Sequence record: MF327008
Direction: 5' to 3' (one strand)
Source of the DNA: Shigella phage Sf24
DNA: 64,000 nt
Shown: piece by piece, positions 1 to 64,000 of the stretch
Position numbering within the stretch: the first letter of the stretch is position 1
Layout of the letters: each line of letters starts with the position of its first letter
Translations under genes and position numbers: made by a program
The notes under the pieces: model-generated
Database searches by the model: none
What the model was told of the DNA's origin: nothing
The model's input: the letters and a program-made list of their open reading frames with translations, nothing else

Positions 1-103
1 AAATTCTTCGGCTTCTCCCATATCGAAAAAGCGTTGAATGATTCTATATTCTCGATGAACTGCTTTATCAAAAAGTTCTAAATTTACTCTATATGATTTC
101 ATT
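1..103 (-). CDS. partial CDS, N-terminal ~34 codons, continues past window start; product unknown
   Basis: ATG near 101-103 on minus strand preceded by GAGGA; early promoter just upstream. Confidence 0.4.
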
Positions 104-125
104 TCAATATCCTCATTTGCCCAAT

Positions 126-160
126 TAATTATACCACATCCTTGTGGTAAAGTAAACTAC
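126..160 (-). promoter_or_regulatory. T4-type early promoter
   Basis: minus strand reads GTTTAC ...17 nt... TGGTATAAT; inverted repeat CCACA/TGTGG between the boxes. Confidence 0.6.
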
Positions 161-1974
161 TGGCTCATCCATTCTTTACGAAGATCAGCATTATCTCCCA
201 TGAGCATTTCAAAAAGCTCTTTCCAATTCTCAGGAAGTTTAACAACATCATATACTGGATTTTGAATCATCTCACGATATTCAGATTTTTCCAAAGAGCC
301 AAGTCCTTTAATATAACGGATGCTATGTTTAGGTAGAGCATTTTTGGCACTCTCATATTCAGCGACTGTATAAAACCATTCTTGTTTTTTACCGACCTGA
401 GCGATGATTACAGGAGTTTTGACAAAGCGAATTCGTCCTTGCTCAAACAGTTCTGGCCAATTACTAAAAAATCCAAGAAGAGAAGGATAAATGCTTCCTA
501 AACCATCATGGTCAGCATCGGTCATAATAGCAATATTATGATAATTCAAGTTTTCAGCTTTTTCACCAAGAACTAATCCAGTGATTGCGCAAATATCAAA
601 TAGTTCTTTGTTTTTAAGCATATCAGCATATGACATACCCCAACTGTTGAGAACTTTACCGCGCAATGGATAACCACCATGAAGTTCTTTATCACGAACA
701 TCAATAAGATATCCGATAGCAGAATCACCCTCAGTCAAGAAAAGAGTAGTGTCAGCATCTTTACCACAAAGATTCGCTTTGATATGTTTATGAACCTTAG
801 CTTTAGAAGCCTTTTTAGCTGCTTTAGTTTCTGCTGCTTTTTCTGCCGCCAATTTACGAGCCAACGCAGCTTCAATAATTGGCATTAAAATTGCTTCATT
901 ATTTAGAATAGCGCGTGAAATCTTTTTAGCATCAAGCTGAATATGACTACGAATTTCGCCAAATGGAGAAGTCAAACGCTCTTTAGTTTGAGAATCAAAT
1001 CGCATGTTTTTCATATCACGAACAAACATAACGATAGTCAAACATTCTTTGACACGTGCTTTAGTTACATCAATTTTGAACTTACGTTTGATTTGTGGAA
1101 TAAGGTCTTCACAAATATCATCCATAACACAGTCAATGTGATGGCCACCATTCTTAGTGTGAATGTTATTCACATAAGTTAATTGACGAAATCCATCCGG
1201 TGAACGACCAACAGCAATAGAACAATTTTCTTGTTCTTGAACGATAGCATGTTCATCATACTGTCGTGCATATTTCTTAAAATTGCCCTGAACCTTTTTA
1301 CCATTAAAGGTAAATTGAATATCAGGATAAACTACTGCAAGTGTCTGGAGACGATCGAGTGTAATGTCAAGATAAACCTGAGATAGCTCATTAGTTTCAA
1401 ATGACATAAAATCAGGAATGAAAGTAACACGAGTTCCTTTCCATTTTCCAGGAATATCTTCCCATGATTTATTTTCCATGCCGTTTGAACAACGAACTAC
1501 AATATTATTTTGACCATCACCAGTTTCACCAACAAACATCACAGAAAAAATGTTTGTCAAACTAGAACCAACACCGTTCATACCGCCGGTGACGCGTTCT
1601 TTATCATCACCGAAGTTACCACCTGCTTTTGGAATAGTCCATGCAGCAACAGGACCAGGAATTTCTTCACCGGTAGGTGTTTTAACCATCGCTTGTGGAA
1701 TACCACGACCGTTATCTTCAACTGTTACTTGATTATTTTTAATAGTAACATTAATTTTATTTGCGAATTTAAACTTAGTACGAATACCTTCATCTACTGA
1801 GTTATCAATAATTTCATCAATAAGCTTAACAAGACCAGGTACATACTGAACACTTTCCCATTTACCAAACAGAAAGCGCTCATGCATTTCATTAGCTGAA
1901 GAGCCAATGTACATGCCACTACGCTTTTTGATATGTTCAATATCGCTCAGAATTTTAATTTCATTCTTAATCAT
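157..1974 (-). CDS. 39: DNA topoisomerase II large subunit, single ORF equivalent to T4 gp39 plus gp60
   Basis: N-terminus MIKNEIKILSDIEHIKKRSGMYIGS matches T4 gp39; ~605 aa continuous; GAGGA RBS before the second Met. Confidence 0.93.
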   Translation of the reverse strand: MIKNEIKILSDIEHIKKRSGMYIGSSANEMHERFLFGKWESVQYVPGLVKLIDEIIDNSVDEGIRTKFKFANKINVTIKNNQVTVEDNGRGIPQAMVKTPTGEEIPGPVAAWTIPKAGGNFGDDKERVTGGMNGVGSSLTNIFSVMFVGETGDGQNNIVVRCSNGMENKSWEDIPGKWKGTRVTFIPDFMSFETNELSQVYLDITLDRLQTLAVVYPDIQFTFNGKKVQGNFKKYARQYDEHAIVQEQENCSIAVGRSPDGFRQLTYVNNIHTKNGGHHIDCVMDDICEDLIPQIKRKFKIDVTKARVKECLTIVMFVRDMKNMRFDSQTKERLTSPFGEIRSHIQLDAKKISRAILNNEAILMPIIEAALARKLAAEKAAETKAAKKASKAKVHKHIKANLCGKDADTTLFLTEGDSAIGYLIDVRDKELHGGYPLRGKVLNSWGMSYADMLKNKELFDICAITGLVLGEKAENLNYHNIAIMTDADHDGLGSIYPSLLGFFSNWPELFEQGRIRFVKTPVIIAQVGKKQEWFYTVAEYESAKNALPKHSIRYIKGLGSLEKSEYREMIQNPVYDVVKLPENWKELFEMLMGDNADLRKEWMSQ

Positions 1975-2026
1975 CACTTATCCTCGTTTGGTTTCGGGAA
2001 TATTATACTCCGGTAGTCATAAAGCT

Positions 2027-2044
2027 AAAGGCCCGAAGGCCTTT
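2027..2044 (-). terminator. stem-loop with UUCG loop on minus transcript
   Basis: GGCC-CGAA-GGCC palindrome flanked by A/T runs. Confidence 0.5.
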
Positions 2045-2313
2045 TATTTAAAACGAATAGTTGAATCCTTAAAGAACAGCCCAGAACATACTGTTCCTTC
2101 TACTTTCTGCCCAGTAGGTCCAACAGCACGAAATCCAGTGTGTTGGAAATCATTTTCAGAGCAACCGAACCAGTTATATCCAGTGATTTCAATATTAGTA
2201 AAACCACTTGAAGACAAAACTTTAGTTGCATTATCAGCATCAGTACATCCTACTAAAGATACTGCTAATACTAATGCTGCAATAGAACGATTAATATATT
2301 TCATAATTTTCAC
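2044..2313 (-). CDS. small lipoprotein (39.1-position ORF)
   Basis: signal peptide with lipobox LVGC; intergenic fit. Confidence 0.6.
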   Translation of the reverse strand: MKIMKYINRSIAALVLAVSLVGCTDADNATKVLSSSGFTNIEITGYNWFGCSENDFQHTGFRAVGPTGQKVEGTVCSGLFFKDSTIRFK

Positions 2314-2681
2314 TTAAATTTAATGGCTTGAAGGAGACTAATAACTCTCAAACGACTTCTTTCATCTTTAACTGTAAAAGAAAGAGGGTCACCAGATTTC
2401 ATAGTAATAGTACATTCAAAATCAAAATCTTCTGTGACTTCTTCGAAGAAGTCAAATTCTTCATCATAAATTAGAACACTACTTTGCAGACTGTGAAGAG
2501 TTTTTCCAGCATTTCCAGATGCTGTACCAATCATTGTAACATTATGACCTTTCATATCTTCAACGATAAATTCACTAGTCAATATTACAGCATTAATAGA
2601 ACTATTCCTATTACTAGCAGAAAGTAGATATTTCTGTTCTTCACCTTCACAAATGCGATATTTCTTACCAATTTTAAACAT
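2310..2681 (-). CDS. hypothetical protein (39.2-position)
   Basis: 123-aa ORF, start overlaps upstream stop. Confidence 0.55.
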   Translation of the reverse strand: MFKIGKKYRICEGEEQKYLLSASNRNSSINAVILTSEFIVEDMKGHNVTMIGTASGNAGKTLHSLQSSVLIYDEEFDFFEEVTEDFDFECTITMKSGDPLSFTVKDERSRLRVISLLQAIKFK

Positions 2682-2683
2682 AA

Positions 2684-2860
2684 TTACCCTTTAAGTAAGT
2701 CGTAAAAACCACCATTCACATGCTTAGGAGCAGAAGGCCGACGAGTAGACAAACGGTGACATTTAGGGCAAACATCATTTTCTCGTTCAGAAATCTTTTT
2801 AATTTTTTCATATTCATGCCCGCAATCTTCGGATTGGCATTTATAATCATACATTGGCAT
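2684..2860 (-). CDS. small zinc-ribbon protein (FmdB-like CxxC...CxxC), ~58 aa
   Basis: MPMYDYKCQSEDCGHEY...CPKCHRL; AAGGA RBS; fills gap between flanking ORFs; below track size cutoff. Confidence 0.5.
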   Translation of the reverse strand: MPMYDYKCQSEDCGHEYEKIKKISERENDVCPKCHRLSTRRPSAPKHVNGGFYDLLKG

Positions 2861-2862
2861 AA

Positions 2863-3288
2863 TTATTCCTTAAAGTGTGCTTTCAGCATTTGATACAAGG
2901 ACCATGCCTGTTCATTATTTTCAATAGTAACTTTCATGACTGGGAATTCTGTGAAATCTTCTATTTGTTCTTGCTCTTGCTCTTCCTGCTCTTGCTCTTC
3001 AACTGCCTGATATGGATTTTCCACTTCATCAAAGAACCCAGCTTCGTTAGTAGAAAGCCAGATAAAGTTTTCGTCAAGGATATCACCATGTGTTGCATAT
3101 CCAACTGTGCCAGTAGATGTCACAATTTTAGTAGGACGACCAAGATGGTCAACATCTAAAATTTTAAAAGGATGCATACCTAAACGGCGTGCATAGATTC
3201 CGTTATCAGTATGGTCTTTAATAAAATTTTCTTGAGCTTGTTTATTTTTAAATTGATACCATTTATTAACTTCAAATTTAATAGCCAT
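2863..3288 (-). CDS. goF: GoF-like protein (141 aa)
   Basis: size and position between 39 and cef as in T4. Confidence 0.6.
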
Positions 3289-3503
3289 TAATAAATTTCC
3301 TTCCAGTAAGTTGTACCGTCTTCAGTGATTTCACGGAATACACCATAAATCGGTTGTTTATCACCAACCTTTTCATACACATAAACCGAAGTCAAGTGAG
3401 TAAACTTAACGGTATGTTCCTTTTGAACTACTACCAAATCTGGATCGAATAATACATCTTCAAATTCGTCATTAGTGCAGTTCTGAACAATTTTACGTTT
3501 CAT
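3288..3503 (-). CDS. cef: Cef-like protein (71 aa)
   Basis: 71 aa, position after goF as in T4. Confidence 0.6.
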
Positions 3504-3516
3504 TACAATTTCCTCA

Positions 3517-3786
3517 TTAATTGAACAGTGGAGCGATGCGTTTCAGAAGAGTAGCAGCACCTTTGGCAAATTTTACATCATGAAAAACAGTTTCTTCTTC
3601 CGTTACAACACGAGCTTTAATGTTTTCACAATCCCAATTTTTGCGAACAATCTTCAAAAGCTGCAGTAAATCTTTACATTCAGCAATATCGATAACACAT
3701 CCACGAGGATCTTCCATTATCGCACGATAACCGTAAGCCATACCATAATCATTGAAAGATTGCTCGATGATAATTAAATTTTCCAT
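3517..3786 (-). CDS. hypothetical protein
   Basis: start at internal Met MENLIIIEQ preceded by GGAGAA; track N-terminal extension reads through leader. Confidence 0.55.
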   Translation of the reverse strand: MENLIIIEQSFNDYGMAYGYRAIMEDPRGCVIDIAECKDLLQLLKIVRKNWDCENIKARVVTEEETVFHDVKFAKGAATLLKRIAPLFN

Positions 3787-3810
3787 TTTATTCTCCAAGT
3801 TGTTTTCTGT

Positions 3811-3853
3811 ATCAGTAGTTGATATTGATATAGTACCATAATCAACTACTGAT
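3811..3853. repeat. perfect 13-bp inverted repeat with 17-nt spacer in the leader/promoter region
   Basis: ATCAGTAGTTGAT ... ATCAACTACTGAT; spacer contains TATAGTACCA. Confidence 0.7.
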
Positions 3854-3893
3854 GTATATAGTTTTATGAAAAAATTTTAAACTTTATGCAAAT

Positions 3894-4313
3894 TTATGCT
3901 AAAGCTGCTTCGCACCATTTTTTAATTTGGAATTCAGGAACTACCATGAACTGGCCTGCAAAAACAATATTGTAGAGCTTGACACCATCTTCTACCCAAC
4001 GGTCCGAAATAAAACCAGCGACTTGATTCGTTGTCCATGGAGTTCCATCTGTTGCTGCCGCAATTGTGAATTTATGGTCTTTTACAACTAAAACTGAAGA
4101 ACAAAGTTTCCATTTAAATGCGCTTTCTTCTGGCTCAATGAATTGGCCTGAGACGTAACCAATGTTACCATCGGAGTCACGAACTTTAACCTCGTTACGA
4201 CCAAAAACTGGATCACTTACAGAAAGAACTTCAACCAACTTTCCTGCAACTTTAGAACGAGAAGCAACGGATACATATACGTAATCACCAGTAGAGAGAT
4301 TTACAATATTCAT
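3894..4313 (-). CDS. hypothetical protein, member of local paralog family (motB region)
   Basis: C-terminal motif RWVEDGVKLYNIVFAGQF shared with the next two ORFs. Confidence 0.6.
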   Translation of the reverse strand: MNIVNLSTGDYVYVSVASRSKVAGKLVEVLSVSDPVFGRNEVKVRDSDGNIGYVSGQFIEPEESAFKWKLCSSVLVVKDHKFTIAAATDGTPWTTNQVAGFISDRWVEDGVKLYNIVFAGQFMVVPEFQIKKWCEAALA

Positions 4314-4325
4314 AATAATAATTCC

Positions 4326-4799
4326 TTAAGCTTTACGAGGAGAAGCATAACGAGTGATTTCAGATTCTTCAACAACCCGGAAGTCACCTAAGAATACGAT
4401 ATTGTAGAGCTTTTCACCATCTTCAACCCATTGGTCTGTGATGAAGCCACACATCCTATCAGTTTTACTTGGACCAACGAAATCATCAATATAATCGAAT
4501 TCTTCATCAGTTACAAATTCAACGCCTTTACACAACGCCCATTTAAATTGTGCATTAGACTCAGTGGATTCAACTTCTTCAACAGAAGCAAAATGAGAGC
4601 TAACACGAGTTTCCAGAAATTTAGGACTTACGTAAGCGTACTGAGTTTCAGTTTTTCCAGAACTAGGAATGATTCGAACTTTAACTTCTTTAACACGACC
4701 AGTACCATTAGTACGAAGTCCTACCACTTCAACTAGACGACCTGCAGCTTTAGAACGAGATGCAGATGATACACGCTTAATTTCACCGATAGTAATCAT
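4326..4799 (-). CDS. motB: MotB-like protein (157 aa), paralog family member
   Basis: position between cef and dexA; shared motif QWVEDGEKLYNIVF. Confidence 0.45.
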   Translation of the reverse strand: MITIGEIKRVSSASRSKAAGRLVEVVGLRTNGTGRVKEVKVRIIPSSGKTETQYAYVSPKFLETRVSSHFASVEEVESTESNAQFKWALCKGVEFVTDEEFDYIDDFVGPSKTDRMCGFITDQWVEDGEKLYNIVFLGDFRVVEESEITRYASPRKA

Positions 4800-4835
4800 A
4801 ATTTTTCTCTCTTTGTTGTTAAGATTTATTCTCCA

Positions 4836-4872
4836 TGAGAGCCATTATAACAGGCTCTCTATAAAGTAAACT
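4836..4872 (-). promoter_or_regulatory. T4-type early promoter with stem-loop flanking the -10
   Basis: GTTTAC then TGTTATAAT on minus strand; 7-bp inverted repeat GAGAGCC/GGCTCTC around the -10. Confidence 0.55.
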
Positions 4873-5366
4873 TAATTAAGGATATTAATTACTGCACTAC
4901 GTGGAACTACACTAAAATCACCTGCATGAACAACGTTCAGAAGTTCAACACCGTCTTCAATCCACTGATCAGTTACCCATCCACTCACTGGACCTGCGAA
5001 CGGACGTCGAATTGAAACAGCTTTACACAACAAATCAGTAGGCTCAATAGGCTTAACCAGAGTACCGTACATACAAGCGATATCCATATCAATACAGATG
5101 TCTTTAACGGGTTCTACTTCTTCAATCAACAGTTCAAAGTCGGTGCTTGGAAGGGCGGTAGTAGAAATTGTACCGTATGAATTTTTAATTTCTAAGAATA
5201 ACCAAGGGCCTTCAGCTTGTTTGATGAAGTTAACAATAGTGAAACTATTACCTTGAGTGGCGCCTAAAATTTCACAAAACTTTTCATAAGCTCGCACTGA
5301 AGCACCATACCAGTTGATTTGCTTTTCGTCTTTCAGGATGTAAGTAGCTGTAGTACTGATATTCAT
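4872..5366 (-). CDS. hypothetical protein, paralog family member (164 aa)
   Basis: shared motif QWIEDGVELLNVVHAGDF. Confidence 0.6.
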   Translation of the reverse strand: MNISTTATYILKDEKQINWYGASVRAYEKFCEILGATQGNSFTIVNFIKQAEGPWLFLEIKNSYGTISTTALPSTDFELLIEEVEPVKDICIDMDIACMYGTLVKPIEPTDLLCKAVSIRRPFAGPVSGWVTDQWIEDGVELLNVVHAGDFSVVPRSAVINILN

Positions 5367-5378
5367 GATGTTTTCCCC

Positions 5379-5882
5379 TTAATCTAAGGTAATAAAGCCT
5401 TTTAATTCGGCATGTGACTTGCGGAACATTACTTGATGACCGCCAATGATAACTTGGTCATCAGGTACTTCGTATACAGCGAGATAAAATCCTTTAGAAG
5501 CTAATTCTTCACGCTCTTCTCGTGTGAACCATCTCATCATATCATATTCGCTAGCGAAAGCAAAATGATAAAGAGCTATAAACCATCCTGGAATATAGTG
5601 ATCTACGCCTACATATTCTTCTTTCTCAAAATTAGTATTAATTGCTATATTAGCATTTTTAACTAATAATTTGTCTTCATGCGGCACAGGAATTCTTTTA
5701 TTATCATTACTATGATGCATAAAATTGGGTCTGTCATAACCTACGCGTAATAACCACTCTTCACTCCATGAATCTATTATACTCCTGTACGGAGTTATTT
5801 GAACACAAAGATCTCGACGTATTGTTATAGCATCTTCATAATTAAGAATACTAAACGATGATTCAACACGATAAATTTTCAT
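5379..5882 (-). CDS. hypothetical protein
   Basis: internal Met MKIYRV preceded by GAGGA; early promoter upstream. Confidence 0.55.
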   Translation of the reverse strand: MKIYRVESSFSILNYEDAITIRRDLCVQITPYRSIIDSWSEEWLLRVGYDRPNFMHHSNDNKRIPVPHEDKLLVKNANIAINTNFEKEEYVGVDHYIPGWFIALYHFAFASEYDMMRWFTREEREELASKGFYLAVYEVPDDQVIIGGHQVMFRKSHAELKGFITLD

Positions 5883-5907
5883 TTTATTATCCTCAGTAGC
5901 TATGGTG

Positions 5908-5940
5908 TTATAGTACCACAACTAACCGAGGAAGTAAACA
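5908..5940 (-). promoter_or_regulatory. T4-type early promoter
   Basis: GTTTAC ... TGGTACTATAA on minus strand. Confidence 0.5.
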
Positions 5941-5945
5941 ACTTT

Positions 5946-6629
5946 TTATCGTTTTGTTGGAAGAGATAGAGGATCGCAATCTTCCTCTGATGGAGCATCT
6001 TCAAGACCCATAGCATATCGCAAAGCGTACTTCATCATCAGGATGTCTTTCGCACAGTCATGAATAGAATCATGTGCAACGAATCCATCTAAAGTTCCCT
6101 TTGGAAGAGGACATGTGGTCATATCACGAACAAGCAGAAGTGCTTCAATTCTGGTACGAATATCACGCTGATTCCAAAATTTACAAGGTTCTAACTTAAA
6201 TGTATCAAGCTCATTCTCGGAAACGCCGTTAAGACGTTGAATATCGCGAATGAGATCGACTAAAATTGGAAAATCAAACGACATTCCACGGCACCAGCCT
6301 TGAGATTTCCAAGGATCGATATTATGCGCATTGATGTAATCATTAAATTTTGCAATACCATCGATAGTGCTTACATCTTCATCTGATGGCGCAATATTTT
6401 TTCGAGCTTCAGGAGATTGATTCTTCCACCATTCGATAGTGCTTTTAGTAAAAAGACGATGTCCTTTTTGGCTTTTTAAATCAAATTTGATTTTAATGCC
6501 ACGTGAAACTAATTCATCAAATGTTTCAACGACTTCTGGATTAGGGTCAAAAGCAATTACAGCCAAATCAATAACAGCTGCTTTTTCACCGCTTCCCATT
6601 GTTTCAAAATCTATAATAAAATCAAACAT
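5946..6629 (-). CDS. dexA: exonuclease A (DEDDh 3-5 exonuclease)
   Basis: 227 aa as T4 DexA; MFDFIIDFETMG motif. Confidence 0.85.
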   Translation of the reverse strand: MFDFIIDFETMGSGEKAAVIDLAVIAFDPNPEVVETFDELVSRGIKIKFDLKSQKGHRLFTKSTIEWWKNQSPEARKNIAPSDEDVSTIDGIAKFNDYINAHNIDPWKSQGWCRGMSFDFPILVDLIRDIQRLNGVSENELDTFKLEPCKFWNQRDIRTRIEALLLVRDMTTCPLPKGTLDGFVAHDSIHDCAKDILMMKYALRYAMGLEDAPSEEDCDPLSLPTKR

Positions 6630-6871
6630 TAAATTTTCCTTGCTAAATCGCGAATTTGACCTACAGTATAATCTTGGATATAAACTTTATTAATAGGCTC
6701 ATCAATAAATTTTGCCATAGATTCAATATCTTTTTGTATCTCTTCAAGACTGTATACTATCTTTAAAGCTTTTTCGCGAATAGTAATATTTTCAGGACTA
6801 GAATTTTCCTCAATGACAGCTTTAACATTTGTCATAAGAGATTTAAACTGATGCAAACTTAATTCAATCAT
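6629..6871 (-). CDS. hypothetical small protein (dexA.1-position), paralog set
   Basis: likely start at internal Met; similar C-terminal segment to next ORF. Confidence 0.5.
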   Translation of the reverse strand: MIELSLHQFKSLMTNVKAVIEENSSPENITIREKALKIVYSLEEIQKDIESMAKFIDEPINKVYIQDYTVGQIRDLARKI

Positions 6872-7124
6872 TAATAACCGCCTTATAAAGATGGCTAATT
6901 TCACCTAAAACATAATCACTGATTGTGACAGTTTTCACTTCACCACAAAAGAATTCTAACGCAATTAAATCTCGTTCAATTTCTTCTAATTGAAGCATTA
7001 ACTTGCCAGATTCAATTTTTACATTTCTACGATTTTTACTATAAGCTATTTCATAAATTTCGCTCACTTTATCTTGAAGCAGATAAAACTGGTCTTTAGT
7101 TATTTCCACGAATAGCTTCCTCAA
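6864..7124 (-). CDS. hypothetical small protein, paralog set
   Basis: 86-aa ORF; start codon uncertain (track start looks non-ATG). Confidence 0.4.
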   Translation of the reverse strand: MRKLFVEITKDQFYLLQDKVSEIYEIAYSKNRRNVKIESGKLMLQLEEIERDLIALEFFCGEVKTVTISDYVLGEISHLYKAVIND

Positions 7125-7356
7125 ATTTAATTAGTAATTTACAGACACTTTCATCTAGTGTAATTACCGTATCTGTATTACTGTGATATGATTGTTTTTC
7201 AATTCGTTTAATTGCTAATATAGTATCACTTATAAGATAAAGCTTATGAAGGAGCTCAGCTCCTGTTACCATAACATCGAGATTATCTTGCTTATTAGTA
7301 TGCTTCCTTATACCATCTATTAGACGATTTAAATATTTTGAATTGATGTTAATCAT
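7096..7356 (-). CDS. hypothetical small protein
   Basis: 86-aa ORF immediately downstream of dda. Confidence 0.5.
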   Translation of the reverse strand: MININSKYLNRLIDGIRKHTNKQDNLDVMVTGAELLHKLYLISDTILAIKRIEKQSYHSNTDTVITLDESVCKLLIKFEEAIRGNN

Positions 7357-7362
7357 ATAGCC

Positions 7363-8682
7363 TCACACATAAAACACATCATAACGACCACGTGTTACAC
7401 CAACATAAAGAAGCTGCTGAGCTAGTTCAGCATCTGCATAATGAATACAAGGCGTATAAATGAAAGCACGGTCTACAGACATACCCTGAGCTTTATGGAA
7501 TGTTGATGCAGGAAGTGCTTTCACTTTACTAAACTGTGATTTAGCATCCCAAAAATCACTCCACGGAGCCTTTCCGCCTTTATTCCAATTTTTATAAGTT
7601 TCTGCCGTTTTACCTAAAAACAGGTTAAACTTATATAGCTCTTCATCAGATGAAATTATTTTAATCTTTTCACGATAATATTCATCATCGCCGTAAGTTT
7701 CTACTGTTAAATCCCAATGACGAATTAAGTATTCTCCAGGAACACCACGAGCTTTAACAAACGTTGATGTATACTCTGCTTCTATAATACGAACTAATTG
7801 TCCATTATTAAAAATAATTTCTGATACAGGCTTTCCATCAATTTTATATGTTTTAATTAATGGTTCCTGCATTACAATAATTTCACCAACAATAAAATCT
7901 TTATCAGTTTCAAAAATCTTTTTACGAATAATATTGTTTAACTTGTCAACAGATTTATTCGTAAATGCCATTACGCGATTTTCAAACAAATCATCTAGTG
8001 ATTTGACGATTGAAAAATAATTTACCATAAAATCGCGTAAAGCGGTATCACCAGTAAATCCACGTACTCCATGCCCGTCAACAACTTTATCATAAATCCA
8101 CTTACCATTACGAACATCAGTAGCTACATCAATAATAGGAGCATTACTGCGTTTAACTTCAGTAAGTTCACACTGATAAAAATCTTTGTGTGTAAAGAAT
8201 GGACTGATATAAGCAGTATTTTCTCCTGGGTCAACAGGTCTAATTTGCTTATTATCACCTATTCCAATTATAGTACACCACGGCGGGATAGTTGAAAGCA
8301 GAATTTTAAATAGCTTTCTATCATACATTGACACTTCATCGCAGATTAATACTCTGCATTTAGCTAAATCTGGTACTTCTTTTTGTTCAAAAAGAACGTT
8401 TTCTTCATATGTTACCGGGTTAATTTTAAGAATGCTGTGAATAGTACTCGCTTCTTTCCCTGATAGTTTTGAAAGAATCTTTTTAGCTGCATGTGTAGGA
8501 GCTGCTAAAATAATACCAGTTTCACCCGTAGATATTAAAGCTTCAATGATGAATTTAGTAAGAGTAGTCTTACCGGTACCAGCAGGTCCATTAATAGTTA
8601 CATGATGTTTCTTTTCTTTAATAGCCTTCATAACAATGTTAAAGGCATTTTTCTGGCCTTCGGTCAAATCATCAAATGTCAT
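7363..8682 (-). CDS. dda: Dda DNA helicase (SF1)
   Basis: 439 aa; Walker A GPAGTGKTT; T4 Dda-like N-terminus. Confidence 0.92.
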   Translation of the reverse strand: MTFDDLTEGQKNAFNIVMKAIKEKKHHVTINGPAGTGKTTLTKFIIEALISTGETGIILAAPTHAAKKILSKLSGKEASTIHSILKINPVTYEENVLFEQKEVPDLAKCRVLICDEVSMYDRKLFKILLSTIPPWCTIIGIGDNKQIRPVDPGENTAYISPFFTHKDFYQCELTEVKRSNAPIIDVATDVRNGKWIYDKVVDGHGVRGFTGDTALRDFMVNYFSIVKSLDDLFENRVMAFTNKSVDKLNNIIRKKIFETDKDFIVGEIIVMQEPLIKTYKIDGKPVSEIIFNNGQLVRIIEAEYTSTFVKARGVPGEYLIRHWDLTVETYGDDEYYREKIKIISSDEELYKFNLFLGKTAETYKNWNKGGKAPWSDFWDAKSQFSKVKALPASTFHKAQGMSVDRAFIYTPCIHYADAELAQQLLYVGVTRGRYDVFYV

Positions 8683-8990
8683 CGGAAAGTCCCTGCAATT
8701 GGAATACTAACAATACGCCCAGTATCTAGAATTCGTTGATATAATCTTTGTGTATCTACATCAGGCTTAACATGTTTAACTTCTATTTTATTAAACCAAA
8801 ACTTGCGTGGAGTCTCAACTAGTCTTGGAATTCCCATACCTAAAGCTAGTTTATATTGGTCTTTGAGAGTAGTAAAAACTCTATCAGCAATCTCTCTTTC
8901 AAAAAACACAGCAGGACGATGTTCATCAAGTGGAACTGGCGCAGTAAATCCATCTTTGTCTCGGTAAACTATCGCATATACATAAACCAT
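8679..8990 (-). CDS. dda.1: hypothetical protein (dda.1-position)
   Basis: 103-aa ORF overlapping dda start. Confidence 0.55.
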   Translation of the reverse strand: MVYVYAIVYRDKDGFTAPVPLDEHRPAVFFEREIADRVFTTLKDQYKLALGMGIPRLVETPRKFWFNKIEVKHVKPDVDTQRLYQRILDTGRIVSIPIAGTFR

Positions 8991-8991
8991 A

Positions 8992-9738
8992 TTATCCTCG
9001 GATAAGTTTAAAAATTGAACAATTTAGCGGGTATCCTCTTTTCAGTTTAAGTTTATCAATAAAAGACAAGTTTTGATACCGCTCTACACCTTGAATAATT
9101 TTATCACACATATCATATTGCATTTCTGCTTCTGACAACTTTTTCACAATTTTCCAATCCGAGCCTTTAAGAAGAACGTTCAGTTTAACAACTTCAGCGC
9201 CTTCTGCTATGCGAGAACCATCAATACGAGCTTTAAGTGCTATAATTCTTAGCTTAATGTCAGAGGTCTGTTTTGATTTAGAAAGCTGAGAAATGTGTTC
9301 AATTCGGTTTTCACGTTTTTTCTGTATAGCTTTAATTTGATTATAAGTCTTTTTGATTTTAGCCCATTTCTTTTCATCTAAATTTAGTTTATGAACTTTT
9401 TTCGCAGATGAACGACCAATTCGCAAAGCAAATAAATCACGCTTTTCAATCAACTCTTCTAAAGTGTAATCAGAACGAAATGTATTATACTTTTTCTTTA
9501 CTGCAATAACATTCCCTTTAATGTATCCAACGTTATTATCAAAACGTTCTAATGATAATTTCTCTCCTTCAATACGATTATCAAAAGGTTCTCCCGAGTA
9601 AGCACAAACTTTCTGATCTAAAATGTTCTTAATGTAATTGAAGTCTAAGTTAAAATCTTTAGAACGTCTTTTTGCAGATGCCTGAGTATGCTCTAAACGA
9701 CGTTTAATTTTACGAATTTGGTTATTAGACAGCTTCAT
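8992..9738 (-). CDS. srd: Srd-like protein
   Basis: 248 aa, position between dda.1 and modA as in T4. Confidence 0.6.
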   Translation of the reverse strand: MKLSNNQIRKIKRRLEHTQASAKRRSKDFNLDFNYIKNILDQKVCAYSGEPFDNRIEGEKLSLERFDNNVGYIKGNVIAVKKKYNTFRSDYTLEELIEKRDLFALRIGRSSAKKVHKLNLDEKKWAKIKKTYNQIKAIQKKRENRIEHISQLSKSKQTSDIKLRIIALKARIDGSRIAEGAEVVKLNVLLKGSDWKIVKKLSEAEMQYDMCDKIIQGVERYQNLSFIDKLKLKRGYPLNCSIFKLIRG

Positions 9739-9769
9739 ATTTTTCTCACATCTTACGGACGGTTAACTA

Positions 9770-9806
9770 CTTATACTATAACATTTTTACTTTAACTTGT
9801 AAACAA
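9770..9806 (-). promoter_or_regulatory. T4-type early promoter upstream of srd
   Basis: GTTTAC and TATAGTATAA-like -10 on minus strand. Confidence 0.45.
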
Positions 9807-9861
9807 CTTTATGTAAAAATGCTTTAAAAATTTCATGGTATAATGAATCTAAGTCCTTCCG

Positions 9862-10464
9862 TTATAGATTAAATCCTTCAAAATCAAGAGTATAGATAGT
9901 GTATGTTGAATACTTTTTGTACTCATATCTATCTGCAATTCTAAATACACTTCCAGCCGGTATCATTACTTCTTGTTCATCTGAAACTAATTCCATATTA
10001 CGATAACGATGGCTATCCGGAAACTTAAAGTTTGGATTGTATTCTTTACAGCGTAGAGCTTTTATAGCATACTCCTGGAAATTGAATACCATAGGAGCTT
10101 TGAATTCAAAAATAACCTGTGTGTTATACTCTAAACCGGAAGCAAAATGTAGAGCTATATTTTTATCATATGAAGCTGATACGACTTTATCAAATGTAAT
10201 AATATCAATTCCTTGATTTAATACTTGCTTAGTCTCAGCTGGAACACCTCTCCAAAGAGGTTTATCGTTTGGAACCAAACGAGATTTGATTATTTCATTT
10301 AACCAAGTATGGTCATCTGGCTTATTAGTAATACAATGAATTAAAAGTTCAATTTCAGATAAATTAAACCCTTCAGAAAGCAATTCTTCACGAATAGAAG
10401 CACGCACCGATGCATCCATTGATTTTATTTTAAAATCTTTTAGTTGCATTACTGAGTATTTCAT
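9862..10464 (-). CDS. modA: ADP-ribosyltransferase ModA
   Basis: 200 aa, adjacent to the 207-aa ModB paralog, T4 order. Confidence 0.8.
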   Translation of the reverse strand: MKYSVMQLKDFKIKSMDASVRASIREELLSEGFNLSEIELLIHCITNKPDDHTWLNEIIKSRLVPNDKPLWRGVPAETKQVLNQGIDIITFDKVVSASYDKNIALHFASGLEYNTQVIFEFKAPMVFNFQEYAIKALRCKEYNPNFKFPDSHRYRNMELVSDEQEVMIPAGSVFRIADRYEYKKYSTYTIYTLDFEGFNL

Positions 10465-11084
10465 TCAACTACCTCAATATCATAAACTTTAAATGTTCCA
10501 AATGAATCGTGTAATTTTTCTTTTGAAATAGAAGTTATTTTATACTTTCCAATTGGAATCATCCATTCTTGTTCATGCACAATCATCATTAAGTTATCAG
10601 TACGCTCTGAATCTAATCCATCAGTATCTTCATATGTATACTTAAACTCAGTATTAGGAGAAGAAAGTATAATATCGCTGATATGGTCAGAATAATTAAA
10701 AGCTTTATCAGTTTTTAAACGAAGTATTGTTTCAGTGAAATATTCAGCATAAGAAAAAGAACACGCTGTATGCAAACTAGTAGTAAATGAATCTACTCTG
10801 TTCGTTGAAAACACTTCTCCAACTTGTAAATCTTTAATAAGTTCTTTTGTCGATTTTGATATACCACGATATAATTGATAAGGCGATTTAGTTAAATGCT
10901 TTTTAATGATTTTATTCAACTGTCTGTGAAGAGCTTCATTCTTTTTGGCTTCCATACATTGCCAAAGAACAGACTGCTCAAAGTCAGTAAATTTTTCACA
11001 GACTTTTTTATACATATCATATTGAAAATCAACGCTTTCAGCTTTTATAGATAACTGTTCAACATCTGCAGGATTAATAATCAT
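10461..11084 (-). CDS. modB: ADP-ribosyltransferase ModB
   Basis: 207 aa, paralog of ModA. Confidence 0.8.
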   Translation of the reverse strand: MIINPADVEQLSIKAESVDFQYDMYKKVCEKFTDFEQSVLWQCMEAKKNEALHRQLNKIIKKHLTKSPYQLYRGISKSTKELIKDLQVGEVFSTNRVDSFTTSLHTACSFSYAEYFTETILRLKTDKAFNYSDHISDIILSSPNTEFKYTYEDTDGLDSERTDNLMMIVHEQEWMIPIGKYKITSISKEKLHDSFGTFKVYDIEVVE

Positions 11085-11104
11085 GATAGCCTCCGTATAC
11101 TTCA

Positions 11105-11141
11105 GAAGCTATCATATCATCGTTAGAAAGGAAAGTAAACA
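11105..11141 (-). promoter_or_regulatory. T4-type early promoter upstream of modB
   Basis: GTTTAC ... TGATATGAT on minus strand. Confidence 0.5.
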
Positions 11142-11151
11142 ACTTTTTGAA

Positions 11152-11334
11152 TTATTTTGCCCAGGGAGCCCAAGGCGGAGGGTCAAGATGGTATGAAGCT
11201 AGTTCTTCTAGAAGAGCATCTGGGGCTTCAATTCCATAATTCTGTAATACTATACGGTACTCTTTCTTATAATCACTAGAATCATTCTGGTTATTCGTAG
11301 AATGATTATCTTCTAACATCTCAAATAAATCCAT
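11152..11334 (-). CDS. hypothetical small protein
   Basis: 60-aa ORF in intergenic space. Confidence 0.45.
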   Translation of the reverse strand: MDLFEMLEDNHSTNNQNDSSDYKKEYRIVLQNYGIEAPDALLEELASYHLDPPPWAPWAK

Positions 11335-11342
11335 ATTAATTC

Positions 11343-11813
11343 CTAGCGATAAAAACCAAAGTGACGATTAGCTTCAACAATCTTTCTTTCTTCTTCGGAC
11401 ATTCTCCAGCGTAGTCCAACATCAAAATGAGCCCAGACCATCTTAACAAATGCGTTTATATCTTTAATATCTTCAATAATGAATGTTTTACTTTTAGAAG
11501 GTTGACTCGCTAATTTAACTTTATCGTCTTCAAACATGTCAAAAAGACCATATTCATGAGCTCTTTTATAGCCTTTAATAGTTAAAGCTTCAGAAGAAGA
11601 AAATGGTGAATCTGTATTCTGCAAAATATCTTCAGTATGCTTTATAATTAGAATAACATTTTCTGGATATTTTCTTTCTTTTATATCTTTAATTAAAATA
11701 TCCGGATTTTCTGCTAAAGGAATAATTAACGAGCATTTTTTATCAAGTGTATTTACTGATTTACCTTCTTTAGACATAAATTCTATTGAATATAATTTTG
11801 CTACTTCAATCAT
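11343..11813 (-). CDS. hypothetical protein
   Basis: 156-aa ORF. Confidence 0.55.
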
Positions 11814-11970
11814 GTGATTTCCTTTTGCCTACTAATGGACCGTCAGGAATTTTGTTTTCCTGAATGTATTTCTCATTTTCTTCCATCATTTTACTACCGA
11901 TTTTAAGAAGCAAATCTAAGGCTTCATTTGCTTTAGCTTTAGCCTCTTCTAACGTCATGTTCTTGTTCAT
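11806..11970 (-). CDS. hypothetical small protein (~54 aa), translationally coupled
   Basis: ATG overlaps upstream stop and its stop overlaps downstream start; below track cutoff; coordinates approximate. Confidence 0.4.
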
Positions 11971-12170
11971 GATTTATCCCCATAGATATCTCTCATCAAT
12001 TTAAGTGCTGAGCGTTCTAATTTCTTTTCTTTCTCAGCACTAATCATTGATTTCATCCATTCTTCCGATTCGTTCTGCATTTCTTTATTTGCCTGTTCAA
12101 CCCAACCATCGTCAATATACATTGAGTTTGGTCTATTGAACCATTCAAACATTTTCTTCAGAACTTTCAT
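11967..12170 (-). CDS. hypothetical small protein
   Basis: 67-aa ORF. Confidence 0.5.
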
Positions 12171-12630
12171 TTATTTTACCTAAAACAACAGTAGGAGCAT
12201 CATCAAATTCATGAATTTTTAGCAAATTTGGATGTAAACTATTCCATACAGAAGAAATAAAGTATGATAAAGCATCTTCACTCACAATTATAAATTTATT
12301 TCCTTTATCTATTTTCCAGCTATATACTGAATCATACGAATAGAAAGATAGAGGATTATCATTATATTGTTCTGCGCTAACATTAATGTATTCGGATTTA
12401 GTAAATGCTTCAATTGCTCTAAATGGAATATTTGGTACAGTTTCAATAATTCCGATCTTTTTAAGTTTTATTTCAGCATCTTCTGGAACTGGCATTGAAA
12501 CAAAATTTTCTACGAGATACATTGGGTCACAATAACCCTTATCAATCATTACTGCTACGGTAATTGGAACGTCTTTAGCAAACGACATACTATTACTGCT
12601 AATATACATTTCAAACAAAATCGCTTCCAT
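12145..12630 (-). CDS. hypothetical protein
   Basis: likely start at internal Met MEAILFEMY. Confidence 0.5.
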
Positions 12631-12638
12631 AATTTTCC

Positions 12639-13133
12639 TCAATCGCAAGATGTAGATGAACAACCAGAATCACAAGAACTTCCACATGAATCACCAGTCC
12701 AAGAACTAACAGCCGTGACTGTTATAATAGGAGCGGTATCGATATAGCTTTCTGAACGTCTTGAATCTAAATGTTCTTTTAACTTTTTAGAATTCAATGG
12801 AAGCGCACCTGCACCAACATTACCAGCTTTTTCTGGTTGACGAATAATTTCTTCCATCGTATCGTCGCTCGCATAAACATTAGTATCATATGAATCAGAA
12901 CTAGACTGTGTATTAGATGATGTAGTAGGTGTTGACCAGCGCCAAGGATTTTTATAATATTCTTGGGCTTCTTCATAAGTCATAGTAACTGCTTCTACTG
13001 TTCCATCTCCCATATAAACATACTCAACTACAGTTAAAGGAAGGTAGTCATTTGAAATAGGAACTACACCTTCCCCAGGAGTCGTAGAGAAAAAATCTGT
13101 AAAGAAACTTTTAAACCAATTAAAGATAAACAT
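12639..13133 (-). CDS. hypothetical protein with Ser/Cys-rich C-terminal tail
   Basis: C-terminus [15 protein letters not shown]. Confidence 0.55.
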
Positions 13134-13339
13134 TACAAAAAGCCTCTCTTAAATTCGACTTGCTTCTCGCCATAATCATATCGAATCTCTGCATTAAATT
13201 CGACAGAACCATCTGCGTACATCATAAATGAATGCACAACAACTTCTGTAGACCATGGCTGTAGTTCATATTTCTTCATTACATGCCGTGAAATGATAAT
13301 ATCTAAATCTTCATTTGGTTTAATCCAGCGATTTAACAT
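13133..13339 (-). CDS. hypothetical small protein
   Basis: 68-aa ORF downstream of an early promoter. Confidence 0.5.
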   Translation of the reverse strand: MLNRWIKPNEDLDIIISRHVMKKYELQPWSTEVVVHSFMMYADGSVEFNAEIRYDYGEKQVEFKRGFL

Positions 13340-13363
13340 AGTGCTCTCCTCTATAAGATAATT

Positions 13364-13395
13364 CTATTATACCATACTCATTTTGGAAAGTAAAC
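13364..13395 (-). promoter_or_regulatory. T4-type early promoter
   Basis: GTTTAC ... TGGTATAATA on minus strand. Confidence 0.6.
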
Positions 13396-13410
13396 CATTT
13401 AAATGAAAAA

Positions 13411-13430
13411 AGGACTCCCGAAGGAGTCCT
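13411..13430 (-). terminator. intrinsic terminator after soc
   Basis: AGGACTCC-CGAA-GGAGTCCT hairpin followed by U-run on minus strand. Confidence 0.65.
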
Positions 13431-13435
13431 TGAAT

Positions 13436-13681
13436 TTATTCACCAGTTACTTTCCACAAATCTTCATTTGCAGCAATCCATTCAGTACGTTGATTTTCTT
13501 CATATACTGTAGAATATGCTGCTTTTTCTGAAGGGAATGTCTGATAATGAGCACCAGAAATTTTGTGAACGTCAGAATAAAGAGGGAAAGCTACAGAAAT
13601 TTCCTTTCCTTCAATTTTCTTATTTCCATCTAATTTCTGCTCAAATGTTTTGATATTAACATAACCGCGAGTACTAGCCAT
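13436..13681 (-). CDS. soc: small outer capsid protein Soc
   Basis: MASTRGYVNIKTFEQKLDGNKKIEGK... near-identical to T4 Soc as recalled. Confidence 0.93.
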   Translation of the reverse strand: MASTRGYVNIKTFEQKLDGNKKIEGKEISVAFPLYSDVHKISGAHYQTFPSEKAAYSTVYEENQRTEWIAANEDLWKVTGE

Positions 13682-13697
13682 GTAATTCTCCTTTTAT

Positions 13698-13907
13698 TTA
13701 AATTACATGATTATTTATAATAAATTCTCGCGGAACGTTAAAATACCCAATTTTAGTTAATATAACAATATCGCCGTTAATAATTACCGGAGAATAATCT
13801 TCTGGAGCATTAAATTTCCAATGGGCTCTAATATTATATCCATCAGAACCAAATGCTCGAGTAGCCGGTCTCCCGGCTTTTTGCCACGCGTAGAAATCAA
13901 ATTTCAT
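13698..13907 (-). CDS. hypothetical small protein (soc.1-position)
   Basis: 69-aa ORF. Confidence 0.5.
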   Translation of the reverse strand: MKFDFYAWQKAGRPATRAFGSDGYNIRAHWKFNAPEDYSPVIINGDIVILTKIGYFNVPREFIINNHVI

Positions 13908-14104
13908 TTTGAATGCTCTATAATTAATTTTAAGGCTTCTTCGCTGACAAAAATTTCATCAAGACCTTCTTCTATAACCCAATCAACCATACGAAGTTGA
14001 TTAGTTAAGAGCTCACATACGAGCTCCTTGTTATAATCTTTAAATAGCTGGTCAATACGTTTCTTATGGGCTTTCTTAAGCTGACGCTTATTTAAACGAG
14101 CCAT
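13904..14104 (-). CDS. hypothetical small protein (soc.2-position)
   Basis: 66-aa ORF; no segF-like homing endonuclease here. Confidence 0.5.
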   Translation of the reverse strand: MARLNKRQLKKAHKKRIDQLFKDYNKELVCELLTNQLRMVDWVIEEGLDEIFVSEEALKLIIEHSK

Positions 14105-14622
14105 TAATAACCTCGGTCTTGACGAGCGAAGTTTTCAGCATTTTTCAGGTAATAAAGTTTAAAGATTTCTTCAGCTGACATTCCAAGAGCAATAAATTTA
14201 TTCATGAAAAAGTGAAATTGGTCAATCAGTTCAAATTTAATTTCAAGCTGATCTTCGGGAGATAAATCTTGAATTTTCTTGGATTGCATTTCAGAATAAC
14301 GTTTCTTCCAAGGTTTCCATACAGCAGAAGCTTCTTTTTCACCATTACTCATACCACCAAGAGAAGTATATAGTTCGCGAGTTTCATCTGCGATATAATC
14401 GTCTTGGTTTCGCAACCAAGCAAGAACTTCTCCTGCGGTTTCAAGTGAATCAGGATGACGATTTGTTTCTGGTTTATCATTAGCCAAACGAATCTGTAAA
14501 TGCCGCTGCATGTCAAGCATAACCTGCAATGGGTCAATACTGTGCATAATATACTCAGCATATGCACGATTTGCTTTATCAACACCTTCGATCAAATGAG
14601 CACATTCATTAAAGTGAGCCAT
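14104..14622 (-). CDS. 56: dCTPase/dUTPase gp56
   Basis: MAHFNECAHLIEG N-terminus as T4 gp56; AGGA RBS. Confidence 0.88.
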   Translation of the reverse strand: MAHFNECAHLIEGVDKANRAYAEYIMHSIDPLQVMLDMQRHLQIRLANDKPETNRHPDSLETAGEVLAWLRNQDDYIADETRELYTSLGGMSNGEKEASAVWKPWKKRYSEMQSKKIQDLSPEDQLEIKFELIDQFHFFMNKFIALGMSAEEIFKLYYLKNAENFARQDRGY

Positions 14623-14682
14623 TATTTTTCCTTTCAATTCATTAATAAGTTAAATAATTATATCATTTGAGTATGTAAGCAA

Positions 14683-16022
<1,340 letters not shown>

Positions 16023-16045
16023 TATATCATCCTCAGCAATTTGTT

Positions 16046-16079
16046 TTATAATACCATAACAAGCTGAGAAAGTAAACAA
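16046..16079 (-). promoter_or_regulatory. T4-type early promoter driving nuclease-like ORF, dam and 56
   Basis: GTTTAC ... TGGTATTATAA on minus strand. Confidence 0.55.
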
Positions 16080-16115
16080 ATTTATGATAAATATTAATTT
16101 AAAGGAGGACGACGC

Positions 16116-16316
16116 ATGGTACAAAAATTAATGGCAATTGTTAATGCCATCAAAGGTAATAAAAAACGTATAGCTTTTACTATTTCTGCTATGGTAGGAA
16201 TTTTACTCTGGAACTTTATTTTATCACCTGTTGCAATTGCACATGGTATTAATATTCCAGTAGTTACTCTTGATACATTCGTAGATTTAGCATTTGCTTT
16301 AGTTGGGTTAATTTAA
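16116..16316 (+). CDS. small hydrophobic membrane protein, plus-strand gene
   Basis: AAGGAGG 7 nt before ATG; occupies the only non-coding gap between gene 61 and the nuclease-like ORF; ATAAATA late-promoter-like box ~25 nt upstream. Confidence 0.55.
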   Translation: MVQKLMAIVNAIKGNKKRIAFTISAMVGILLWNFILSPVAIAHGINIPVVTLDTFVDLAFALVGLI

Positions 16317-17341
16317 ATCTTAGCATATTTAGATAACCTCATTTTAGCCATCAACCCCTGGGCAATATTATTTTTCATATATTCCATAATTTGTTCAGGG
16401 GTTGCACCTTCCTTTCTAATCATATCATTAACATCTTTTGATTTCCAGGGAGATTTATCCCAAAACATAACTCTTTCTCCTGCATCAACTAATTTAGTCA
16501 TTCGTTTGATAGTGTCAGGGTGACGAGGTTCATTATCTAAAACCCACACTCGTCTATCTTTAAATGGAACAACTTCTAGGTCTAATTGACCACCCGTAAT
16601 AGCTATACCATTTTCAATAAAAAGTGAATCTATAGGTCCTTCTAGAACATATACATCACCATCTTTAACTCGTTCAACACCGTAAATTTTTGTTGCCTCA
16701 GGATAAGCTTTGATGGTGATATACTTTTGTGGAGCATCTTTCTTTAATGCACGTCCTTGAAAAGACTCAGCTTTTCCGTTAGCATTATAAATTGGAATAA
16801 CAAGACGAGGCTCAGAAATTTCCTTTTTGTATGTTCCCGGTGCTATGCTATTAACTAATTTAGGCCATTCGGTTGTAAACCAAAGATATTTCCATTTATC
16901 CTTTGGAATACAACGAGCTTTTACATATTTTATAATTGGATGGTCTTCCGCCAGTTTATCTAATCTAACGCATGACGGAAGAGATTTAATTATTTTCTTC
17001 TCAGGCTGTTTAGGAAGTTCTTTAGGTTTTTCTACTGGACGACTTTTACCTTTTTCTTTTCTTATTTCAAAGATATACTCACGATATAAATCAGGTTCAA
17101 ACTCCTTTAAATATATTCCGATTGGTGCATGATAGTTACAGTTATAACAATGAATATTTCCTTCATTATTATCACCATAATACCATCCACGGGCTTTATT
17201 TTGGTCGGTTTTTGAATCTCCACAAACAGGGCATCTAAACCGCAACTTAAAGGTTGAACTATTATTTACTTGTGTAAATTTAGGTAAATGAGCTAATGCA
17301 CGGTATGCAAACTCATTATCAATCCAAGGTATTGATGACAT
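16313..17341 (-). CDS. 61: DNA primase gp61
   Basis: 342 aa; zinc-binding CPVCGDSK; T4 gp61-like. Confidence 0.9.
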   Translation of the reverse strand: MSSIPWIDNEFAYRALAHLPKFTQVNNSSTFKLRFRCPVCGDSKTDQNKARGWYYGDNNEGNIHCYNCNYHAPIGIYLKEFEPDLYREYIFEIRKEKGKSRPVEKPKELPKQPEKKIIKSLPSCVRLDKLAEDHPIIKYVKARCIPKDKWKYLWFTTEWPKLVNSIAPGTYKKEISEPRLVIPIYNANGKAESFQGRALKKDAPQKYITIKAYPEATKIYGVERVKDGDVYVLEGPIDSLFIENGIAITGGQLDLEVVPFKDRRVWVLDNEPRHPDTIKRMTKLVDAGERVMFWDKSPWKSKDVNDMIRKEGATPEQIMEYMKNNIAQGLMAKMRLSKYAKI

Positions 17342-17343
17342 TT

Positions 17344-17508
17344 TTACTCTTCTTTTTCTTTAGATTCCTCTTTCTTCTTTTTAGGAATCTGTTCAGGACC
17401 TTTATTTACTACAGCACCTGACGTTGTTCCAGTAGAGATATTTTCAGGATTACCACCTGAATCTCCAGCGACCATATCTTCTTTAATAAATTCTTTATAT
17501 GTTTTCAT
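17344..17508 (-). CDS. mini-ORF with capsid-targeting-sequence-like N-terminus MKTYKEFIKE (61.1-position)
   Basis: AGAGG RBS; N-terminus resembles the internal-protein CTS; length 38-54 aa depending on an A-run I could not read unambiguously. Confidence 0.35.
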   Translation of the reverse strand: MKTYKEFIKEDMVAGDSGGNPENISTGTTSGAVVNKGPEQIPKKKKEESKEKEE

Positions 17509-17509
17509 A

Positions 17510-18136
17510 TTAACCTCTATTCATAAAAGCATTAAAAATTTGGTCATCAATAGAAACATTTACTTTAGACTGTTTTTCTGATGGTAATTCATATCCACAT
17601 ATCACAATTTTATGATCAATATCAAAATACACAGAAGCAATATGATTAATGATATTTTCAGTGAAGTCTAAATCGACATCAATATCTTTTTGACCAAAGC
17701 CCAAAGGATAAATAATGCGAGTAATTCGATTATCTTTAACAAAGATTCCACCGACATACTCTGTACTGCGTTTAAAGTCTACACGCCGACGAAATGAAAA
17801 ATATTCAGGCTCTTTATGAGCTCGGCTCATAGGACACAACGAATAACTAGAATAAGAGATGTCAAATCCTACGCCTTCAATATGAGCCAAAGTGTCATGA
17901 TTAAACCAATTATAATCGTACGCCAAATCCATTAGATTATAATATGTAAAAGGCACCGGATTAACATCATTAGTCACAAGCATGTAATTAGCAACTGCTA
18001 TAATTTCATTGTTTTTAACGAATACAAACCGTGATTGATGCGAATGACCTGGACCCGCGTTTTCACGATTAATGATATAACACTGGGCACCTTTATATTT
18101 GTATGTATCTTTGCACTTGTGCATTTGATAGAGCAT
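17510..18136 (-). CDS. hypothetical protein at the 61.2 position (possible AdfA-like anti-DarT factor)
   Basis: 208-aa ORF between 61 and sp; assignment by synteny only. Confidence 0.5.
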   Translation of the reverse strand: MLYQMHKCKDTYKYKGAQCYIINRENAGPGHSHQSRFVFVKNNEIIAVANYMLVTNDVNPVPFTYYNLMDLAYDYNWFNHDTLAHIEGVGFDISYSSYSLCPMSRAHKEPEYFSFRRRVDFKRSTEYVGGIFVKDNRITRIIYPLGFGQKDIDVDLDFTENIINHIASVYFDIDHKIVICGYELPSEKQSKVNVSIDDQIFNAFMNRG

Positions 18137-18429
18137 TATTCACCTACCACTTCAGCGATGATATTTTTGTTATTAAAGTTTTTATCGCAATACAGAACAT
18201 AATTATACTGCATTACACCACCAGACTTAAGCTGTTTTTGCACTTCAGCTTTCATTTCAGGACGATCGCGCTCAACAATATTCATAATATCCGCTTCAAT
18301 TTGAGTTTCAACCTCAGTCTGATCAGCAGTCATAGACCATTCGCACAAATCTTTATCATAACCTGCCATAGCAGGCTGAGCAGCACAAGAAGCTAAAGCA
18401 AAAATTGTAGCAAAGATAAATTTTTTCAT
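18136..18429 (-). CDS. sp: Spackle periplasmic protein
   Basis: 97 aa with signal peptide MKKFIFATIFALASCAAQPAMA; T4 sp-like. Confidence 0.85.
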   Translation of the reverse strand: MKKFIFATIFALASCAAQPAMAGYDKDLCEWSMTADQTEVETQIEADIMNIVERDRPEMKAEVQKQLKSGGVMQYNYVLYCDKNFNNKNIIAEVVGE

Positions 18430-18452
18430 GATAATCTCCTCAGTAGTTTATG

Positions 18453-18488
18453 TTTATATAGTATCTCAATTTCCAACAAAAGTAAACA
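18453..18488 (-). promoter_or_regulatory. T4-type early promoter upstream of sp
   Basis: GTTTAC and TACTATA -10 on minus strand. Confidence 0.45.
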
Positions 18489-18489
18489 G

Positions 18490-18747
18490 TTATTTTAAAA
18501 CTTCTGTGTAATCACATGTTACAAACTGTTTCTCTAGCTTGACGATTTTACGAAAGTATCTTTTACATTGACGAATCTGTCGCTTAGTAGGGCGCACAGC
18601 AAACTTAATAAATTCCACTCGACCAAATGGAGGGCTTTCTTCTGATGGAATATCTAACACCAATTCCCACGTATCTGCAATAAGTGCTTTGAATTGAGTA
18701 TTTTTCCTAACGTTATACGGAGTAGGTTTAAATAAAACAATATGCAT
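18490..18747 (-). CDS. 61.4-position protein (possible TifA-like)
   Basis: start at internal Met MHIVLF with GAGGA RBS, just after dmd stop. Confidence 0.5.
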   Translation of the reverse strand: MHIVLFKPTPYNVRKNTQFKALIADTWELVLDIPSEESPPFGRVEFIKFAVRPTKRQIRQCKRYFRKIVKLEKQFVTCDYTEVLK

Positions 18748-18748
18748 A

Positions 18749-18931
18749 TTATCCTCGGCAATCCACTTCACATACTTTCTTGTCATCAATGAAAGCTTTA
18801 ACTAATGCTTTATTAACTTCAGCATACTGAGTAGTAGCCCATTGAACGTCATCTTTCATCATTGTGGTTTCTTTAGTAAACATGCTTTCATTCTTAAACC
18901 ACCCCATAAAAACTACCTTTACCAATTCCAT
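18749..18931 (-). CDS. dmd: Dmd antitoxin (discriminator of mRNA degradation)
   Basis: 60 aa MELVKVVFMGWFKNESMFTKE... near-identical to T4 Dmd as recalled. Confidence 0.9.
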   Translation of the reverse strand: MELVKVVFMGWFKNESMFTKETTMMKDDVQWATTQYAEVNKALVKAFIDDKKVCEVDCRG

Positions 18932-18957
18932 AACAATCTCCTCATTTAACCAACAAG

Positions 18958-18990
18958 ATTACTATACCATAGTCTTGTCAGCTTGTAAAC
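18958..18990 (-). promoter_or_regulatory. T4-type early promoter upstream of dmd
   Basis: GTTTAC ... TGGTATAGT on minus strand, overlapping end of gene 41. Confidence 0.5.
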
Positions 18991-20417
18991 TAAAATTTTA
19001 ATTCATTTGCCAAAGCATCTAACTGAGCTCGAGTAGATTCATTTCTTTGATAGCGATTCTGCTCAGCCTGAATCTGTTGTGAACCTGCTACTTCGTTCAC
19101 TTCAGTTGGAGTAGAATCTTGTTCAATTTCTACCCATTTCTGATTTCCTTTTTGAACACCCATCAAAAACTTATTCCATTTATTCTTATCGCCATATCGT
19201 GATTTGATTTGCTTAATGAGTTGTTGTTCAGCAGCTGCTAGCTCCTCGGTTTCAATGACCGCAAGCATAAAATCAGCTGTTGCTGGAAGACCAGCAGATT
19301 CTGCAATATCGCTCATGTTAACATCGGAAGAGTCCCAAGCTTGTTTACCAACCTGCGCTGCGGTCCAAAGAACAGTTTCGGTTTCAACAGCAAGAGCACG
19401 CAATTCCTCTGCAATAGCTTTAACAGTTGTGTAACTATTTTCTGAATAAACTCTAATGCGGCAAGATTTACAAATACCTAGATAGTCGACAATAATGATT
19501 GTTGGAACAAAATTCTTCTTGAGCTTCAATTCATTCAAGAGAGACCTGAATGTATTAGCGTCTGCTCCACCAGTAGGATATTGCTTAACGATTAAACGAC
19601 CGAGAGTAGATTTCTCACGCCATTTTTCCATTTTTCCTTTATATTCGGCGTAAGAAATATGTCCATCATCAATATCGTCAAGAGAAACATCGAGCATGTT
19701 AGCATCAATACGTTTAGCACAGACTTCTTCTGCCATTTCCATGGAGATATAAAGAACGTTATGACCAAGCTGCAAATAATCTGCTGCTAATGAGCAAAGT
19801 CCTAATGATTTACCAACGTTAACGCCAGCCATTAAAACGTTCAGTGTTCCTGTTTCAGCTCCGCCTTTTGTAATTTTATTCAAAATACGAAGTTTAAATG
19901 GAACCTTACGAGCTTTATTCATATAAGATAGCCAGCGTGCTTCGTAGTCATCCATCCAATCATGACCAACGTAGCTATCAAATGAAATTGATAATGCTTG
20001 GCGCATGATGTCAGGAATAGCACCTACATCTGGCATTTTCTTATTTCGTTTTTCCGGAGGAAGCTCAGCATTAGTTTGAATTTCGATTATTTTAGACGTA
20101 GCATTAAACATCGCCCTTTGCTGAACATATTTTTCTGTTTCTTTTACTAACCAACTATGGTCTTCCGGAGAATCAGCTAGTTTTGAAATAAGTGTTTTTA
20201 CACCAGAATATTCTGTTTCAGTAAATGAACTATTTTCTAATGCAACATTTAACGCATTAATAGATGGAACGCTATGATACTCATTAACATGAGATTTAAT
20301 TAATTTGAATGTATTTTTAGCTGGACCACTTTCAAAATATTCTGAATCCATATATGGCCAAACTTTTGAAAAATAAGCTTGATCAAATATGAGATGAGAA
20401 AGAATAATTTCTACCAC
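18990..20417 (-). CDS. 41: replicative DNA helicase gp41
   Basis: 475 aa; Walker A GVNVGKS; DnaB-like. Confidence 0.92.
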   Translation of the reverse strand: MVEIILSHLIFDQAYFSKVWPYMDSEYFESGPAKNTFKLIKSHVNEYHSVPSINALNVALENSSFTETEYSGVKTLISKLADSPEDHSWLVKETEKYVQQRAMFNATSKIIEIQTNAELPPEKRNKKMPDVGAIPDIMRQALSISFDSYVGHDWMDDYEARWLSYMNKARKVPFKLRILNKITKGGAETGTLNVLMAGVNVGKSLGLCSLAADYLQLGHNVLYISMEMAEEVCAKRIDANMLDVSLDDIDDGHISYAEYKGKMEKWREKSTLGRLIVKQYPTGGADANTFRSLLNELKLKKNFVPTIIIVDYLGICKSCRIRVYSENSYTTVKAIAEELRALAVETETVLWTAAQVGKQAWDSSDVNMSDIAESAGLPATADFMLAVIETEELAAAEQQLIKQIKSRYGDKNKWNKFLMGVQKGNQKWVEIEQDSTPTEVNEVAGSQQIQAEQNRYQRNESTRAQLDALANELKF

Positions 20418-20426
20418 ACTTACTCC

Positions 20427-20765
20427 TTAAAAGAATTTAAATTTTTTCTTTGACCTTTTATTAAATGCATCTTGCAGTTGCATTGTAATACATTTTTCTA
20501 CATGAGGAGCTAACTCAGCTTTTCTTTCTTGGTCAAGAACAGCAAAGTCCATTACAACCTTTCCATCAACCCAATCCAGTTTAGTTACATACACTATATG
20601 TGTAGAACCATCTTCTAGTTTAATGACAATCTCCTGGATAACATTTTCCATAGCGGATTTAATTATCTTAAGAGACTCATTAAAAAGACGTTCTTTTCTT
20701 TCTTTTTCCCCCTCCGAAGAGGGGGATTCATCGATAATTTCTAAATCTAAATCATCTTTACTCAT
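20427..20765 (-). CDS. 40: gp40 head vertex assembly chaperone
   Basis: position between uvsX and 41; start at internal Met MSKDDLDLE. Confidence 0.65.
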   Translation of the reverse strand: MSKDDLDLEIIDESPSSEGEKERKERLFNESLKIIKSAMENVIQEIVIKLEDGSTHIVYVTKLDWVDGKVVMDFAVLDQERKAELAPHVEKCITMQLQDAFNKRSKKKFKFF

Positions 20766-21939
20766 TAAATTCTTCCATATCACTTAACTGCTCGAGGTCA
20801 GTTTCTAAATCAGCTGCTGATTTACTTTTACTTTCTGGAGATTTAAATTTTTCAACCTTTGAGTTAATCAATTCATCAACTTCAGCTTCAACAATTTCAT
20901 TACTATCAATAGCACCTAACTGATAAGCACGTTTAATAGCATCTCGGAATGGCTGATGCTTAAATAAAGGACCCCAGAATGTAGTGCAGTTGGTATCTTT
21001 TGCACGCCAAGATTTTTCTTCGCGAATCATCTCACCGGTTTCTTCGTCAAGAAATTCACGAGCATACCAGCCATTTTTAGGTTTTACCACAAATCCTAAT
21101 TCAAGAGCCATATCTAACAATCCAGAATAAGGATCGATGCCACCGTCAAATTTAACATCAATAAAGAATTTACTTTTTTCTTTAACGGTACGAGATTTTT
21201 CTACATTTAGAACAAATTGATACCCCTGAAGATCAGAACCATCTTTAATCTGGCGCTTACCGATAATGAATACAGTATCAGCCGAATACATTACGCCTGT
21301 ACCACCTGTCATCACGGTTTTACTAAACATTTCAATTGTTTCAATTGTATGGTTAACCGCAACACATGGAATATTTTTAATGCTAAAGTAAGGAGTAACA
21401 ATACGGAATAATGACTTCAGTGATTTAGCACGAGTCATATCTGCCACAGATTTTTCATTCAAGGCATCTTCAGTTTCTTTCTTAGAAGCCATATTACCGA
21501 TTGAGTCGATGAATACAATAACTTTTTCACCGCGCTCAATAGCTTCAAGCTGATTCACCATATCAATTTTTAGCTGTTCAACTGACTGAATCGGCGTATG
21601 AATTACTCGTTCTGGGTCAACCCCCATGGATCGCAAATAAGCTGGAGTAATACCAAATTCGCTATCATAGAATAGACAAACCGCGTCAGGATATTTGTTC
21701 AAATATGCCGCAACCATAGTCAAAGACATATTTGATTTAAAGTGTTTAGAAGGCCCTGCGAAAATAGTTAAACCAGACTGCATACCGCCATCAATCGCAC
21801 CAGAAATAGCAATATTAAGCATTGGAATTTTTGTACGAATTACATCCTTTTCATTAAAGAATTTAGATGTAGTCAGTTCAGCAGTCATTTTAGAAGTGGA
21901 AGCTTTAATCAAACGGGATTTTAAATCTGCAATAGACAT
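20758..21939 (-). CDS. uvsX: UvsX recombinase (RecA-like)
   Basis: 393 aa; GPSKHFKS Walker A; T4 UvsX-like. Confidence 0.93.
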   Translation of the reverse strand: MSIADLKSRLIKASTSKMTAELTTSKFFNEKDVIRTKIPMLNIAISGAIDGGMQSGLTIFAGPSKHFKSNMSLTMVAAYLNKYPDAVCLFYDSEFGITPAYLRSMGVDPERVIHTPIQSVEQLKIDMVNQLEAIERGEKVIVFIDSIGNMASKKETEDALNEKSVADMTRAKSLKSLFRIVTPYFSIKNIPCVAVNHTIETIEMFSKTVMTGGTGVMYSADTVFIIGKRQIKDGSDLQGYQFVLNVEKSRTVKEKSKFFIDVKFDGGIDPYSGLLDMALELGFVVKPKNGWYAREFLDEETGEMIREEKSWRAKDTNCTTFWGPLFKHQPFRDAIKRAYQLGAIDSNEIVEAEVDELINSKVEKFKSPESKSKSAADLETDLEQLSDMEEFNE

Positions 21940-22016
21940 TCATTTTTTCCATAGGCATCATTATATTTTCCTCACTGGTTAAAGATAGAGTAATTATAAC
22001 ACAATAAATTTAGGCA

Positions 22017-22865
22017 TTAATCAACTGCTATTGGATGAATAACATTAAACTTATGAAATGCTTCTGATTTTTCTTTACGTGAAACGCACATGCGAAGAAC
22101 CTTTAATGGTTCGTCTTCTTCACCCAACGATTTTCGTTTTTCAATATTAGAAGTTTTCCAACGAGCTTGCTCTGGAAACTCTCTATTGATTTGCTCAAGC
22201 GCTCTATTATGTTTAGAATTACTACGAATTGAACTGCACCCGCCAGGAGCTTGTGCTTTTCCAGATACAACCAGATATTTGAACAAGGCCAAATGCGGAT
22301 AACCTTGATTAATTAAATTGAGAAATGCATACATATCTTCGCACAAATCAATTTTTCCATACCCAATTTGTTCTGTCGTAAGTTTTCCAAGGTCATACCA
22401 TGTATTCGTGAATCCATATGAATTTTCACGATAATTACCCCAAGATGAAGTAATTTTAAAAATTGGTAGGCGAGCATGACCATGATAATACCCGCAATCC
22501 ATGGCATCCTCAACGTATTGAATCAATTCATAGAACTGTTCACGGGTTAATTGATTAATTTTATCTACGCAGCGACGATCATCTTTCTTTCGCATTGAGC
22601 TCATACGAATAGTAGTATCATCGTCAATCATCCAGATTCGTTGACCTGCATACATATCAGTAATTGCTTTACGAGTACCGGCAATTCCGTTTACATCATC
22701 AGGAATAGTTATAATTTTAGCTCTAGACCCATAGGCATCATAATAAGCTTTTTCTTCATGTTCACGCACTACAATATGGGGTTCATAATCAGTCGGAAAC
22801 ATATCAAGGGCAGAAACTGCCCCGACACGCTGATAACTTGGAATTACGAATTGAATCATTTCCAC
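22017..22865 (-). CDS. GT-A fold glycosyltransferase, likely beta-glucosyl-HMC-alpha-glucosyltransferase
   Basis: DDD (DXD) motif WMIDDDTTIR; sits where T4 has beta-gt, between uvsX and 42. Confidence 0.6.
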   Translation of the reverse strand: MEMIQFVIPSYQRVGAVSALDMFPTDYEPHIVVREHEEKAYYDAYGSRAKIITIPDDVNGIAGTRKAITDMYAGQRIWMIDDDTTIRMSSMRKKDDRRCVDKINQLTREQFYELIQYVEDAMDCGYYHGHARLPIFKITSSWGNYRENSYGFTNTWYDLGKLTTEQIGYGKIDLCEDMYAFLNLINQGYPHLALFKYLVVSGKAQAPGGCSSIRSNSKHNRALEQINREFPEQARWKTSNIEKRKSLGEEDEPLKVLRMCVSRKEKSEAFHKFNVIHPIAVD

Positions 22866-23596
22866 TCACCTTTATAGTCTTTTTTCACAATATGAGTTTC
22901 GCCAGTATTCCACCAATGATCAACCAAGTAAAAATGACGAGAATATACATGAAGACTTCCGACATTCCATATAATAGAACCTGCTTTATACTGACGAGTT
23001 GAATCGCCTGCATTCAAATCAGATACTAATTTATCTAATACGTATTTTTGCCATGCATAATCATTACGGAATCCGAAGACCACGTCATTTGAGCGCATGC
23101 TTACTACTGCATTGACTTTCTTATCACGAATCAGGTACTGTACTGTATTAGTACACATGAAATCTGACATACCATCTTTATTGTAGTCAAATTGCATGGA
23201 TGGACGAGTATAAATCATGATACCACGTCGAGAATCAGGATTTTGACCAAGTTCAGCTAAACACATATCATACTGGGCATAGTTATCTTCTGACCAAATA
23301 GCCCAACCATAATTCGAGTTAATTTCGCCTTTAGAAGATGCTACTTGTTGCCAAATCTTCGGTGTTTCACCTGGAATATCTTTAACAAACAAACTCTTAG
23401 ATTTATACCATTCAAGTTCGCGCTGAATGTATTCATCATTAAGAGCGCCAAAAATAAACGGTTCATCTGCTACAAATGATGCGCCAATAATTTCAATAGT
23501 TTTAACACCGGTTTTATCAACTACGAAATCTTTTTCCTTTAATGCAAGCCCCAAATGAAGACGGATTTCTCCAACTGTCATATAATCGTTAATCAT
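22856..23596 (-). CDS. 42: dCMP hydroxymethylase gp42
   Basis: 246 aa; thymidylate-synthase-like; T4 gp42-like. Confidence 0.92.
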   Translation of the reverse strand: MINDYMTVGEIRLHLGLALKEKDFVVDKTGVKTIEIIGASFVADEPFIFGALNDEYIQRELEWYKSKSLFVKDIPGETPKIWQQVASSKGEINSNYGWAIWSEDNYAQYDMCLAELGQNPDSRRGIMIYTRPSMQFDYNKDGMSDFMCTNTVQYLIRDKKVNAVVSMRSNDVVFGFRNDYAWQKYVLDKLVSDLNAGDSTRQYKAGSIIWNVGSLHVYSRHFYLVDHWWNTGETHIVKKDYKGEWK

Positions 23597-23749
23597 TTAA
23601 ACCTCAATTGATGCATTCATATTTAATTTGTAACAGTAATAAACTCCAACCTATAATAAGTGGCGGAATCATAAGAGGAACTGTTACGCTATAGTATATA
23701 CTTATTATAATCATCAAGATTAAAAGCAACACTGCTATAATTTTGCTTT

Positions 23750-24001
23750 TCATTCCTTCTCTCTGATGATAATTACCTGATTTGGTTGTGCAGACTTTTT
23801 AGTTTCACCCGCAATTGACCAAATAAATGTAATAAACCAACCAATAATTGACCAGTTAAACAGTAAAGATGTGAAAAAGATTCCTACTGTCGATTTTGAC
23901 CCACGCATCAAGGCGATAAACCATGGAAGCATGTATATAATAATAGCCAACACACCTGAAACTAAAACCATAAAAATTGAACCTGCTACTAAAGTTTCCA
24001 T
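23750..24001 (-). CDS. imm: immunity to superinfection membrane protein Imm
   Basis: 83 aa, two TM helices, METLVAGSIFMVLVSGVLAIIIYMLPWF. Confidence 0.88.
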   Translation of the reverse strand: METLVAGSIFMVLVSGVLAIIIYMLPWFIALMRGSKSTVGIFFTSLLFNWSIIGWFITFIWSIAGETKKSAQPNQVIIIREKE

Positions 24002-24008
24002 GTTTTCC

Positions 24009-24389
24009 TCACTTAGTCAAATTTTTTACACATGAATTATAAGAATTCACTACATACTCCATCGGAGCATTTTTACCGGTACGCCATTGGTAATTATTAG
24101 CCCAATTAGCCCAAATTTCGGCGCAGTAGTTTTCAATTTTTTCTTCGCGTGTAATTACATCAGAATTACGATATGCTTGAGCAGATTCATCTGGACGAAT
24201 AGCTTCGTCAAAATTCGCCTGCATTTGTTCGACTGTTTGCTTTGGAGCTTCTTTATAACACTTGACATTAGGATTATAAAATTTGCTTGAACAGTTTACA
24301 ATTTTTCCTACATCAGACTGATTTACTACCGGTCCTTGAGCTACACAACCAGTAAGACCTAATGCAATAACCAAAATAGCGATTTTCAT
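24009..24389 (-). CDS. lipoprotein (imm.1-position)
   Basis: signal peptide with lipobox LTGC. Confidence 0.6.
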   Translation of the reverse strand: MKIAILVIALGLTGCVAQGPVVNQSDVGKIVNCSSKFYNPNVKCYKEAPKQTVEQMQANFDEAIRPDESAQAYRNSDVITREEKIENYCAEIWANWANNYQWRTGKNAPMEYVVNSYNSCVKNLTK

Positions 24390-24399
24390 AATAATTTCC

Positions 24400-24636
24400 T
24401 CAAATGCAAGTAGTAATTACTCCAGTAGTGCTTATGCAGGTATTACCCATTTGCACACCTAAAGATCCATTTGTATTCACATGAAGATTATCATCAATTT
24501 TAACTGATATTTTACCATTAGTGTGAATAACGGTGCTAGATTCAATCACAGGTTGAGTATCATTTTCAACACTAACAAATGGAACTGCTGCTAATGCAAC
24601 TAAACAAACTGCTAAGCATCCCATAACAATTTTCAT
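24400..24636 (-). CDS. small secreted protein
   Basis: signal peptide; GGAGAA RBS; shared leader cassette. Confidence 0.55.
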   Translation of the reverse strand: MKIVMGCLAVCLVALAAVPFVSVENDTQPVIESSTVIHTNGKISVKIDDNLHVNTNGSLGVQMGNTCISTTGVITTCI

Positions 24637-24667
24637 TTTATTCTCCAAATCCGTATTAGTTGATAGT

Positions 24668-24700
24668 TGTATAGTACCATGGAAGAACAGGGATGTAAAC
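24668..24700 (-). promoter_or_regulatory. T4-type early promoter within repeated promoter cassette
   Basis: GTTTAC ... TGGTACTATAC; cassette sequence recurs at four other sites. Confidence 0.5.
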
Positions 24701-24787
24701 AGTTTTGTGAAAAATTTTTAATGAATTTACAGGACCTAGAATCATCTGTTTTTCATAAGTATAGATTTATATTACTTGTATGAAAAA

Positions 24788-24803
24788 GGGACCAGGAGGT
24801 CCC
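24788..24803 (-). terminator. intrinsic terminator after gene 43
   Basis: GGGACC-AGGA-GGTCCC hairpin followed by U-run on minus strand. Confidence 0.6.
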
Positions 24804-24816
24804 TAGATTTATTCTA

Positions 24817-27513
24817 TCAGCCAAACAGGAAGTCTAACGAAGCTTTTTCTTCATAGTCCATACCAGCCGATTCACACATGCCTGCAAGCGGTTTAACAAA
24901 CGATTTTTGGAACAAAGTTGAGTAGTCAATCCAAGACAGTACGTCAGAACGAATTTCTTTTGGAAGTTCTGTACCCGACGGCCAAGCAATGCATTTGTCA
25001 CCAAATGGATTTCCTTCACGCAATGGAAGAACCATTACTTTATTTCCATCCAAAATTGGAGCTACACCTAAACCGCTAACAGCTCGACGATAAGTTAGCA
25101 CACCACGAATATGGAACGGACATTTAAATCCTGGCCAACCTTTATCATCATATTTCGCTATATCGTTCGCAGTTTTTACTTCAGCAATAACTTTATAGTC
25201 AAGTTGACGATATTCTTTCTCGAAGTTCTTGTAATATTCTTGGACAGACTCTTCACCTTCCTGAAGAATACGACGAATACTTTCTTCGAGAGCTTCTTGG
25301 ACCGCTTTAGGCGTTGAACTCTGCTGAGTTTCCATACCCATGATTTTTAGATGCGGTTCAGCAAATCGCTTATCTTCCATATCATAAACGTTCAGAGCAT
25401 AACGCTTTTTCGCTTTCCAAAATCCACCAACGCCCTTTGAACCAAGTGGAGGGCAAGAAATAGCTTCACGGTCCATATGCATCAGATGCTCGCGGTTATT
25501 CATATAATCACATAACTCACGATATGCAACATCAATCATAGGTTCCATCTTTTTCTTACCAAACTGATTCATGAATTCAACTAAATCATTTTGTTCTTTA
25601 AAGCGATCAAGACCTACTTTTTCAATAACTTTATCTACACAAACATATACCGAATCAGTATCACCTGCTGCGATGAAATCTTCACCATTAGTTCCACATA
25701 CTTTATTCAGATATTCATTAATTTTGCGAGCAATCCACTGAATACCGACTTGACCGAAAATTGTGATAGCAGTAGCATTTCGCAAATCATAGTAGCGGAA
25801 ATGAATATTACCAAGAGCACCATAAAGACTGTTAATAAGAATTTTACGGTTCAGCTGATTTGTGTTAGCAAGTGTAGCTGCTTTTTCACATTCTTCAATC
25901 AGACTATTGAGAACAGATTCGGTGTAATTCGATAATTCATTTAAGAAATCATCACTGAACTTAACATATCGTTCAACTTCTGGTTTAGTTGAGCAAGACC
26001 CTGCACCTTTCATAATAATCTTTTTAATAGCTTCGGCATTCATTTCTTCCGCGAACATTTTCTTTTTCCAATCTTTACGCTGGAAAAATACTTTAGCGAT
26101 TTCCTTTGGAATGATACCTTCTTGGTGCTTATCATACATCCATCCATTCGGAGAGCAAGAATATTCATCACTTGGCTTAGGAGCTGTTCCTGTGATATAT
26201 TCATGAATTGGATGAACTTTAAACTGCCCGCGAATAGTCTCAGGACTAATGTTAACCTGACGAATAATGCTAGGATACAGAGACGTCAAGTCAAAACTCA
26301 TAATGTATCGACGAGCAATCGGTTTAGGTTCAAACACAAATGCACCTGGAAAACTCTGTTTAACATGCGAACCTTGTTGAGGAATAACCTTATGTTCACC
26401 TTTAAGTGAGTTAAAAATAATAGCGTCCCAAGTTTTAATAGGACTCATTACACCAGAAAAAGGCATTTTAGCGTAATAAGACATACTTAAAACTAGATCG
26501 ATAAACCCACGAATTTTATCAATTGCTTGAACTGATTCTACGTCAATGATGTTATAACTAATGTATCGTTGATGATTAGTCTCACGAAGTTTATTAATAG
26601 GACCATCGTACGGCAATTTACCTTTTTTGGTTTCATGTTGAGCAACTGATTCCAAAGAGAACGATGGCAAATTAGTAAATGCGAATTTCTTGTACAAATC
26701 TAAATAATCAAGAATAGACACGCCATCAATAGAATAAATTTCTTTGCTACCGTACATATTTTGAATTAGTTTAGATTTTACCCGACCGATTGGAGAGAAG
26801 CGTTTCATACTACGTTCACCGAGAACCATTTTAACGCGATTCATGATATACGGAACGTCAAATCCCTCAATATTCCAACCAGTAAAAATAGCAGGTCGTT
26901 TCTGTTCCCAGAGATTAATATATTCCATGAGCATATCGCGCTCATTATCAAATGGCATATAAATTACTCGGTCAAGAATTTCTTGAGGAACTTCATCACC
27001 ACCTTCACAGTCAAGCTTAGCAGCTAACTTTGCATCCCATTTTGATACTGAACCATACATTGAATTCAAAAGGTCGAAAACATAAAAACGATCATCAATT
27101 GAATCGTAATGAGTGATAGCATCAATTTCATATTCAGCTTTCATTGGGTCAGGAAATTTATCACCAGTAACCTCAATGTCACAGTTAGCTACACGAACAA
27201 ATTTTCGGTCATAAACAATTTCTGAACCGTATGTATCACTGATATAAGCGAGTTTAAAATCGTTCATACCGAGAGCTTCGAGACCGATGTCTTCCATTCG
27301 TTTCATCCAATCTCGAGCATCTTTCATTGATGGAAATTTTTGAGGAGCGCAGTTTTTACCATAGATGTCTTTGTATTTTGACTCTTCCTTACAATGCCTA
27401 AACATAGTCGGAAGATATTCTACTTCACGAGTACGTTCCTTTCCGTTTTCATCAATATAACGTTCAACAATGTTATTTCCAACTGTTTCGATAGAGATAT
27501 AAAATTCTTTCAT
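24817..27513 (-). CDS. 43: DNA polymerase gp43 (family B)
   Basis: 898 aa; T4 gp43-like N-terminus MKEFYISIETVGNNIVERY. Confidence 0.95.
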   Translation of the reverse strand: MKEFYISIETVGNNIVERYIDENGKERTREVEYLPTMFRHCKEESKYKDIYGKNCAPQKFPSMKDARDWMKRMEDIGLEALGMNDFKLAYISDTYGSEIVYDRKFVRVANCDIEVTGDKFPDPMKAEYEIDAITHYDSIDDRFYVFDLLNSMYGSVSKWDAKLAAKLDCEGGDEVPQEILDRVIYMPFDNERDMLMEYINLWEQKRPAIFTGWNIEGFDVPYIMNRVKMVLGERSMKRFSPIGRVKSKLIQNMYGSKEIYSIDGVSILDYLDLYKKFAFTNLPSFSLESVAQHETKKGKLPYDGPINKLRETNHQRYISYNIIDVESVQAIDKIRGFIDLVLSMSYYAKMPFSGVMSPIKTWDAIIFNSLKGEHKVIPQQGSHVKQSFPGAFVFEPKPIARRYIMSFDLTSLYPSIIRQVNISPETIRGQFKVHPIHEYITGTAPKPSDEYSCSPNGWMYDKHQEGIIPKEIAKVFFQRKDWKKKMFAEEMNAEAIKKIIMKGAGSCSTKPEVERYVKFSDDFLNELSNYTESVLNSLIEECEKAATLANTNQLNRKILINSLYGALGNIHFRYYDLRNATAITIFGQVGIQWIARKINEYLNKVCGTNGEDFIAAGDTDSVYVCVDKVIEKVGLDRFKEQNDLVEFMNQFGKKKMEPMIDVAYRELCDYMNNREHLMHMDREAISCPPLGSKGVGGFWKAKKRYALNVYDMEDKRFAEPHLKIMGMETQQSSTPKAVQEALEESIRRILQEGEESVQEYYKNFEKEYRQLDYKVIAEVKTANDIAKYDDKGWPGFKCPFHIRGVLTYRRAVSGLGVAPILDGNKVMVLPLREGNPFGDKCIAWPSGTELPKEIRSDVLSWIDYSTLFQKSFVKPLAGMCESAGMDYEEKASLDFLFG

Positions 27514-27529
27514 AGATATTCCTTAGTTT

Positions 27530-27552
27530 ATAGCCCGAGTTATTAGGCTCTT
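27530..27552 (-). promoter_or_regulatory. gene 43 translational operator-like hairpin
   Basis: minus strand GAGCC-UAAUAACU-CGGGCU just upstream of AAGGA RBS of gene 43. Confidence 0.45.
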
Positions 27553-27571
27553 GATATATTATACTCCAAAT

Positions 27572-27589
27572 AAGGGGCCGAAGCCCCTT
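27572..27589 (-). terminator. cUUCGg hairpin
   Basis: GGGGC-CGAA-GCCCC; a GAGTATAAT -10-like box follows on minus strand. Confidence 0.5.
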
Positions 27590-27593
27590 TGCT

Positions 27594-27830
27594 TTAAATT
27601 TCTACTGTACAACGCGATATAACGGACTTGCCATCTTTATTTGTGGTTTTGATAATCGCATGAAATGCGCGTTGGCGTGGGTAAACTAATCGTTGGAATT
27701 CTTTTTGGAATTCTATTTGTTTATCTTCCGGGAGGTCAAAAACCAGTTGGGTAGAAGACAGACCATATGTTTGTTTTAGATTTTCGAATATTAGAAAAGC
27801 TTCGGTAAACTGAATCTCTGATTGTGTCAT
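27594..27830 (-). CDS. hypothetical protein between regA and 43 (~78 aa)
   Basis: internal Met MTQSEIQF with AAGGT RBS. Confidence 0.45.
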   Translation of the reverse strand: MTQSEIQFTEAFLIFENLKQTYGLSSTQLVFDLPEDKQIEFQKEFQRLVYPRQRAFHAIIKTTNKDGKSVISRCTVEI

Positions 27831-27840
27831 ATAATTTACC

Positions 27841-28209
27841 TTAATTACCAATCGTATATTTAGGAACGAGTTTCCATTCATGTTTTTGTTTAAAAGAAAT
27901 AACTCGGAAGTTATTAGTTAAATCTTTCATAAAAGTTCTTTGACCAGGAACGATTTCAATCAGTCCCCAATCTTCTAACAGCCATGCAATCGAATCACGA
28001 CGAACTTCATCTTCTTCTGTCATTTCAACTTGACGGCCATCCATACGAAGCATTTCTTTAAAATGAACGATATAGTATAGTCCTTTTTTCTGAAGAATAT
28101 GACAGGACTGATACAGAACTTTATCTTTATTATTAGCAATTCCCATACGAGTCAAAGTTTCTTTTACTTTCAGAAAATCTTCAGGTTTTTTAAGAGTAAT
28201 TTCAATCAT
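27841..28209 (-). CDS. regA: translational repressor RegA
   Basis: 122 aa MIEITLKKPEDFLKVKETLTRMG, T4 RegA-like. Confidence 0.92.
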   Translation of the reverse strand: MIEITLKKPEDFLKVKETLTRMGIANNKDKVLYQSCHILQKKGLYYIVHFKEMLRMDGRQVEMTEEDEVRRDSIAWLLEDWGLIEIVPGQRTFMKDLTNNFRVISFKQKHEWKLVPKYTIGN

Positions 28210-28210
28210 T

Positions 28211-28774
28211 TTACCATTCCAATGCTAGTTTTTTGAGTTGTTTCTGTTCTTTTACGTTCTTAGTCACTTCTTTCAAAAAATCATCCGTGACTAATCCTTT
28301 AAGTTCTTTTAATACTAAAGGTAGTTTTCCATTTTTAGTAAGAATTGATTTATAGTTAATTGCATCATTTGTATTAACTTGATACCGCTTAGCAAGTAAC
28401 TTAATAATCAATACTTCGGTGGAATCTTCGACCAGTTTTGCCCATTTACCATATCTTTTACCCCGAGGAACTGCAGCCATCAGATAATTAAAATGAGCTT
28501 CATCACTTAAGCCTGATCCAATTAAATTCATAGCATATACAGCTGGCATGCACTCTGGAAATTGTGATAATGCATTTTCAACCATGAATTTTGAATAATC
28601 TTTTTGAGCAATAGAGCATTTAGTTTTATTATTAATAGCTCCAATTATTTCAAAAAATTCATTTTCAGCTTTTTCTTTAAAAGAATCAGCAGCAGATTGG
28701 ACAGCTGTCCAATCTTTTGAATACCAAGCAACTTGATGCTCGTTTAATTGAATATCATCTTCAAATAAGCTCAT
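28211..28774 (-). CDS. 62: clamp loader subunit gp62
   Basis: start [14 protein letters not shown] as T4 gp62. Confidence 0.88.
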
Positions 28775-28775
28775 A

Positions 28776-29735
28776 TCACTTCCACTGCATTTCACATGCT
28801 AATTGAATGAAAAGATAAGCTAAATGTAATTCAGTGTTAGCTGCAATACCATGATACTGATTATTTTCACCAACAATTTCGTACATACGAATAATACTTT
28901 GCGGAGTTACACGTGAATAGATTTCTTCGGCAAGTTTACCCACGAACCACGAATAATCAGCTGCATATTTTGGTGCTAAAGCTCTGAGTTGTTTAACATC
29001 TTTATTTTTGAGAGACTCAAGAACATCATCAATAGCACCACGATCGTTAGTAACCAGTGATAAAATACCAGCATCCAAAACACCTTTAGATGAATAACTA
29101 TCGAGCTCACCAATAGTTTTACGAAAATCAGGAAAATTCTTTTTAACCAAAGCTGCTACAACTTTCATATCAGCTATAGCAATTCCTTCATGCTTGCAGA
29201 TTTCAGTCAATCGACGAATCATCTGCTTCATCATTTCAATTTTATCTTCATCGGTCGGTTGACCGAATGTAATAACTCGGCAGCGTGACTGGAGAGGTTT
29301 AATAATACCATCAATATTGTTAGCAGTAATAATAATACTACAGTTTGAACTATAAGCTTCCATAAAGGAACGAAGATGTCGCTGAGACTCTGCTAACCCT
29401 GAGCGGTCAAATTCATCAATAACGATTACTTTTTGACGACCATCAAATGAAGCGGCGCTGGCAAAATTAGTCAAAGGACCACGAACGAAATCAATTTTAC
29501 AATCTGACCCATTCACAAACATCATATCAGCATTTACATCATGACACAATGCTTTCGCTACAGTTGTTTTACCTGTTCCTGGAGAAGGAGAATGAAGAAT
29601 AATATGTGGAATCTTACCTTTACTTGTAATAGATTTAAAGGTTTCTTTATCAAAGGCGGGAAGAATACATTCATCGATAGTAGATGGACGATATTTCTGT
29701 TCAAGAATGTGTTCTTTTTCATTTACGGTAATCAT
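28776..29735 (-). CDS. 44: clamp loader ATPase gp44
   Basis: Walker A SPGTGKTT; start MITVNEKEH as T4 gp44. Confidence 0.92.
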
Positions 29736-29767
29736 AATTTCCTCATTCAAGTTTTAGTGTAAATTAT

Positions 29768-29786
29768 AAAGGGCCGAAGCCCTCTA
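29768..29786 (-). terminator. cUUCGg hairpin between genes 45 and 44
   Basis: GGGC-CGAA-GCCC. Confidence 0.5.
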
Positions 29787-30473
29787 TTAAAAATCGTGGG
29801 TAGAATCAGCTTCAAGAGCTACTACATAATTCGCATGTTCACCTTCAAATTTAGCAGCGCCTTGTTTACCTTTTGCCCAAAGCAGAAGTTTATAATTTCC
29901 TGGTTGCATTTTCATATTTGCCATATTGATAATGAAATTAAATGTATTTTCACCATCATAATCACCAAGAGTCAAAGAATATTTAACACGGGTAAGAGCA
30001 GAATCTTCTACTTTATTAAAACCGTTAATTACGATTTTACCTTCTTTTACCGTGATAGCAATTGTATCAATTTGCAGACCACGAGATACACGCAACAGCT
30101 GTTGAAGGTCTTCAGCTTTAATTTCAGTAACAACAGATGCTACCGGGAATGGAATTGGTTTATTAGGAGCAACTACTGTACTCGGATCGGCTGCTGGCCA
30201 AAAAATTGTTGAACGAGCATCAGCAATTTTAATATTTCCATCTTCTGACTGGGAAATTTCTGCATCATCATTAACTAGAGACAGAATACCGAGAAAACCG
30301 TTCAAATCGTAAATTGCTACATCAAAATCAATAACGTCAGAAATATTTGCTTCCGCATAAGTTGTACCATTAACTGCGCGAGTCATAATAAATTGACCGG
30401 ATTTAAGCATAATACCGGAGTTAATAGTAGCGAAATTTTTAAGCAGAGCAGTAGTATCTTTAGACAGTTTCAT
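29787..30473 (-). CDS. 45: sliding clamp gp45
   Basis: 228 aa MKLSKDTTALLKNFATINSGIML, T4 gp45-like. Confidence 0.93.
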   Translation of the reverse strand: MKLSKDTTALLKNFATINSGIMLKSGQFIMTRAVNGTTYAEANISDVIDFDVAIYDLNGFLGILSLVNDDAEISQSEDGNIKIADARSTIFWPAADPSTVVAPNKPIPFPVASVVTEIKAEDLQQLLRVSRGLQIDTIAITVKEGKIVINGFNKVEDSALTRVKYSLTLGDYDGENTFNFIINMANMKMQPGNYKLLLWAKGKQGAAKFEGEHANYVVALEADSTHDF

Positions 30474-30528
30474 GTAATTTCCTTCAATTCAAATGAGATT
30501 TAATTTTATAACTAATTTAATAAAGCAA

Positions 30529-30918
30529 TTAACGATTAAAATCAGCCGCAATTGTTTCAGCAACAATTTGAGCAGCAACAATTAGGCGTTCATCTGCATT
30601 ACCGCAATATTCATCTTCTAAACGTTCACCGCATGAAGTCATAATAAATTTAGCACCGGCGTTTAGGGATTCTGCAGTATGTTTGCGCATTAGTTCAATC
30701 CATTTATTACTTACTTCACGATCGATAGCTTCATAATACGCATGACGAGCAGGTGCAGATTTAATTTTGTTCTGAATAACTTCCATTGCGTTATCAGAAA
30801 GAGACAAAACCCATGCGCGACGAATTTTATTTTGGTTTTGCGGATTTGAGTCAGAACGCACGTGTTTTGGCTGAATATCTTTTACATCAACAGTATAATT
30901 CACAGTAATTTTAGTCAT
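30529..30918 (-). CDS. rpbA: RNA polymerase binding protein RpbA
   Basis: 129 aa, position after gene 45. Confidence 0.7.
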
Positions 30919-30927
30919 AATACACCT

Positions 30928-31116
30928 TTAGTCATAATAATCAGTAACAGTCCAAGCTTCATTTCTATTGGACATTATTTTTGTATATTCTGCTTTAAAT
31001 GCATTCCTAAGCATAGATTCAGTAACTATATGCTCTTCATTAGAAAAATTATTTCTCAGAATATATCGTTTTATTTCAGGAAAAGTTAATAGATGCTGTC
31101 CAGTTGAATATTCCAT
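30928..31116 (-). CDS. hypothetical small protein (45.2-position)
   Basis: 62-aa ORF. Confidence 0.5.
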   Translation of the reverse strand: MEYSTGQHLLTFPEIKRYILRNNFSNEEHIVTESMLRNAFKAEYTKIMSNRNEAWTVTDYYD

Positions 31117-31171
31117 GTTTTTCCTCCATAGAGATTATACTCTAATAAATTAAAGCATAATCTCTTATAAA

Positions 31172-32854
31172 TTAAACCATTACAGTAAATCGACCAACTT
31201 TCTTCATTTGAAGATGCTGACCATATTCTTGCGGGTCATGGTCTTTATGCGAAATTATAAAAACATTAGTGTTTTTCATTGAATTTATAATATTAGCTAC
31301 ACCTTTAATACCTTCGGCATCAAATGACCCATCAAACACTTCATCGAGTATTAACGTACTAATACTAACACCAGATACAATAGAAGCAATATCACGCCAA
31401 GTAAATAAAAGAGCAATATCAATTCGTGCTTTTTCACCTTCACTAAATGAAGCATAACTAAAATCTTCACGACCACGGGATTTAATTGTCTCATTAAATT
31501 CTTCATCTAATGTAAACACATAATCCGCTTCCATTATTTTAAGATAATGGTTAATCTGCTTATTAAATAATGGAACGTACTTTTTAATAATAGCACCTTT
31601 AATACCAGAATCTTTGAGCATATCAGTCAAAATTCCTCGGTGGTATTTTTCCATTACTAAATTAGTTTTTGTCTTAACAATTTTATCAAGTTCTTCTTGA
31701 AGCAGTGCTATTTCATCAGCATGGTCAATAAACTCAGAAGATGCTTTTTCTATAGCTGCTTTAACTTTTTTAGCTTTATCTACCGTCGTGATTAGAGATT
31801 GCTTTTTATTGCGAATATCATTTGCCAACGACTGCTGAGTTTTAATATTATCTCGGTATTCATCAACAAGAACTTTTAAATTATCACGGTGTGTTGAAAG
31901 CTGTTCAAACGAATGCGTACATTCAGAAACTTTATCTTTAATTTTAGAAACAACTTTATCACCGGAACTTAATTGTGACAAACAGGTTGGACATAATCCA
32001 CCTTCGTGATACATATTAATGACTTTATTATACGAGTCAATTTTTGATTTAATTAAAACTGCTTCTTGACCGATTTTATTAAATGCATCAGTCGGGTCTT
32101 CATCCAAAACAATATTAACTAATCTTTCGTTAGCTTCTTCTATTTCCGATTTTAGCGTTCTAGCTTCTTTTGCCAAATCATCATACATATTTTGTAGACG
32201 TGTAAGGTTGTCACCCGTTAATTTTTTCTGGCGTTCAACGTTATCATTATATATTTTAATTTGTTGGATAATACTATCTTTTTTAACATCAAGCACTTGG
32301 TTCTGCGAATTTAATTCACGTATTAGTGCTTTATTAAGCTTATCCATTTCAGCTAATGTTCCTACCTCAAGCAGGTCTTCCACAAGCTTTCTTCGCGCAG
32401 GGGTCGACAAACCCATGAAAGGGGTATACCCTGCTGTACCAAGGACAACAATCTGCTTGAAACTGGCATATGACATTCCGATAAGCTGTTCAAATTCTGC
32501 TTGGAAATCTTTACTGCTGGCAGATTCATTAAGACGTGTACCGTTAACGGTGATTTCGAAAACGTTTGGTTTTTGTCCTCTTTTGATATAGTACTTTTTC
32601 TCATCATATTCCATCCACAGTTCAACTAAAAGTTCTTTCTTATTTGTGCTGTTTATTAATTGACCTTTCTTTACATCACGAAATGGCTTGCCAAAAAGCC
32701 CAAATGTGATGGCTTCTAACATAGTAGACTTACCACCGCCATTTCGGCCAGTAATAAGAGTTTTTTGAACCTTATCTAATTGAATGTCAATAGGATTTCC
32801 ACCTACTGACATTATATTTTGATACCTAACTCGGTTTAGTTTAAAATTCTTCAC
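31172..32854 (-). CDS. 46: recombination endonuclease subunit gp46 (SbcC/Rad50-like)
   Basis: 560 aa; Walker A GRNGGGKST; coiled-coil middle. Confidence 0.92.
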   Translation of the reverse strand: MKNFKLNRVRYQNIMSVGGNPIDIQLDKVQKTLITGRNGGGKSTMLEAITFGLFGKPFRDVKKGQLINSTNKKELLVELWMEYDEKKYYIKRGQKPNVFEITVNGTRLNESASSKDFQAEFEQLIGMSYASFKQIVVLGTAGYTPFMGLSTPARRKLVEDLLEVGTLAEMDKLNKALIRELNSQNQVLDVKKDSIIQQIKIYNDNVERQKKLTGDNLTRLQNMYDDLAKEARTLKSEIEEANERLVNIVLDEDPTDAFNKIGQEAVLIKSKIDSYNKVINMYHEGGLCPTCLSQLSSGDKVVSKIKDKVSECTHSFEQLSTHRDNLKVLVDEYRDNIKTQQSLANDIRNKKQSLITTVDKAKKVKAAIEKASSEFIDHADEIALLQEELDKIVKTKTNLVMEKYHRGILTDMLKDSGIKGAIIKKYVPLFNKQINHYLKIMEADYVFTLDEEFNETIKSRGREDFSYASFSEGEKARIDIALLFTWRDIASIVSGVSISTLILDEVFDGSFDAEGIKGVANIINSMKNTNVFIISHKDHDPQEYGQHLQMKKVGRFTVMV

Positions 32855-33114
32855 AAAAGATTCCTTTTAATGTATCTTTTAGACCATTCTATCATATCAT
32901 CATAATCTAAAAAGTATTCATCAAATTCAGCCATGCAAACAACACCTTGTACTGTTTTTGATGTAATATAAATTATTCCAACATATCTGGAATCTTCTTC
33001 GGTGTAATCAATATTTGCTACGAATTCATCGTTAATGTCAAATGTCGAAAACTTCACAGTATGCATCCTTAATACAAGATACAGCCATATCTCGTAATGA
33101 TTTAGGTGTGTCAT
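32851..33114 (-). CDS. hypothetical small protein (46.1-position)
   Basis: 87-aa ORF; start uncertain. Confidence 0.45.
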   Translation of the reverse strand: MTHLNHYEIWLYLVLRMHTVKFSTFDINDEFVANIDYTEEDSRYVGIIYITSKTVQGVVCMAEFDEYFLDYDDMIEWSKRYIKRNLL

Positions 33115-33301
33115 TATCTAAAATGTTGAAGTTAAAAGATACAGCCCAGTCAGTGCAGACCGTAACCTTTTTAATACAATCATCTTCAACCTCTAGCGGT
33201 TCAAACCAATATTCAATAATTTCTTTATTCCCAATATCATCTTTTACTTCGCATTCAAAATGCTGACTCATCATAACATTTTTAAATTCATCAAAAGTCA
33301 T
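33038..33301 (-). CDS. hypothetical small protein (46.2-position)
   Basis: 87-aa ORF. Confidence 0.5.
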   Translation of the reverse strand: MTFDEFKNVMMSQHFECEVKDDIGNKEIIEYWFEPLEVEDDCIKKVTVCTDWAVSFNFNILDNDTPKSLRDMAVSCIKDAYCEVFDI

Positions 33302-34317
33302 TGTGTTGCCTCTACATATAACTGATTTGCATATTGAATAAGTGCTTCGCGATCAGAATCAGTGATGTCTGGAATTGCATTAATGTATTCTTCCATCAAC
33401 GTCTGAAGAGATTGAACTTCCACTTCTTCGCTATCATCTGACTCAACAGAGTTATCAATCTTTGACACAACTCGTAATGAATGCACAACTTTTTCTAGTT
33501 CAGATTCGAACTTCGTTAAATTTTTGTCTACTTCAGTTACTATAACACGCACTGATAGATTTGTAAAATCTTTATAGTCAATTTTTCCCTTAAATGGATA
33601 TTGAATTCGACGATGCCAGGTAGTGTTGTTTGGAATAAATTCCATTCGTTCTGTTTCTGTATCAAACATCCAGAACCCGCGAGGGTCATTCTCGTCACCT
33701 GCAGTTAGTGTCCATGGTGTCCCAATATATCTGACGTTAGCAGCCTCAGAGATAGTATGGAAGTGACCAGACCACACTTCTTTATAAGTCTTAAGGAAAT
33801 CAGGTTCAAGACCATGAGATTTCATTCCTTTATAAAAATAAAATCCGTTCAGTTCCCAGTGACCAACGCAAAAAGAAGCAGATGAAGTTTTGATGTGTTC
33901 AAGAATTTCACCAGTATTTTCTTCGCACATCCAAGGAATTAAATCAATCAAACATCCGTCAAAATCTACTGTAGTAGGCTTATCATATACTTTAACATTA
34001 GAATATTTAGCCAAAAGCTCAGTAGAAGCATTTGGAGTTAAAGTATTTTTAAAGTGCATATCATGGTTTCCTACAACAGTATGTAGGGTAATACCAGCAT
34101 CATCAAGCATTTGAACTATTTCACGGGCGAACTCCATAGTTTTATGTGTGATTGCTTTTCGCACATCAAAAATATCGCCGTATTGAATCCATGTAGTAAT
34201 TCCATTTTTCTTAGAATATTCTATTGCTTGTTTAATTCCATCCAACTGAATGGATTGAACCCACTCATCATCGGCTTTAACACCTAAATGCCAATCACCT
34301 AAATTTAAAATTTTCAT
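33298..34317 (-). CDS. 47: recombination nuclease subunit gp47 (SbcD/Mre11-like)
   Basis: 339 aa; phosphoesterase motifs GDWHLG, GNHD. Confidence 0.92.
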   Translation of the reverse strand: MKILNLGDWHLGVKADDEWVQSIQLDGIKQAIEYSKKNGITTWIQYGDIFDVRKAITHKTMEFAREIVQMLDDAGITLHTVVGNHDMHFKNTLTPNASTELLAKYSNVKVYDKPTTVDFDGCLIDLIPWMCEENTGEILEHIKTSSASFCVGHWELNGFYFYKGMKSHGLEPDFLKTYKEVWSGHFHTISEAANVRYIGTPWTLTAGDENDPRGFWMFDTETERMEFIPNNTTWHRRIQYPFKGKIDYKDFTNLSVRVIVTEVDKNLTKFESELEKVVHSLRVVSKIDNSVESDDSEEVEVQSLQTLMEEYINAIPDITDSDREALIQYANQLYVEATQ

Positions 34318-34454
34318 ATATCAAGAACCGTCATTGAAATGCAAAATAAAATTATTGAAATAAATCCATCTGGAGTGCTAAAGAACCCAATCCAACATGC
34401 TCTAGTGAATAGATAAAATGCGAGAAAAAGTATCACATATCCAAGAAATATCAT
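34314..34454 (-). CDS. small hydrophobic peptide (~46 aa) coupled to gene 47
   Basis: MIFLGYVILFLAFYLF...; stop overlaps gene 47 ATG; coordinates approximate. Confidence 0.4.
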   Translation of the reverse strand: MIFLGYVILFLAFYLFTRACWIGFFSTPDGFISIILFCISMTVLDI

Positions 34455-34477
34455 TATATCAAACTCCGTATAAAGCT

Positions 34478-34496
34478 AAAGGGCCGAAGCCCTTTA
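34478..34496 (-). terminator. cUUCGg hairpin after a-gt
   Basis: AAAGGGC-CGAA-GCCCTTT. Confidence 0.55.
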
Positions 34497-35696
34497 TTTT
34501 GTAATAATGTCAAACTGTTCTTTAAAGCAGAAGCTTGAATCTTGATGCTGATACAAAAATTCATAAGCTTTTTCGCGTTCACGGTCATAAAGAGTTCGGT
34601 CAGATGACAGTTCTTTAATACGCTCAAATGTTGATTCCATGTCATTTTCATCAAACCAAACGATACCGCTATCATGAGAAATTAACGGAGTATTATCAAC
34701 ACGGAATTTTAAATTTTCGCCAGTAGATTTCCAAAATACCGGAATTGTTCCACATGCACCAAGCTCGAGATGAGTATATTCTAAAGAACGTTGTAGATAT
34801 TTTTTGTCCAACTTACTCAGCTGATAACCAAATCCGGATTTACTCATGCGTTCAAGCATTTCGCTATTTACATAACGGTCAAGAATTTGCGTTGGCAAAT
34901 TAGGAGCAATTTTAATTTGGTCTACTTGATGAAGACGATAATACTCGTATGGAATTCCTTTTTCTTTAATAGGAATGAACGCTGGAGAACGTTCCAGACC
35001 TTCCATAATAGTACTTAGTCCTGCAGGTTTAAGATGTTTTTCATGAAAATCAAACATCTGATAAAAACCTTTCCATGTAGTCGTACGACCAATCCAACGG
35101 TTGATATTCATGTTAATTTCAGAAACATCTTTCCAGTAGGTTGACCGAACCTTCGCAATATCCATAGGAGGCTGAAAGTTATATACTGTCGGTGCTTCTT
35201 CAATATCATCAAACAGAGAAACTGTTTCAGGATACCATTCTTTCATCAGAACTTTATTAAAATCACCATTATCAGAATGGCTAAAAATAACATCAGCTCG
35301 ACGAACAGTTTCTTCTAATCCCAAATTTCGGCGCAAAGAAAGAGAAGAATGGTCATGTTGATAAACTACAACACGAACAGAAGGTTTAATGTTATCAATA
35401 ATTTTTTTATAGTTATTAATAGTGTCTTCTTCAACCGAAGTAGCAGGAACTGAATTGATAATTAGAATATCACAATCATTTACCAGCTTAAGTGTTTTAT
35501 CATATTCTTTTGCCAATAAAACCGGAATTGAAAATGATTTATAATCATGCGCGCAATTACGAGTAAATGATTTATCTTTAGCATAAACCAAAGTTACTTC
35601 ATGACCATTCTTAATAAACCAATCACGTTGCTCAAGAGAAAATTTAGTTACACCACAACCTTCAAGACCTCGAGCCATAAAAATACATACTTTCAT
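34494..35696 (-). CDS. a-gt: alpha-glucosyltransferase
   Basis: 400 aa; MKVCIFMARGLEGCGVTKFSLEQRDWFIKNGHEV near-identical to T4 a-gt as recalled. Confidence 0.93.
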   Translation of the reverse strand: MKVCIFMARGLEGCGVTKFSLEQRDWFIKNGHEVTLVYAKDKSFTRNCAHDYKSFSIPVLLAKEYDKTLKLVNDCDILIINSVPATSVEEDTINNYKKIIDNIKPSVRVVVYQHDHSSLSLRRNLGLEETVRRADVIFSHSDNGDFNKVLMKEWYPETVSLFDDIEEAPTVYNFQPPMDIAKVRSTYWKDVSEINMNINRWIGRTTTWKGFYQMFDFHEKHLKPAGLSTIMEGLERSPAFIPIKEKGIPYEYYRLHQVDQIKIAPNLPTQILDRYVNSEMLERMSKSGFGYQLSKLDKKYLQRSLEYTHLELGACGTIPVFWKSTGENLKFRVDNTPLISHDSGIVWFDENDMESTFERIKELSSDRTLYDREREKAYEFLYQHQDSSFCFKEQFDIITK

Positions 35697-35745
35697 TTAA
35701 TATCCTCTTTGTTTTGGTTTATTTTACCAAAAATTTATAAAGCAA

Positions 35746-35765
35746 TATAGGAGCCGAAGCTCCTA
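35746..35765 (-). terminator. cUUCGg hairpin
   Basis: ATAGGAGC-CGAA-GCTCCTAT. Confidence 0.55.
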
Positions 35766-35939
35766 TCCACATAATACGCCATACAGAGGCTCATTAGAAC
35801 TTTTAAATTTTATGCGCTTATATTTTATAGTTCCTTCTGCTTTAGCTTTATCATGAGACGCTTTAAAGAGTCTCATCATTTCCTCTTTAGAGGAACGAAT
35901 TTTATTATAATCTATTTCAGAAGTCTGGGTGTTCATCTT

Positions 35940-36146
35940 TCATAACTGCCACCATTTTTTGACTTGATAAGAATCAACCCACACTTTCATATTAGGGTCT
36001 GCTCTTACAATAGGAGGATTAACTTCTTTAATTGAACTATCATGGTATTCTTTTTCAGAAATTTTCACACAAAGATGACCATTCAAAGATTCAGTAAATC
36101 CTGCATTAATTTTAAGACGCTTGAATTTTACGTGTGTAAGCATCAA
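35940..36146 (-). CDS. hypothetical small protein
   Basis: 68-aa ORF. Confidence 0.45.
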   Translation of the reverse strand: MMLTHVKFKRLKINAGFTESLNGHLCVKISEKEYHDSSIKEVNPPIVRADPNMKVWVDSYQVKKWWQL

Positions 36147-36429
36147 TCATATCCTCAATTTGCGATCTAGTAGTCTTCCAAAGAATACTGATGAGTTCAT
36201 CGTTATATGGCTGTTTTAGAATATCCCGACTTTTCTTGATAGCATATTCGTATTGAGCAAAATTATTATTTTCAGCTGCGATCTGAGCGTGCTTATAAAG
36301 ACGATTCAGTTCGCGTTTGTTTTTAGACAATAACTTATTTGCTTTTCTTTCTGCTTCAAGACGGTTCTTTTCTTCAATAGAAGAAATAAGCTTTTCCACT
36401 TCATCATTAATTTCGGGTTTATCAGTCAT
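36112..36429 (-). CDS. hypothetical protein
   Basis: 105-aa ORF. Confidence 0.5.
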   Translation of the reverse strand: MTDKPEINDEVEKLISSIEEKNRLEAERKANKLLSKNKRELNRLYKHAQIAAENNNFAQYEYAIKKSRDILKQPYNDELISILWKTTRSQIEDMIDAYTRKIQAS

Positions 36430-36430
36430 A

Positions 36431-36649
36431 TTATTTCTCTAATATAAAATAAAAATCATCATCTGTTAAATGATACCGATAGTTTAATTCTACACCATTA
36501 GATTTAAAAGCGGTATCATACGGATTTTCTGGATCAATATCAATGTCAAGAGCTAAAACTTCCCTGAGATACATTTTAAGTAAATAGGGAATAGCTTCAA
36601 CTTCAGGTATTTCTTCCAAGAATCCGGAGAGGTTAATCGTTAGCCTCAT
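36431..36649 (-). CDS. hypothetical small protein
   Basis: 72-aa ORF. Confidence 0.5.
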
Positions 36650-37190
36650 ATAAAAAATCCAAACTAGGAGAATCGTCTACAACACTTTTCTTTTCAGCCC
36701 CCGGTGTTCTATAGGTTGATTCTTCGTAATGCGTCATTTTATCATAGATGTCTTGAATAAAAGTTTCATCTACTAACGCAACCATATCGTCGTCACGACT
36801 GTCATAGACATTGTGAACGAAGTAACTATATTTCTTTGCAACTTCCTTACGTTCTTTTTTAATACGCTGGACGAATGCATTAAAACAAGCTTGAGTTATA
36901 TACGCATGTGGGTTTTTATATTTCGTTTCATCAAAATTATGAAGCCCCTTAATAGAAGCTTCTATACCATCTGCAATCATTTCTTGTTTCCAAGACTGGG
37001 TGTATCCTGAAAAGTTGAAACGTTTAGATAAGCCTTCTGCAATAAGCATAATGGCTAATCCAATAGTATCATTTTGACGAACTACTTTATTTGGGTCTTT
37101 ATTATTTGCTAATTCTGTTTTCCAATCAATAATAGCTTGTAAAAGCTCTTTATTGTTTACGTAATTATATTTAGGCTTAGTTTCTGACAT
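36633..37190 (-). CDS. 55: late sigma factor gp55
   Basis: [23 protein letters not shown] as T4 gp55. Confidence 0.92.
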
Positions 37191-37268
37191 TTTCACCTCT
37201 TAGCTCAATTCATAGATCTATTATATCATAATATTTGAAGATCTATCTTAAAGCATAGAGGATATCAG

Positions 37269-37538
37269 TTATCTAAGTAAACAGTATGCTTGGAATACTT
37301 TTTCCATCATCCTTTTAAATTCATGAATATCTATATAATGACTAGTTAAATCAGCATGATATAAAAAGTCTAAAAACTTTTCATGTGTACTAACATATTC
37401 GCTTTCATTTAATTCAGAAACATGGCTTTCCCAATATCCAACACCAGTCTTATTTGGGAAAAATGAAATTTTCATGTATTGGTCAACATAGAAAATGCCA
37501 TAATTTTCAATAGTAATAGAAATATTAATAAATTTCAT
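37269..37538 (-). CDS. hypothetical small protein
   Basis: 89-aa ORF. Confidence 0.5.
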   Translation of the reverse strand: MKFINISITIENYGIFYVDQYMKISFFPNKTGVGYWESHVSELNESEYVSTHEKFLDFLYHADLTSHYIDIHEFKRMMEKVFQAYCLLR

Positions 37539-37750
37539 ACATTCATCAACTTAGCCGCTTCAAGAGCTGCATCTAGTGAATCAAATTGGTCAACATATTC
37601 AATCAATTCGCCATAATTGGCATATAACCACCATTGGCTAAATTCATACTCAAGGATGAATCCATTTCCTTCAATTTGAGTTAAACCATTGCCGTTTGTA
37701 TTTACTTCATATCCGGCAAGACGCAAATCGTTAATAAGAGCTTCGTTCAT
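37535..37750 (-). CDS. hypothetical small protein
   Basis: 71-aa ORF. Confidence 0.5.
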   Translation of the reverse strand: MNEALINDLRLAGYEVNTNGNGLTQIEGNGFILEYEFSQWWLYANYGELIEYVDQFDSLDAALEAAKLMNV

Positions 37751-37752
37751 AA

Positions 37753-38079
37753 TTATACCTTAGTAATTTTCAGGTCTGCAAATTTTTTCTTGCGTTGATT
37801 TTTCATGCGACGAATAGTTTTATCGGAAATTTCATGCTTTTGATAAGCTTTAGATTCTACACCAAAAGCTTTAACATCAAATTCTGACAAGATATATTGA
37901 ACCAACAATTCACGGACAGTATTGCGTCCAATCTTCTGATTATTCTGTTTCATCGTTTGATGAAGCTCTTTTTCCCATTTATCCAAACTTTGAGGAGTTA
38001 CAATATCGCCTTTTTCTAGCAAAGAAACTACTTTATCATATGCGTAAGAATTGATGGCGTTTTTAATTTGAATAGTCAT
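37753..38079 (-). CDS. hypothetical protein
   Basis: 108-aa ORF. Confidence 0.5.
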   Translation of the reverse strand: MTIQIKNAINSYAYDKVVSLLEKGDIVTPQSLDKWEKELHQTMKQNNQKIGRNTVRELLVQYILSEFDVKAFGVESKAYQKHEISDKTIRRMKNQRKKKFADLKITKV

Positions 38080-38117
38080 ACATTATCCTCAATTGCGTTA
38101 AAATTTTATTATCCAAA

Positions 38118-38133
38118 AAGGGCCGAAGCCCTT
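38118..38133 (-). terminator. cUUCGg hairpin
   Basis: AAGGGC-CGAA-GCCCTT. Confidence 0.55.
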
Positions 38134-38332
38134 AGCTAAACTTTTTGGCACCCTTCCAGCCTTCATACATCATTGCGGCTGATATTAATATTGCTCCTGA
38201 GCATTTTGAATATTTGGTATTCCAAAACCAGTTTAGAAAAACTTCGTCATCAATACCTTGGGCTATCATGTTTTCAAAGAACTGACGACGAGCTTCAGCA
38301 ATTCGTTGTGATAATTTAGATTCAGGATTCAT
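38132..38332 (-). CDS. hypothetical small protein
   Basis: 66-aa ORF. Confidence 0.5.
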   Translation of the reverse strand: MNPESKLSQRIAEARRQFFENMIAQGIDDEVFLNWFWNTKYSKCSGAILISAAMMYEGWKGAKKFS

Positions 38333-38464
38333 TTAAATTTTCCAGTTACCGTTTTCATCAATAAATTCAATCCAGTCATTTACTGACCACTTAGTTGTAT
38401 CGCCTTTGGGGGCAGAATTTAAAGTGTATAACCCCTGCTTAAAAAGCATTCGTTTGATATTCAT
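38333..38464 (-). CDS. hypothetical small protein (~43 aa)
   Basis: internal Met MNIKRMLF with GAGGA RBS. Confidence 0.4.
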   Translation of the reverse strand: MNIKRMLFKQGLYTLNSAPKGDTTKWSVNDWIEFIDENGNWKI

Positions 38465-38471
38465 ATTTTCC

Positions 38472-38765
38472 TCAACTGTAACGATAACATTTGTTTGATT
38501 TACGTTTTGCAACACGATGAGAAGTATTGTAATCCAAATCATCCTCAACGTATACATCTTTTTTCAACTGACGAACTTCTTTACGCAGTTGACGATTCAT
38601 CTCATTCTTGACTTCTGAATCAACGCCATAAAAACGTTTCCATTTGTCCGAACGGAAGATATTTTTATTCAAAGTTTCTTCTGATACACCGTCAGGTGCT
38701 TTACGTCTAGCCATGCAATTAAAATCTTTAGAAGACAATTCTTTACGACGATACGTTTTACCCAT
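38472..38765 (-). CDS. hypothetical basic protein
   Basis: internal Met MGKTYRRKELS. Confidence 0.45.
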   Translation of the reverse strand: MGKTYRRKELSSKDFNCMARRKAPDGVSEETLNKNIFRSDKWKRFYGVDSEVKNEMNRQLRKEVRQLKKDVYVEDDLDYNTSHRVAKRKSNKCYRYS

Positions 38766-38940
38766 GGAGTTTAATTTCCTTAGCAACTGAACTAAATGCA
38801 GCACGATCGCAAATCATGCGTTTATGTAACTTGAGTATAATATAGCAAACTTCAAAACTATTTACATGAGTAACACGAACAGCATTACCATTAATGAGAT
38901 AATACTGTCCCTTTTTAATTTCTTTATCAACCACAACCAT
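38758..38940 (-). CDS. hypothetical small protein
   Basis: 60-aa ORF after early promoter. Confidence 0.5.
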   Translation of the reverse strand: MVVVDKEIKKGQYYLINGNAVRVTHVNSFEVCYIILKLHKRMICDRAAFSSVAKEIKLHG

Positions 38941-38968
38941 ATCAATTCCTCAAAGGTAATTCATATGT

Positions 38969-39001
38969 TAATAATACCACGGTTTGAACTTGTTGTAAAC
39001 A
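38969..39001 (-). promoter_or_regulatory. T4-type early promoter
   Basis: GTTTAC ... TGGTATTATTA on minus strand. Confidence 0.55.
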
Positions 39002-39078
39002 ACTTTGTGAAAATATTTTAGGGAATGACAAGAAGGGAACGATAGCTTAGAATGGTAATATACAGAATGCGAGAAAGA

Positions 39079-39098
39079 AAGGCCCAGAGGGCCCGTCT
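39079..39098 (-). terminator. intrinsic terminator after nrdH
   Basis: GGCCC-AGAG-GGCCC hairpin with U-rich tail on minus strand. Confidence 0.55.
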
Positions 39099-39406
39099 TA
39101 ATCTTCTATGATATCTCTATCATATCCAAGTGAAATGAGAGTTTCTTTGAAGTGTTTAATGTTCTTTTGCCTAGAATCATTAATGAAAATGACCGGATAC
39201 CGAATATTAAGAGATGTGAATCCGGCGCGTTTGGCAAGAGATACAATCAGTGGACGATCATACTCAATCTTACCATTATTAGTAAGAACTTTATAGAAAG
39301 TAAAAGGAGCATTGAGCTCCTTTAGAAGTTTTGTAACTGATTGACATCCAGGACAACGACCTACTTCATCTGGAATTCCATAGACTTCAATCTTATTTTG
39401 TTTCAC
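39098..39406 (-). CDS. nrdH: glutaredoxin-like NrdH
   Basis: CPGC redox motif; position next to nrdG. Confidence 0.65.
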   Translation of the reverse strand: MKQNKIEVYGIPDEVGRCPGCQSVTKLLKELNAPFTFYKVLTNNGKIEYDRPLIVSLAKRAGFTSLNIRYPVIFINDSRQKNIKHFKETLISLGYDRDIIED

Positions 39407-39408
39407 AA

Positions 39409-39621
39409 CTATTCCTTACTAAGAGCAGCATTCAGCTTGTTAGTAATTTTATCCAGACGCTCATTGAACTCACTAGAAGATAAGCCCTTTTCTGGAGAAA
39501 TCAAACTAATCACGAAAAATATAGCAATAAAAGGAATAAGGAAAATAGCTCCAACTGCCATAAACAGAAAGAATGTTACAGTTGTAAGAAAATCAGCTAA
39601 ACCTTTACGAAATTTATACAT
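39409..39621 (-). CDS. small membrane protein
   Basis: 70 aa with hydrophobic helix. Confidence 0.5.
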   Translation of the reverse strand: MYKFRKGLADFLTTVTFFLFMAVGAIFLIPFIAIFFVISLISPEKGLSSSEFNERLDKITNKLNAALSKE

Positions 39622-39736
39622 ATTTTACCCTTAATTAATTAACCAAGCATTGATAAGCACTAAACTATATTGGGAATAAAATTCTGGACCAAAATGAAAA
39701 ATCATATCATTTATAGTATCCATAATGTAATTCAAT

Positions 39737-40207
39737 TTAATCATGTTTCCACACCCCATCGGTATTTGACCAAAGTCGCTGATTATCTGATCCTCGCCAC
39801 AGCTTTTTGGTCGGAAGATTTTTCTCATACTTCCCATCAATAATAACATCAACATATTTAAGCATTTCTAGTTGTTTAATATCTTCAAATTTATATCCTG
39901 TCCACAACCAAATGCTTTTATTGGGATAAAGATTTTTTACTGTTTGAACAATGCAATGAACAACATCTCGGTTATCAGGATAGAGAGGGTCTCCTCCAGT
40001 TATAGTTAATCCTTCTATATAATCATTATTCAAACATTCAATTAATTGCTCTAGTGTTTCACCAGTGAATGGAACACCGTTTCTAGCGTTCCATGTTGAT
40101 TTATTATAACACCCTTCGCATTTATGCAAACAACCTGTAACGAAAAGAACGACCCTGCAACCAGGGCCATTCACAAAATCACAAGGATAAAATCTATCAT
40201 AATTCAT
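39737..40207 (-). CDS. nrdG: anaerobic ribonucleotide reductase activating protein NrdG
   Basis: 156 aa; radical-SAM cysteine cluster CLHKCEGC. Confidence 0.88.
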   Translation of the reverse strand: MNYDRFYPCDFVNGPGCRVVLFVTGCLHKCEGCYNKSTWNARNGVPFTGETLEQLIECLNNDYIEGLTITGGDPLYPDNRDVVHCIVQTVKNLYPNKSIWLWTGYKFEDIKQLEMLKYVDVIIDGKYEKNLPTKKLWRGSDNQRLWSNTDGVWKHD

Positions 40208-42021
40208 TGATGCTTAACCCTATGCATGATTTCTTTATTTTTACCGAGATTAAATCCGCGCTCGTTAGGATTTCCCAAATAACCGCATGTTCTTCTTATA
40301 GTATTCATCTTTTTGGGATCAGTTTCTCCACAAATAGAACAAACAAATCCGTTTTCAGTAGGAGTCATTTCATGAGTGCTTCCACACGTAAAACATTTAT
40401 CTACTGGCATGTTAACACCAAAATAATCTAAATGTTGTGCAGCATAATCCCATACAGCCTCAAGACCTTTTAGGTTATTTTTCATATCAGGAAGTTCAAC
40501 ATAAGAAATGTGACCACCTGTCGCAATGAAATGATATGGTGCTTCACGAGAAATCTTTTCAAACGGAGTGATATTTTCTTCTACTGAAACATGGAAACTA
40601 TTAGTGTACCAACCTTTATCAGTAACATCTTTTACGCTTCCATATTTTTCAGTATCAAGTTTACAGAAGCGATAGCAAAGGTTTTCAGCAGGAGTAGAAT
40701 ACAAGCTAAAAGCAAAACCGGTTCTTTCGGTCCACTGCTTAAGACGAGCATTCATTTTAGTTAAAATTTCCTGTCCAATATCACGACCGACAAGAATATT
40801 CAATTCGTGAATACCAATGTATCCTAAGGACACTGAACTTCTACCGTTTTTAAATAACTCAATTATATCGTCATCAGGTTTAAGACGAACCCCGAATGCA
40901 CCTTCTTGGTAAAGAATAGGAGCAACAGTAGCTTTAACTCCTTTTAAGGAACTAATTCTACACATCAATGCTTCAAAACATAAATCCATTCTCTCATTGA
41001 ACAATTCGGCAAATTTCTGTTCATTGAACTGTGTTCCAATATAAGAATCTAGCGCAATGCGAGGAAGATTCAGTGTTACAACACCAAGATTATTACGTCC
41101 ATCAAGAATTTCATTACCAGTCGAATCTTTCCATACGCTCAAGAAACTACGGCATCCCATCGGAGAAACAGGAACAGATGAACCAGTGATAGCTTTATTG
41201 TTCTTAGCTGAAATAATATCAGGATACATCCTTTTGCTTGCACACTCTAGAGCAAGCTTCTTAATATCATAGTTCGGATCATCTTTATAAAGATTAACAC
41301 CTTCTTCGACGAACATAACAAGCTTAGGGAAAATAGGAGTTATCCCATCACGACCAAGACCTTTAATACGATTTTTCAGAATTGCTTTCTGAATCATTCG
41401 TTCAGTCCAGTCAGTTCCCGTACCAAATGTAATTGTTACAAAAGGCGTTTGTCCGTTTGAACTAAAGAGAGTATTTACTTCATATTCATAAGCTTGGAAT
41501 GCATCGTATACGTCTTTTTCTGTTTTAGATTGAGCATAATTTAACGCATCAGCGATTTGCCATTTTTCTGCATCCTCAATATGTTTTGCATAGGTGCGTT
41601 TAACATAAGGAGAAAGTACTTTATCTACATTCGCAAAAGTCGTTCCGCCATATTGATGGGAAGCAACTTGCGCAGTAATTTGTGCCATAATTGCAGTAGC
41701 AACACCGATTGATTTAGGAGTTTCAATCTGCGCATTACCAAGCTTAAATCCGTTCTCAAGCATTCCTTTTAAATCTACTAAACAACAATTAGTAAATGGA
41801 AGAGCAGGGGAATAATCAATATCATGGAAATGAATAATTCCGCTTTCATGCGCTTTCATAATAAAAGACGGGACCATATTTTTGGCAATGTGTTTAGACA
41901 CAATACCAGCCATAAGGTCCCGTTGAGTTGGAAAAACACGAGAATCTTTATTAGCATTCTCGTTTAAAAGGTCTTTATTAGTTTTATGAATCAATCCTTC
42001 AATTTCTTTTTCAATTGTCAT
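40204..42021 (-). CDS. nrdD: anaerobic ribonucleoside-triphosphate reductase NrdD, intronless
   Basis: 605-aa continuous ORF; C-terminal glycyl-radical region and Zn-ribbon. Confidence 0.92.
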   Translation of the reverse strand: MTIEKEIEGLIHKTNKDLLNENANKDSRVFPTQRDLMAGIVSKHIAKNMVPSFIMKAHESGIIHFHDIDYSPALPFTNCCLVDLKGMLENGFKLGNAQIETPKSIGVATAIMAQITAQVASHQYGGTTFANVDKVLSPYVKRTYAKHIEDAEKWQIADALNYAQSKTEKDVYDAFQAYEYEVNTLFSSNGQTPFVTITFGTGTDWTERMIQKAILKNRIKGLGRDGITPIFPKLVMFVEEGVNLYKDDPNYDIKKLALECASKRMYPDIISAKNNKAITGSSVPVSPMGCRSFLSVWKDSTGNEILDGRNNLGVVTLNLPRIALDSYIGTQFNEQKFAELFNERMDLCFEALMCRISSLKGVKATVAPILYQEGAFGVRLKPDDDIIELFKNGRSSVSLGYIGIHELNILVGRDIGQEILTKMNARLKQWTERTGFAFSLYSTPAENLCYRFCKLDTEKYGSVKDVTDKGWYTNSFHVSVEENITPFEKISREAPYHFIATGGHISYVELPDMKNNLKGLEAVWDYAAQHLDYFGVNMPVDKCFTCGSTHEMTPTENGFVCSICGETDPKKMNTIRRTCGYLGNPNERGFNLGKNKEIMHRVKHQ

Positions 42022-42491
42022 TTTAAACTCTTTCTAAGCTGCTTCTTAAATGAAGCTATTAACTGTGTTTTAGTGTCAGATTCATTATATTCAAATCCTC
42101 TTTGAAGCATCTCGGCCATCATTTCCTCTTTTCCTAAACGAGAAAATTCCTTTGATTTATCTCCAACAAAGTTAGGGTGAATATTATTTTGGGTGTAATC
42201 GGATTTTAAATAAGTAAGTAAATTTTCTAACCATTCAAGATAATCAACGCCTTGTCCCTTTAAGCCAGAACGATTAAATTTGTGCTTCATTTGACCTTCT
42301 GTGGCATTGCAGAGATTACAAAGCAATCCACGTACTTTTCCTGCTTTTGGTCCATTTAATTCATGGTCATGGTCGAGGTGATTAGCTTGAACGTCAGGAT
42401 TTAGTTCTCGTTGGCAAATTAAGCATTTACCGTTTTGTGCATCATAAAATTTCTGTTTTTCTTCTTTATATAATTTGCCAGTCAATAACAT
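42018..42491 (-). CDS. 49: endonuclease VII gp49
   Basis: 157 aa; T4 endo VII-like zinc motif CLICQ...HLDHDH. Confidence 0.9.
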   Translation of the reverse strand: MLLTGKLYKEEKQKFYDAQNGKCLICQRELNPDVQANHLDHDHELNGPKAGKVRGLLCNLCNATEGQMKHKFNRSGLKGQGVDYLEWLENLLTYLKSDYTQNNIHPNFVGDKSKEFSRLGKEEMMAEMLQRGFEYNESDTKTQLIASFKKQLRKSLK

Positions 42492-42496
42492 AATAA

Positions 42497-42525
42497 AACC
42501 CTTACCTTAAATAGATAAGGGTATT
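42497..42525 (-). terminator. stem-loop between pin and gene 49
   Basis: ACCCTTA/TAAGGGT 7-bp stem with T-run. Confidence 0.4.
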
Positions 42526-42533
42526 TATTATTT

Positions 42534-43019
42534 TCAAGTATTGTAAAACATTTGATTCAATCGCTTATATTGCCGAATCTTTTGGTCAGAAAAAGAAATT
42601 TGAGTTTCAAGCCATTCAATATATTCTGCCGCAGCTTGCATCAAATTTCCTTCATAGCCATCGTTATTTTCTTGTGCAGCTAATTTAGCTAATGCATATG
42701 AAATACGTTCACCTTGAAAATCGGCTTTAGGCTTCTGAACAACTTGATTAGTTCGCTCTACAACTTCTTCAATTTCGCCATTTTCGACTGATTCAGTATT
42801 CCACAAGCACCAATACGTAATTGGCTTATCGTAGATGTTAATAATCTTTCCATCAGAAAGTTCAATTTCAATAATTCCAGTGTCAGGCTCTATATCATCT
42901 TCACATTCTTTTGCAAGTTCACGAACTTTAAAGACAGTACCTGCACTAAGTTCCGGCCAGTAATTACACAGCCCTTTATCAGCACGATTAATTCTAAACC
43001 ACTTATTTACTGCAATCAT
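42534..43019 (-). CDS. pin: Pin-like protease inhibitor
   Basis: ~161 aa from internal Met, position after gene 49. Confidence 0.55.
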   Translation of the reverse strand: MIAVNKWFRINRADKGLCNYWPELSAGTVFKVRELAKECEDDIEPDTGIIEIELSDGKIINIYDKPITYWCLWNTESVENGEIEEVVERTNQVVQKPKADFQGERISYALAKLAAQENNDGYEGNLMQAAAEYIEWLETQISFSDQKIRQYKRLNQMFYNT

Positions 43020-43142
43020 GTCCCATCTCCATATCAATTAAGTCATTTATTGTTGGTTCATTATATACTGTTTCTTCATCAGTGTAAACCGGTTCTTCCG
43101 GCTCTGGCTCTACAGTTTCCCATCTAGCCGCCCACCAAGGTT

Positions 43143-43463
43143 TTATAGCGTAATCCATTCTCGTACTGTCTGAGTTACTACACGTTCACGGGGCTCGACT
43201 AGTTCAACAGTCGGAACTGCATAATACCAGTCAGAATGATAAGAACCTGAGCGAGTTTCATTTACGGAAACATGTACATTGTGTTTTGGACTAAAATAAA
43301 CACACTGACGATATTGGCATTTACCATCTTGCACCCAGTCTTCTATTTCGATAGGTTTAAGATAATCCGAAAAATCGAAATCATAATTTTCTGAAAATGC
43401 ATCATGGTCTTCGATGATTTCACTCAGAACTGCATCAACATCTAATTTATTTTCAATATTCAT
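43143..43463 (-). CDS. hypothetical protein
   Basis: 106-aa ORF. Confidence 0.5.
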   Translation of the reverse strand: MNIENKLDVDAVLSEIIEDHDAFSENYDFDFSDYLKPIEIEDWVQDGKCQYRQCVYFSPKHNVHVSVNETRSGSYHSDWYYAVPTVELVEPRERVVTQTVREWITL

Positions 43464-43473
43464 TTTTCACCAA

Positions 43474-43644
43474 TTAATTTCGCAATTTATTAAGTTCTTC
43501 ATAATCAATCCATGATTCTAGTCCTGATGGCAAATCAGATTCAATTTCCCAAAGAAGTTCTTCAATTTTCTGAAGACGATCTAGTTCTTCAGCAGGAATA
43601 GTAACCATTGACGGAGTTCTTGATACGCTAATATCGTAAATCAT
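43474..43644 (-). CDS. hypothetical small protein
   Basis: start likely at internal Met. Confidence 0.4.
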   Translation of the reverse strand: MIYDISVSRTPSMVTIPAEELDRLQKIEELLWEIESDLPSGLESWIDYEELNKLRN

Positions 43645-43646
43645 AT

Positions 43647-43862
43647 TTACCCCAGTTTGACCATACAATCGCCGTATTTCCATTTAGAAATAGACTTTTC
43701 ACCATTAGAATAATAAACTTCGAGTTTAGCACGGTTATTTTTAATTTGAATAACTTTGGCTGTCATCAAAGTTCCATAACCATAGTAAACTGCGACTTCA
43801 TCACCTACATATACCGCGCTTCCGCGGTAGTCATGGATATAATCAGTTCCTTCGAGCATCAT
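43647..43862 (-). CDS. hypothetical small protein
   Basis: 71-aa ORF. Confidence 0.5.
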   Translation of the reverse strand: MMLEGTDYIHDYRGSAVYVGDEVAVYYGYGTLMTAKVIQIKNNRAKLEVYYSNGEKSISKWKYGDCMVKLG

Positions 43863-44122
43863 TTAAAGTATTCCCGCAATTGGTCAAATCCACCAATATG
43901 ACTTCCATCAGGAGCAAATACTTGTGGCATCGTCAAACCAATTTGAGTATCACGACCTAGTTTCGTCAGAAGCTCAGCAATTTTCTCATCATCAAAAACA
44001 CCTTTTTCCGGCATAATGTTGATAAATTCAAACGGCTGTTTCTTTACAGTCAAAAGACGTTTTGCATTATCGCAATACACACATTTATGGATGTTGCTAT
44101 TATAACCATATACTTTAAACAT
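43859..44122 (-). CDS. nrdC: thioredoxin/glutaredoxin NrdC
   Basis: 87 aa; CVYC redox motif; T4 NrdC-like. Confidence 0.88.
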   Translation of the reverse strand: MFKVYGYNSNIHKCVYCDNAKRLLTVKKQPFEFINIMPEKGVFDDEKIAELLTKLGRDTQIGLTMPQVFAPDGSHIGGFDQLREYFK

Positions 44123-44123
44123 A

Positions 44124-44366
44124 TTATTCCTTAATTCCTAGTACTTGTTTAAAAGTCTCGTCGTAATCAAGACTTTGACCCGTTTGTTCTTTATGTTTGT
44201 ATATAATATCACTTACTTCTGATAGCATATTTTTATATGAACGAGTTAAAGCAGATTTAAGCACGCTGTATCTATCAGGAAATTTACCATGTTCATTATA
44301 ATAAGCTATTGCTAATTCACGGACTGCCTTTTCAGCAGCCTCCATATATTCTTTACGCTTGGTCAT
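44124..44366 (-). CDS. hypothetical protein (nrdC.1-position)
   Basis: 80-aa ORF. Confidence 0.5.
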
Positions 44367-44368
44367 TT

Positions 44369-44758
44369 TTAATCCAAAATATTATTAGGCATTGGTTGAA
44401 CACTCACAAGTTCTTTAAAGAACTCAGTAGAGTCAGGCAATTTAACCATTTCCGGAGCATGCTTACTGAATTTATGTTTACATTGACGGCATTTATATTC
44501 AAGCTCTGGTTTACGCCAGTTAATCAATTGAACTTGTTCAGTACCGCATTCAGGGCAATTAGGAACGTTTTTAGAAGCTCTTTCACGTCGTTCAACCATA
44601 GCCATAATAGCATCCCATGCTGGAGGTTTAAAATCTAAATCGTCGCAGCCGTGAATCTTTCCACGCATTTCCATATCATCTTCCTCACCAGCCATAATAA
44701 TTTTAATTAGACTGGAATTACTTGAAGCTGCAATGTCTTCTAATAGACGCTTTTTCAT
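44369..44758 (-). CDS. zinc-ribbon protein
   Basis: CPECG...CRQC motifs. Confidence 0.5.
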
Positions 44759-45684
44759 TTCAATACCTCAATAGCATTGCGTAAACCATTTGCTTTTGCA
44801 TTAAGAGCTTTTAACAATTTGGTGTGTTCTGCAATTTGGGCTTCAACTTCAATCAAACGGGCATTGAGATATTCACGTTCTTCACTCAGATTATCAACCT
44901 TTTCTACTTTAGGCTCTTTTACAACTGTCTTATATGTATTAGGGTTCTTCAGTTTAATTAGAATGCGTGAACTGTATAACATTGAACCATTATCTTCGGT
45001 TTCGTCATACATTTCCACTACGTCCATAATTTTTAACATCATGCGGAGTTTATAAGACAACGAACGAATAGTTTTGTTGTGCTTATTAATTTCTTTAGCT
45101 GTCATGGTGCCAAGATTACGTGAGTAATAATAAGGAACCTGGATATTAATTAATACTGATGAACCACCTGGCTTGTGTGTTACTTCATCAGCAATAACCC
45201 AGTCCTTAACATGAACTGTATTTGTACGGTCATCGCCCGCGGTAAATAGTTTGCGAGCATGCTTAAAAAGCATATTCACTTGGTCATTGAATTGACAAGC
45301 AAATTTATCAGCAAATTTAGTTTCAGGAATGGTAGATAACCAATCAGCCAAATGGGTCTTTTTAACATCGTTAACAATAGTAAATTCAACCAAATCAGTT
45401 ATAGATGTCGCAGATTTAATGAAGCTCGGCTTCATAAAGTTTTTAATGTTATCACGAGCTACAGTAGAAGATAACATACGAGAACGTTTAAACCATTCAA
45501 GCAAATTGCCTAACGAATGAGAATAAGCGTTTTGAGTATCTTTACAGATATGATTTTCCTGACCAACATATTGAAGGAAATCACGAAGAATATTATTGAT
45601 TACTGCTCTGTGTCCTATCTGATAATTACGATGTTTAGTAATAAGACTGTCAAAATAATCAATATAATGTTTACGAGTTTTCAT
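44755..45684 (-). CDS. hypothetical protein, coiled-coil-tailed paralog 1
   Basis: 309 aa; N-terminus MKTRKHYIDYF; C-terminal heptad-like tail. Confidence 0.6.
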   Translation of the reverse strand: MKTRKHYIDYFDSLITKHRNYQIGHRAVINNILRDFLQYVGQENHICKDTQNAYSHSLGNLLEWFKRSRMLSSTVARDNIKNFMKPSFIKSATSITDLVEFTIVNDVKKTHLADWLSTIPETKFADKFACQFNDQVNMLFKHARKLFTAGDDRTNTVHVKDWVIADEVTHKPGGSSVLINIQVPYYYSRNLGTMTAKEINKHNKTIRSLSYKLRMMLKIMDVVEMYDETEDNGSMLYSSRILIKLKNPNTYKTVVKEPKVEKVDNLSEEREYLNARLIEVEAQIAEHTKLLKALNAKANGLRNAIEVLK

Positions 45685-45736
45685 GTTCTTCTCACTTGGT
45701 TAATGATTTATGCTCCGAGCCATCCTTGGCTTTAAA

Positions 45737-46738
45737 TTACTTAATTAACTGTAAAGCTTGTTCAAGACGATCCAAGCGATTGACAGATTCTTCCCAAATC
45801 TTTTTAGCCTGCTCATATTCTTTCTGCGCTTTATTAGAAATTTCTAGAACTTCTTTATAAGCTTTTTCTAATGCAATAACTTCTGGACGAATTTCTATCG
45901 GTTCAGGTGAATCATCAAGACATTCCATTAGTTCCTCAAGAGTAGTTTCTTCTTTAGGAGTATTCACAATTTCCTCACATTTTTGTTGATAAATTTCTTT
46001 ATCAGTAGGTGAATAAGCACATTTCACTTCACGAAGACTAATTACAATTTTATATCCTTCCCATCCGCATATATTCTTAAAAGGATATGTATGAATATTT
46101 TCTACTGTTTCCATACAAAGTAATGCAGTCTCTAACTGACGAGTTATAGTGCTAGCAATTGAGAAAAATTTATTAATATTCTTTTGGTTAGCGTTTGGTG
46201 TAAAAAATCCATAATTCACAAAAATAGCTACTTTATTTTCATCAAGCTCATATTCTTTTACGATAATCATATCAGAAGCCAAAGGATGAATTTGACGATA
46301 ATCGCCATAACATAATTTAGAAGCTGATTTTAGAATTTGTCCTTTGAAAAGTCTGAAATTACTAATCCAACGACGAGTAAAAATATTCTCAGGGTCTTCT
46401 TTATTATTAAGATGATAAGAATTAACATCACCGAACCAATTATATCCTACTACATCTTTGGTTCGTTTAATTTCTTTCCCAAAATTACCAAGAATATCCC
46501 GATTAACCAAATATGAAAGAAGACGAGACTCTTTAAAGGTTTTCTTGATATTATCTTTATCTACACGGCTAGAAATTTTACGAATTTCATGAATAAATTT
46601 AGTAGAAGAAACAATACTTGCATCAACACTATTGAGCCATTGATTGATAATAGAAATCACACTATTCTGACTAGACATAGGTTTAACTTTATCATCAATA
46701 ACGCTATTGAATGATTTGATATATTCGTTACGAGTCAT
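45737..46738 (-). CDS. hypothetical protein, coiled-coil-tailed paralog 2
   Basis: start MTRNEYIKSF with GAGGAG RBS; C-terminal coiled coil. Confidence 0.6.
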   Translation of the reverse strand: MTRNEYIKSFNSVIDDKVKPMSSQNSVISIINQWLNSVDASIVSSTKFIHEIRKISSRVDKDNIKKTFKESRLLSYLVNRDILGNFGKEIKRTKDVVGYNWFGDVNSYHLNNKEDPENIFTRRWISNFRLFKGQILKSASKLCYGDYRQIHPLASDMIIVKEYELDENKVAIFVNYGFFTPNANQKNINKFFSIASTITRQLETALLCMETVENIHTYPFKNICGWEGYKIVISLREVKCAYSPTDKEIYQQKCEEIVNTPKEETTLEELMECLDDSPEPIEIRPEVIALEKAYKEVLEISNKAQKEYEQAKKIWEESVNRLDRLEQALQLIK

Positions 46739-46765
46739 ATTAATCTCCTCAGTAGAAAGTAAGAA

Positions 46766-46800
46766 CATTATACCACATCCTTGTGGCAAAGTAAACTAGT
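46766..46800 (-). promoter_or_regulatory. T4-type early promoter, copy of the promoter at 126-160
   Basis: TTATACCACATCCTTGTGG(C/T)AAAGTAAACTA shared with window start. Confidence 0.6.
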
Positions 46801-47821
46801 TTAGTGCATTTAGTGCATTGTTCAGTTTAGAACGTTGCTTCGTAAGATTTTTGACTTTTTCTTGAGCTTTTTCTAGCATCTTTTCAGCTTCTAACACTTC
46901 ATTGGTCGCTTTAACGAGTTCATCATCTACTGCCTTGATAGACTTCTCAATCGCATCGGCATGCCATTTTTCAACAGGTTTAAGACTCGGATTTTCAACA
47001 GGAAGAAAATTCACTTTATTGAATTTCCATGCATCTTTATTACCTGAACTATACATCCAAAATTTAGGATCGTTTGATGAGTAATTGGATAAATTTAAAT
47101 TTAAGTTATCTTGCACTTCTTGCTTTTTCTCTTGCGTGACTTCGTCCTTTCTCAAAAAATCGTATTTAAATGAAACGATCATATCAAGTTCATATGTTGT
47201 TGTGTCTAATTTAAATCGTTCGAAATGCTGTGAAATCTTAGACTGAACAGCAGCAACAACATCCATATACTTAAATGCTTCTGTCAACTGCGATTTAAGA
47301 CATTCGCAAATTGAAAGAGAATTTTTTGTATTAGGTTTAAAGCTAATTCGTGCAGTTCTATTATTTTCTTTTAATGGTCTTACTTCCATCTGAAGAGTAT
47401 AACCATCAAATTTCAGGTTCTTTAAGTTAATATCAGAACCTTTTAATCGACTCGCAGTTGATAAAATTTGCTTTAATTGTCTACGGAATAGAGCAATAAA
47501 TCTCCATTCAATACGATAATGATTTGGATTGAAAAATCCAGATGATAAATCGACCTTACTTTGACCAACGCCTTGAACAAATAGAGGATTTTTATAATCA
47601 ATAGTTTTACAGAAATCGGTGAGCTGCTCACGAGCAGTCATTTGTGTAATATACCCCGCTTTACTAAAATGACGTAACCATTCACTGCTATTCATATATT
47701 TAAAGTGAATATCACGATTAACTTTATCAGGGTCTAAATTATTTTGGCACAAAAATGTCATAACATCACGAGTATAGCTGGCATTACGAACCATATCTTC
47801 AATTTGAGAACGAGTTTTCAT
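46796..47821 (-). CDS. hypothetical protein, coiled-coil-tailed paralog 3
   Basis: 341 aa; N-terminus MKTRSQIEDMV. Confidence 0.6.
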   Translation of the reverse strand: MKTRSQIEDMVRNASYTRDVMTFLCQNNLDPDKVNRDIHFKYMNSSEWLRHFSKAGYITQMTAREQLTDFCKTIDYKNPLFVQGVGQSKVDLSSGFFNPNHYRIEWRFIALFRRQLKQILSTASRLKGSDINLKNLKFDGYTLQMEVRPLKENNRTARISFKPNTKNSLSICECLKSQLTEAFKYMDVVAAVQSKISQHFERFKLDTTTYELDMIVSFKYDFLRKDEVTQEKKQEVQDNLNLNLSNYSSNDPKFWMYSSGNKDAWKFNKVNFLPVENPSLKPVEKWHADAIEKSIKAVDDELVKATNEVLEAEKMLEKAQEKVKNLTKQRSKLNNALNALN

Positions 47822-47829
47822 GGTGTTCC

Positions 47830-48738
47830 TTAAGATTTAAGTAAATCAACAATTTTAATTAACTTTTCACGCTCGGATTTAGCTTTACTACTCAGTCCAG
47901 ATAGTCTGAAAATTTCATCATCATATTGTTGAATAGAAATATTCAGCTCTTCAATCTGTTTATTAAAATAATCAATTTGTTCAGAATGTTTTTCGTTACT
48001 ACGAACTGGTACAGGTTTTGTAGGCAATTTAGTTGAACTGGATTCATCCGGGCGATAAATTAAAATACAACTTGAACCAATAGGGCATTTTGCACCAGAT
48101 GAATATTCTAATGTTCCAGCTTCTTTTAAAACTTCAAAAGCTAAACAGAGATGATGCCCCATATTAACATAATCTGTAGAGTGAGCTCTGACGTAATAAT
48201 CATCGCCGCGAATACTAAATTTAAAGCATTTAAGGTCTTCTGTATTATTGGTCTTAAAAATCATTTGTTTATCTAGACCTTTAGCTAATCGAGCGCCTAA
48301 TGCTAATAATCGTCGTTGATTTTCCCACAAATCTGCGATCATTTGGTCAAATGATAATTTCGGCATTAGTCGACCGTAAAGATCATAGCCTTTATTATAA
48401 TTGCGAAGAATTTCACTTGCATTAATACGAGACAATGCTCCAATTTTATTAAGGGCTTTCATAATGCGATTAGATAAACCCATTCCAGACCCGTTTGTTC
48501 GCTGTAAATGTTTTTCTAATCCAAATCCAATATCAACTTTAAACTTATCTAAAATTTCTGCATGAACATCTCTGTCAATAACATTCAAATCCAAAGTTGG
48601 GTTAAATCTATGAAAAAATTTATCTGGCTCTCCACGACGAAGTACAGTCCATTCATTCAATTTTTTATTAACTAAAGATTTAATTACTGCATTGACATTA
48701 TTAATTACTACTGACATATTTTCCTCACTCAATTTCAA
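47830..48738 (-). CDS. hypothetical protein, coiled-coil-tailed paralog 4
   Basis: 302 aa; C-terminal coiled coil. Confidence 0.6.
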   Translation of the reverse strand: MKLSEENMSVVINNVNAVIKSLVNKKLNEWTVLRRGEPDKFFHRFNPTLDLNVIDRDVHAEILDKFKVDIGFGLEKHLQRTNGSGMGLSNRIMKALNKIGALSRINASEILRNYNKGYDLYGRLMPKLSFDQMIADLWENQRRLLALGARLAKGLDKQMIFKTNNTEDLKCFKFSIRGDDYYVRAHSTDYVNMGHHLCLAFEVLKEAGTLEYSSGAKCPIGSSCILIYRPDESSSTKLPTKPVPVRSNEKHSEQIDYFNKQIEELNISIQQYDDEIFRLSGLSSKAKSEREKLIKIVDLLKS

Positions 48739-49132
48739 TTTTACTAAATACGCAGAATATGATGGAAAAGACTATATAAGCACCGCATACAGATTGAACT
48801 AATACCATTCCAAAGAACCAAACAATATTATCAAACAATGTCTGTTTTACGTCGAAAGGACGTAAACTTACAGTAATATTATCGCCTTTTTCTATTGATG
48901 AATACATCTCTGGGGAAATATATTCGCTAAATCTATAACCGTCTTTGAGTTCATATACGGCAATAAACGATAAACTAGACCCCTTTCCTTGAGTTCCTGC
49001 AAGGGTATTAACTACAGTAACATCATAATCTTTATAATGCATATAATCATTAATTGCGTAATAACCATATGCAATTACTATACATAAACAACATATCAAT
49101 AAATTCAATCTTTTAATTATCAACTGTTTCAT
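48725..49132 (-). CDS. membrane protein
   Basis: N- and C-terminal hydrophobic helices. Confidence 0.55.
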   Translation of the reverse strand: MKQLIIKRLNLLICCLCIVIAYGYYAINDYMHYKDYDVTVVNTLAGTQGKGSSLSFIAVYELKDGYRFSEYISPEMYSSIEKGDNITVSLRPFDVKQTLFDNIVWFFGMVLVQSVCGAYIVFSIIFCVFSKIEIE

Positions 49133-49187
49133 AATAATCTCAATTAAAAGGGCTTAGAACCATTATACCATCCTTGGTATAAAGCGG

Positions 49188-49715
49188 TTATGCGAGTACC
49201 GTCTTTAACCGTTCTTCAAACTTCCGAAGAGTATTCTGGCGTTCAGCTCTTTGCTTTTTATAAGTTTCAATACGCTCTGAAATGAGAGTGTATCGTTCAT
49301 TTACTGATTCTTTCATAAAATCAGGAATTTCACGAGAAGCTTTAATCTCGTCAAATTTATCAATAACAGCTTGCTCTTCAACAATTAAGTTATCATACAT
49401 CAAAATATCTTTCTTGATGAACTCAATATCTTCTTGAGTTACACGAGATAATTTAGATGCTTTATCCTTTTTGTACTGTTCATTAGTATCACGAGACCAG
49501 TGTAATGTACGATTTTTATTCGTATTTTTGTAAATTTCTACAATACCAATCTCATCGATAATAACGATCCAATTCCAACGAGATTTGTAAATTTGTCCTC
49601 CGTCAACCGTGATTTCACCTCCGATTGAGATGTCATTAAAGAACTTGCTTTGTGCTTCAGATTTAAATTTACCATCATTGTAGTTTACCAAGTTGAAAAT
49701 ATCTTTAGCATTCAT
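49188..49715 (-). CDS. hypothetical protein
   Basis: start MNAKDIF with GGAGGA RBS; track extension reads through promoter. Confidence 0.55.
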   Translation of the reverse strand: MNAKDIFNLVNYNDGKFKSEAQSKFFNDISIGGEITVDGGQIYKSRWNWIVIIDEIGIVEIYKNTNKNRTLHWSRDTNEQYKKDKASKLSRVTQEDIEFIKKDILMYDNLIVEEQAVIDKFDEIKASREIPDFMKESVNERYTLISERIETYKKQRAERQNTLRKFEERLKTVLA

Positions 49716-49740
49716 TTTCTGTTCCTCCGTAGTTGATAGT

Positions 49741-49775
49741 TGTATAGTACCACAGAGGAACGGTCTTGTAAACAA
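49741..49775 (-). promoter_or_regulatory. T4-type early promoter in repeated cassette
   Basis: GTTTAC ... TGGTACTATACAACTATCAAC. Confidence 0.5.
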
Positions 49776-50090
49776 CTAAAAGAAACTTCTTTCACAATTT
49801 TTTCCACTGAACCAAGCGCTCACTGCTTTCTTAGTCTCAGGAGCAGTGTTATCCATAAACCATTCAAAAGCAGCCTTTTTATGATTCTGGAGGGCTTCTC
49901 GGGCTTTAATCTGCTCACGGTCTATTAACACTAACATATGAGCCTTTCTTGTCACCAAGGGCTTCTTATGATTTTTTGAATACTCCCAATCATTTGTCCA
50001 TCGCATCGTTGTTGCGAACTGAAATACTGCTTCTTTAATTTTAGTTTCGTAAATTTCACGAGCCTTTGAGTATAACATCATTACCTCCAT
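49776..50090 (-). CDS. hypothetical protein
   Basis: 104-aa ORF. Confidence 0.5.
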   Translation of the reverse strand: MEVMMLYSKAREIYETKIKEAVFQFATTMRWTNDWEYSKNHKKPLVTRKAHMLVLIDREQIKAREALQNHKKAAFEWFMDNTAPETKKAVSAWFSGKNCERSFF

Positions 50091-50179
50091 TTACCAGTTT
50101 AATTCTAGTCATCTTTTTGATGGCAGTCCATATAATCTATTTCTGAACTGCCTTTTTATCTTAGAAGGCCTCTTATGAA

Positions 50180-51148
50180 TTATTTCAGAAGAGTAACCTC
50201 AGCGATTTCTTCCCAACCGTTTTTGTCGGTCATAATAAAGTCAGCAAGATAAAGAGCAGTACGCAGTGAAACATTGCGTAAACGATTAACATTGACTTTC
50301 ATCCATGATAATGCTTTATAAGTTTCTTCATCAGAAAGACCGCGCTTTTGCATCATGTCAGTTGAAAGAATAACATCTTCAACCCTGACCATAATTTCTT
50401 CATTAGTGTGAACACCCAAATCCAAATAAACTGAGCGGGACACTAATGCTTGTAAGTGTGGGGCAAGTTTAGTACCACGGTCTAATTCGCGGTCAATGTC
50501 AACGTTTGTGATAAAAACAATCGTTCCTTTAAATTCAAACTCACGCTCAATGCCTTTTTCTTCTAAGTAAGAAGATGCAGTGCTCCAGCAGACTTTACGG
50601 GTCTCTCCAGTGTCCAGAGCAGCTTTTAGAAGATTAAGAATGTCCATATCAGAGAAAACATCCACATCATCAATCAAAAGGACAGAATTCTCTTCACGAT
50701 TATTCCAAAGCTGTTCATAAAGACCAATACCAGAGATTTTACCATTAATGCTTTTATACTCAATGTATCCAATATCATTTGCTTTATTTAAAGCTTTATC
50801 TAAAGAATACGTTTTACCAATACCTGCTGCTCCCGAGATAATTAATGAACGAATGTTTCCGTTAATAATACCATTCGTCATCATTCCCATAACATTAAAT
50901 CTTTTATTAATGCGGGTTTTCATATCTTCATACGATTCTTTAACTTCTTCAACTTTTACACCATCATATGAAATGTCTGATTTGTAAACCCAAACACCGC
51001 GACGTTTACCGTCAATTTCAACAAAAACTTTACCATCTCCTTGTGCATCTACCGGAGCATTATCCGGGAACCATTCGCCTAAGAGCTCAAAAGTTCCAGA
51101 GATTTCTTTACCGAAGTAGATACCCTTATTGATAGTTACAGTTTTCAT
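50180..51148 (-). CDS. AAA+/P-loop ATPase
   Basis: Walker A GAAGIGKT, Walker B VLLIDDVD; start MKTVTINKG with GGAGAA RBS. Confidence 0.65.
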   Translation of the reverse strand: MKTVTINKGIYFGKEISGTFELLGEWFPDNAPVDAQGDGKVFVEIDGKRRGVWVYKSDISYDGVKVEEVKESYEDMKTRINKRFNVMGMMTNGIINGNIRSLIISGAAGIGKTYSLDKALNKANDIGYIEYKSINGKISGIGLYEQLWNNREENSVLLIDDVDVFSDMDILNLLKAALDTGETRKVCWSTASSYLEEKGIEREFEFKGTIVFITNVDIDRELDRGTKLAPHLQALVSRSVYLDLGVHTNEEIMVRVEDVILSTDMMQKRGLSDEETYKALSWMKVNVNRLRNVSLRTALYLADFIMTDKNGWEEIAEVTLLK

Positions 51149-51180
51149 TTTATTCTCCAAATCCGTATCAGTTGATAGTT

Positions 51181-51216
51181 GTATAGTACCACAAAGCTTT
51201 ATGCTTGTAAACAGTT
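51181..51216 (-). promoter_or_regulatory. T4-type early promoter in repeated cassette
   Basis: GTTTAC ... TGGTACTATAC. Confidence 0.5.
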
Positions 51217-51243
51217 TTGTGAAAAATTTTTGAAATAAAAAAA

Positions 51244-51261
51244 AGGGAGCCCGAAGGCTCC
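51244..51261 (-). terminator. intrinsic terminator
   Basis: GGGAGCC-CGAA-GGCTCCC hairpin with U-run on minus strand. Confidence 0.65.
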
Positions 51262-51264
51262 CTA

Positions 51265-52278
51265 TCATTTATAATAACTTCGGTGGTTTTCAAGATAGAC
51301 CTTCTCAAGGAAGTCATCCCAAAAACTCATGTCTACTTTTTGCTGCATACCGTTCTTAGAAGCTTCAGTAGATGCTGCTTCTACTTGATCGACCACATCT
51401 TCCAAAAACTCTTGAACCGTTTTAAATGGATGCTTACCCAACTTCACGTCGAGAATAAAGGGAGCATCTTTGAGTGGATAAATCAAGTCGCCAGTTTTGT
51501 AAATTTCCAATAGTTGAAGTCCACCACGACAAGCATGACTCAGAGCTTTCCAATCAATACCTTCATTAGCTTCGGCTTTACGAGCACGTTCACCATATTC
51601 AGCATCTAATTTGTTCAGTGACTGCTTAAGCTCAATAAGAGAAAGCGTTGTCTGATATTTACGACCCAATACAGTGTAGAACGTTTGTGGGCCTGTTTTC
51701 TTATGATTATGGAACACCCATTCACAGAATTCGTTTTCTGGAAGACGATGCTTAATATCTTCAACTTTAGTGCGACGCTGCTTAATAGAACCATCTTCTT
51801 GGTAATCAACCCATTGCTCAGGGATTTGATTAACTACTTTCAATACATCGCGTAATGCAGCCAAACGAGAACCCTTGACACCATATTTAGAAGCTTGCTT
51901 GCGAACATATCCTAAATAGGATTTCATGTTAGTCGTATAAAAACGAGAACGGTTGTCTTGAATAAACTTCCACACATCAGGCAAATCAGATTTAACCACT
52001 AGTTCAGGTGGAGTGTGAAGCATATCCAATGCTACAGTTTCACCATCTGCTGCTAATTTAAAGAAATATTTAAGACTGTATAGTTCATGGTCAATATCAT
52101 CTTTAGTGTTTTTAGATGATGTGTTATTAGTGTTTTTACTCATGTGCTCTTTGACATTTCCGATAAGAATATCACGAGCAGGAGGAACAAAAATTTCTTT
52201 AAAATCTACATCAGATTCTGGGGTAGAAGTTCCATAAAGATGACTACCAAAATAGCTTTTCATTACTGTTTTCATCAT
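51265..52278 (-). CDS. nucleotidyltransferase-fold protein
   Basis: GSHLYGTSTPESDVD matches pol-beta-type GS...DxD signature. Confidence 0.55.
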   Translation of the reverse strand: MMKTVMKSYFGSHLYGTSTPESDVDFKEIFVPPARDILIGNVKEHMSKNTNNTSSKNTKDDIDHELYSLKYFFKLAADGETVALDMLHTPPELVVKSDLPDVWKFIQDNRSRFYTTNMKSYLGYVRKQASKYGVKGSRLAALRDVLKVVNQIPEQWVDYQEDGSIKQRRTKVEDIKHRLPENEFCEWVFHNHKKTGPQTFYTVLGRKYQTTLSLIELKQSLNKLDAEYGERARKAEANEGIDWKALSHACRGGLQLLEIYKTGDLIYPLKDAPFILDVKLGKHPFKTVQEFLEDVVDQVEAASTEASKNGMQQKVDMSFWDDFLEKVYLENHRSYYK

Positions 52279-52736
52279 TCAGCCTTATATTCAATAACAG
52301 GACATACTTTAGCTTTACGAGCTTTTAAAAATTCAACGATAATCGATTTCTTGGGTTGAATAGGAGGTAAACCTTTATACGCCCTATCAATATTTTCTAT
52401 GTGTAAAGCATAATCCTTTTTCCATTTATAATCTTTATATTTTTCATGCAAATGTGCAGGAATAACAAATGAACCGATAATAAGTAAAACAACCAAAAGC
52501 GCAAGTATAAATGCTGATGGAATAAGAGTCCATAAACTACCAAAAATAAGCCATTTCTGCATGATTTCTGCGCAGATAATAGTTAGACCTGCGAGTATAG
52601 TACATCCGAAAAAAGAAACGAAAAATGTAGGAATAACAACAGACCAAAAATATGCACACAGTGTCTTAGGTCGTTTCCATTCATCATTAAACATTTTGAA
52701 TAATTTATAGTGCCAAGAGTTTTCATTAATAATCAT
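52275..52736 (-). CDS. membrane protein co-transcribed with the nucleotidyltransferase
   Basis: three predicted TM helices; stop overlaps downstream start. Confidence 0.55.
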   Translation of the reverse strand: MIINENSWHYKLFKMFNDEWKRPKTLCAYFWSVVIPTFFVSFFGCTILAGLTIICAEIMQKWLIFGSLWTLIPSAFILALLVVLLIIGSFVIPAHLHEKYKDYKWKKDYALHIENIDRAYKGLPPIQPKKSIIVEFLKARKAKVCPVIEYKAE

Positions 52737-52738
52737 AA

Positions 52739-53260
52739 TTATCCTTTCATTGAAGGTGTAACAGTTGTTAAATACTTAATCATAGCTTCAGCTTCTGATT
52801 TTGATAATGAAATTTCTCCATTGTTTTGACGAATAGAAATAAAATCCGGATGACGGTCACCACCAGCTTTTAAAATACACATATAAGTATCAGTTTCATC
52901 TTCAATATCTGAAATGATTGAAGCAGTTCCGCATGAATGTGGTTTTTGATAAATCAATGCAGCTTTTCTTCCGCCATTTGACTGTTCATAAACTTTTAAT
53001 ACATCAAACAAATCACTTCTTTTATCAATAGCTAAAATGTTATTTTCATCTTCAATGTTAAATCCTTCGGATACTTCATAAAGTGTCACCCATAAATCGC
53101 CAATATCAATAACAGCGTTCACTTTTCCATGACTTTCAAGAGCATGACAAATTTTCTTGATTTCGTCATAACTCATTTTAATAATATCATCTCCTTGACT
53201 AAGGAAGATGTCATTTTTAAATTCAACACGAATTAAACCGCTTCCACTTGAAATAAACAT
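52739..53260 (-). CDS. hypothetical protein, paralog pair member
   Basis: C-terminal ISLSKSEAEAMIKYLTTVTPSM resembles next ORF. Confidence 0.55.
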   Translation of the reverse strand: MFISSGSGLIRVEFKNDIFLSQGDDIIKMSYDEIKKICHALESHGKVNAVIDIGDLWVTLYEVSEGFNIEDENNILAIDKRSDLFDVLKVYEQSNGGRKAALIYQKPHSCGTASIISDIEDETDTYMCILKAGGDRHPDFISIRQNNGEISLSKSEAEAMIKYLTTVTPSMKG

Positions 53261-53266
53261 ATTTCC

Positions 53267-53812
53267 TCACTTTGAAATCATAGTTGGAATAACAGAATCA
53301 AGATAAATCTTTAGCGCAATAGCTTCGTCTTTGTTTAATGTAATGATATGTGATCGAAAATCGTCAATTTGACGAATAGATACTACATCTCCCTCTTCAT
53401 AGCATTTTGAAACATTTAAAATAGTTTCATCATTCTGATTACAGGAGTTAGTAATAATAGCATTACATTTTTTAAACCATTTTAAACTATGTTTTCTTTC
53501 ATTAGAATAATAAAAATATTTAATCTTATCTATAAAACTATCCCAATGGATAACTGATAAGCATATTGACTCGCTTTCAATATTAAATCCTGGGCATGAA
53601 GAATAAAAATGAATTTTATGCTCATCATTAATGCTTACAATTTTATCAGTATAAGGATTTTCAATTTTGGTTAAATGAATGATTTCACTAGGCGTAAAAT
53701 ACAGCATATCGTCTTCTTGTGTCAAACGATACATATTATTTACTTTTTCTATAGCCAATTCACCAAAAAGTGAACTAACTTCTAATACTAATCGTTTCGC
53801 CGCTACCGTCAT
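53267..53812 (-). CDS. hypothetical protein, paralog pair member
   Basis: C-terminal ITLNKDEAIALKIYLDSVIPTM. Confidence 0.55.
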   Translation of the reverse strand: MTVAAKRLVLEVSSLFGELAIEKVNNMYRLTQEDDMLYFTPSEIIHLTKIENPYTDKIVSINDEHKIHFYSSCPGFNIESESICLSVIHWDSFIDKIKYFYYSNERKHSLKWFKKCNAIITNSCNQNDETILNVSKCYEEGDVVSIRQIDDFRSHIITLNKDEAIALKIYLDSVIPTMISK

Positions 53813-53940
53813 TACATACTCCTCTGAATCATATCAATAATGGTGTTCACCAGATTATAAGTAAACATTGGGTAATTATATTGAATCACCACATACACAA
53901 CAAACAAAACTTTCATTCTCTTCTCCTTGGCAGTTGACAA

Positions 53941-53976
53941 GATTACTATACCATAACCTTGCCAACTTGTAAACCA
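53941..53976 (-). promoter_or_regulatory. T4-type early promoter
   Basis: GTTTAC ... TGGTATAGTAAT with flanking imperfect inverted repeat. Confidence 0.45.
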
Positions 53977-54150
53977 TTAAATGACGTTTTCAATAAAATT
54001 CTGAAGCTTTGTGTGAGCATCAACCATGATTTTCATTTCTTCTTTTGCGAAAGCTGTACCTCTTTCCCGAGCAGAATACTCATAGTCAGAAACTGCATTA
54101 GCATATTCTTCAATTAGCTTCATTAAAAACATCTGCTTTTCAGTTTTCAT
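53977..54150 (-). CDS. small acidic helical protein (~57 aa), paralog family
   Basis: MKTEKQMFLMKLIEEYANAV; GGTGG RBS; coordinates approximate. Confidence 0.4.
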   Translation of the reverse strand: MKTEKQMFLMKLIEEYANAVSDYEYSARERGTAFAKEEMKIMVDAHTKLQNFIENVI

Positions 54151-54334
54151 TATTCCACCTAATCATTTCAAGATATTGAACTAACTTAGCTTTGGATTTA
54201 TCCAAATCTCTTTTAGCTGCTTCTATACCGTCGTATGAATATCCTTCACAATGCTCAACTGCTAATTGATATGAATCTATTTCAATATCACGTGCTAATT
54301 TAATGATTTTTTCAAACTGTTCACGTGTTAGCAT
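54140..54334 (-). CDS. small acidic helical protein, paralog family
   Basis: MLTREQFEKIIKLARDIE. Confidence 0.5.
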   Translation of the reverse strand: MLTREQFEKIIKLARDIEIDSYQLAVEHCEGYSYDGIEAAKRDLDKSKAKLVQYLEMIRWNNEN

Positions 54335-54336
54335 AA

Positions 54337-54540
54337 TTAAACTCTCGTATTATGATCGATAATTTCATCAAGAAACATATCTAACGCTTCTAAAGCATTA
54401 TCAACTTTAGCTTCAAGTTCTTCAATACTTTTATTTGCAATGCCTGACGAAAACCAAGCAAAGTCACTAAGTTCCTCATCTGCTTTACGAATTAAAGCTA
54501 CCAATTCCTTAATTTTATCCGCTTGTTCGATACTAATCAT
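54337..54540 (-). CDS. small acidic helical protein, paralog family
   Basis: [24 protein letters not shown]. Confidence 0.5.
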   Translation of the reverse strand: MISIEQADKIKELVALIRKADEELSDFAWFSSGIANKSIEELEAKVDNALEALDMFLDEIIDHNTRV

Positions 54541-54728
54541 TATTCCACCACATATGAAAGAGAGAATATTGCACACGCCATGTGAGTTGCAACTTCATCA
54601 CACATATTATAACGTTTCTTAAGAAATTCTACAAGTTCTTCACTAGTAACTTCATCCATGTCGACGAAAAAATCACCATTAATGATGACGTAGATATTTC
54701 CTTCTTGATTGAGTGCTTCAATTTTCAT
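54540..54728 (-). CDS. hypothetical small protein
   Basis: start MKIEALNQ with GAGGAG RBS after promoter cassette. Confidence 0.5.
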
Positions 54729-54754
54729 GATGTTCTCCTCTTTATCCGATAGTT

Positions 54755-54787
54755 GTATAGTACCACAGCTCAAACGGAAAGTAAACC
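54755..54787 (-). promoter_or_regulatory. T4-type early promoter in repeated cassette
   Basis: GTTTAC ... TGGTACTATAC. Confidence 0.5.
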
Positions 54788-54802
54788 GGTAAAATGAAAA
54801 AA

Positions 54803-54818
54803 GTCTCCCGAAGGAGAC
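54803..54818 (-). terminator. intrinsic terminator
   Basis: GTCTCC-CGAA-GGAGAC hairpin followed by U-run on minus strand. Confidence 0.65.
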
Positions 54819-54823
54819 TAATG

Positions 54824-55210
54824 TTATTCGAGGGAAAGAAGATATTTACTCTGGTAAAACATTCCAGTAATATCATCTATCGTGCTTTGAATGGCTGGAG
54901 GCATTTCTTTATAAATGCTGTTAGATTGGTCTAGTATACGATCAATCATTTTAATTGTGTCGGTAGGAAGTTTACTAGCATCTGGAGTTGAAGGTGTGTA
55001 TTTTCTACCAGAATACCCCAAATATTGCTCACCAAATTTATCAATCAAATCTGGCAACTCGGAGAAAATAAAATCGTATGCTTTGTGTCTAGCATAACTT
55101 TTAGTTTCAAAATGTGCAGAATGAAAATAAGCTTGTGCAGCCATTAATAAACCTAAGTATTCATCTGCCTTTGAAGGTTTTCCACTTTGTGAAAAGTCGC
55201 TGAATTTCAT
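54824..55210 (-). CDS. hypothetical protein (rI.-1-position)
   Basis: 128-aa ORF adjacent to rI. Confidence 0.55.
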
Positions 55211-55500
55211 TCAGTCTCCAATTTAATGTTCATAATTCTAGCGTATGATTGTGCCATCTCCGCGCCTCGTTCTATACATTCAAAATCAGAAGAGCACGGG
55301 TCATTTTTATAGGTCGTTCTCATAAAACTATAGAATTGTTCAGACGATTCTACGCTTTTATTTTCAAAAAGCATATAAACGTGCCTAATACCAGATTCCA
55401 TAAATTTATCAAAATGAGGATCGACATTCGCTTCAATCGATGGAGATAAAACAAATGACAATCCTAGCATGGCAAAAAGTGCCGTTGCTTTTAAGGCCAT
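55207..55500 (-). CDS. rI: lysis inhibition regulator RI
   Basis: 97 aa MALKATALFAMLGLSFVLSPSIEA signal-anchor, T4 RI-like. Confidence 0.88.
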   Translation of the reverse strand: MALKATALFAMLGLSFVLSPSIEANVDPHFDKFMESGIRHVYMLFENKSVESSEQFYSFMRTTYKNDPCSSDFECIERGAEMAQSYARIMNIKLETE

Positions 55501-55512
55501 AAAGGCCTCCTA

Positions 55513-55725
55513 TCATTTTTGTCCTGTATTTACTTTATGCCGATGCACGGCCTTAACTTTATCAAGGTATTTTTCAAAATTTCGCAATCTAGTATAGTCT
55601 GCCGGAGATTGGTTGAGTGATACTTCTCGACGCAAAGCTGAAATGATATTTCCAACTTCCCTACGAATTTCATCTAATTGAAGAACAGTAAGATTGCGAA
55701 GTTGCTTTTCAGTTAATTGTAGCAT
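55513..55725 (-). CDS. hypothetical small protein (rI.1-position)
   Basis: 70-aa ORF. Confidence 0.5.
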
Positions 55726-55767
55726 ATATACCCCTTTAGTTAGATAAACCTATTTATAACTTTTGCA

Positions 55768-56349
55768 CTAACCGAGCTTTTTAGTTAATTCATTCCAATG
55801 TTTTCTACACAAAGAAACATAAATTTCATCACCAATACAGATTTGATTACCTTCTTTAACTGGTGTTCCATCTTCCATTAATCGAGCTGTCATAATCGCT
55901 TTTTTACCACAATGACAAACTGCCTTTAGTTCAATAAGTTTATCTGCAATCGCTAAAAGTTCTTTAGAACCTTCAAACAATTTTCCAGCGAAATCAGTCC
56001 TTAATCCATAAGCCATAACAGGAACATTATATGTATCAACAATTCGGCTCAATTGATGTACTTGTTCAGTTTTTAAAAATTGGGCTTCATCTACAAATAC
56101 GCAATGAATATCTTTTTGTGCTTCAGCCCATTTATAGAACTCGAAAATATCCATATCATCTGTAATAATATTCGCTTCCTGTTTAATTCCAATGCGAGAA
56201 ACAACTTCACAGACAGAATCGCGAGTATCAATAGCAGGCTTAAGAACTAATACACTCATTCCGCGTTCTTTATAATTATGTGCAGCAGTTAAAAGAGAAG
56301 CAGATTTTCCAGCATTCATTGCTGCATAAGTAAAAATTAAACTCGCCAT
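55768..56349 (-). CDS. tk: thymidine kinase
   Basis: 193 aa; P-loop MNAGKSASLL; T4 Tk-like. Confidence 0.92.
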   Translation of the reverse strand: MASLIFTYAAMNAGKSASLLTAAHNYKERGMSVLVLKPAIDTRDSVCEVVSRIGIKQEANIITDDMDIFEFYKWAEAQKDIHCVFVDEAQFLKTEQVHQLSRIVDTYNVPVMAYGLRTDFAGKLFEGSKELLAIADKLIELKAVCHCGKKAIMTARLMEDGTPVKEGNQICIGDEIYVSLCRKHWNELTKKLG

Positions 56350-56350
56350 T

Positions 56351-56539
56351 TTAGTCCTTAGTTAAATTTTCTAAATATGTTTCTAAATCATTTTCAGCTT
56401 TATCGATAGATTTTACTAATTCGTAATATGTTTCGGCATCTCCATAATCAGAAGATAATTCAAAAGACAAATCCTTTTCTAAACTAATAATTTCACCAAC
56501 TAAAAATAATATTTCGTTCTTTTGTTCACGAGTAATCAT
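56351..56539 (-). CDS. small acidic helical protein, paralog family
   Basis: MITREQKNEILFLVGEIISLEKDL. Confidence 0.5.
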   Translation of the reverse strand: MITREQKNEILFLVGEIISLEKDLSFELSSDYGDAETYYELVKSIDKAENDLETYLENLTKD

Positions 56540-56721
56540 AAAGAATTTATATAATCAATGAGTTCTTGTTCTTTATTATCGAATTCTTTAGAAAGTTCTT
56601 CGTATTCATTTGCATTAAAAGGACCGCATTCATCACAAACTTTTTCCAATTCACTGTTTTTATCCATAACTTCGTGGATAAGAGAAAAGAGTTTGTCTTT
56701 TTGTTCTTTGCTTAAACTCAT
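56536..56721 (-). CDS. small acidic helical protein, paralog family
   Basis: MSLSKEQKDKLFSLIHEVMDKNSEL. Confidence 0.5.
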   Translation of the reverse strand: MSLSKEQKDKLFSLIHEVMDKNSELEKVCDECGPFNANEYEELSKEFDNKEQELIDYINSL

Positions 56722-56887
56722 ATATTAATTTCCAAAAGTTTTAAAATAATTCGCTTTTGCTTAAATATTTCCACAGTTAAATGATCAGTATCTTTTTGAC
56801 CAATTCCAATGGCAAAACCTTTATTAACAGCGAGTTCAATTAAATTATCAAGTTCACGTAACACTTCATATTGTAACTCAGAACTAT

Positions 56888-57094
56888 TCATTTCGGTTTA
56901 CCTTCTTTAACGAAATCTGGATAAGGATAAAATCCCGAATAAAATCCTTCACCTTTATGATTGATGCATCCTTTATTAGAACAATAGCACCAATAATCGA
57001 AATCACAAGCCATTTCATCGTTGCATAAAGCAAAAACAACCGGCCATTTACACTTTTCACAGTGGGCATTTTTAAGAATACTAGTTTGGCTCAT
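56888..57094 (-). CDS. Cys-rich small protein
   Basis: CEKCKW...CYCSNKGC pattern. Confidence 0.45.
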   Translation of the reverse strand: MSQTSILKNAHCEKCKWPVVFALCNDEMACDFDYWCYCSNKGCINHKGEGFYSGFYPYPDFVKEGKPK

Positions 57095-57303
57095 AACCAT
57101 GTAACCTTTAAGCAATATTCTTCTACATGTTGTTTACGACCTTTCTTATCAATAAAGGTATATTCAACGAATGTCCCAATGTAGTCTTTATCTACATCAT
57201 GTGGACTATTAATTGGACATTTAGTACGGCAAATGCGTTCCCATTGACGAATAATTACTGCTTTGTTTTTAGGATCAAACGGATGTGGGTAATGCACTTT
57301 CAT
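57091..57303 (-). CDS. hypothetical small protein
   Basis: 70-aa ORF. Confidence 0.45.
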   Translation of the reverse strand: MKVHYPHPFDPKNKAVIIRQWERICRTKCPINSPHDVDKDYIGTFVEYTFIDKKGRKQHVEEYCLKVTWL

Positions 57304-57754
57304 AATCCACCACTATTAAATCAATATCAGGAGTAAACATGTCGATTAATTTAGAAACCTTATCCCAATCGCCGCCAGCAATACCACAACCTATGCGTGG
57401 AATGTAAATTACCGGTTTAAACAAAAGGGTTTCTGCCTGTAGATTTAATTCTATCATGCAGTTTACTAAAGCACCATAATCAAGATTAGGACCTGGTTCG
57501 TATTGCGTATACAGGTTATAGCATATACCAAATCCCGTAGGACTATGTTTAAAAACAATAGACATATCGCCTAATTTATCGCGAGAACCGTACTCAGTAG
57601 TGGTTTTATCTATTTCTAAAATTTTGGGATAGGCTCTGGCTAATTGACCCGCTACACCTGAACCCATAGTATGAAAACAATTGCACCCGTGCGCAATAAT
57701 ATTACCTTGAAGAAATAGGGCGACAATATCGCCCTTGATATATTTTACAATCAT
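57275..57754 (-). CDS. macro-domain protein (ADP-ribose binding/hydrolase fold)
   Basis: GDIVALFLQGNIIAHGCNC...MGSGVAGQLARAYP and IGCGIAGGDW resemble the macro-domain glycine-rich loops. Confidence 0.6.
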   Translation of the reverse strand: MIVKYIKGDIVALFLQGNIIAHGCNCFHTMGSGVAGQLARAYPKILEIDKTTTEYGSRDKLGDMSIVFKHSPTGFGICYNLYTQYEPGPNLDYGALVNCMIELNLQAETLLFKPVIYIPRIGCGIAGGDWDKVSKLIDMFTPDIDLIVVDYESALPTSV

Positions 57755-58092
57755 CTAGTACTCAATCCTCGATTATAAGAATCTACCAAACGGTCAACCA
57801 TTGAATGACAAGCGGCTTTATCTTTCTCCTCCGCAACTGAACATTCTAAGGTATTCCACTTTTTAGCATATCGTTTTAACAATGTATCATTTTTGTATCT
57901 GCTTGATTTATCTCTTTCTCCGTCTTTATATGCATATATTAATTTCTGCGCAAATTCAGCTTGGCATGCTTTATTTTTCCCGCAATAATCCGCTGCAGTA
58001 CGGTTTACATACTCTCTAATTTCAGTATATGATGTATCTGCTAACGCAGAAAATGAAATTAATCCTATACATAAAACCAAAATTTTAGTCAT
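57751..58092 (-). CDS. secreted Cys-containing protein
   Basis: signal peptide MTKILVLCIGLISFSALA. Confidence 0.5.
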   Translation of the reverse strand: MTKILVLCIGLISFSALADTSYTEIREYVNRTAADYCGKNKACQAEFAQKLIYAYKDGERDKSSRYKNDTLLKRYAKKWNTLECSVAEEKDKAACHSMVDRLVDSYNRGLSTR

Positions 58093-58630
58093 TTACTATT
58101 TCCAAAAGTTTATTATTTTTAAGGTAATTAGCCTTTTCTAGGACTTCAGAAGCATATTTAGAACCTGCTTTAACATTCCATCCCGAATTATAAGAGGATA
58201 TTGCTTTTCTTATATCGCCCTTATGTATATTTAACCAATAAGAAAGTTCAATGTACGCCCAGGAAGCTGAATTGGACCGTTTATTCAACATTCTTTTTAT
58301 TTCAGCATCGGTCATATTATAACCAAGTTCCTTAACTCTTGCTCGCATAGTAGGCAAATAATTTTGGAACATTCCGTAGGCGTGATGCTTTGGTTTAGAT
58401 TTTAAATTAACTCCGCCAGAGCTTTCTTGCCATAAAATAGCAGCCATTATATGACCTAATCCGCTCTTGTGGATATTTTTGTGTGTTTTATATTTTCCAT
58501 CCTTAGAAAATTGTTCCCCGAATTGATACGCGTAACGCATGTTATCGAGTTGGACATTACTGAAAGTATGCTCGGAGCTATGTGCCATCATTGAAATGGC
58601 CAATAGACCAGCGAGTAGTGCTTTTCTCAT
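58085..58630 (-). CDS. periplasmic lytic transglycosylase (SLT domain)
   Basis: signal peptide; motifs ILWQESSGG, AYGMFQ, SYNSG. Confidence 0.65.
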   Translation of the reverse strand: MRKALLAGLLAISMMAHSSEHTFSNVQLDNMRYAYQFGEQFSKDGKYKTHKNIHKSGLGHIMAAILWQESSGGVNLKSKPKHHAYGMFQNYLPTMRARVKELGYNMTDAEIKRMLNKRSNSASWAYIELSYWLNIHKGDIRKAISSYNSGWNVKAGSKYASEVLEKANYLKNNKLLEIVND

Positions 58631-58637
58631 GCTTACC

Positions 58638-59099
58638 TCATTGAGTTTTAATTACTGCTTTAGAAGCCTTTCCTGGTAAACGACGACTGTTGATAATTGC
58701 CATCCTGCATTGAAGTGACGGGTTTTTGAACTTCTCATTAGGCTTACAAACCGTAAATCCAAGCCAAAGATTTCCATCTGTGATTTCTAAACGTCCAGGA
58801 CGATATTCAACCCCATCAATAAAATCCTCGTCAATGTCAGGACGCGGAGGCATACTCAGGAATTCATTAACTTCTAAAACATGGTCTTTTATTTTATGGA
58901 ATAATTCAAAAACATATGTCTCATCAATCTCCCGTTGAATTGCACGATCAAGAAGATGTTGAGAATATTTTAGATGAAACGATGAGACTCCTGCTGCCTT
59001 TGATGCCTCACGAATCTCATTGTTAATTTGACGAAACTCCGACTCAAAGTGACGACGAAGCTTATTTCGACGGATAAAAACTTCTGTATTGATAGTCAT
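58638..59099 (-). CDS. regB: endoribonuclease RegB
   Basis: 153 aa MTINTEVFIRRNKLRRHFESEFRQ, T4 RegB-like. Confidence 0.9.
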   Translation of the reverse strand: MTINTEVFIRRNKLRRHFESEFRQINNEIREASKAAGVSSFHLKYSQHLLDRAIQREIDETYVFELFHKIKDHVLEVNEFLSMPPRPDIDEDFIDGVEYRPGRLEITDGNLWLGFTVCKPNEKFKNPSLQCRMAIINSRRLPGKASKAVIKTQ

Positions 59100-59126
59100 G
59101 TTATTCTCCTCTTAACTGATAGAAAA

Positions 59127-59157
59127 ATTATACCACAGTCAAGAGGAAAAGTAAACA
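59127..59157 (-). promoter_or_regulatory. T4-type early promoter upstream of regB
   Basis: GTTTAC ... TGTGGTATAAT on minus strand. Confidence 0.6.
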
Positions 59158-59158
59158 A

Positions 59159-59437
59159 TTATTCTTTAAATCTAATCAATTTATTCATAGACTTTGAAAC
59201 TTCTGCACGAACCTCATGCAAGTTTTTAAGCTGTTCAAGACGCTGTTCATAGTAAGCAATTTCATCTTCTTCGAGACAGTCCTGTGAATCTTCTTTAAGA
59301 TAACGTGCATAGTCCTGGAAAGCTTTACGGACTACTTCCTGGAAGTCATCAAGACTTTGAATTTTCTTAGGAGCAACAGATACACGACGAGGGGCAGTAT
59401 AATACTCATAACCAAACCCTGCACTTAATTGAGCCAT
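59159..59437 (-). CDS. hypothetical protein
   Basis: start likely at internal Met. Confidence 0.45.
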
Positions 59438-59703
59438 TAGTATTTTTCCTCTGGTTGGAACACTGCACGACAAGCCCACATACTGGCTTCTTTGAGTTTC
59501 GTTTTAGCAATAGTTAACTGATCGAGGCTTTCAGCATAATTCTTCGCGAGTTCATCATCTTCACAATTATCTAGTGCTTCCCAGAATTCATCGTATAAAG
59601 CGTCAAAGATAAGTCCTAAACGAACTTCAGCGTCTTTAATAGCATTCACTTTACCGATTTTCTCTTCAGTATGCGGCTTATAACCTTTAATGTCTTCAAT
59701 CAT
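59437..59703 (-). CDS. hypothetical protein
   Basis: start likely at internal Met MIEDIKG. Confidence 0.45.
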
Positions 59704-59917
59704 ATTTGACTTCCTCACCAGTACATAAATTATATTCAACTAAACGAATAGGTTCATGAATGCCATATCCTTGAACAGAAATTTCTGTTGTAGGATAAAT
59801 TCCATCAATACCACCCATATTCCATGCTTCATTAAATTGCTGTTCGCCTGAATTACTAAACCACTCGGCGAAAGCATTTAACACATCTTTAGAACCTTCA
59901 ATAATTATCTTTGCCAT
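59696..59917 (-). CDS. hypothetical small protein
   Basis: 73-aa ORF. Confidence 0.5.
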   Translation of the reverse strand: MAKIIIEGSKDVLNAFAEWFSNSGEQQFNEAWNMGGIDGIYPTTEISVQGYGIHEPIRLVEYNLCTGEEVKYD

Positions 59918-60279
59918 TACAAACTCTCAGTAAAGGTACGAGCGATAACGTCGCGCTGCTGTTCCGGAGTCAGAGAGTTAAAGCGAACTGCATAACCGGA
60001 TACACGGATGGTCAGCTGCGGATATTTTTCCGGATGCTTAACTGCATCTTCCAGAGTTTCACGACGCAGAACGTTAACATTCAGGTGTTGACCACCTTCA
60101 ATTTTAACCGTAGGCTGTGGTTCAATTTCAATTTCACGGGCATGCAAACCGTAGAAAATTTCCGGGTCTACAAAAGAGTCCTCTTTAAAGGTTTTAGAGA
60201 CAATAATTCGTGCTTGAATACCATCTTCAAAATAAATAGTACCTTTATGCGTGCCTTCAAGAATTTGATATGCTTTCAT
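59917..60279 (-). CDS. autonomous glycyl radical cofactor, GrcA/YfiD-like (T4 Y06I-like)
   Basis: C-terminus [59 protein letters not shown] with glycyl-radical motif RVSGYAV; GC-richer, host-like composition. Confidence 0.85.
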
Positions 60280-60285
60280 ATAACC

Positions 60286-60615
60286 TCAATTAGAAAATAA
60301 ATTTATCCAAGATTGTTCTTTAATTAAAAATGGCTCAGAATCATATGCCATTAAACTTTGGGTGATTAGTCCTTTAAAAGGTCCATCAATAAATTCCATG
60401 GTAAAATATGGAATTTTATTCATTAATCTTGCATTAGGAGCAGTGCACAAAACTCTGCATCCTTTGAATACGCCTTTTTGTAATTTGTATTGCTTAGGAT
60501 AAAATTCGCTCAAGACGTTGTTATTTGCCAAAATTTCAAAATGATTCACCAATTTATTTTTAATAGTTTTTGGCGAAAAATAAAGATATTCGAAAAGTTG
60601 CGTGTCTGTCATCAT
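60286..60615 (-). CDS. hypothetical protein
   Basis: start likely at internal Met. Confidence 0.45.
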   Translation of the reverse strand: MMTDTQLFEYLYFSPKTIKNKLVNHFEILANNNVLSEFYPKQYKLQKGVFKGCRVLCTAPNARLMNKIPYFTMEFIDGPFKGLITQSLMAYDSEPFLIKEQSWINLFSN

Positions 60616-61115
60616 TGCATTCCGATTATGAAAAACTGTGGACGAGTAATACCACCAATGCAACATTTAATATTACAGCAGCAGTGTACAGTGTCAATAT
60701 GGACACTATAAATCTTATCCATATCAGGAGATTTGACAGGCTCGTCAATTATATACAAAATTCGCGAAAGCGATAAACCTCTGAACTTACTTCCTTTATT
60801 ACCGATAAAACTACGGACAGAATCGGTAAATAAACGGAATCGAATATCATCGCTAGAATAACGAGAAAATTCTTTTTTAATGTGGCCTGCAGAAATTTTA
60901 GCGTAAGCTGAAGTATTAGAAAGAACAATAACTGTTCCACCGTCATACAACCAATTAGCGGCAAAATTAGTTACTGCAGTTGATTTACCAGATTGACGTC
61001 CACCATCTAGTCGAAGTGTGCAGTACTGTTTAAGTAATTCTTCAAATGGCGGGATATATTCGTTTTTACAAATTTCTTCTACTCTAGCGTCAGAATGGTG
61101 TGTAAAAGCATTCAT
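60612..61115 (-). CDS. small P-loop NTPase
   Basis: Walker A GGRQSGKST; Walker B-like IIDEP. Confidence 0.55.
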   Translation of the reverse strand: MNAFTHHSDARVEEICKNEYIPPFEELLKQYCTLRLDGGRQSGKSTAVTNFAANWLYDGGTVIVLSNTSAYAKISAGHIKKEFSRYSSDDIRFRLFTDSVRSFIGNKGSKFRGLSLSRILYIIDEPVKSPDMDKIYSVHIDTVHCCCNIKCCIGGITRPQFFIIGMQ

Positions 61116-61303
61116 CAGGATAGATAAGGACCAGTTAAAAATGTTCTCATTTTATTCTCTCTAAATTTGGGCCATTCCGTGGCGCATGAATTGTCCATTT
61201 CTGTATTTACCCATTACCGCACTCAGGCTCGACCTTATTACAGGTTGGCGGGAATCCCTCATAGAATCATGAGGTCCAGGTTGTTCCCATATTTCTTATT
61301 TGC

Positions 61304-61777
61304 TTATTTGAATGATTTGACGTACTGAATAGAGCCTTTGCTATTCACGAAAGCGATTTTACCATTTTTGTTATACATGGTAGCAGTACGCTGATAGCCA
61401 TAAGTTTGCTTACCAGATTGATAACCAACTAATGCAAAATTATCTTCACCCATTTTATTCTGTTTGGCGCGGATACGTTCATGACCGTGCGCCATAAGAA
61501 CCTTAGCATCGCCAGTTGAAATTGATCTACGAGTTTTTTCATCTTCAACTGTATTAACAAAGTCGTCAAATGAATCAAATTTAGCGTGAGATTTATTATA
61601 CAGTTTTCCATCTACTGCATAATTATATCCCTGTACATCCATCTCAACTTCTGTACCATCATCCAATACAGCAGTGATTTTTTGACCTTTTTTAAATTTC
61701 AAAAGATCAGTAAAAGATTCAGCAATAATTTGAGAATTAATAGCTGCTTCAGTGATAAATTCTTGATATGTTTTCAT
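61304..61777 (-). CDS. internal protein (IP) with capsid targeting sequence
   Basis: N-terminus MKTYQEFITEA matches the T4 IP CTS consensus MKTYQEFIAEA. Confidence 0.75.
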   Translation of the reverse strand: MKTYQEFITEAAINSQIIAESFTDLLKFKKGQKITAVLDDGTEVEMDVQGYNYAVDGKLYNKSHAKFDSFDDFVNTVEDEKTRRSISTGDAKVLMAHGHERIRAKQNKMGEDNFALVGYQSGKQTYGYQRTATMYNKNGKIAFVNSKGSIQYVKSFK

Positions 61778-61786
61778 ATGTTTCCT

Positions 61787-62203
61787 TTAAATGTAAATAT
61801 TTTTACCGTAATACTTATACCAGTGTGGTTTCATTAAAATTTTTTCATCAAGTCGTTGTTGACTCAATTTAATAGCTGATTTGCATGGATTATAATCATT
61901 TTTCCATTCTACTGGAATATCGCTGATGTCAGGAACTTCAGTATCTTTTATACTGAACCCTCGTTTTAAGCATTCCGTTATAATGTCTAATTGACGCTTT
62001 CGCAAAAATTCTAACTTATCGTAAAAGAACGTAACATGACCAGAACCTAAAATAAACTCGGAAGATATTTTAAAATCTTTAACGCGCTTACCGTTTGCCA
62101 CATGCTTACGAACTATACCAAAAACACGCGGCAATTCACGGTATTCTGCGATTAAATGTTGATCAGCAAGTTCAGATACTAAAGTCAAATTAATACGAGT
62201 CAT
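61787..62203 (-). CDS. denV: endonuclease V, pyrimidine dimer glycosylase DenV
   Basis: 138 aa [30 protein letters not shown]4 DenV-like. Confidence 0.93.
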
Positions 62204-62225
62204 TTTATCCCTCCAAGTAACTGTG

Positions 62226-62259
62226 AATATACTATCACAATTCTAGGAGAAAGTAAACA
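62226..62259 (-). promoter_or_regulatory. T4-type early promoter upstream of denV
   Basis: GTTTAC and TGTGATAGTAT on minus strand. Confidence 0.45.
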
Positions 62260-62262
62260 ACT

Positions 62263-62793
<531 letters not shown>

Positions 62794-63249
62794 TTAAAAG
62801 AGGCTGTTCATTATTCGGTAAAGTGAAGGACCCATCACATATTGCCACTGAGTACGAGGAATAAGGGCAAAAGCATCCATCTCTGGAATCATAACACCAT
62901 CTTTATTTTCAAAATAAGACTCGCAATGGCAATTTCTGAACATCTCATGCTCTACTGGAATCGTATAATAAAATAACTGTAAGTCTTTATTACTAGAATA
63001 TTTAAATACACCTAGGTCTTCTAGAAGGTCTGGATTATAATTGTTAAAACCAGTCTCTTCTGAGCATTCTCTTCGTGCTGCATCTAATGCGCTTAAATCA
63101 GAATTTTCTACACGCCCCTTTGGAATATCCCAGCGATGTGCCATCATTCCAGGCTTACGAGAACCAGTAACTCGTCCCATAAATAAATCTTTATCTTCTG
63201 TCATAAAGATAATACCAGCTGATAATGTTTTCATTTTAATTTCCTGCAT
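62794..63249 (-). CDS. nudE: Nudix hydrolase NudE
   Basis: Nudix box GRVENSDLSALDAARRECSEETGF. Confidence 0.85.
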   Translation of the reverse strand: MQEIKMKTLSAGIIFMTEDKDLFMGRVTGSRKPGMMAHRWDIPKGRVENSDLSALDAARRECSEETGFNNYNPDLLEDLGVFKYSSNKDLQLFYYTIPVEHEMFRNCHCESYFENKDGVMIPEMDAFALIPRTQWQYVMGPSLYRIMNSLF

Positions 63250-63719
63250 TCAGTGATAAAATTATTTAAATTTTGAGTATATTTCTTTTCATCAAAAATC
63301 TTTTGCTGCCTACGTAACCGCCATGGCATTTCAATGAACACGCACCATATTCCTGATAGTACTGCTGCTGTAAAAATATTAACAAGTATAATTAAAAGAA
63401 TCCAATCTTCCGTTCTGCCTACTGGACTTTCTCCAAAGAAGCAAAATACAAATGATGTCACAGGAAAACTAATAATATACCACAGAATAACCTTCTTATC
63501 TGTGAACCAATCAGCGTTCGTTAACTTAGCACGACCATTTTGAATACACACGAATTTATCATCTGTTACAGTAGATGGCTTAACTGCTTGATATCCCATT
63601 CTAAACTCCCTAATTAATCGTTTCTTTGTATCTTTAGAACAGCCACTCCAATCAACTCTATCAACTGAAATGCCATCGTCCCCATCATCTAAATCATACC
63701 AGCGAGTTTTTAAAATCAT
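63231..63719 (-). CDS. membrane protein, paralog pair
   Basis: two TM helices; C-terminus NFITECRKLK. Confidence 0.5.
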   Translation of the reverse strand: MILKTRWYDLDDGDDGISVDRVDWSGCSKDTKKRLIREFRMGYQAVKPSTVTDDKFVCIQNGRAKLTNADWFTDKKVILWYIISFPVTSFVFCFFGESPVGRTEDWILLIILVNIFTAAVLSGIWCVFIEMPWRLRRQQKIFDEKKYTQNLNNFITECRKLK

Positions 63720-63985
63720 TTAATTTTCCTACAATCACTCACAAACTCTTCCATTGATTCTTTTTCAATATAAGACATGTAGTTATTATATTCATTTAAT
63801 TGTATTTTGTAATCCTTTTTTCTTTGCCAATTTATTTTAAAATTATCATAATGAAAATATAACATGGTACCAAAGAATGAAAATAATGAAATCGCTATAG
63901 TATAACGAAGTTCACTCCAAACTTCTATTATATCTACTATACCGCTGACGTTACTGCGGATGTTTAAAATAATACAGTCAATCAT
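63716..63985 (-). CDS. membrane protein, paralog pair
   Basis: hydrophobic core; C-terminus EFVSDCRKIK. Confidence 0.5.
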   Translation of the reverse strand: MIDCIILNIRSNVSGIVDIIEVWSELRYTIAISLFSFFGTMLYFHYDNFKINWQRKKDYKIQLNEYNNYMSYIEKESMEEFVSDCRKIK

Positions 63986-64000
63986 TAATCCAATAAGACT

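Follow-up and report, generated by a model that had tools for sequence, protein, structure and literature searches.

ip4 of Shigella phage Sf24: a predicted internal head protein of T2/K3 type encoded at the e-denV-vs.8 locus, and its possible function

T-even phages carry many ip genes, for which Silas et al. 2025 cite Repoila et al. 1994 (PMC12373910), and the review literature describes these genes as poorly conserved among T-even phages. In T4 they occupy two IP loci (PMC12373910). At one of them, next to 57B, lies the gene for IPI, a small injected protein from a hypervariable cassette locus. The mature form of IPI comprises 76 residues (PMC3012670); as these are 76 of 95 residues, 19 are removed. 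IPI* inhibits GmrSD-CT596, and reviews describe its NMR structure. At the other locus, for which the annotated T4 order is e-ipIII-ipII-denV-vs.8, the genes for IPII and IPIII (100 and 193 amino acids) are found, and these two proteins inhibit GmrSD-ECOR21 and GmrSD-ECOR17 (PMC12373910). Each of T4 Ip1, Ip2 and Ip3 inhibits one distinct GmrSD, with no cross-protection; T2 and T6 are without Ip2 and Ip3, and T2 is restricted by both GmrSD-ECOR21 and GmrSD-ECOR17 (PMC12373910). In the Tequatrovirus Bas37, a protein with a capsid-targeting sequence (CTS) encoded at the ipI locus, Bas37_0260, inhibits McrBC (bioRxiv 10.1101/2025.11.20.689424), so the internal-protein sets of T2-like phages can hit type IV enzymes besides GmrSD. 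The critical residues of the CTS have been mapped experimentally in IPIII, where positions 4 and 7 serve targeting and positions 8 and 10 processing (PMC9026906). On this basis, a CTS was taken here as a leader of about 10 residues with these positions in place, ending in Leu or Ile-x-Glu and followed by a small residue.

The stretch of phage DNA analysed here (64,000 nucleotides, hereafter the window) contains an ORF at 61304..61777 on the minus strand, which is also the strand of all other features of this locus. The ORF, ip4, opens with an ATG codon, is preceded at a distance of a few bases by an AAGGA Shine-Dalgarno sequence (61787->61783), and encodes 157 amino acids beginning MKTYQEFITEAAINS... 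(at length, MKTYQEFITEAAINSQ... in the ORF translation). Over its full length, residues 1-157, the product matches the Pfam family DUF7412 (PF24183, a profile of 158 positions with a cut-off of 27 bits) at 318 bits and E=1.3e-95, and a second full-length match, at E=1.1e-101, is to PHROG 3155, 'internal virion protein'. The UniProt entry Q38388, 'Ip4 [Enterobacteria phage K3]', is 98% identical over 157 alignment columns. When searched by tblastn, mature Ip4 was 99.3% identical to the T2 gene and likewise to the RB32 gene, which is annotated Ip4, 'similar to T2, RB70 Ip4'; the genes at the same site in AR1 and GiZh are named 'Ip4' and ipIV, respectively. Going by these database names and sequence identities, the ORF is ip4 as known from the T2 group (T2/K3/RB70/RB32/AR1), with which it shares its length, its CTS and its locus between e and vs.8. 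It differs from T2-group Ip4 in one residue, S87 versus A87, and by about 5% synonymous divergence. The name Ip4 is reportedly due to Repoila et al. 1994. In the open-access literature we found neither Ip4 together with phage T4 or internal proteins nor DUF7412. Mature Ip4 is encoded in 469 phage records (tblastn), with at least 95% identity in 305 of these, and the exact denV-ip4 junction recurs in 163 records, including those of phiD1, GiZh and HY01. Because the gene and the junction are on record in hundreds of phages, the arrangement is one of the frequent alleles of a locus already known to be polymorphic. What the preliminary description of this DNA had presented as a variant is thus a gene that already bears a name in T2, K3, RB32 and AR1; gene, name and leader have all been recorded before, and as a genome feature it is nothing new.

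The leader of the protein is the part that ties it to the T4 internal proteins. Residues 1-10, MKTYQEFITE (61748..61777), contain all four of the residues critical in IPIII (Y4, F7, I8 and E10), are followed by Ala, and depart from the T4 CTS by a single difference, A9T. Cleavage by the prohead protease gp21 is predicted after Glu10 (I-T-E/A, with the slash marking the site), and the leader of T4 IPI ends in the same tripeptide. The corresponding DNA is part of a 60-nt cassette at 61746..61805, comprising the ribosome-binding site (RBS), the start codon and the CTS codons and including the first 32 nt of the CDS, which in blastn aligns with the 5' ends of T4 ipII (95% identity) and T4 ipIII (93.6%). 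With the whole cassette shared in this way, the CTS cannot be put down to a chance resemblance. Both the ORF call and the 60-nt identity uphold the earlier report of a 157-residue ORF with the CTS MKTYQEFITEA at this site. The gene also has the expected setting, lying at the polymorphic IP locus e-denV-vs.8 behind the common RBS/CTS cassette. A second possible gp21 site, I-A-E/S, is suggested by its motif and by analogy to T4 IPI at the end of residues 11-20, AAINSQIIAE (61718..61747), so that a longer or two-step propeptide, as in IPI, is possible in Ip4 too. E20 is nearly invariant in the Ip4 family and has Ile, Leu or Val at -3; if the site is used, a mature Ip4* of 137 amino acids would result, and the mature N-terminus may be either Ala11 or Ser21. 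Distant relatives start with MNFEQFLNE/S or MNFKDFLNE/S, in which the leader has diverged and the (L or I)-x-E/S layout is the same. Mature Ip4 (about 15-16.5 kDa) is basic, with a pI of about 9.1; IPII and IPIII are basic as well, both with a pI of 9.6. Judging from the homology of the CTS, packaging, cleavage and injection of Ip4 are very likely, and the route would be expected to be the same as for IPII and IPIII.

Past the leader, Ip4 is not a T4 protein. BLASTP of Ip4 against T4 IPI, IPII and IPIII gave a convincing alignment only in the first 10-13 residues, and Ip4 is unlike IPII and IPIII past residue 13 or so, as well as in length. The mature part of IPI, from the other IP locus, is unrelated too. 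A faint likeness between Ip4 and IPI in the N-terminal beta-hairpin of Ip4 was considered and was gone when the leaders were removed (BLASTP, E about 10); in neither sequence nor fold was mature Ip4 found to resemble IPI* or any protein of solved structure. The comparison with all three T4 proteins therefore agrees with the preliminary description in calling the gene one of non-T4 type, and the finding that was to speak against that description, an ordinary IPII or IPIII ortholog in T4 gene order, did not emerge: BLASTP similarity of Ip4 to IPII and IPIII is confined to the leader, and the T4 order differs. In an AF2 model of Ip4, of moderate quality (pLDDT 72.8, pTM 0.67), the propeptide is part of an N-terminal helix, and the rest of the chain forms a beta-hairpin, three short helices and, at the C-terminus, a beta-sheet. 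With Foldseek, the one significant match in BFVD was K3 Ip4 (Q38388), and a sequence search of the PDB with Ip4 gave nothing below E=0.5. No enzymatic domain or motif is recognisable in Ip4.

The gene order at the locus was compared with those of other phages. In the window, denV (endonuclease V; 61787..62203, Pfam Pyr_excise, E=2e-13) ends upstream of ip4, with 9 nt from its stop to the ip4 start, and is itself preceded by e (endolysin; 62263..62757, Pfam Phage_lysozyme, 97% amino acid identity to T4 e) and nudE (62794..63249, Pfam NUDIX). The spacer between denV and e, 62204-62262, measures 59 nt and contains no ORF. Two further statements of the preliminary description accordingly stand: ip4 lies 3' of denV, on its regB side, and the denV-e interval, occupied by ipII and ipIII in T4, is without an IP ORF, so that the T4 genes are on the opposite side of denV from ip4. 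At least five configurations of the e-vs.8 locus occur among sequenced phages. T4 has e-ipIII-ipII-denV-vs.8; T2 and RB32 have e-ip4 with no denV at the locus; the phage analysed here, GiZh, phiD1 and HY01 have e-denV-ip4; Elenatom has e-denV and no IP gene; and the Klebsiella phage SmallBear_ER8 has e, an ip4-like gene and a second IP gene. In SmallBear_ER8 (vB_KpnM; L006 2450-3588), the Ip4 homologue, of about 70% identity, begins one base after the annotated end of e, and a 190-aa annotated 'internal virion protein' comes after it, an arrangement by which both the e-proximal IP locus and Ip4 reach beyond Tequatrovirus.

When the window was aligned with T4 by blastn, 57605-61292, extending up to and including the vs.8 5' end, was 95.6% identical, the aligned part of denV (61914-62207) 78.6% identical at the nucleotide level, and the e and nudE region (62214-64000) 93% identical. 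Between these, the Ip4-specific body with 11 nt of 3' flank (61293..61745) had no T4 match by blastn, and is collinear with T2 at 93%. Collinearity with T2 extends over the locus with the exception of denV: a denV cassette of 421 nt (61793-62213) takes the place of 23 nt of T2, with the conserved stretch that follows e on one side and the ip4 RBS on the other, and T2 homology picks up again at 61792. The junctions of the locus fall at the 60-nt RBS+CTS cassette, the upstream part of which also encodes the last denV codons. The shared leader cassette is a likely recombination substrate, and the boundaries suggest that recombination took place there. Across the sequences compared, the locus varies by the presence, absence and swapping of whole cassettes, not by divergence of the Ip4 sequence. 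The hypervariability that had been ascribed to IP loci is therefore borne out for the locus, which is polymorphic by cassettes, and not for Ip4 itself, for which dN/dS is about 0.01.

Several smaller features of the neighbouring genes were recorded. The denV allele is divergent, its protein being 77.5% identical to T4 DenV, whereas amino acid identity to T4 lies at 97-99% in e, nudE and regB; the RegB cleavage motif GGAG (62214->62211) occurs within the denV Shine-Dalgarno sequence. On its right-hand side the locus is bordered by a conserved vs.8-like gene at 60612..61115 (PHROG 1488), which here starts MNAFTHH and encodes 167 amino acids, while T4 vs.8 has 219. The 188-nt spacer between this gene and ip4 (61116..61303) is homologous in blastn to the N-terminal coding region of T4 vs.8, and is a 5' remnant of vs.8 with a stop codon that leaves a 33-aa ORF at 61161..61262; T2 is interrupted alike. 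Either vs.8 can do without the N-terminal extension seen in T4, or the start of the T4 gene has been annotated wrongly. As the spacer is relatively GC-rich, it was considered as a small RNA and rejected, since Rfam (E<=1) and ARAGORN returned nothing in it and blastn identified it as the vs.8 remnant. The sole Rfam match, to SNORD116 inside ip4, was under the gathering score and is attributed to chance.

Candidate signals for both early and late transcription precede ip4. The late-promoter motif TATAAATA occurs four times in the window, and only the two copies 5' of e, at 62791->62784 and 62778->62771, could serve e-denV-ip4. Between these motifs and ip4, the minus strand showed no terminator-like site. 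In the e-denV spacer, a promoter-like sequence, GTTTAC-N18-TAGTAT (62229..62258), is a candidate early promoter for denV-ip4. We take it to resemble the T4 early promoter consensus; a generic sigma-70 scan did not return it, and the spacer region that holds it is conserved downstream of e in T2 and T4. Early as well as late expression of ip4 is possible, the signals for it being known as sequence motifs.

The ip4 ORF is a real, constrained gene under strong purifying selection. Compared with the genes of T2, RB32 and GiZh, it differs by 21-23 synonymous changes and a single non-synonymous one (the dN/dS of about 0.01 given above), and compared with the homologue of a Klebsiella phage the dN/dS is 0.10-0.14. 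The protein is near-invariant in Tequatrovirus and 60-70% identical across phages of Klebsiella, Salmonella and Serratia. Among 1.84 billion representative proteins, a profile search matched only 7, apparently members or fragments of the same small family; one distant homologue, P0015, sits on a contig of 2.8 kb, and its context is uninformative. A foreign origin was also considered on grounds of composition and was rejected, with a GC content of 0.338 for ip4 versus 0.343 for the window and a GC3 like that of the neighbouring genes.

Ip4 appears to belong to a larger set. In GiZh (L008 3690-4257), ipV and ipVI, encoding Ip5 and Ip6, are located at the 57B-proximal IP locus, where they replace ipI, which suggests that Ip4, Ip5 and Ip6 travel together as a T2-type internal-protein set; the present window stops short of that locus. 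Bas37_0260 is, like Ip4, a non-T4 internal protein spotted by its N-terminal leader, and belongs to the other (ipI) locus. Given that GiZh carries Ip5 and Ip6 at the ipI locus, Bas37_0260 is probably Ip5 or Ip6 and not Ip4.

The account that we favour, and regard on balance as probable when taken as a whole, is that of a T2/K3-type internal head protein of a T2/T6-like Tequatrovirus, with early and late expression, packaging, gp21 cleavage, injection and nuclease inhibition. denV and ip4 would be transcribed together, first from the early-type promoter in the e-denV spacer and, at the late stage of infection, from the two promoters 5' of e. The 10-residue N-terminal CTS would take Ip4 into the prohead scaffolding core, and gp21 would cleave it behind Glu10 (ITE/A) and possibly also behind Glu20 (IAE/S). 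The basic mature protein would remain with the DNA in the head and enter the cell with it. In the cell, Ip4 would most likely act as a stoichiometric inhibitor of a type IV restriction enzyme that attacks glucosyl-hmC DNA, with a target other than those blocked by T4 Ip1, Ip2 and Ip3. An anti-restriction role is plausible as a reasonable analogy with these proteins, one that the 2025 findings on Ip1-3 and Bas37 have made considerably stronger, and it is a working hypothesis that the field already holds and has tested in part. That Ip4 does inhibit some modification-dependent nuclease is, by the same analogy, close to an even call, and we would place it just on the lower side. The window holds glucosylation genes of T2/T6 type (a-gt and beta-alpha-gt, with T4 b-gt absent), which puts the phage DNA in the substrate class of type IV enzymes. 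We tentatively propose, without calling it probable, that Ip4 is an injected inhibitor of a further nuclease or early defence specific to T2/T6-type hmC DNA, meaning DNA that is alpha-glucosyl, gentiobiosyl or partly unglucosylated. As to GmrSD, the set of genes named ip4-10 gave no reproducible inhibition of active GmrSD variants (Silas et al. 2025, Supplementary Fig. 9; PMC12373910). T2, moreover, has Ip4 and is yet restricted by the ECOR21 and ECOR17 GmrSDs, so Ip4 is no substitute for Ip2 or Ip3.

The conservation of Ip4 bears on these readings in more than one way. Near-invariance within a genus and 60-70% identity across genera are unusual for a fast-evolving inhibitor and count against one engaged in an arms race. 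They suggest a target that is conserved and not fast-diversifying, as would be the case if Ip4 were an injected effector acting outside type IV restriction, either on another early-acting defence, for instance an exonuclease or a sensor of abortive infection, or in host takeover. Such an effector would follow the same CTS-based packaging logic and would suit the negative result with the GmrSD variants, and in T4 the ADP-ribosyltransferase Alt is likewise packaged and injected (PMC9026906), so that injection is not reserved for nuclease inhibitors. We nevertheless consider it unlikely, since all CTS-type small IPs of known function so far inhibit type IV enzymes, and Ip4 is without a recognisable enzymatic domain or motif of its own. 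The strong purifying selection on Ip4 and its conservation in phages of several genera, like the lack of inhibition in the GmrSD panel, could equally be read as marks of a generic DNA-associated internal protein, which would serve charge neutralisation, condensation or ejection, or would shield the incoming DNA by coating it, with no specific host enzyme as its target; the basic pI shared with IPII and IPIII points the same way. T4 IPII and IPIII were themselves formerly viewed in this manner but proved to be specific GmrSD inhibitors (PMC12373910). The behaviour of ip4 as a cassette is, in addition, typical of dispensable IP genes, in that it is missing from T4 and Elenatom and occurs in T2 without denV, and such dispensability and swapping make the generic role distinctly doubtful. 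Finally, it is very improbable that Ip4 is an ordinary early intracellular protein that is not packaged and owes its CTS-like start to recombination, for although the 5' cassette is a recombination module common to several genes, and the small early ORF 61.1, whose product to our knowledge is not a head protein, also has a CTS-like start, Ip4 keeps all four critical CTS residues, the leader and the x-E/S or x-E/A cleavage layout persist at about 25-30% identity, and late promoter motifs feed the operon.

If Ip4 is an injected inhibitor as proposed, the constancy of its sequence would mirror a conserved target surface, and Ip4 and its target would add an inhibitor/target pair of unrelated fold to the arms race between Ip proteins and type IV restriction. 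After the assignment of Ip1-3 to GmrSD and of the Bas37 protein to McrBC, Ip4 is one remaining orphan among the injected proteins. It is also very common, occurring in T2, RB32, phiD1, many Tequatroviruses of therapeutic type, and Klebsiella and Salmonella relatives. Its target would aid host-range prediction for T2-like phages used in therapy and might expose another defence system.

Two observations were made elsewhere in the window. In the place that b-gt takes in T4, between uvsX and gene 42, a gene at 22017..22865 (minus strand) encodes a beta-glucosyl-HMC-alpha-glucosyltransferase of 282 amino acids (PHROG 842, E=5.5e-89; Pfam TAGT). An a-gt gene, 90.8% identical to that of T4, is found at 34497-35696, gene 42 is also present, and tblastn detected no homologue of T4 b-gt in the window; from beta-alpha-gt and a-gt without b-gt it follows that the phage has hmC glucosylation of T2/T6 type. 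Immediately 5' of gene 61, which encodes the primase, a 54-aa ORF at 17344..17508 (minus strand) starts MKTYKEFIKE/D, which is CTS-like and has the I-x-E motif. This ORF, which matches PHROG 1823, a group of unknown function, and no Pfam family, is the orthologue of T4 gp61.1 (MKTFKEFIKE..., 95% over 42 amino acids), and its product is small and charged.
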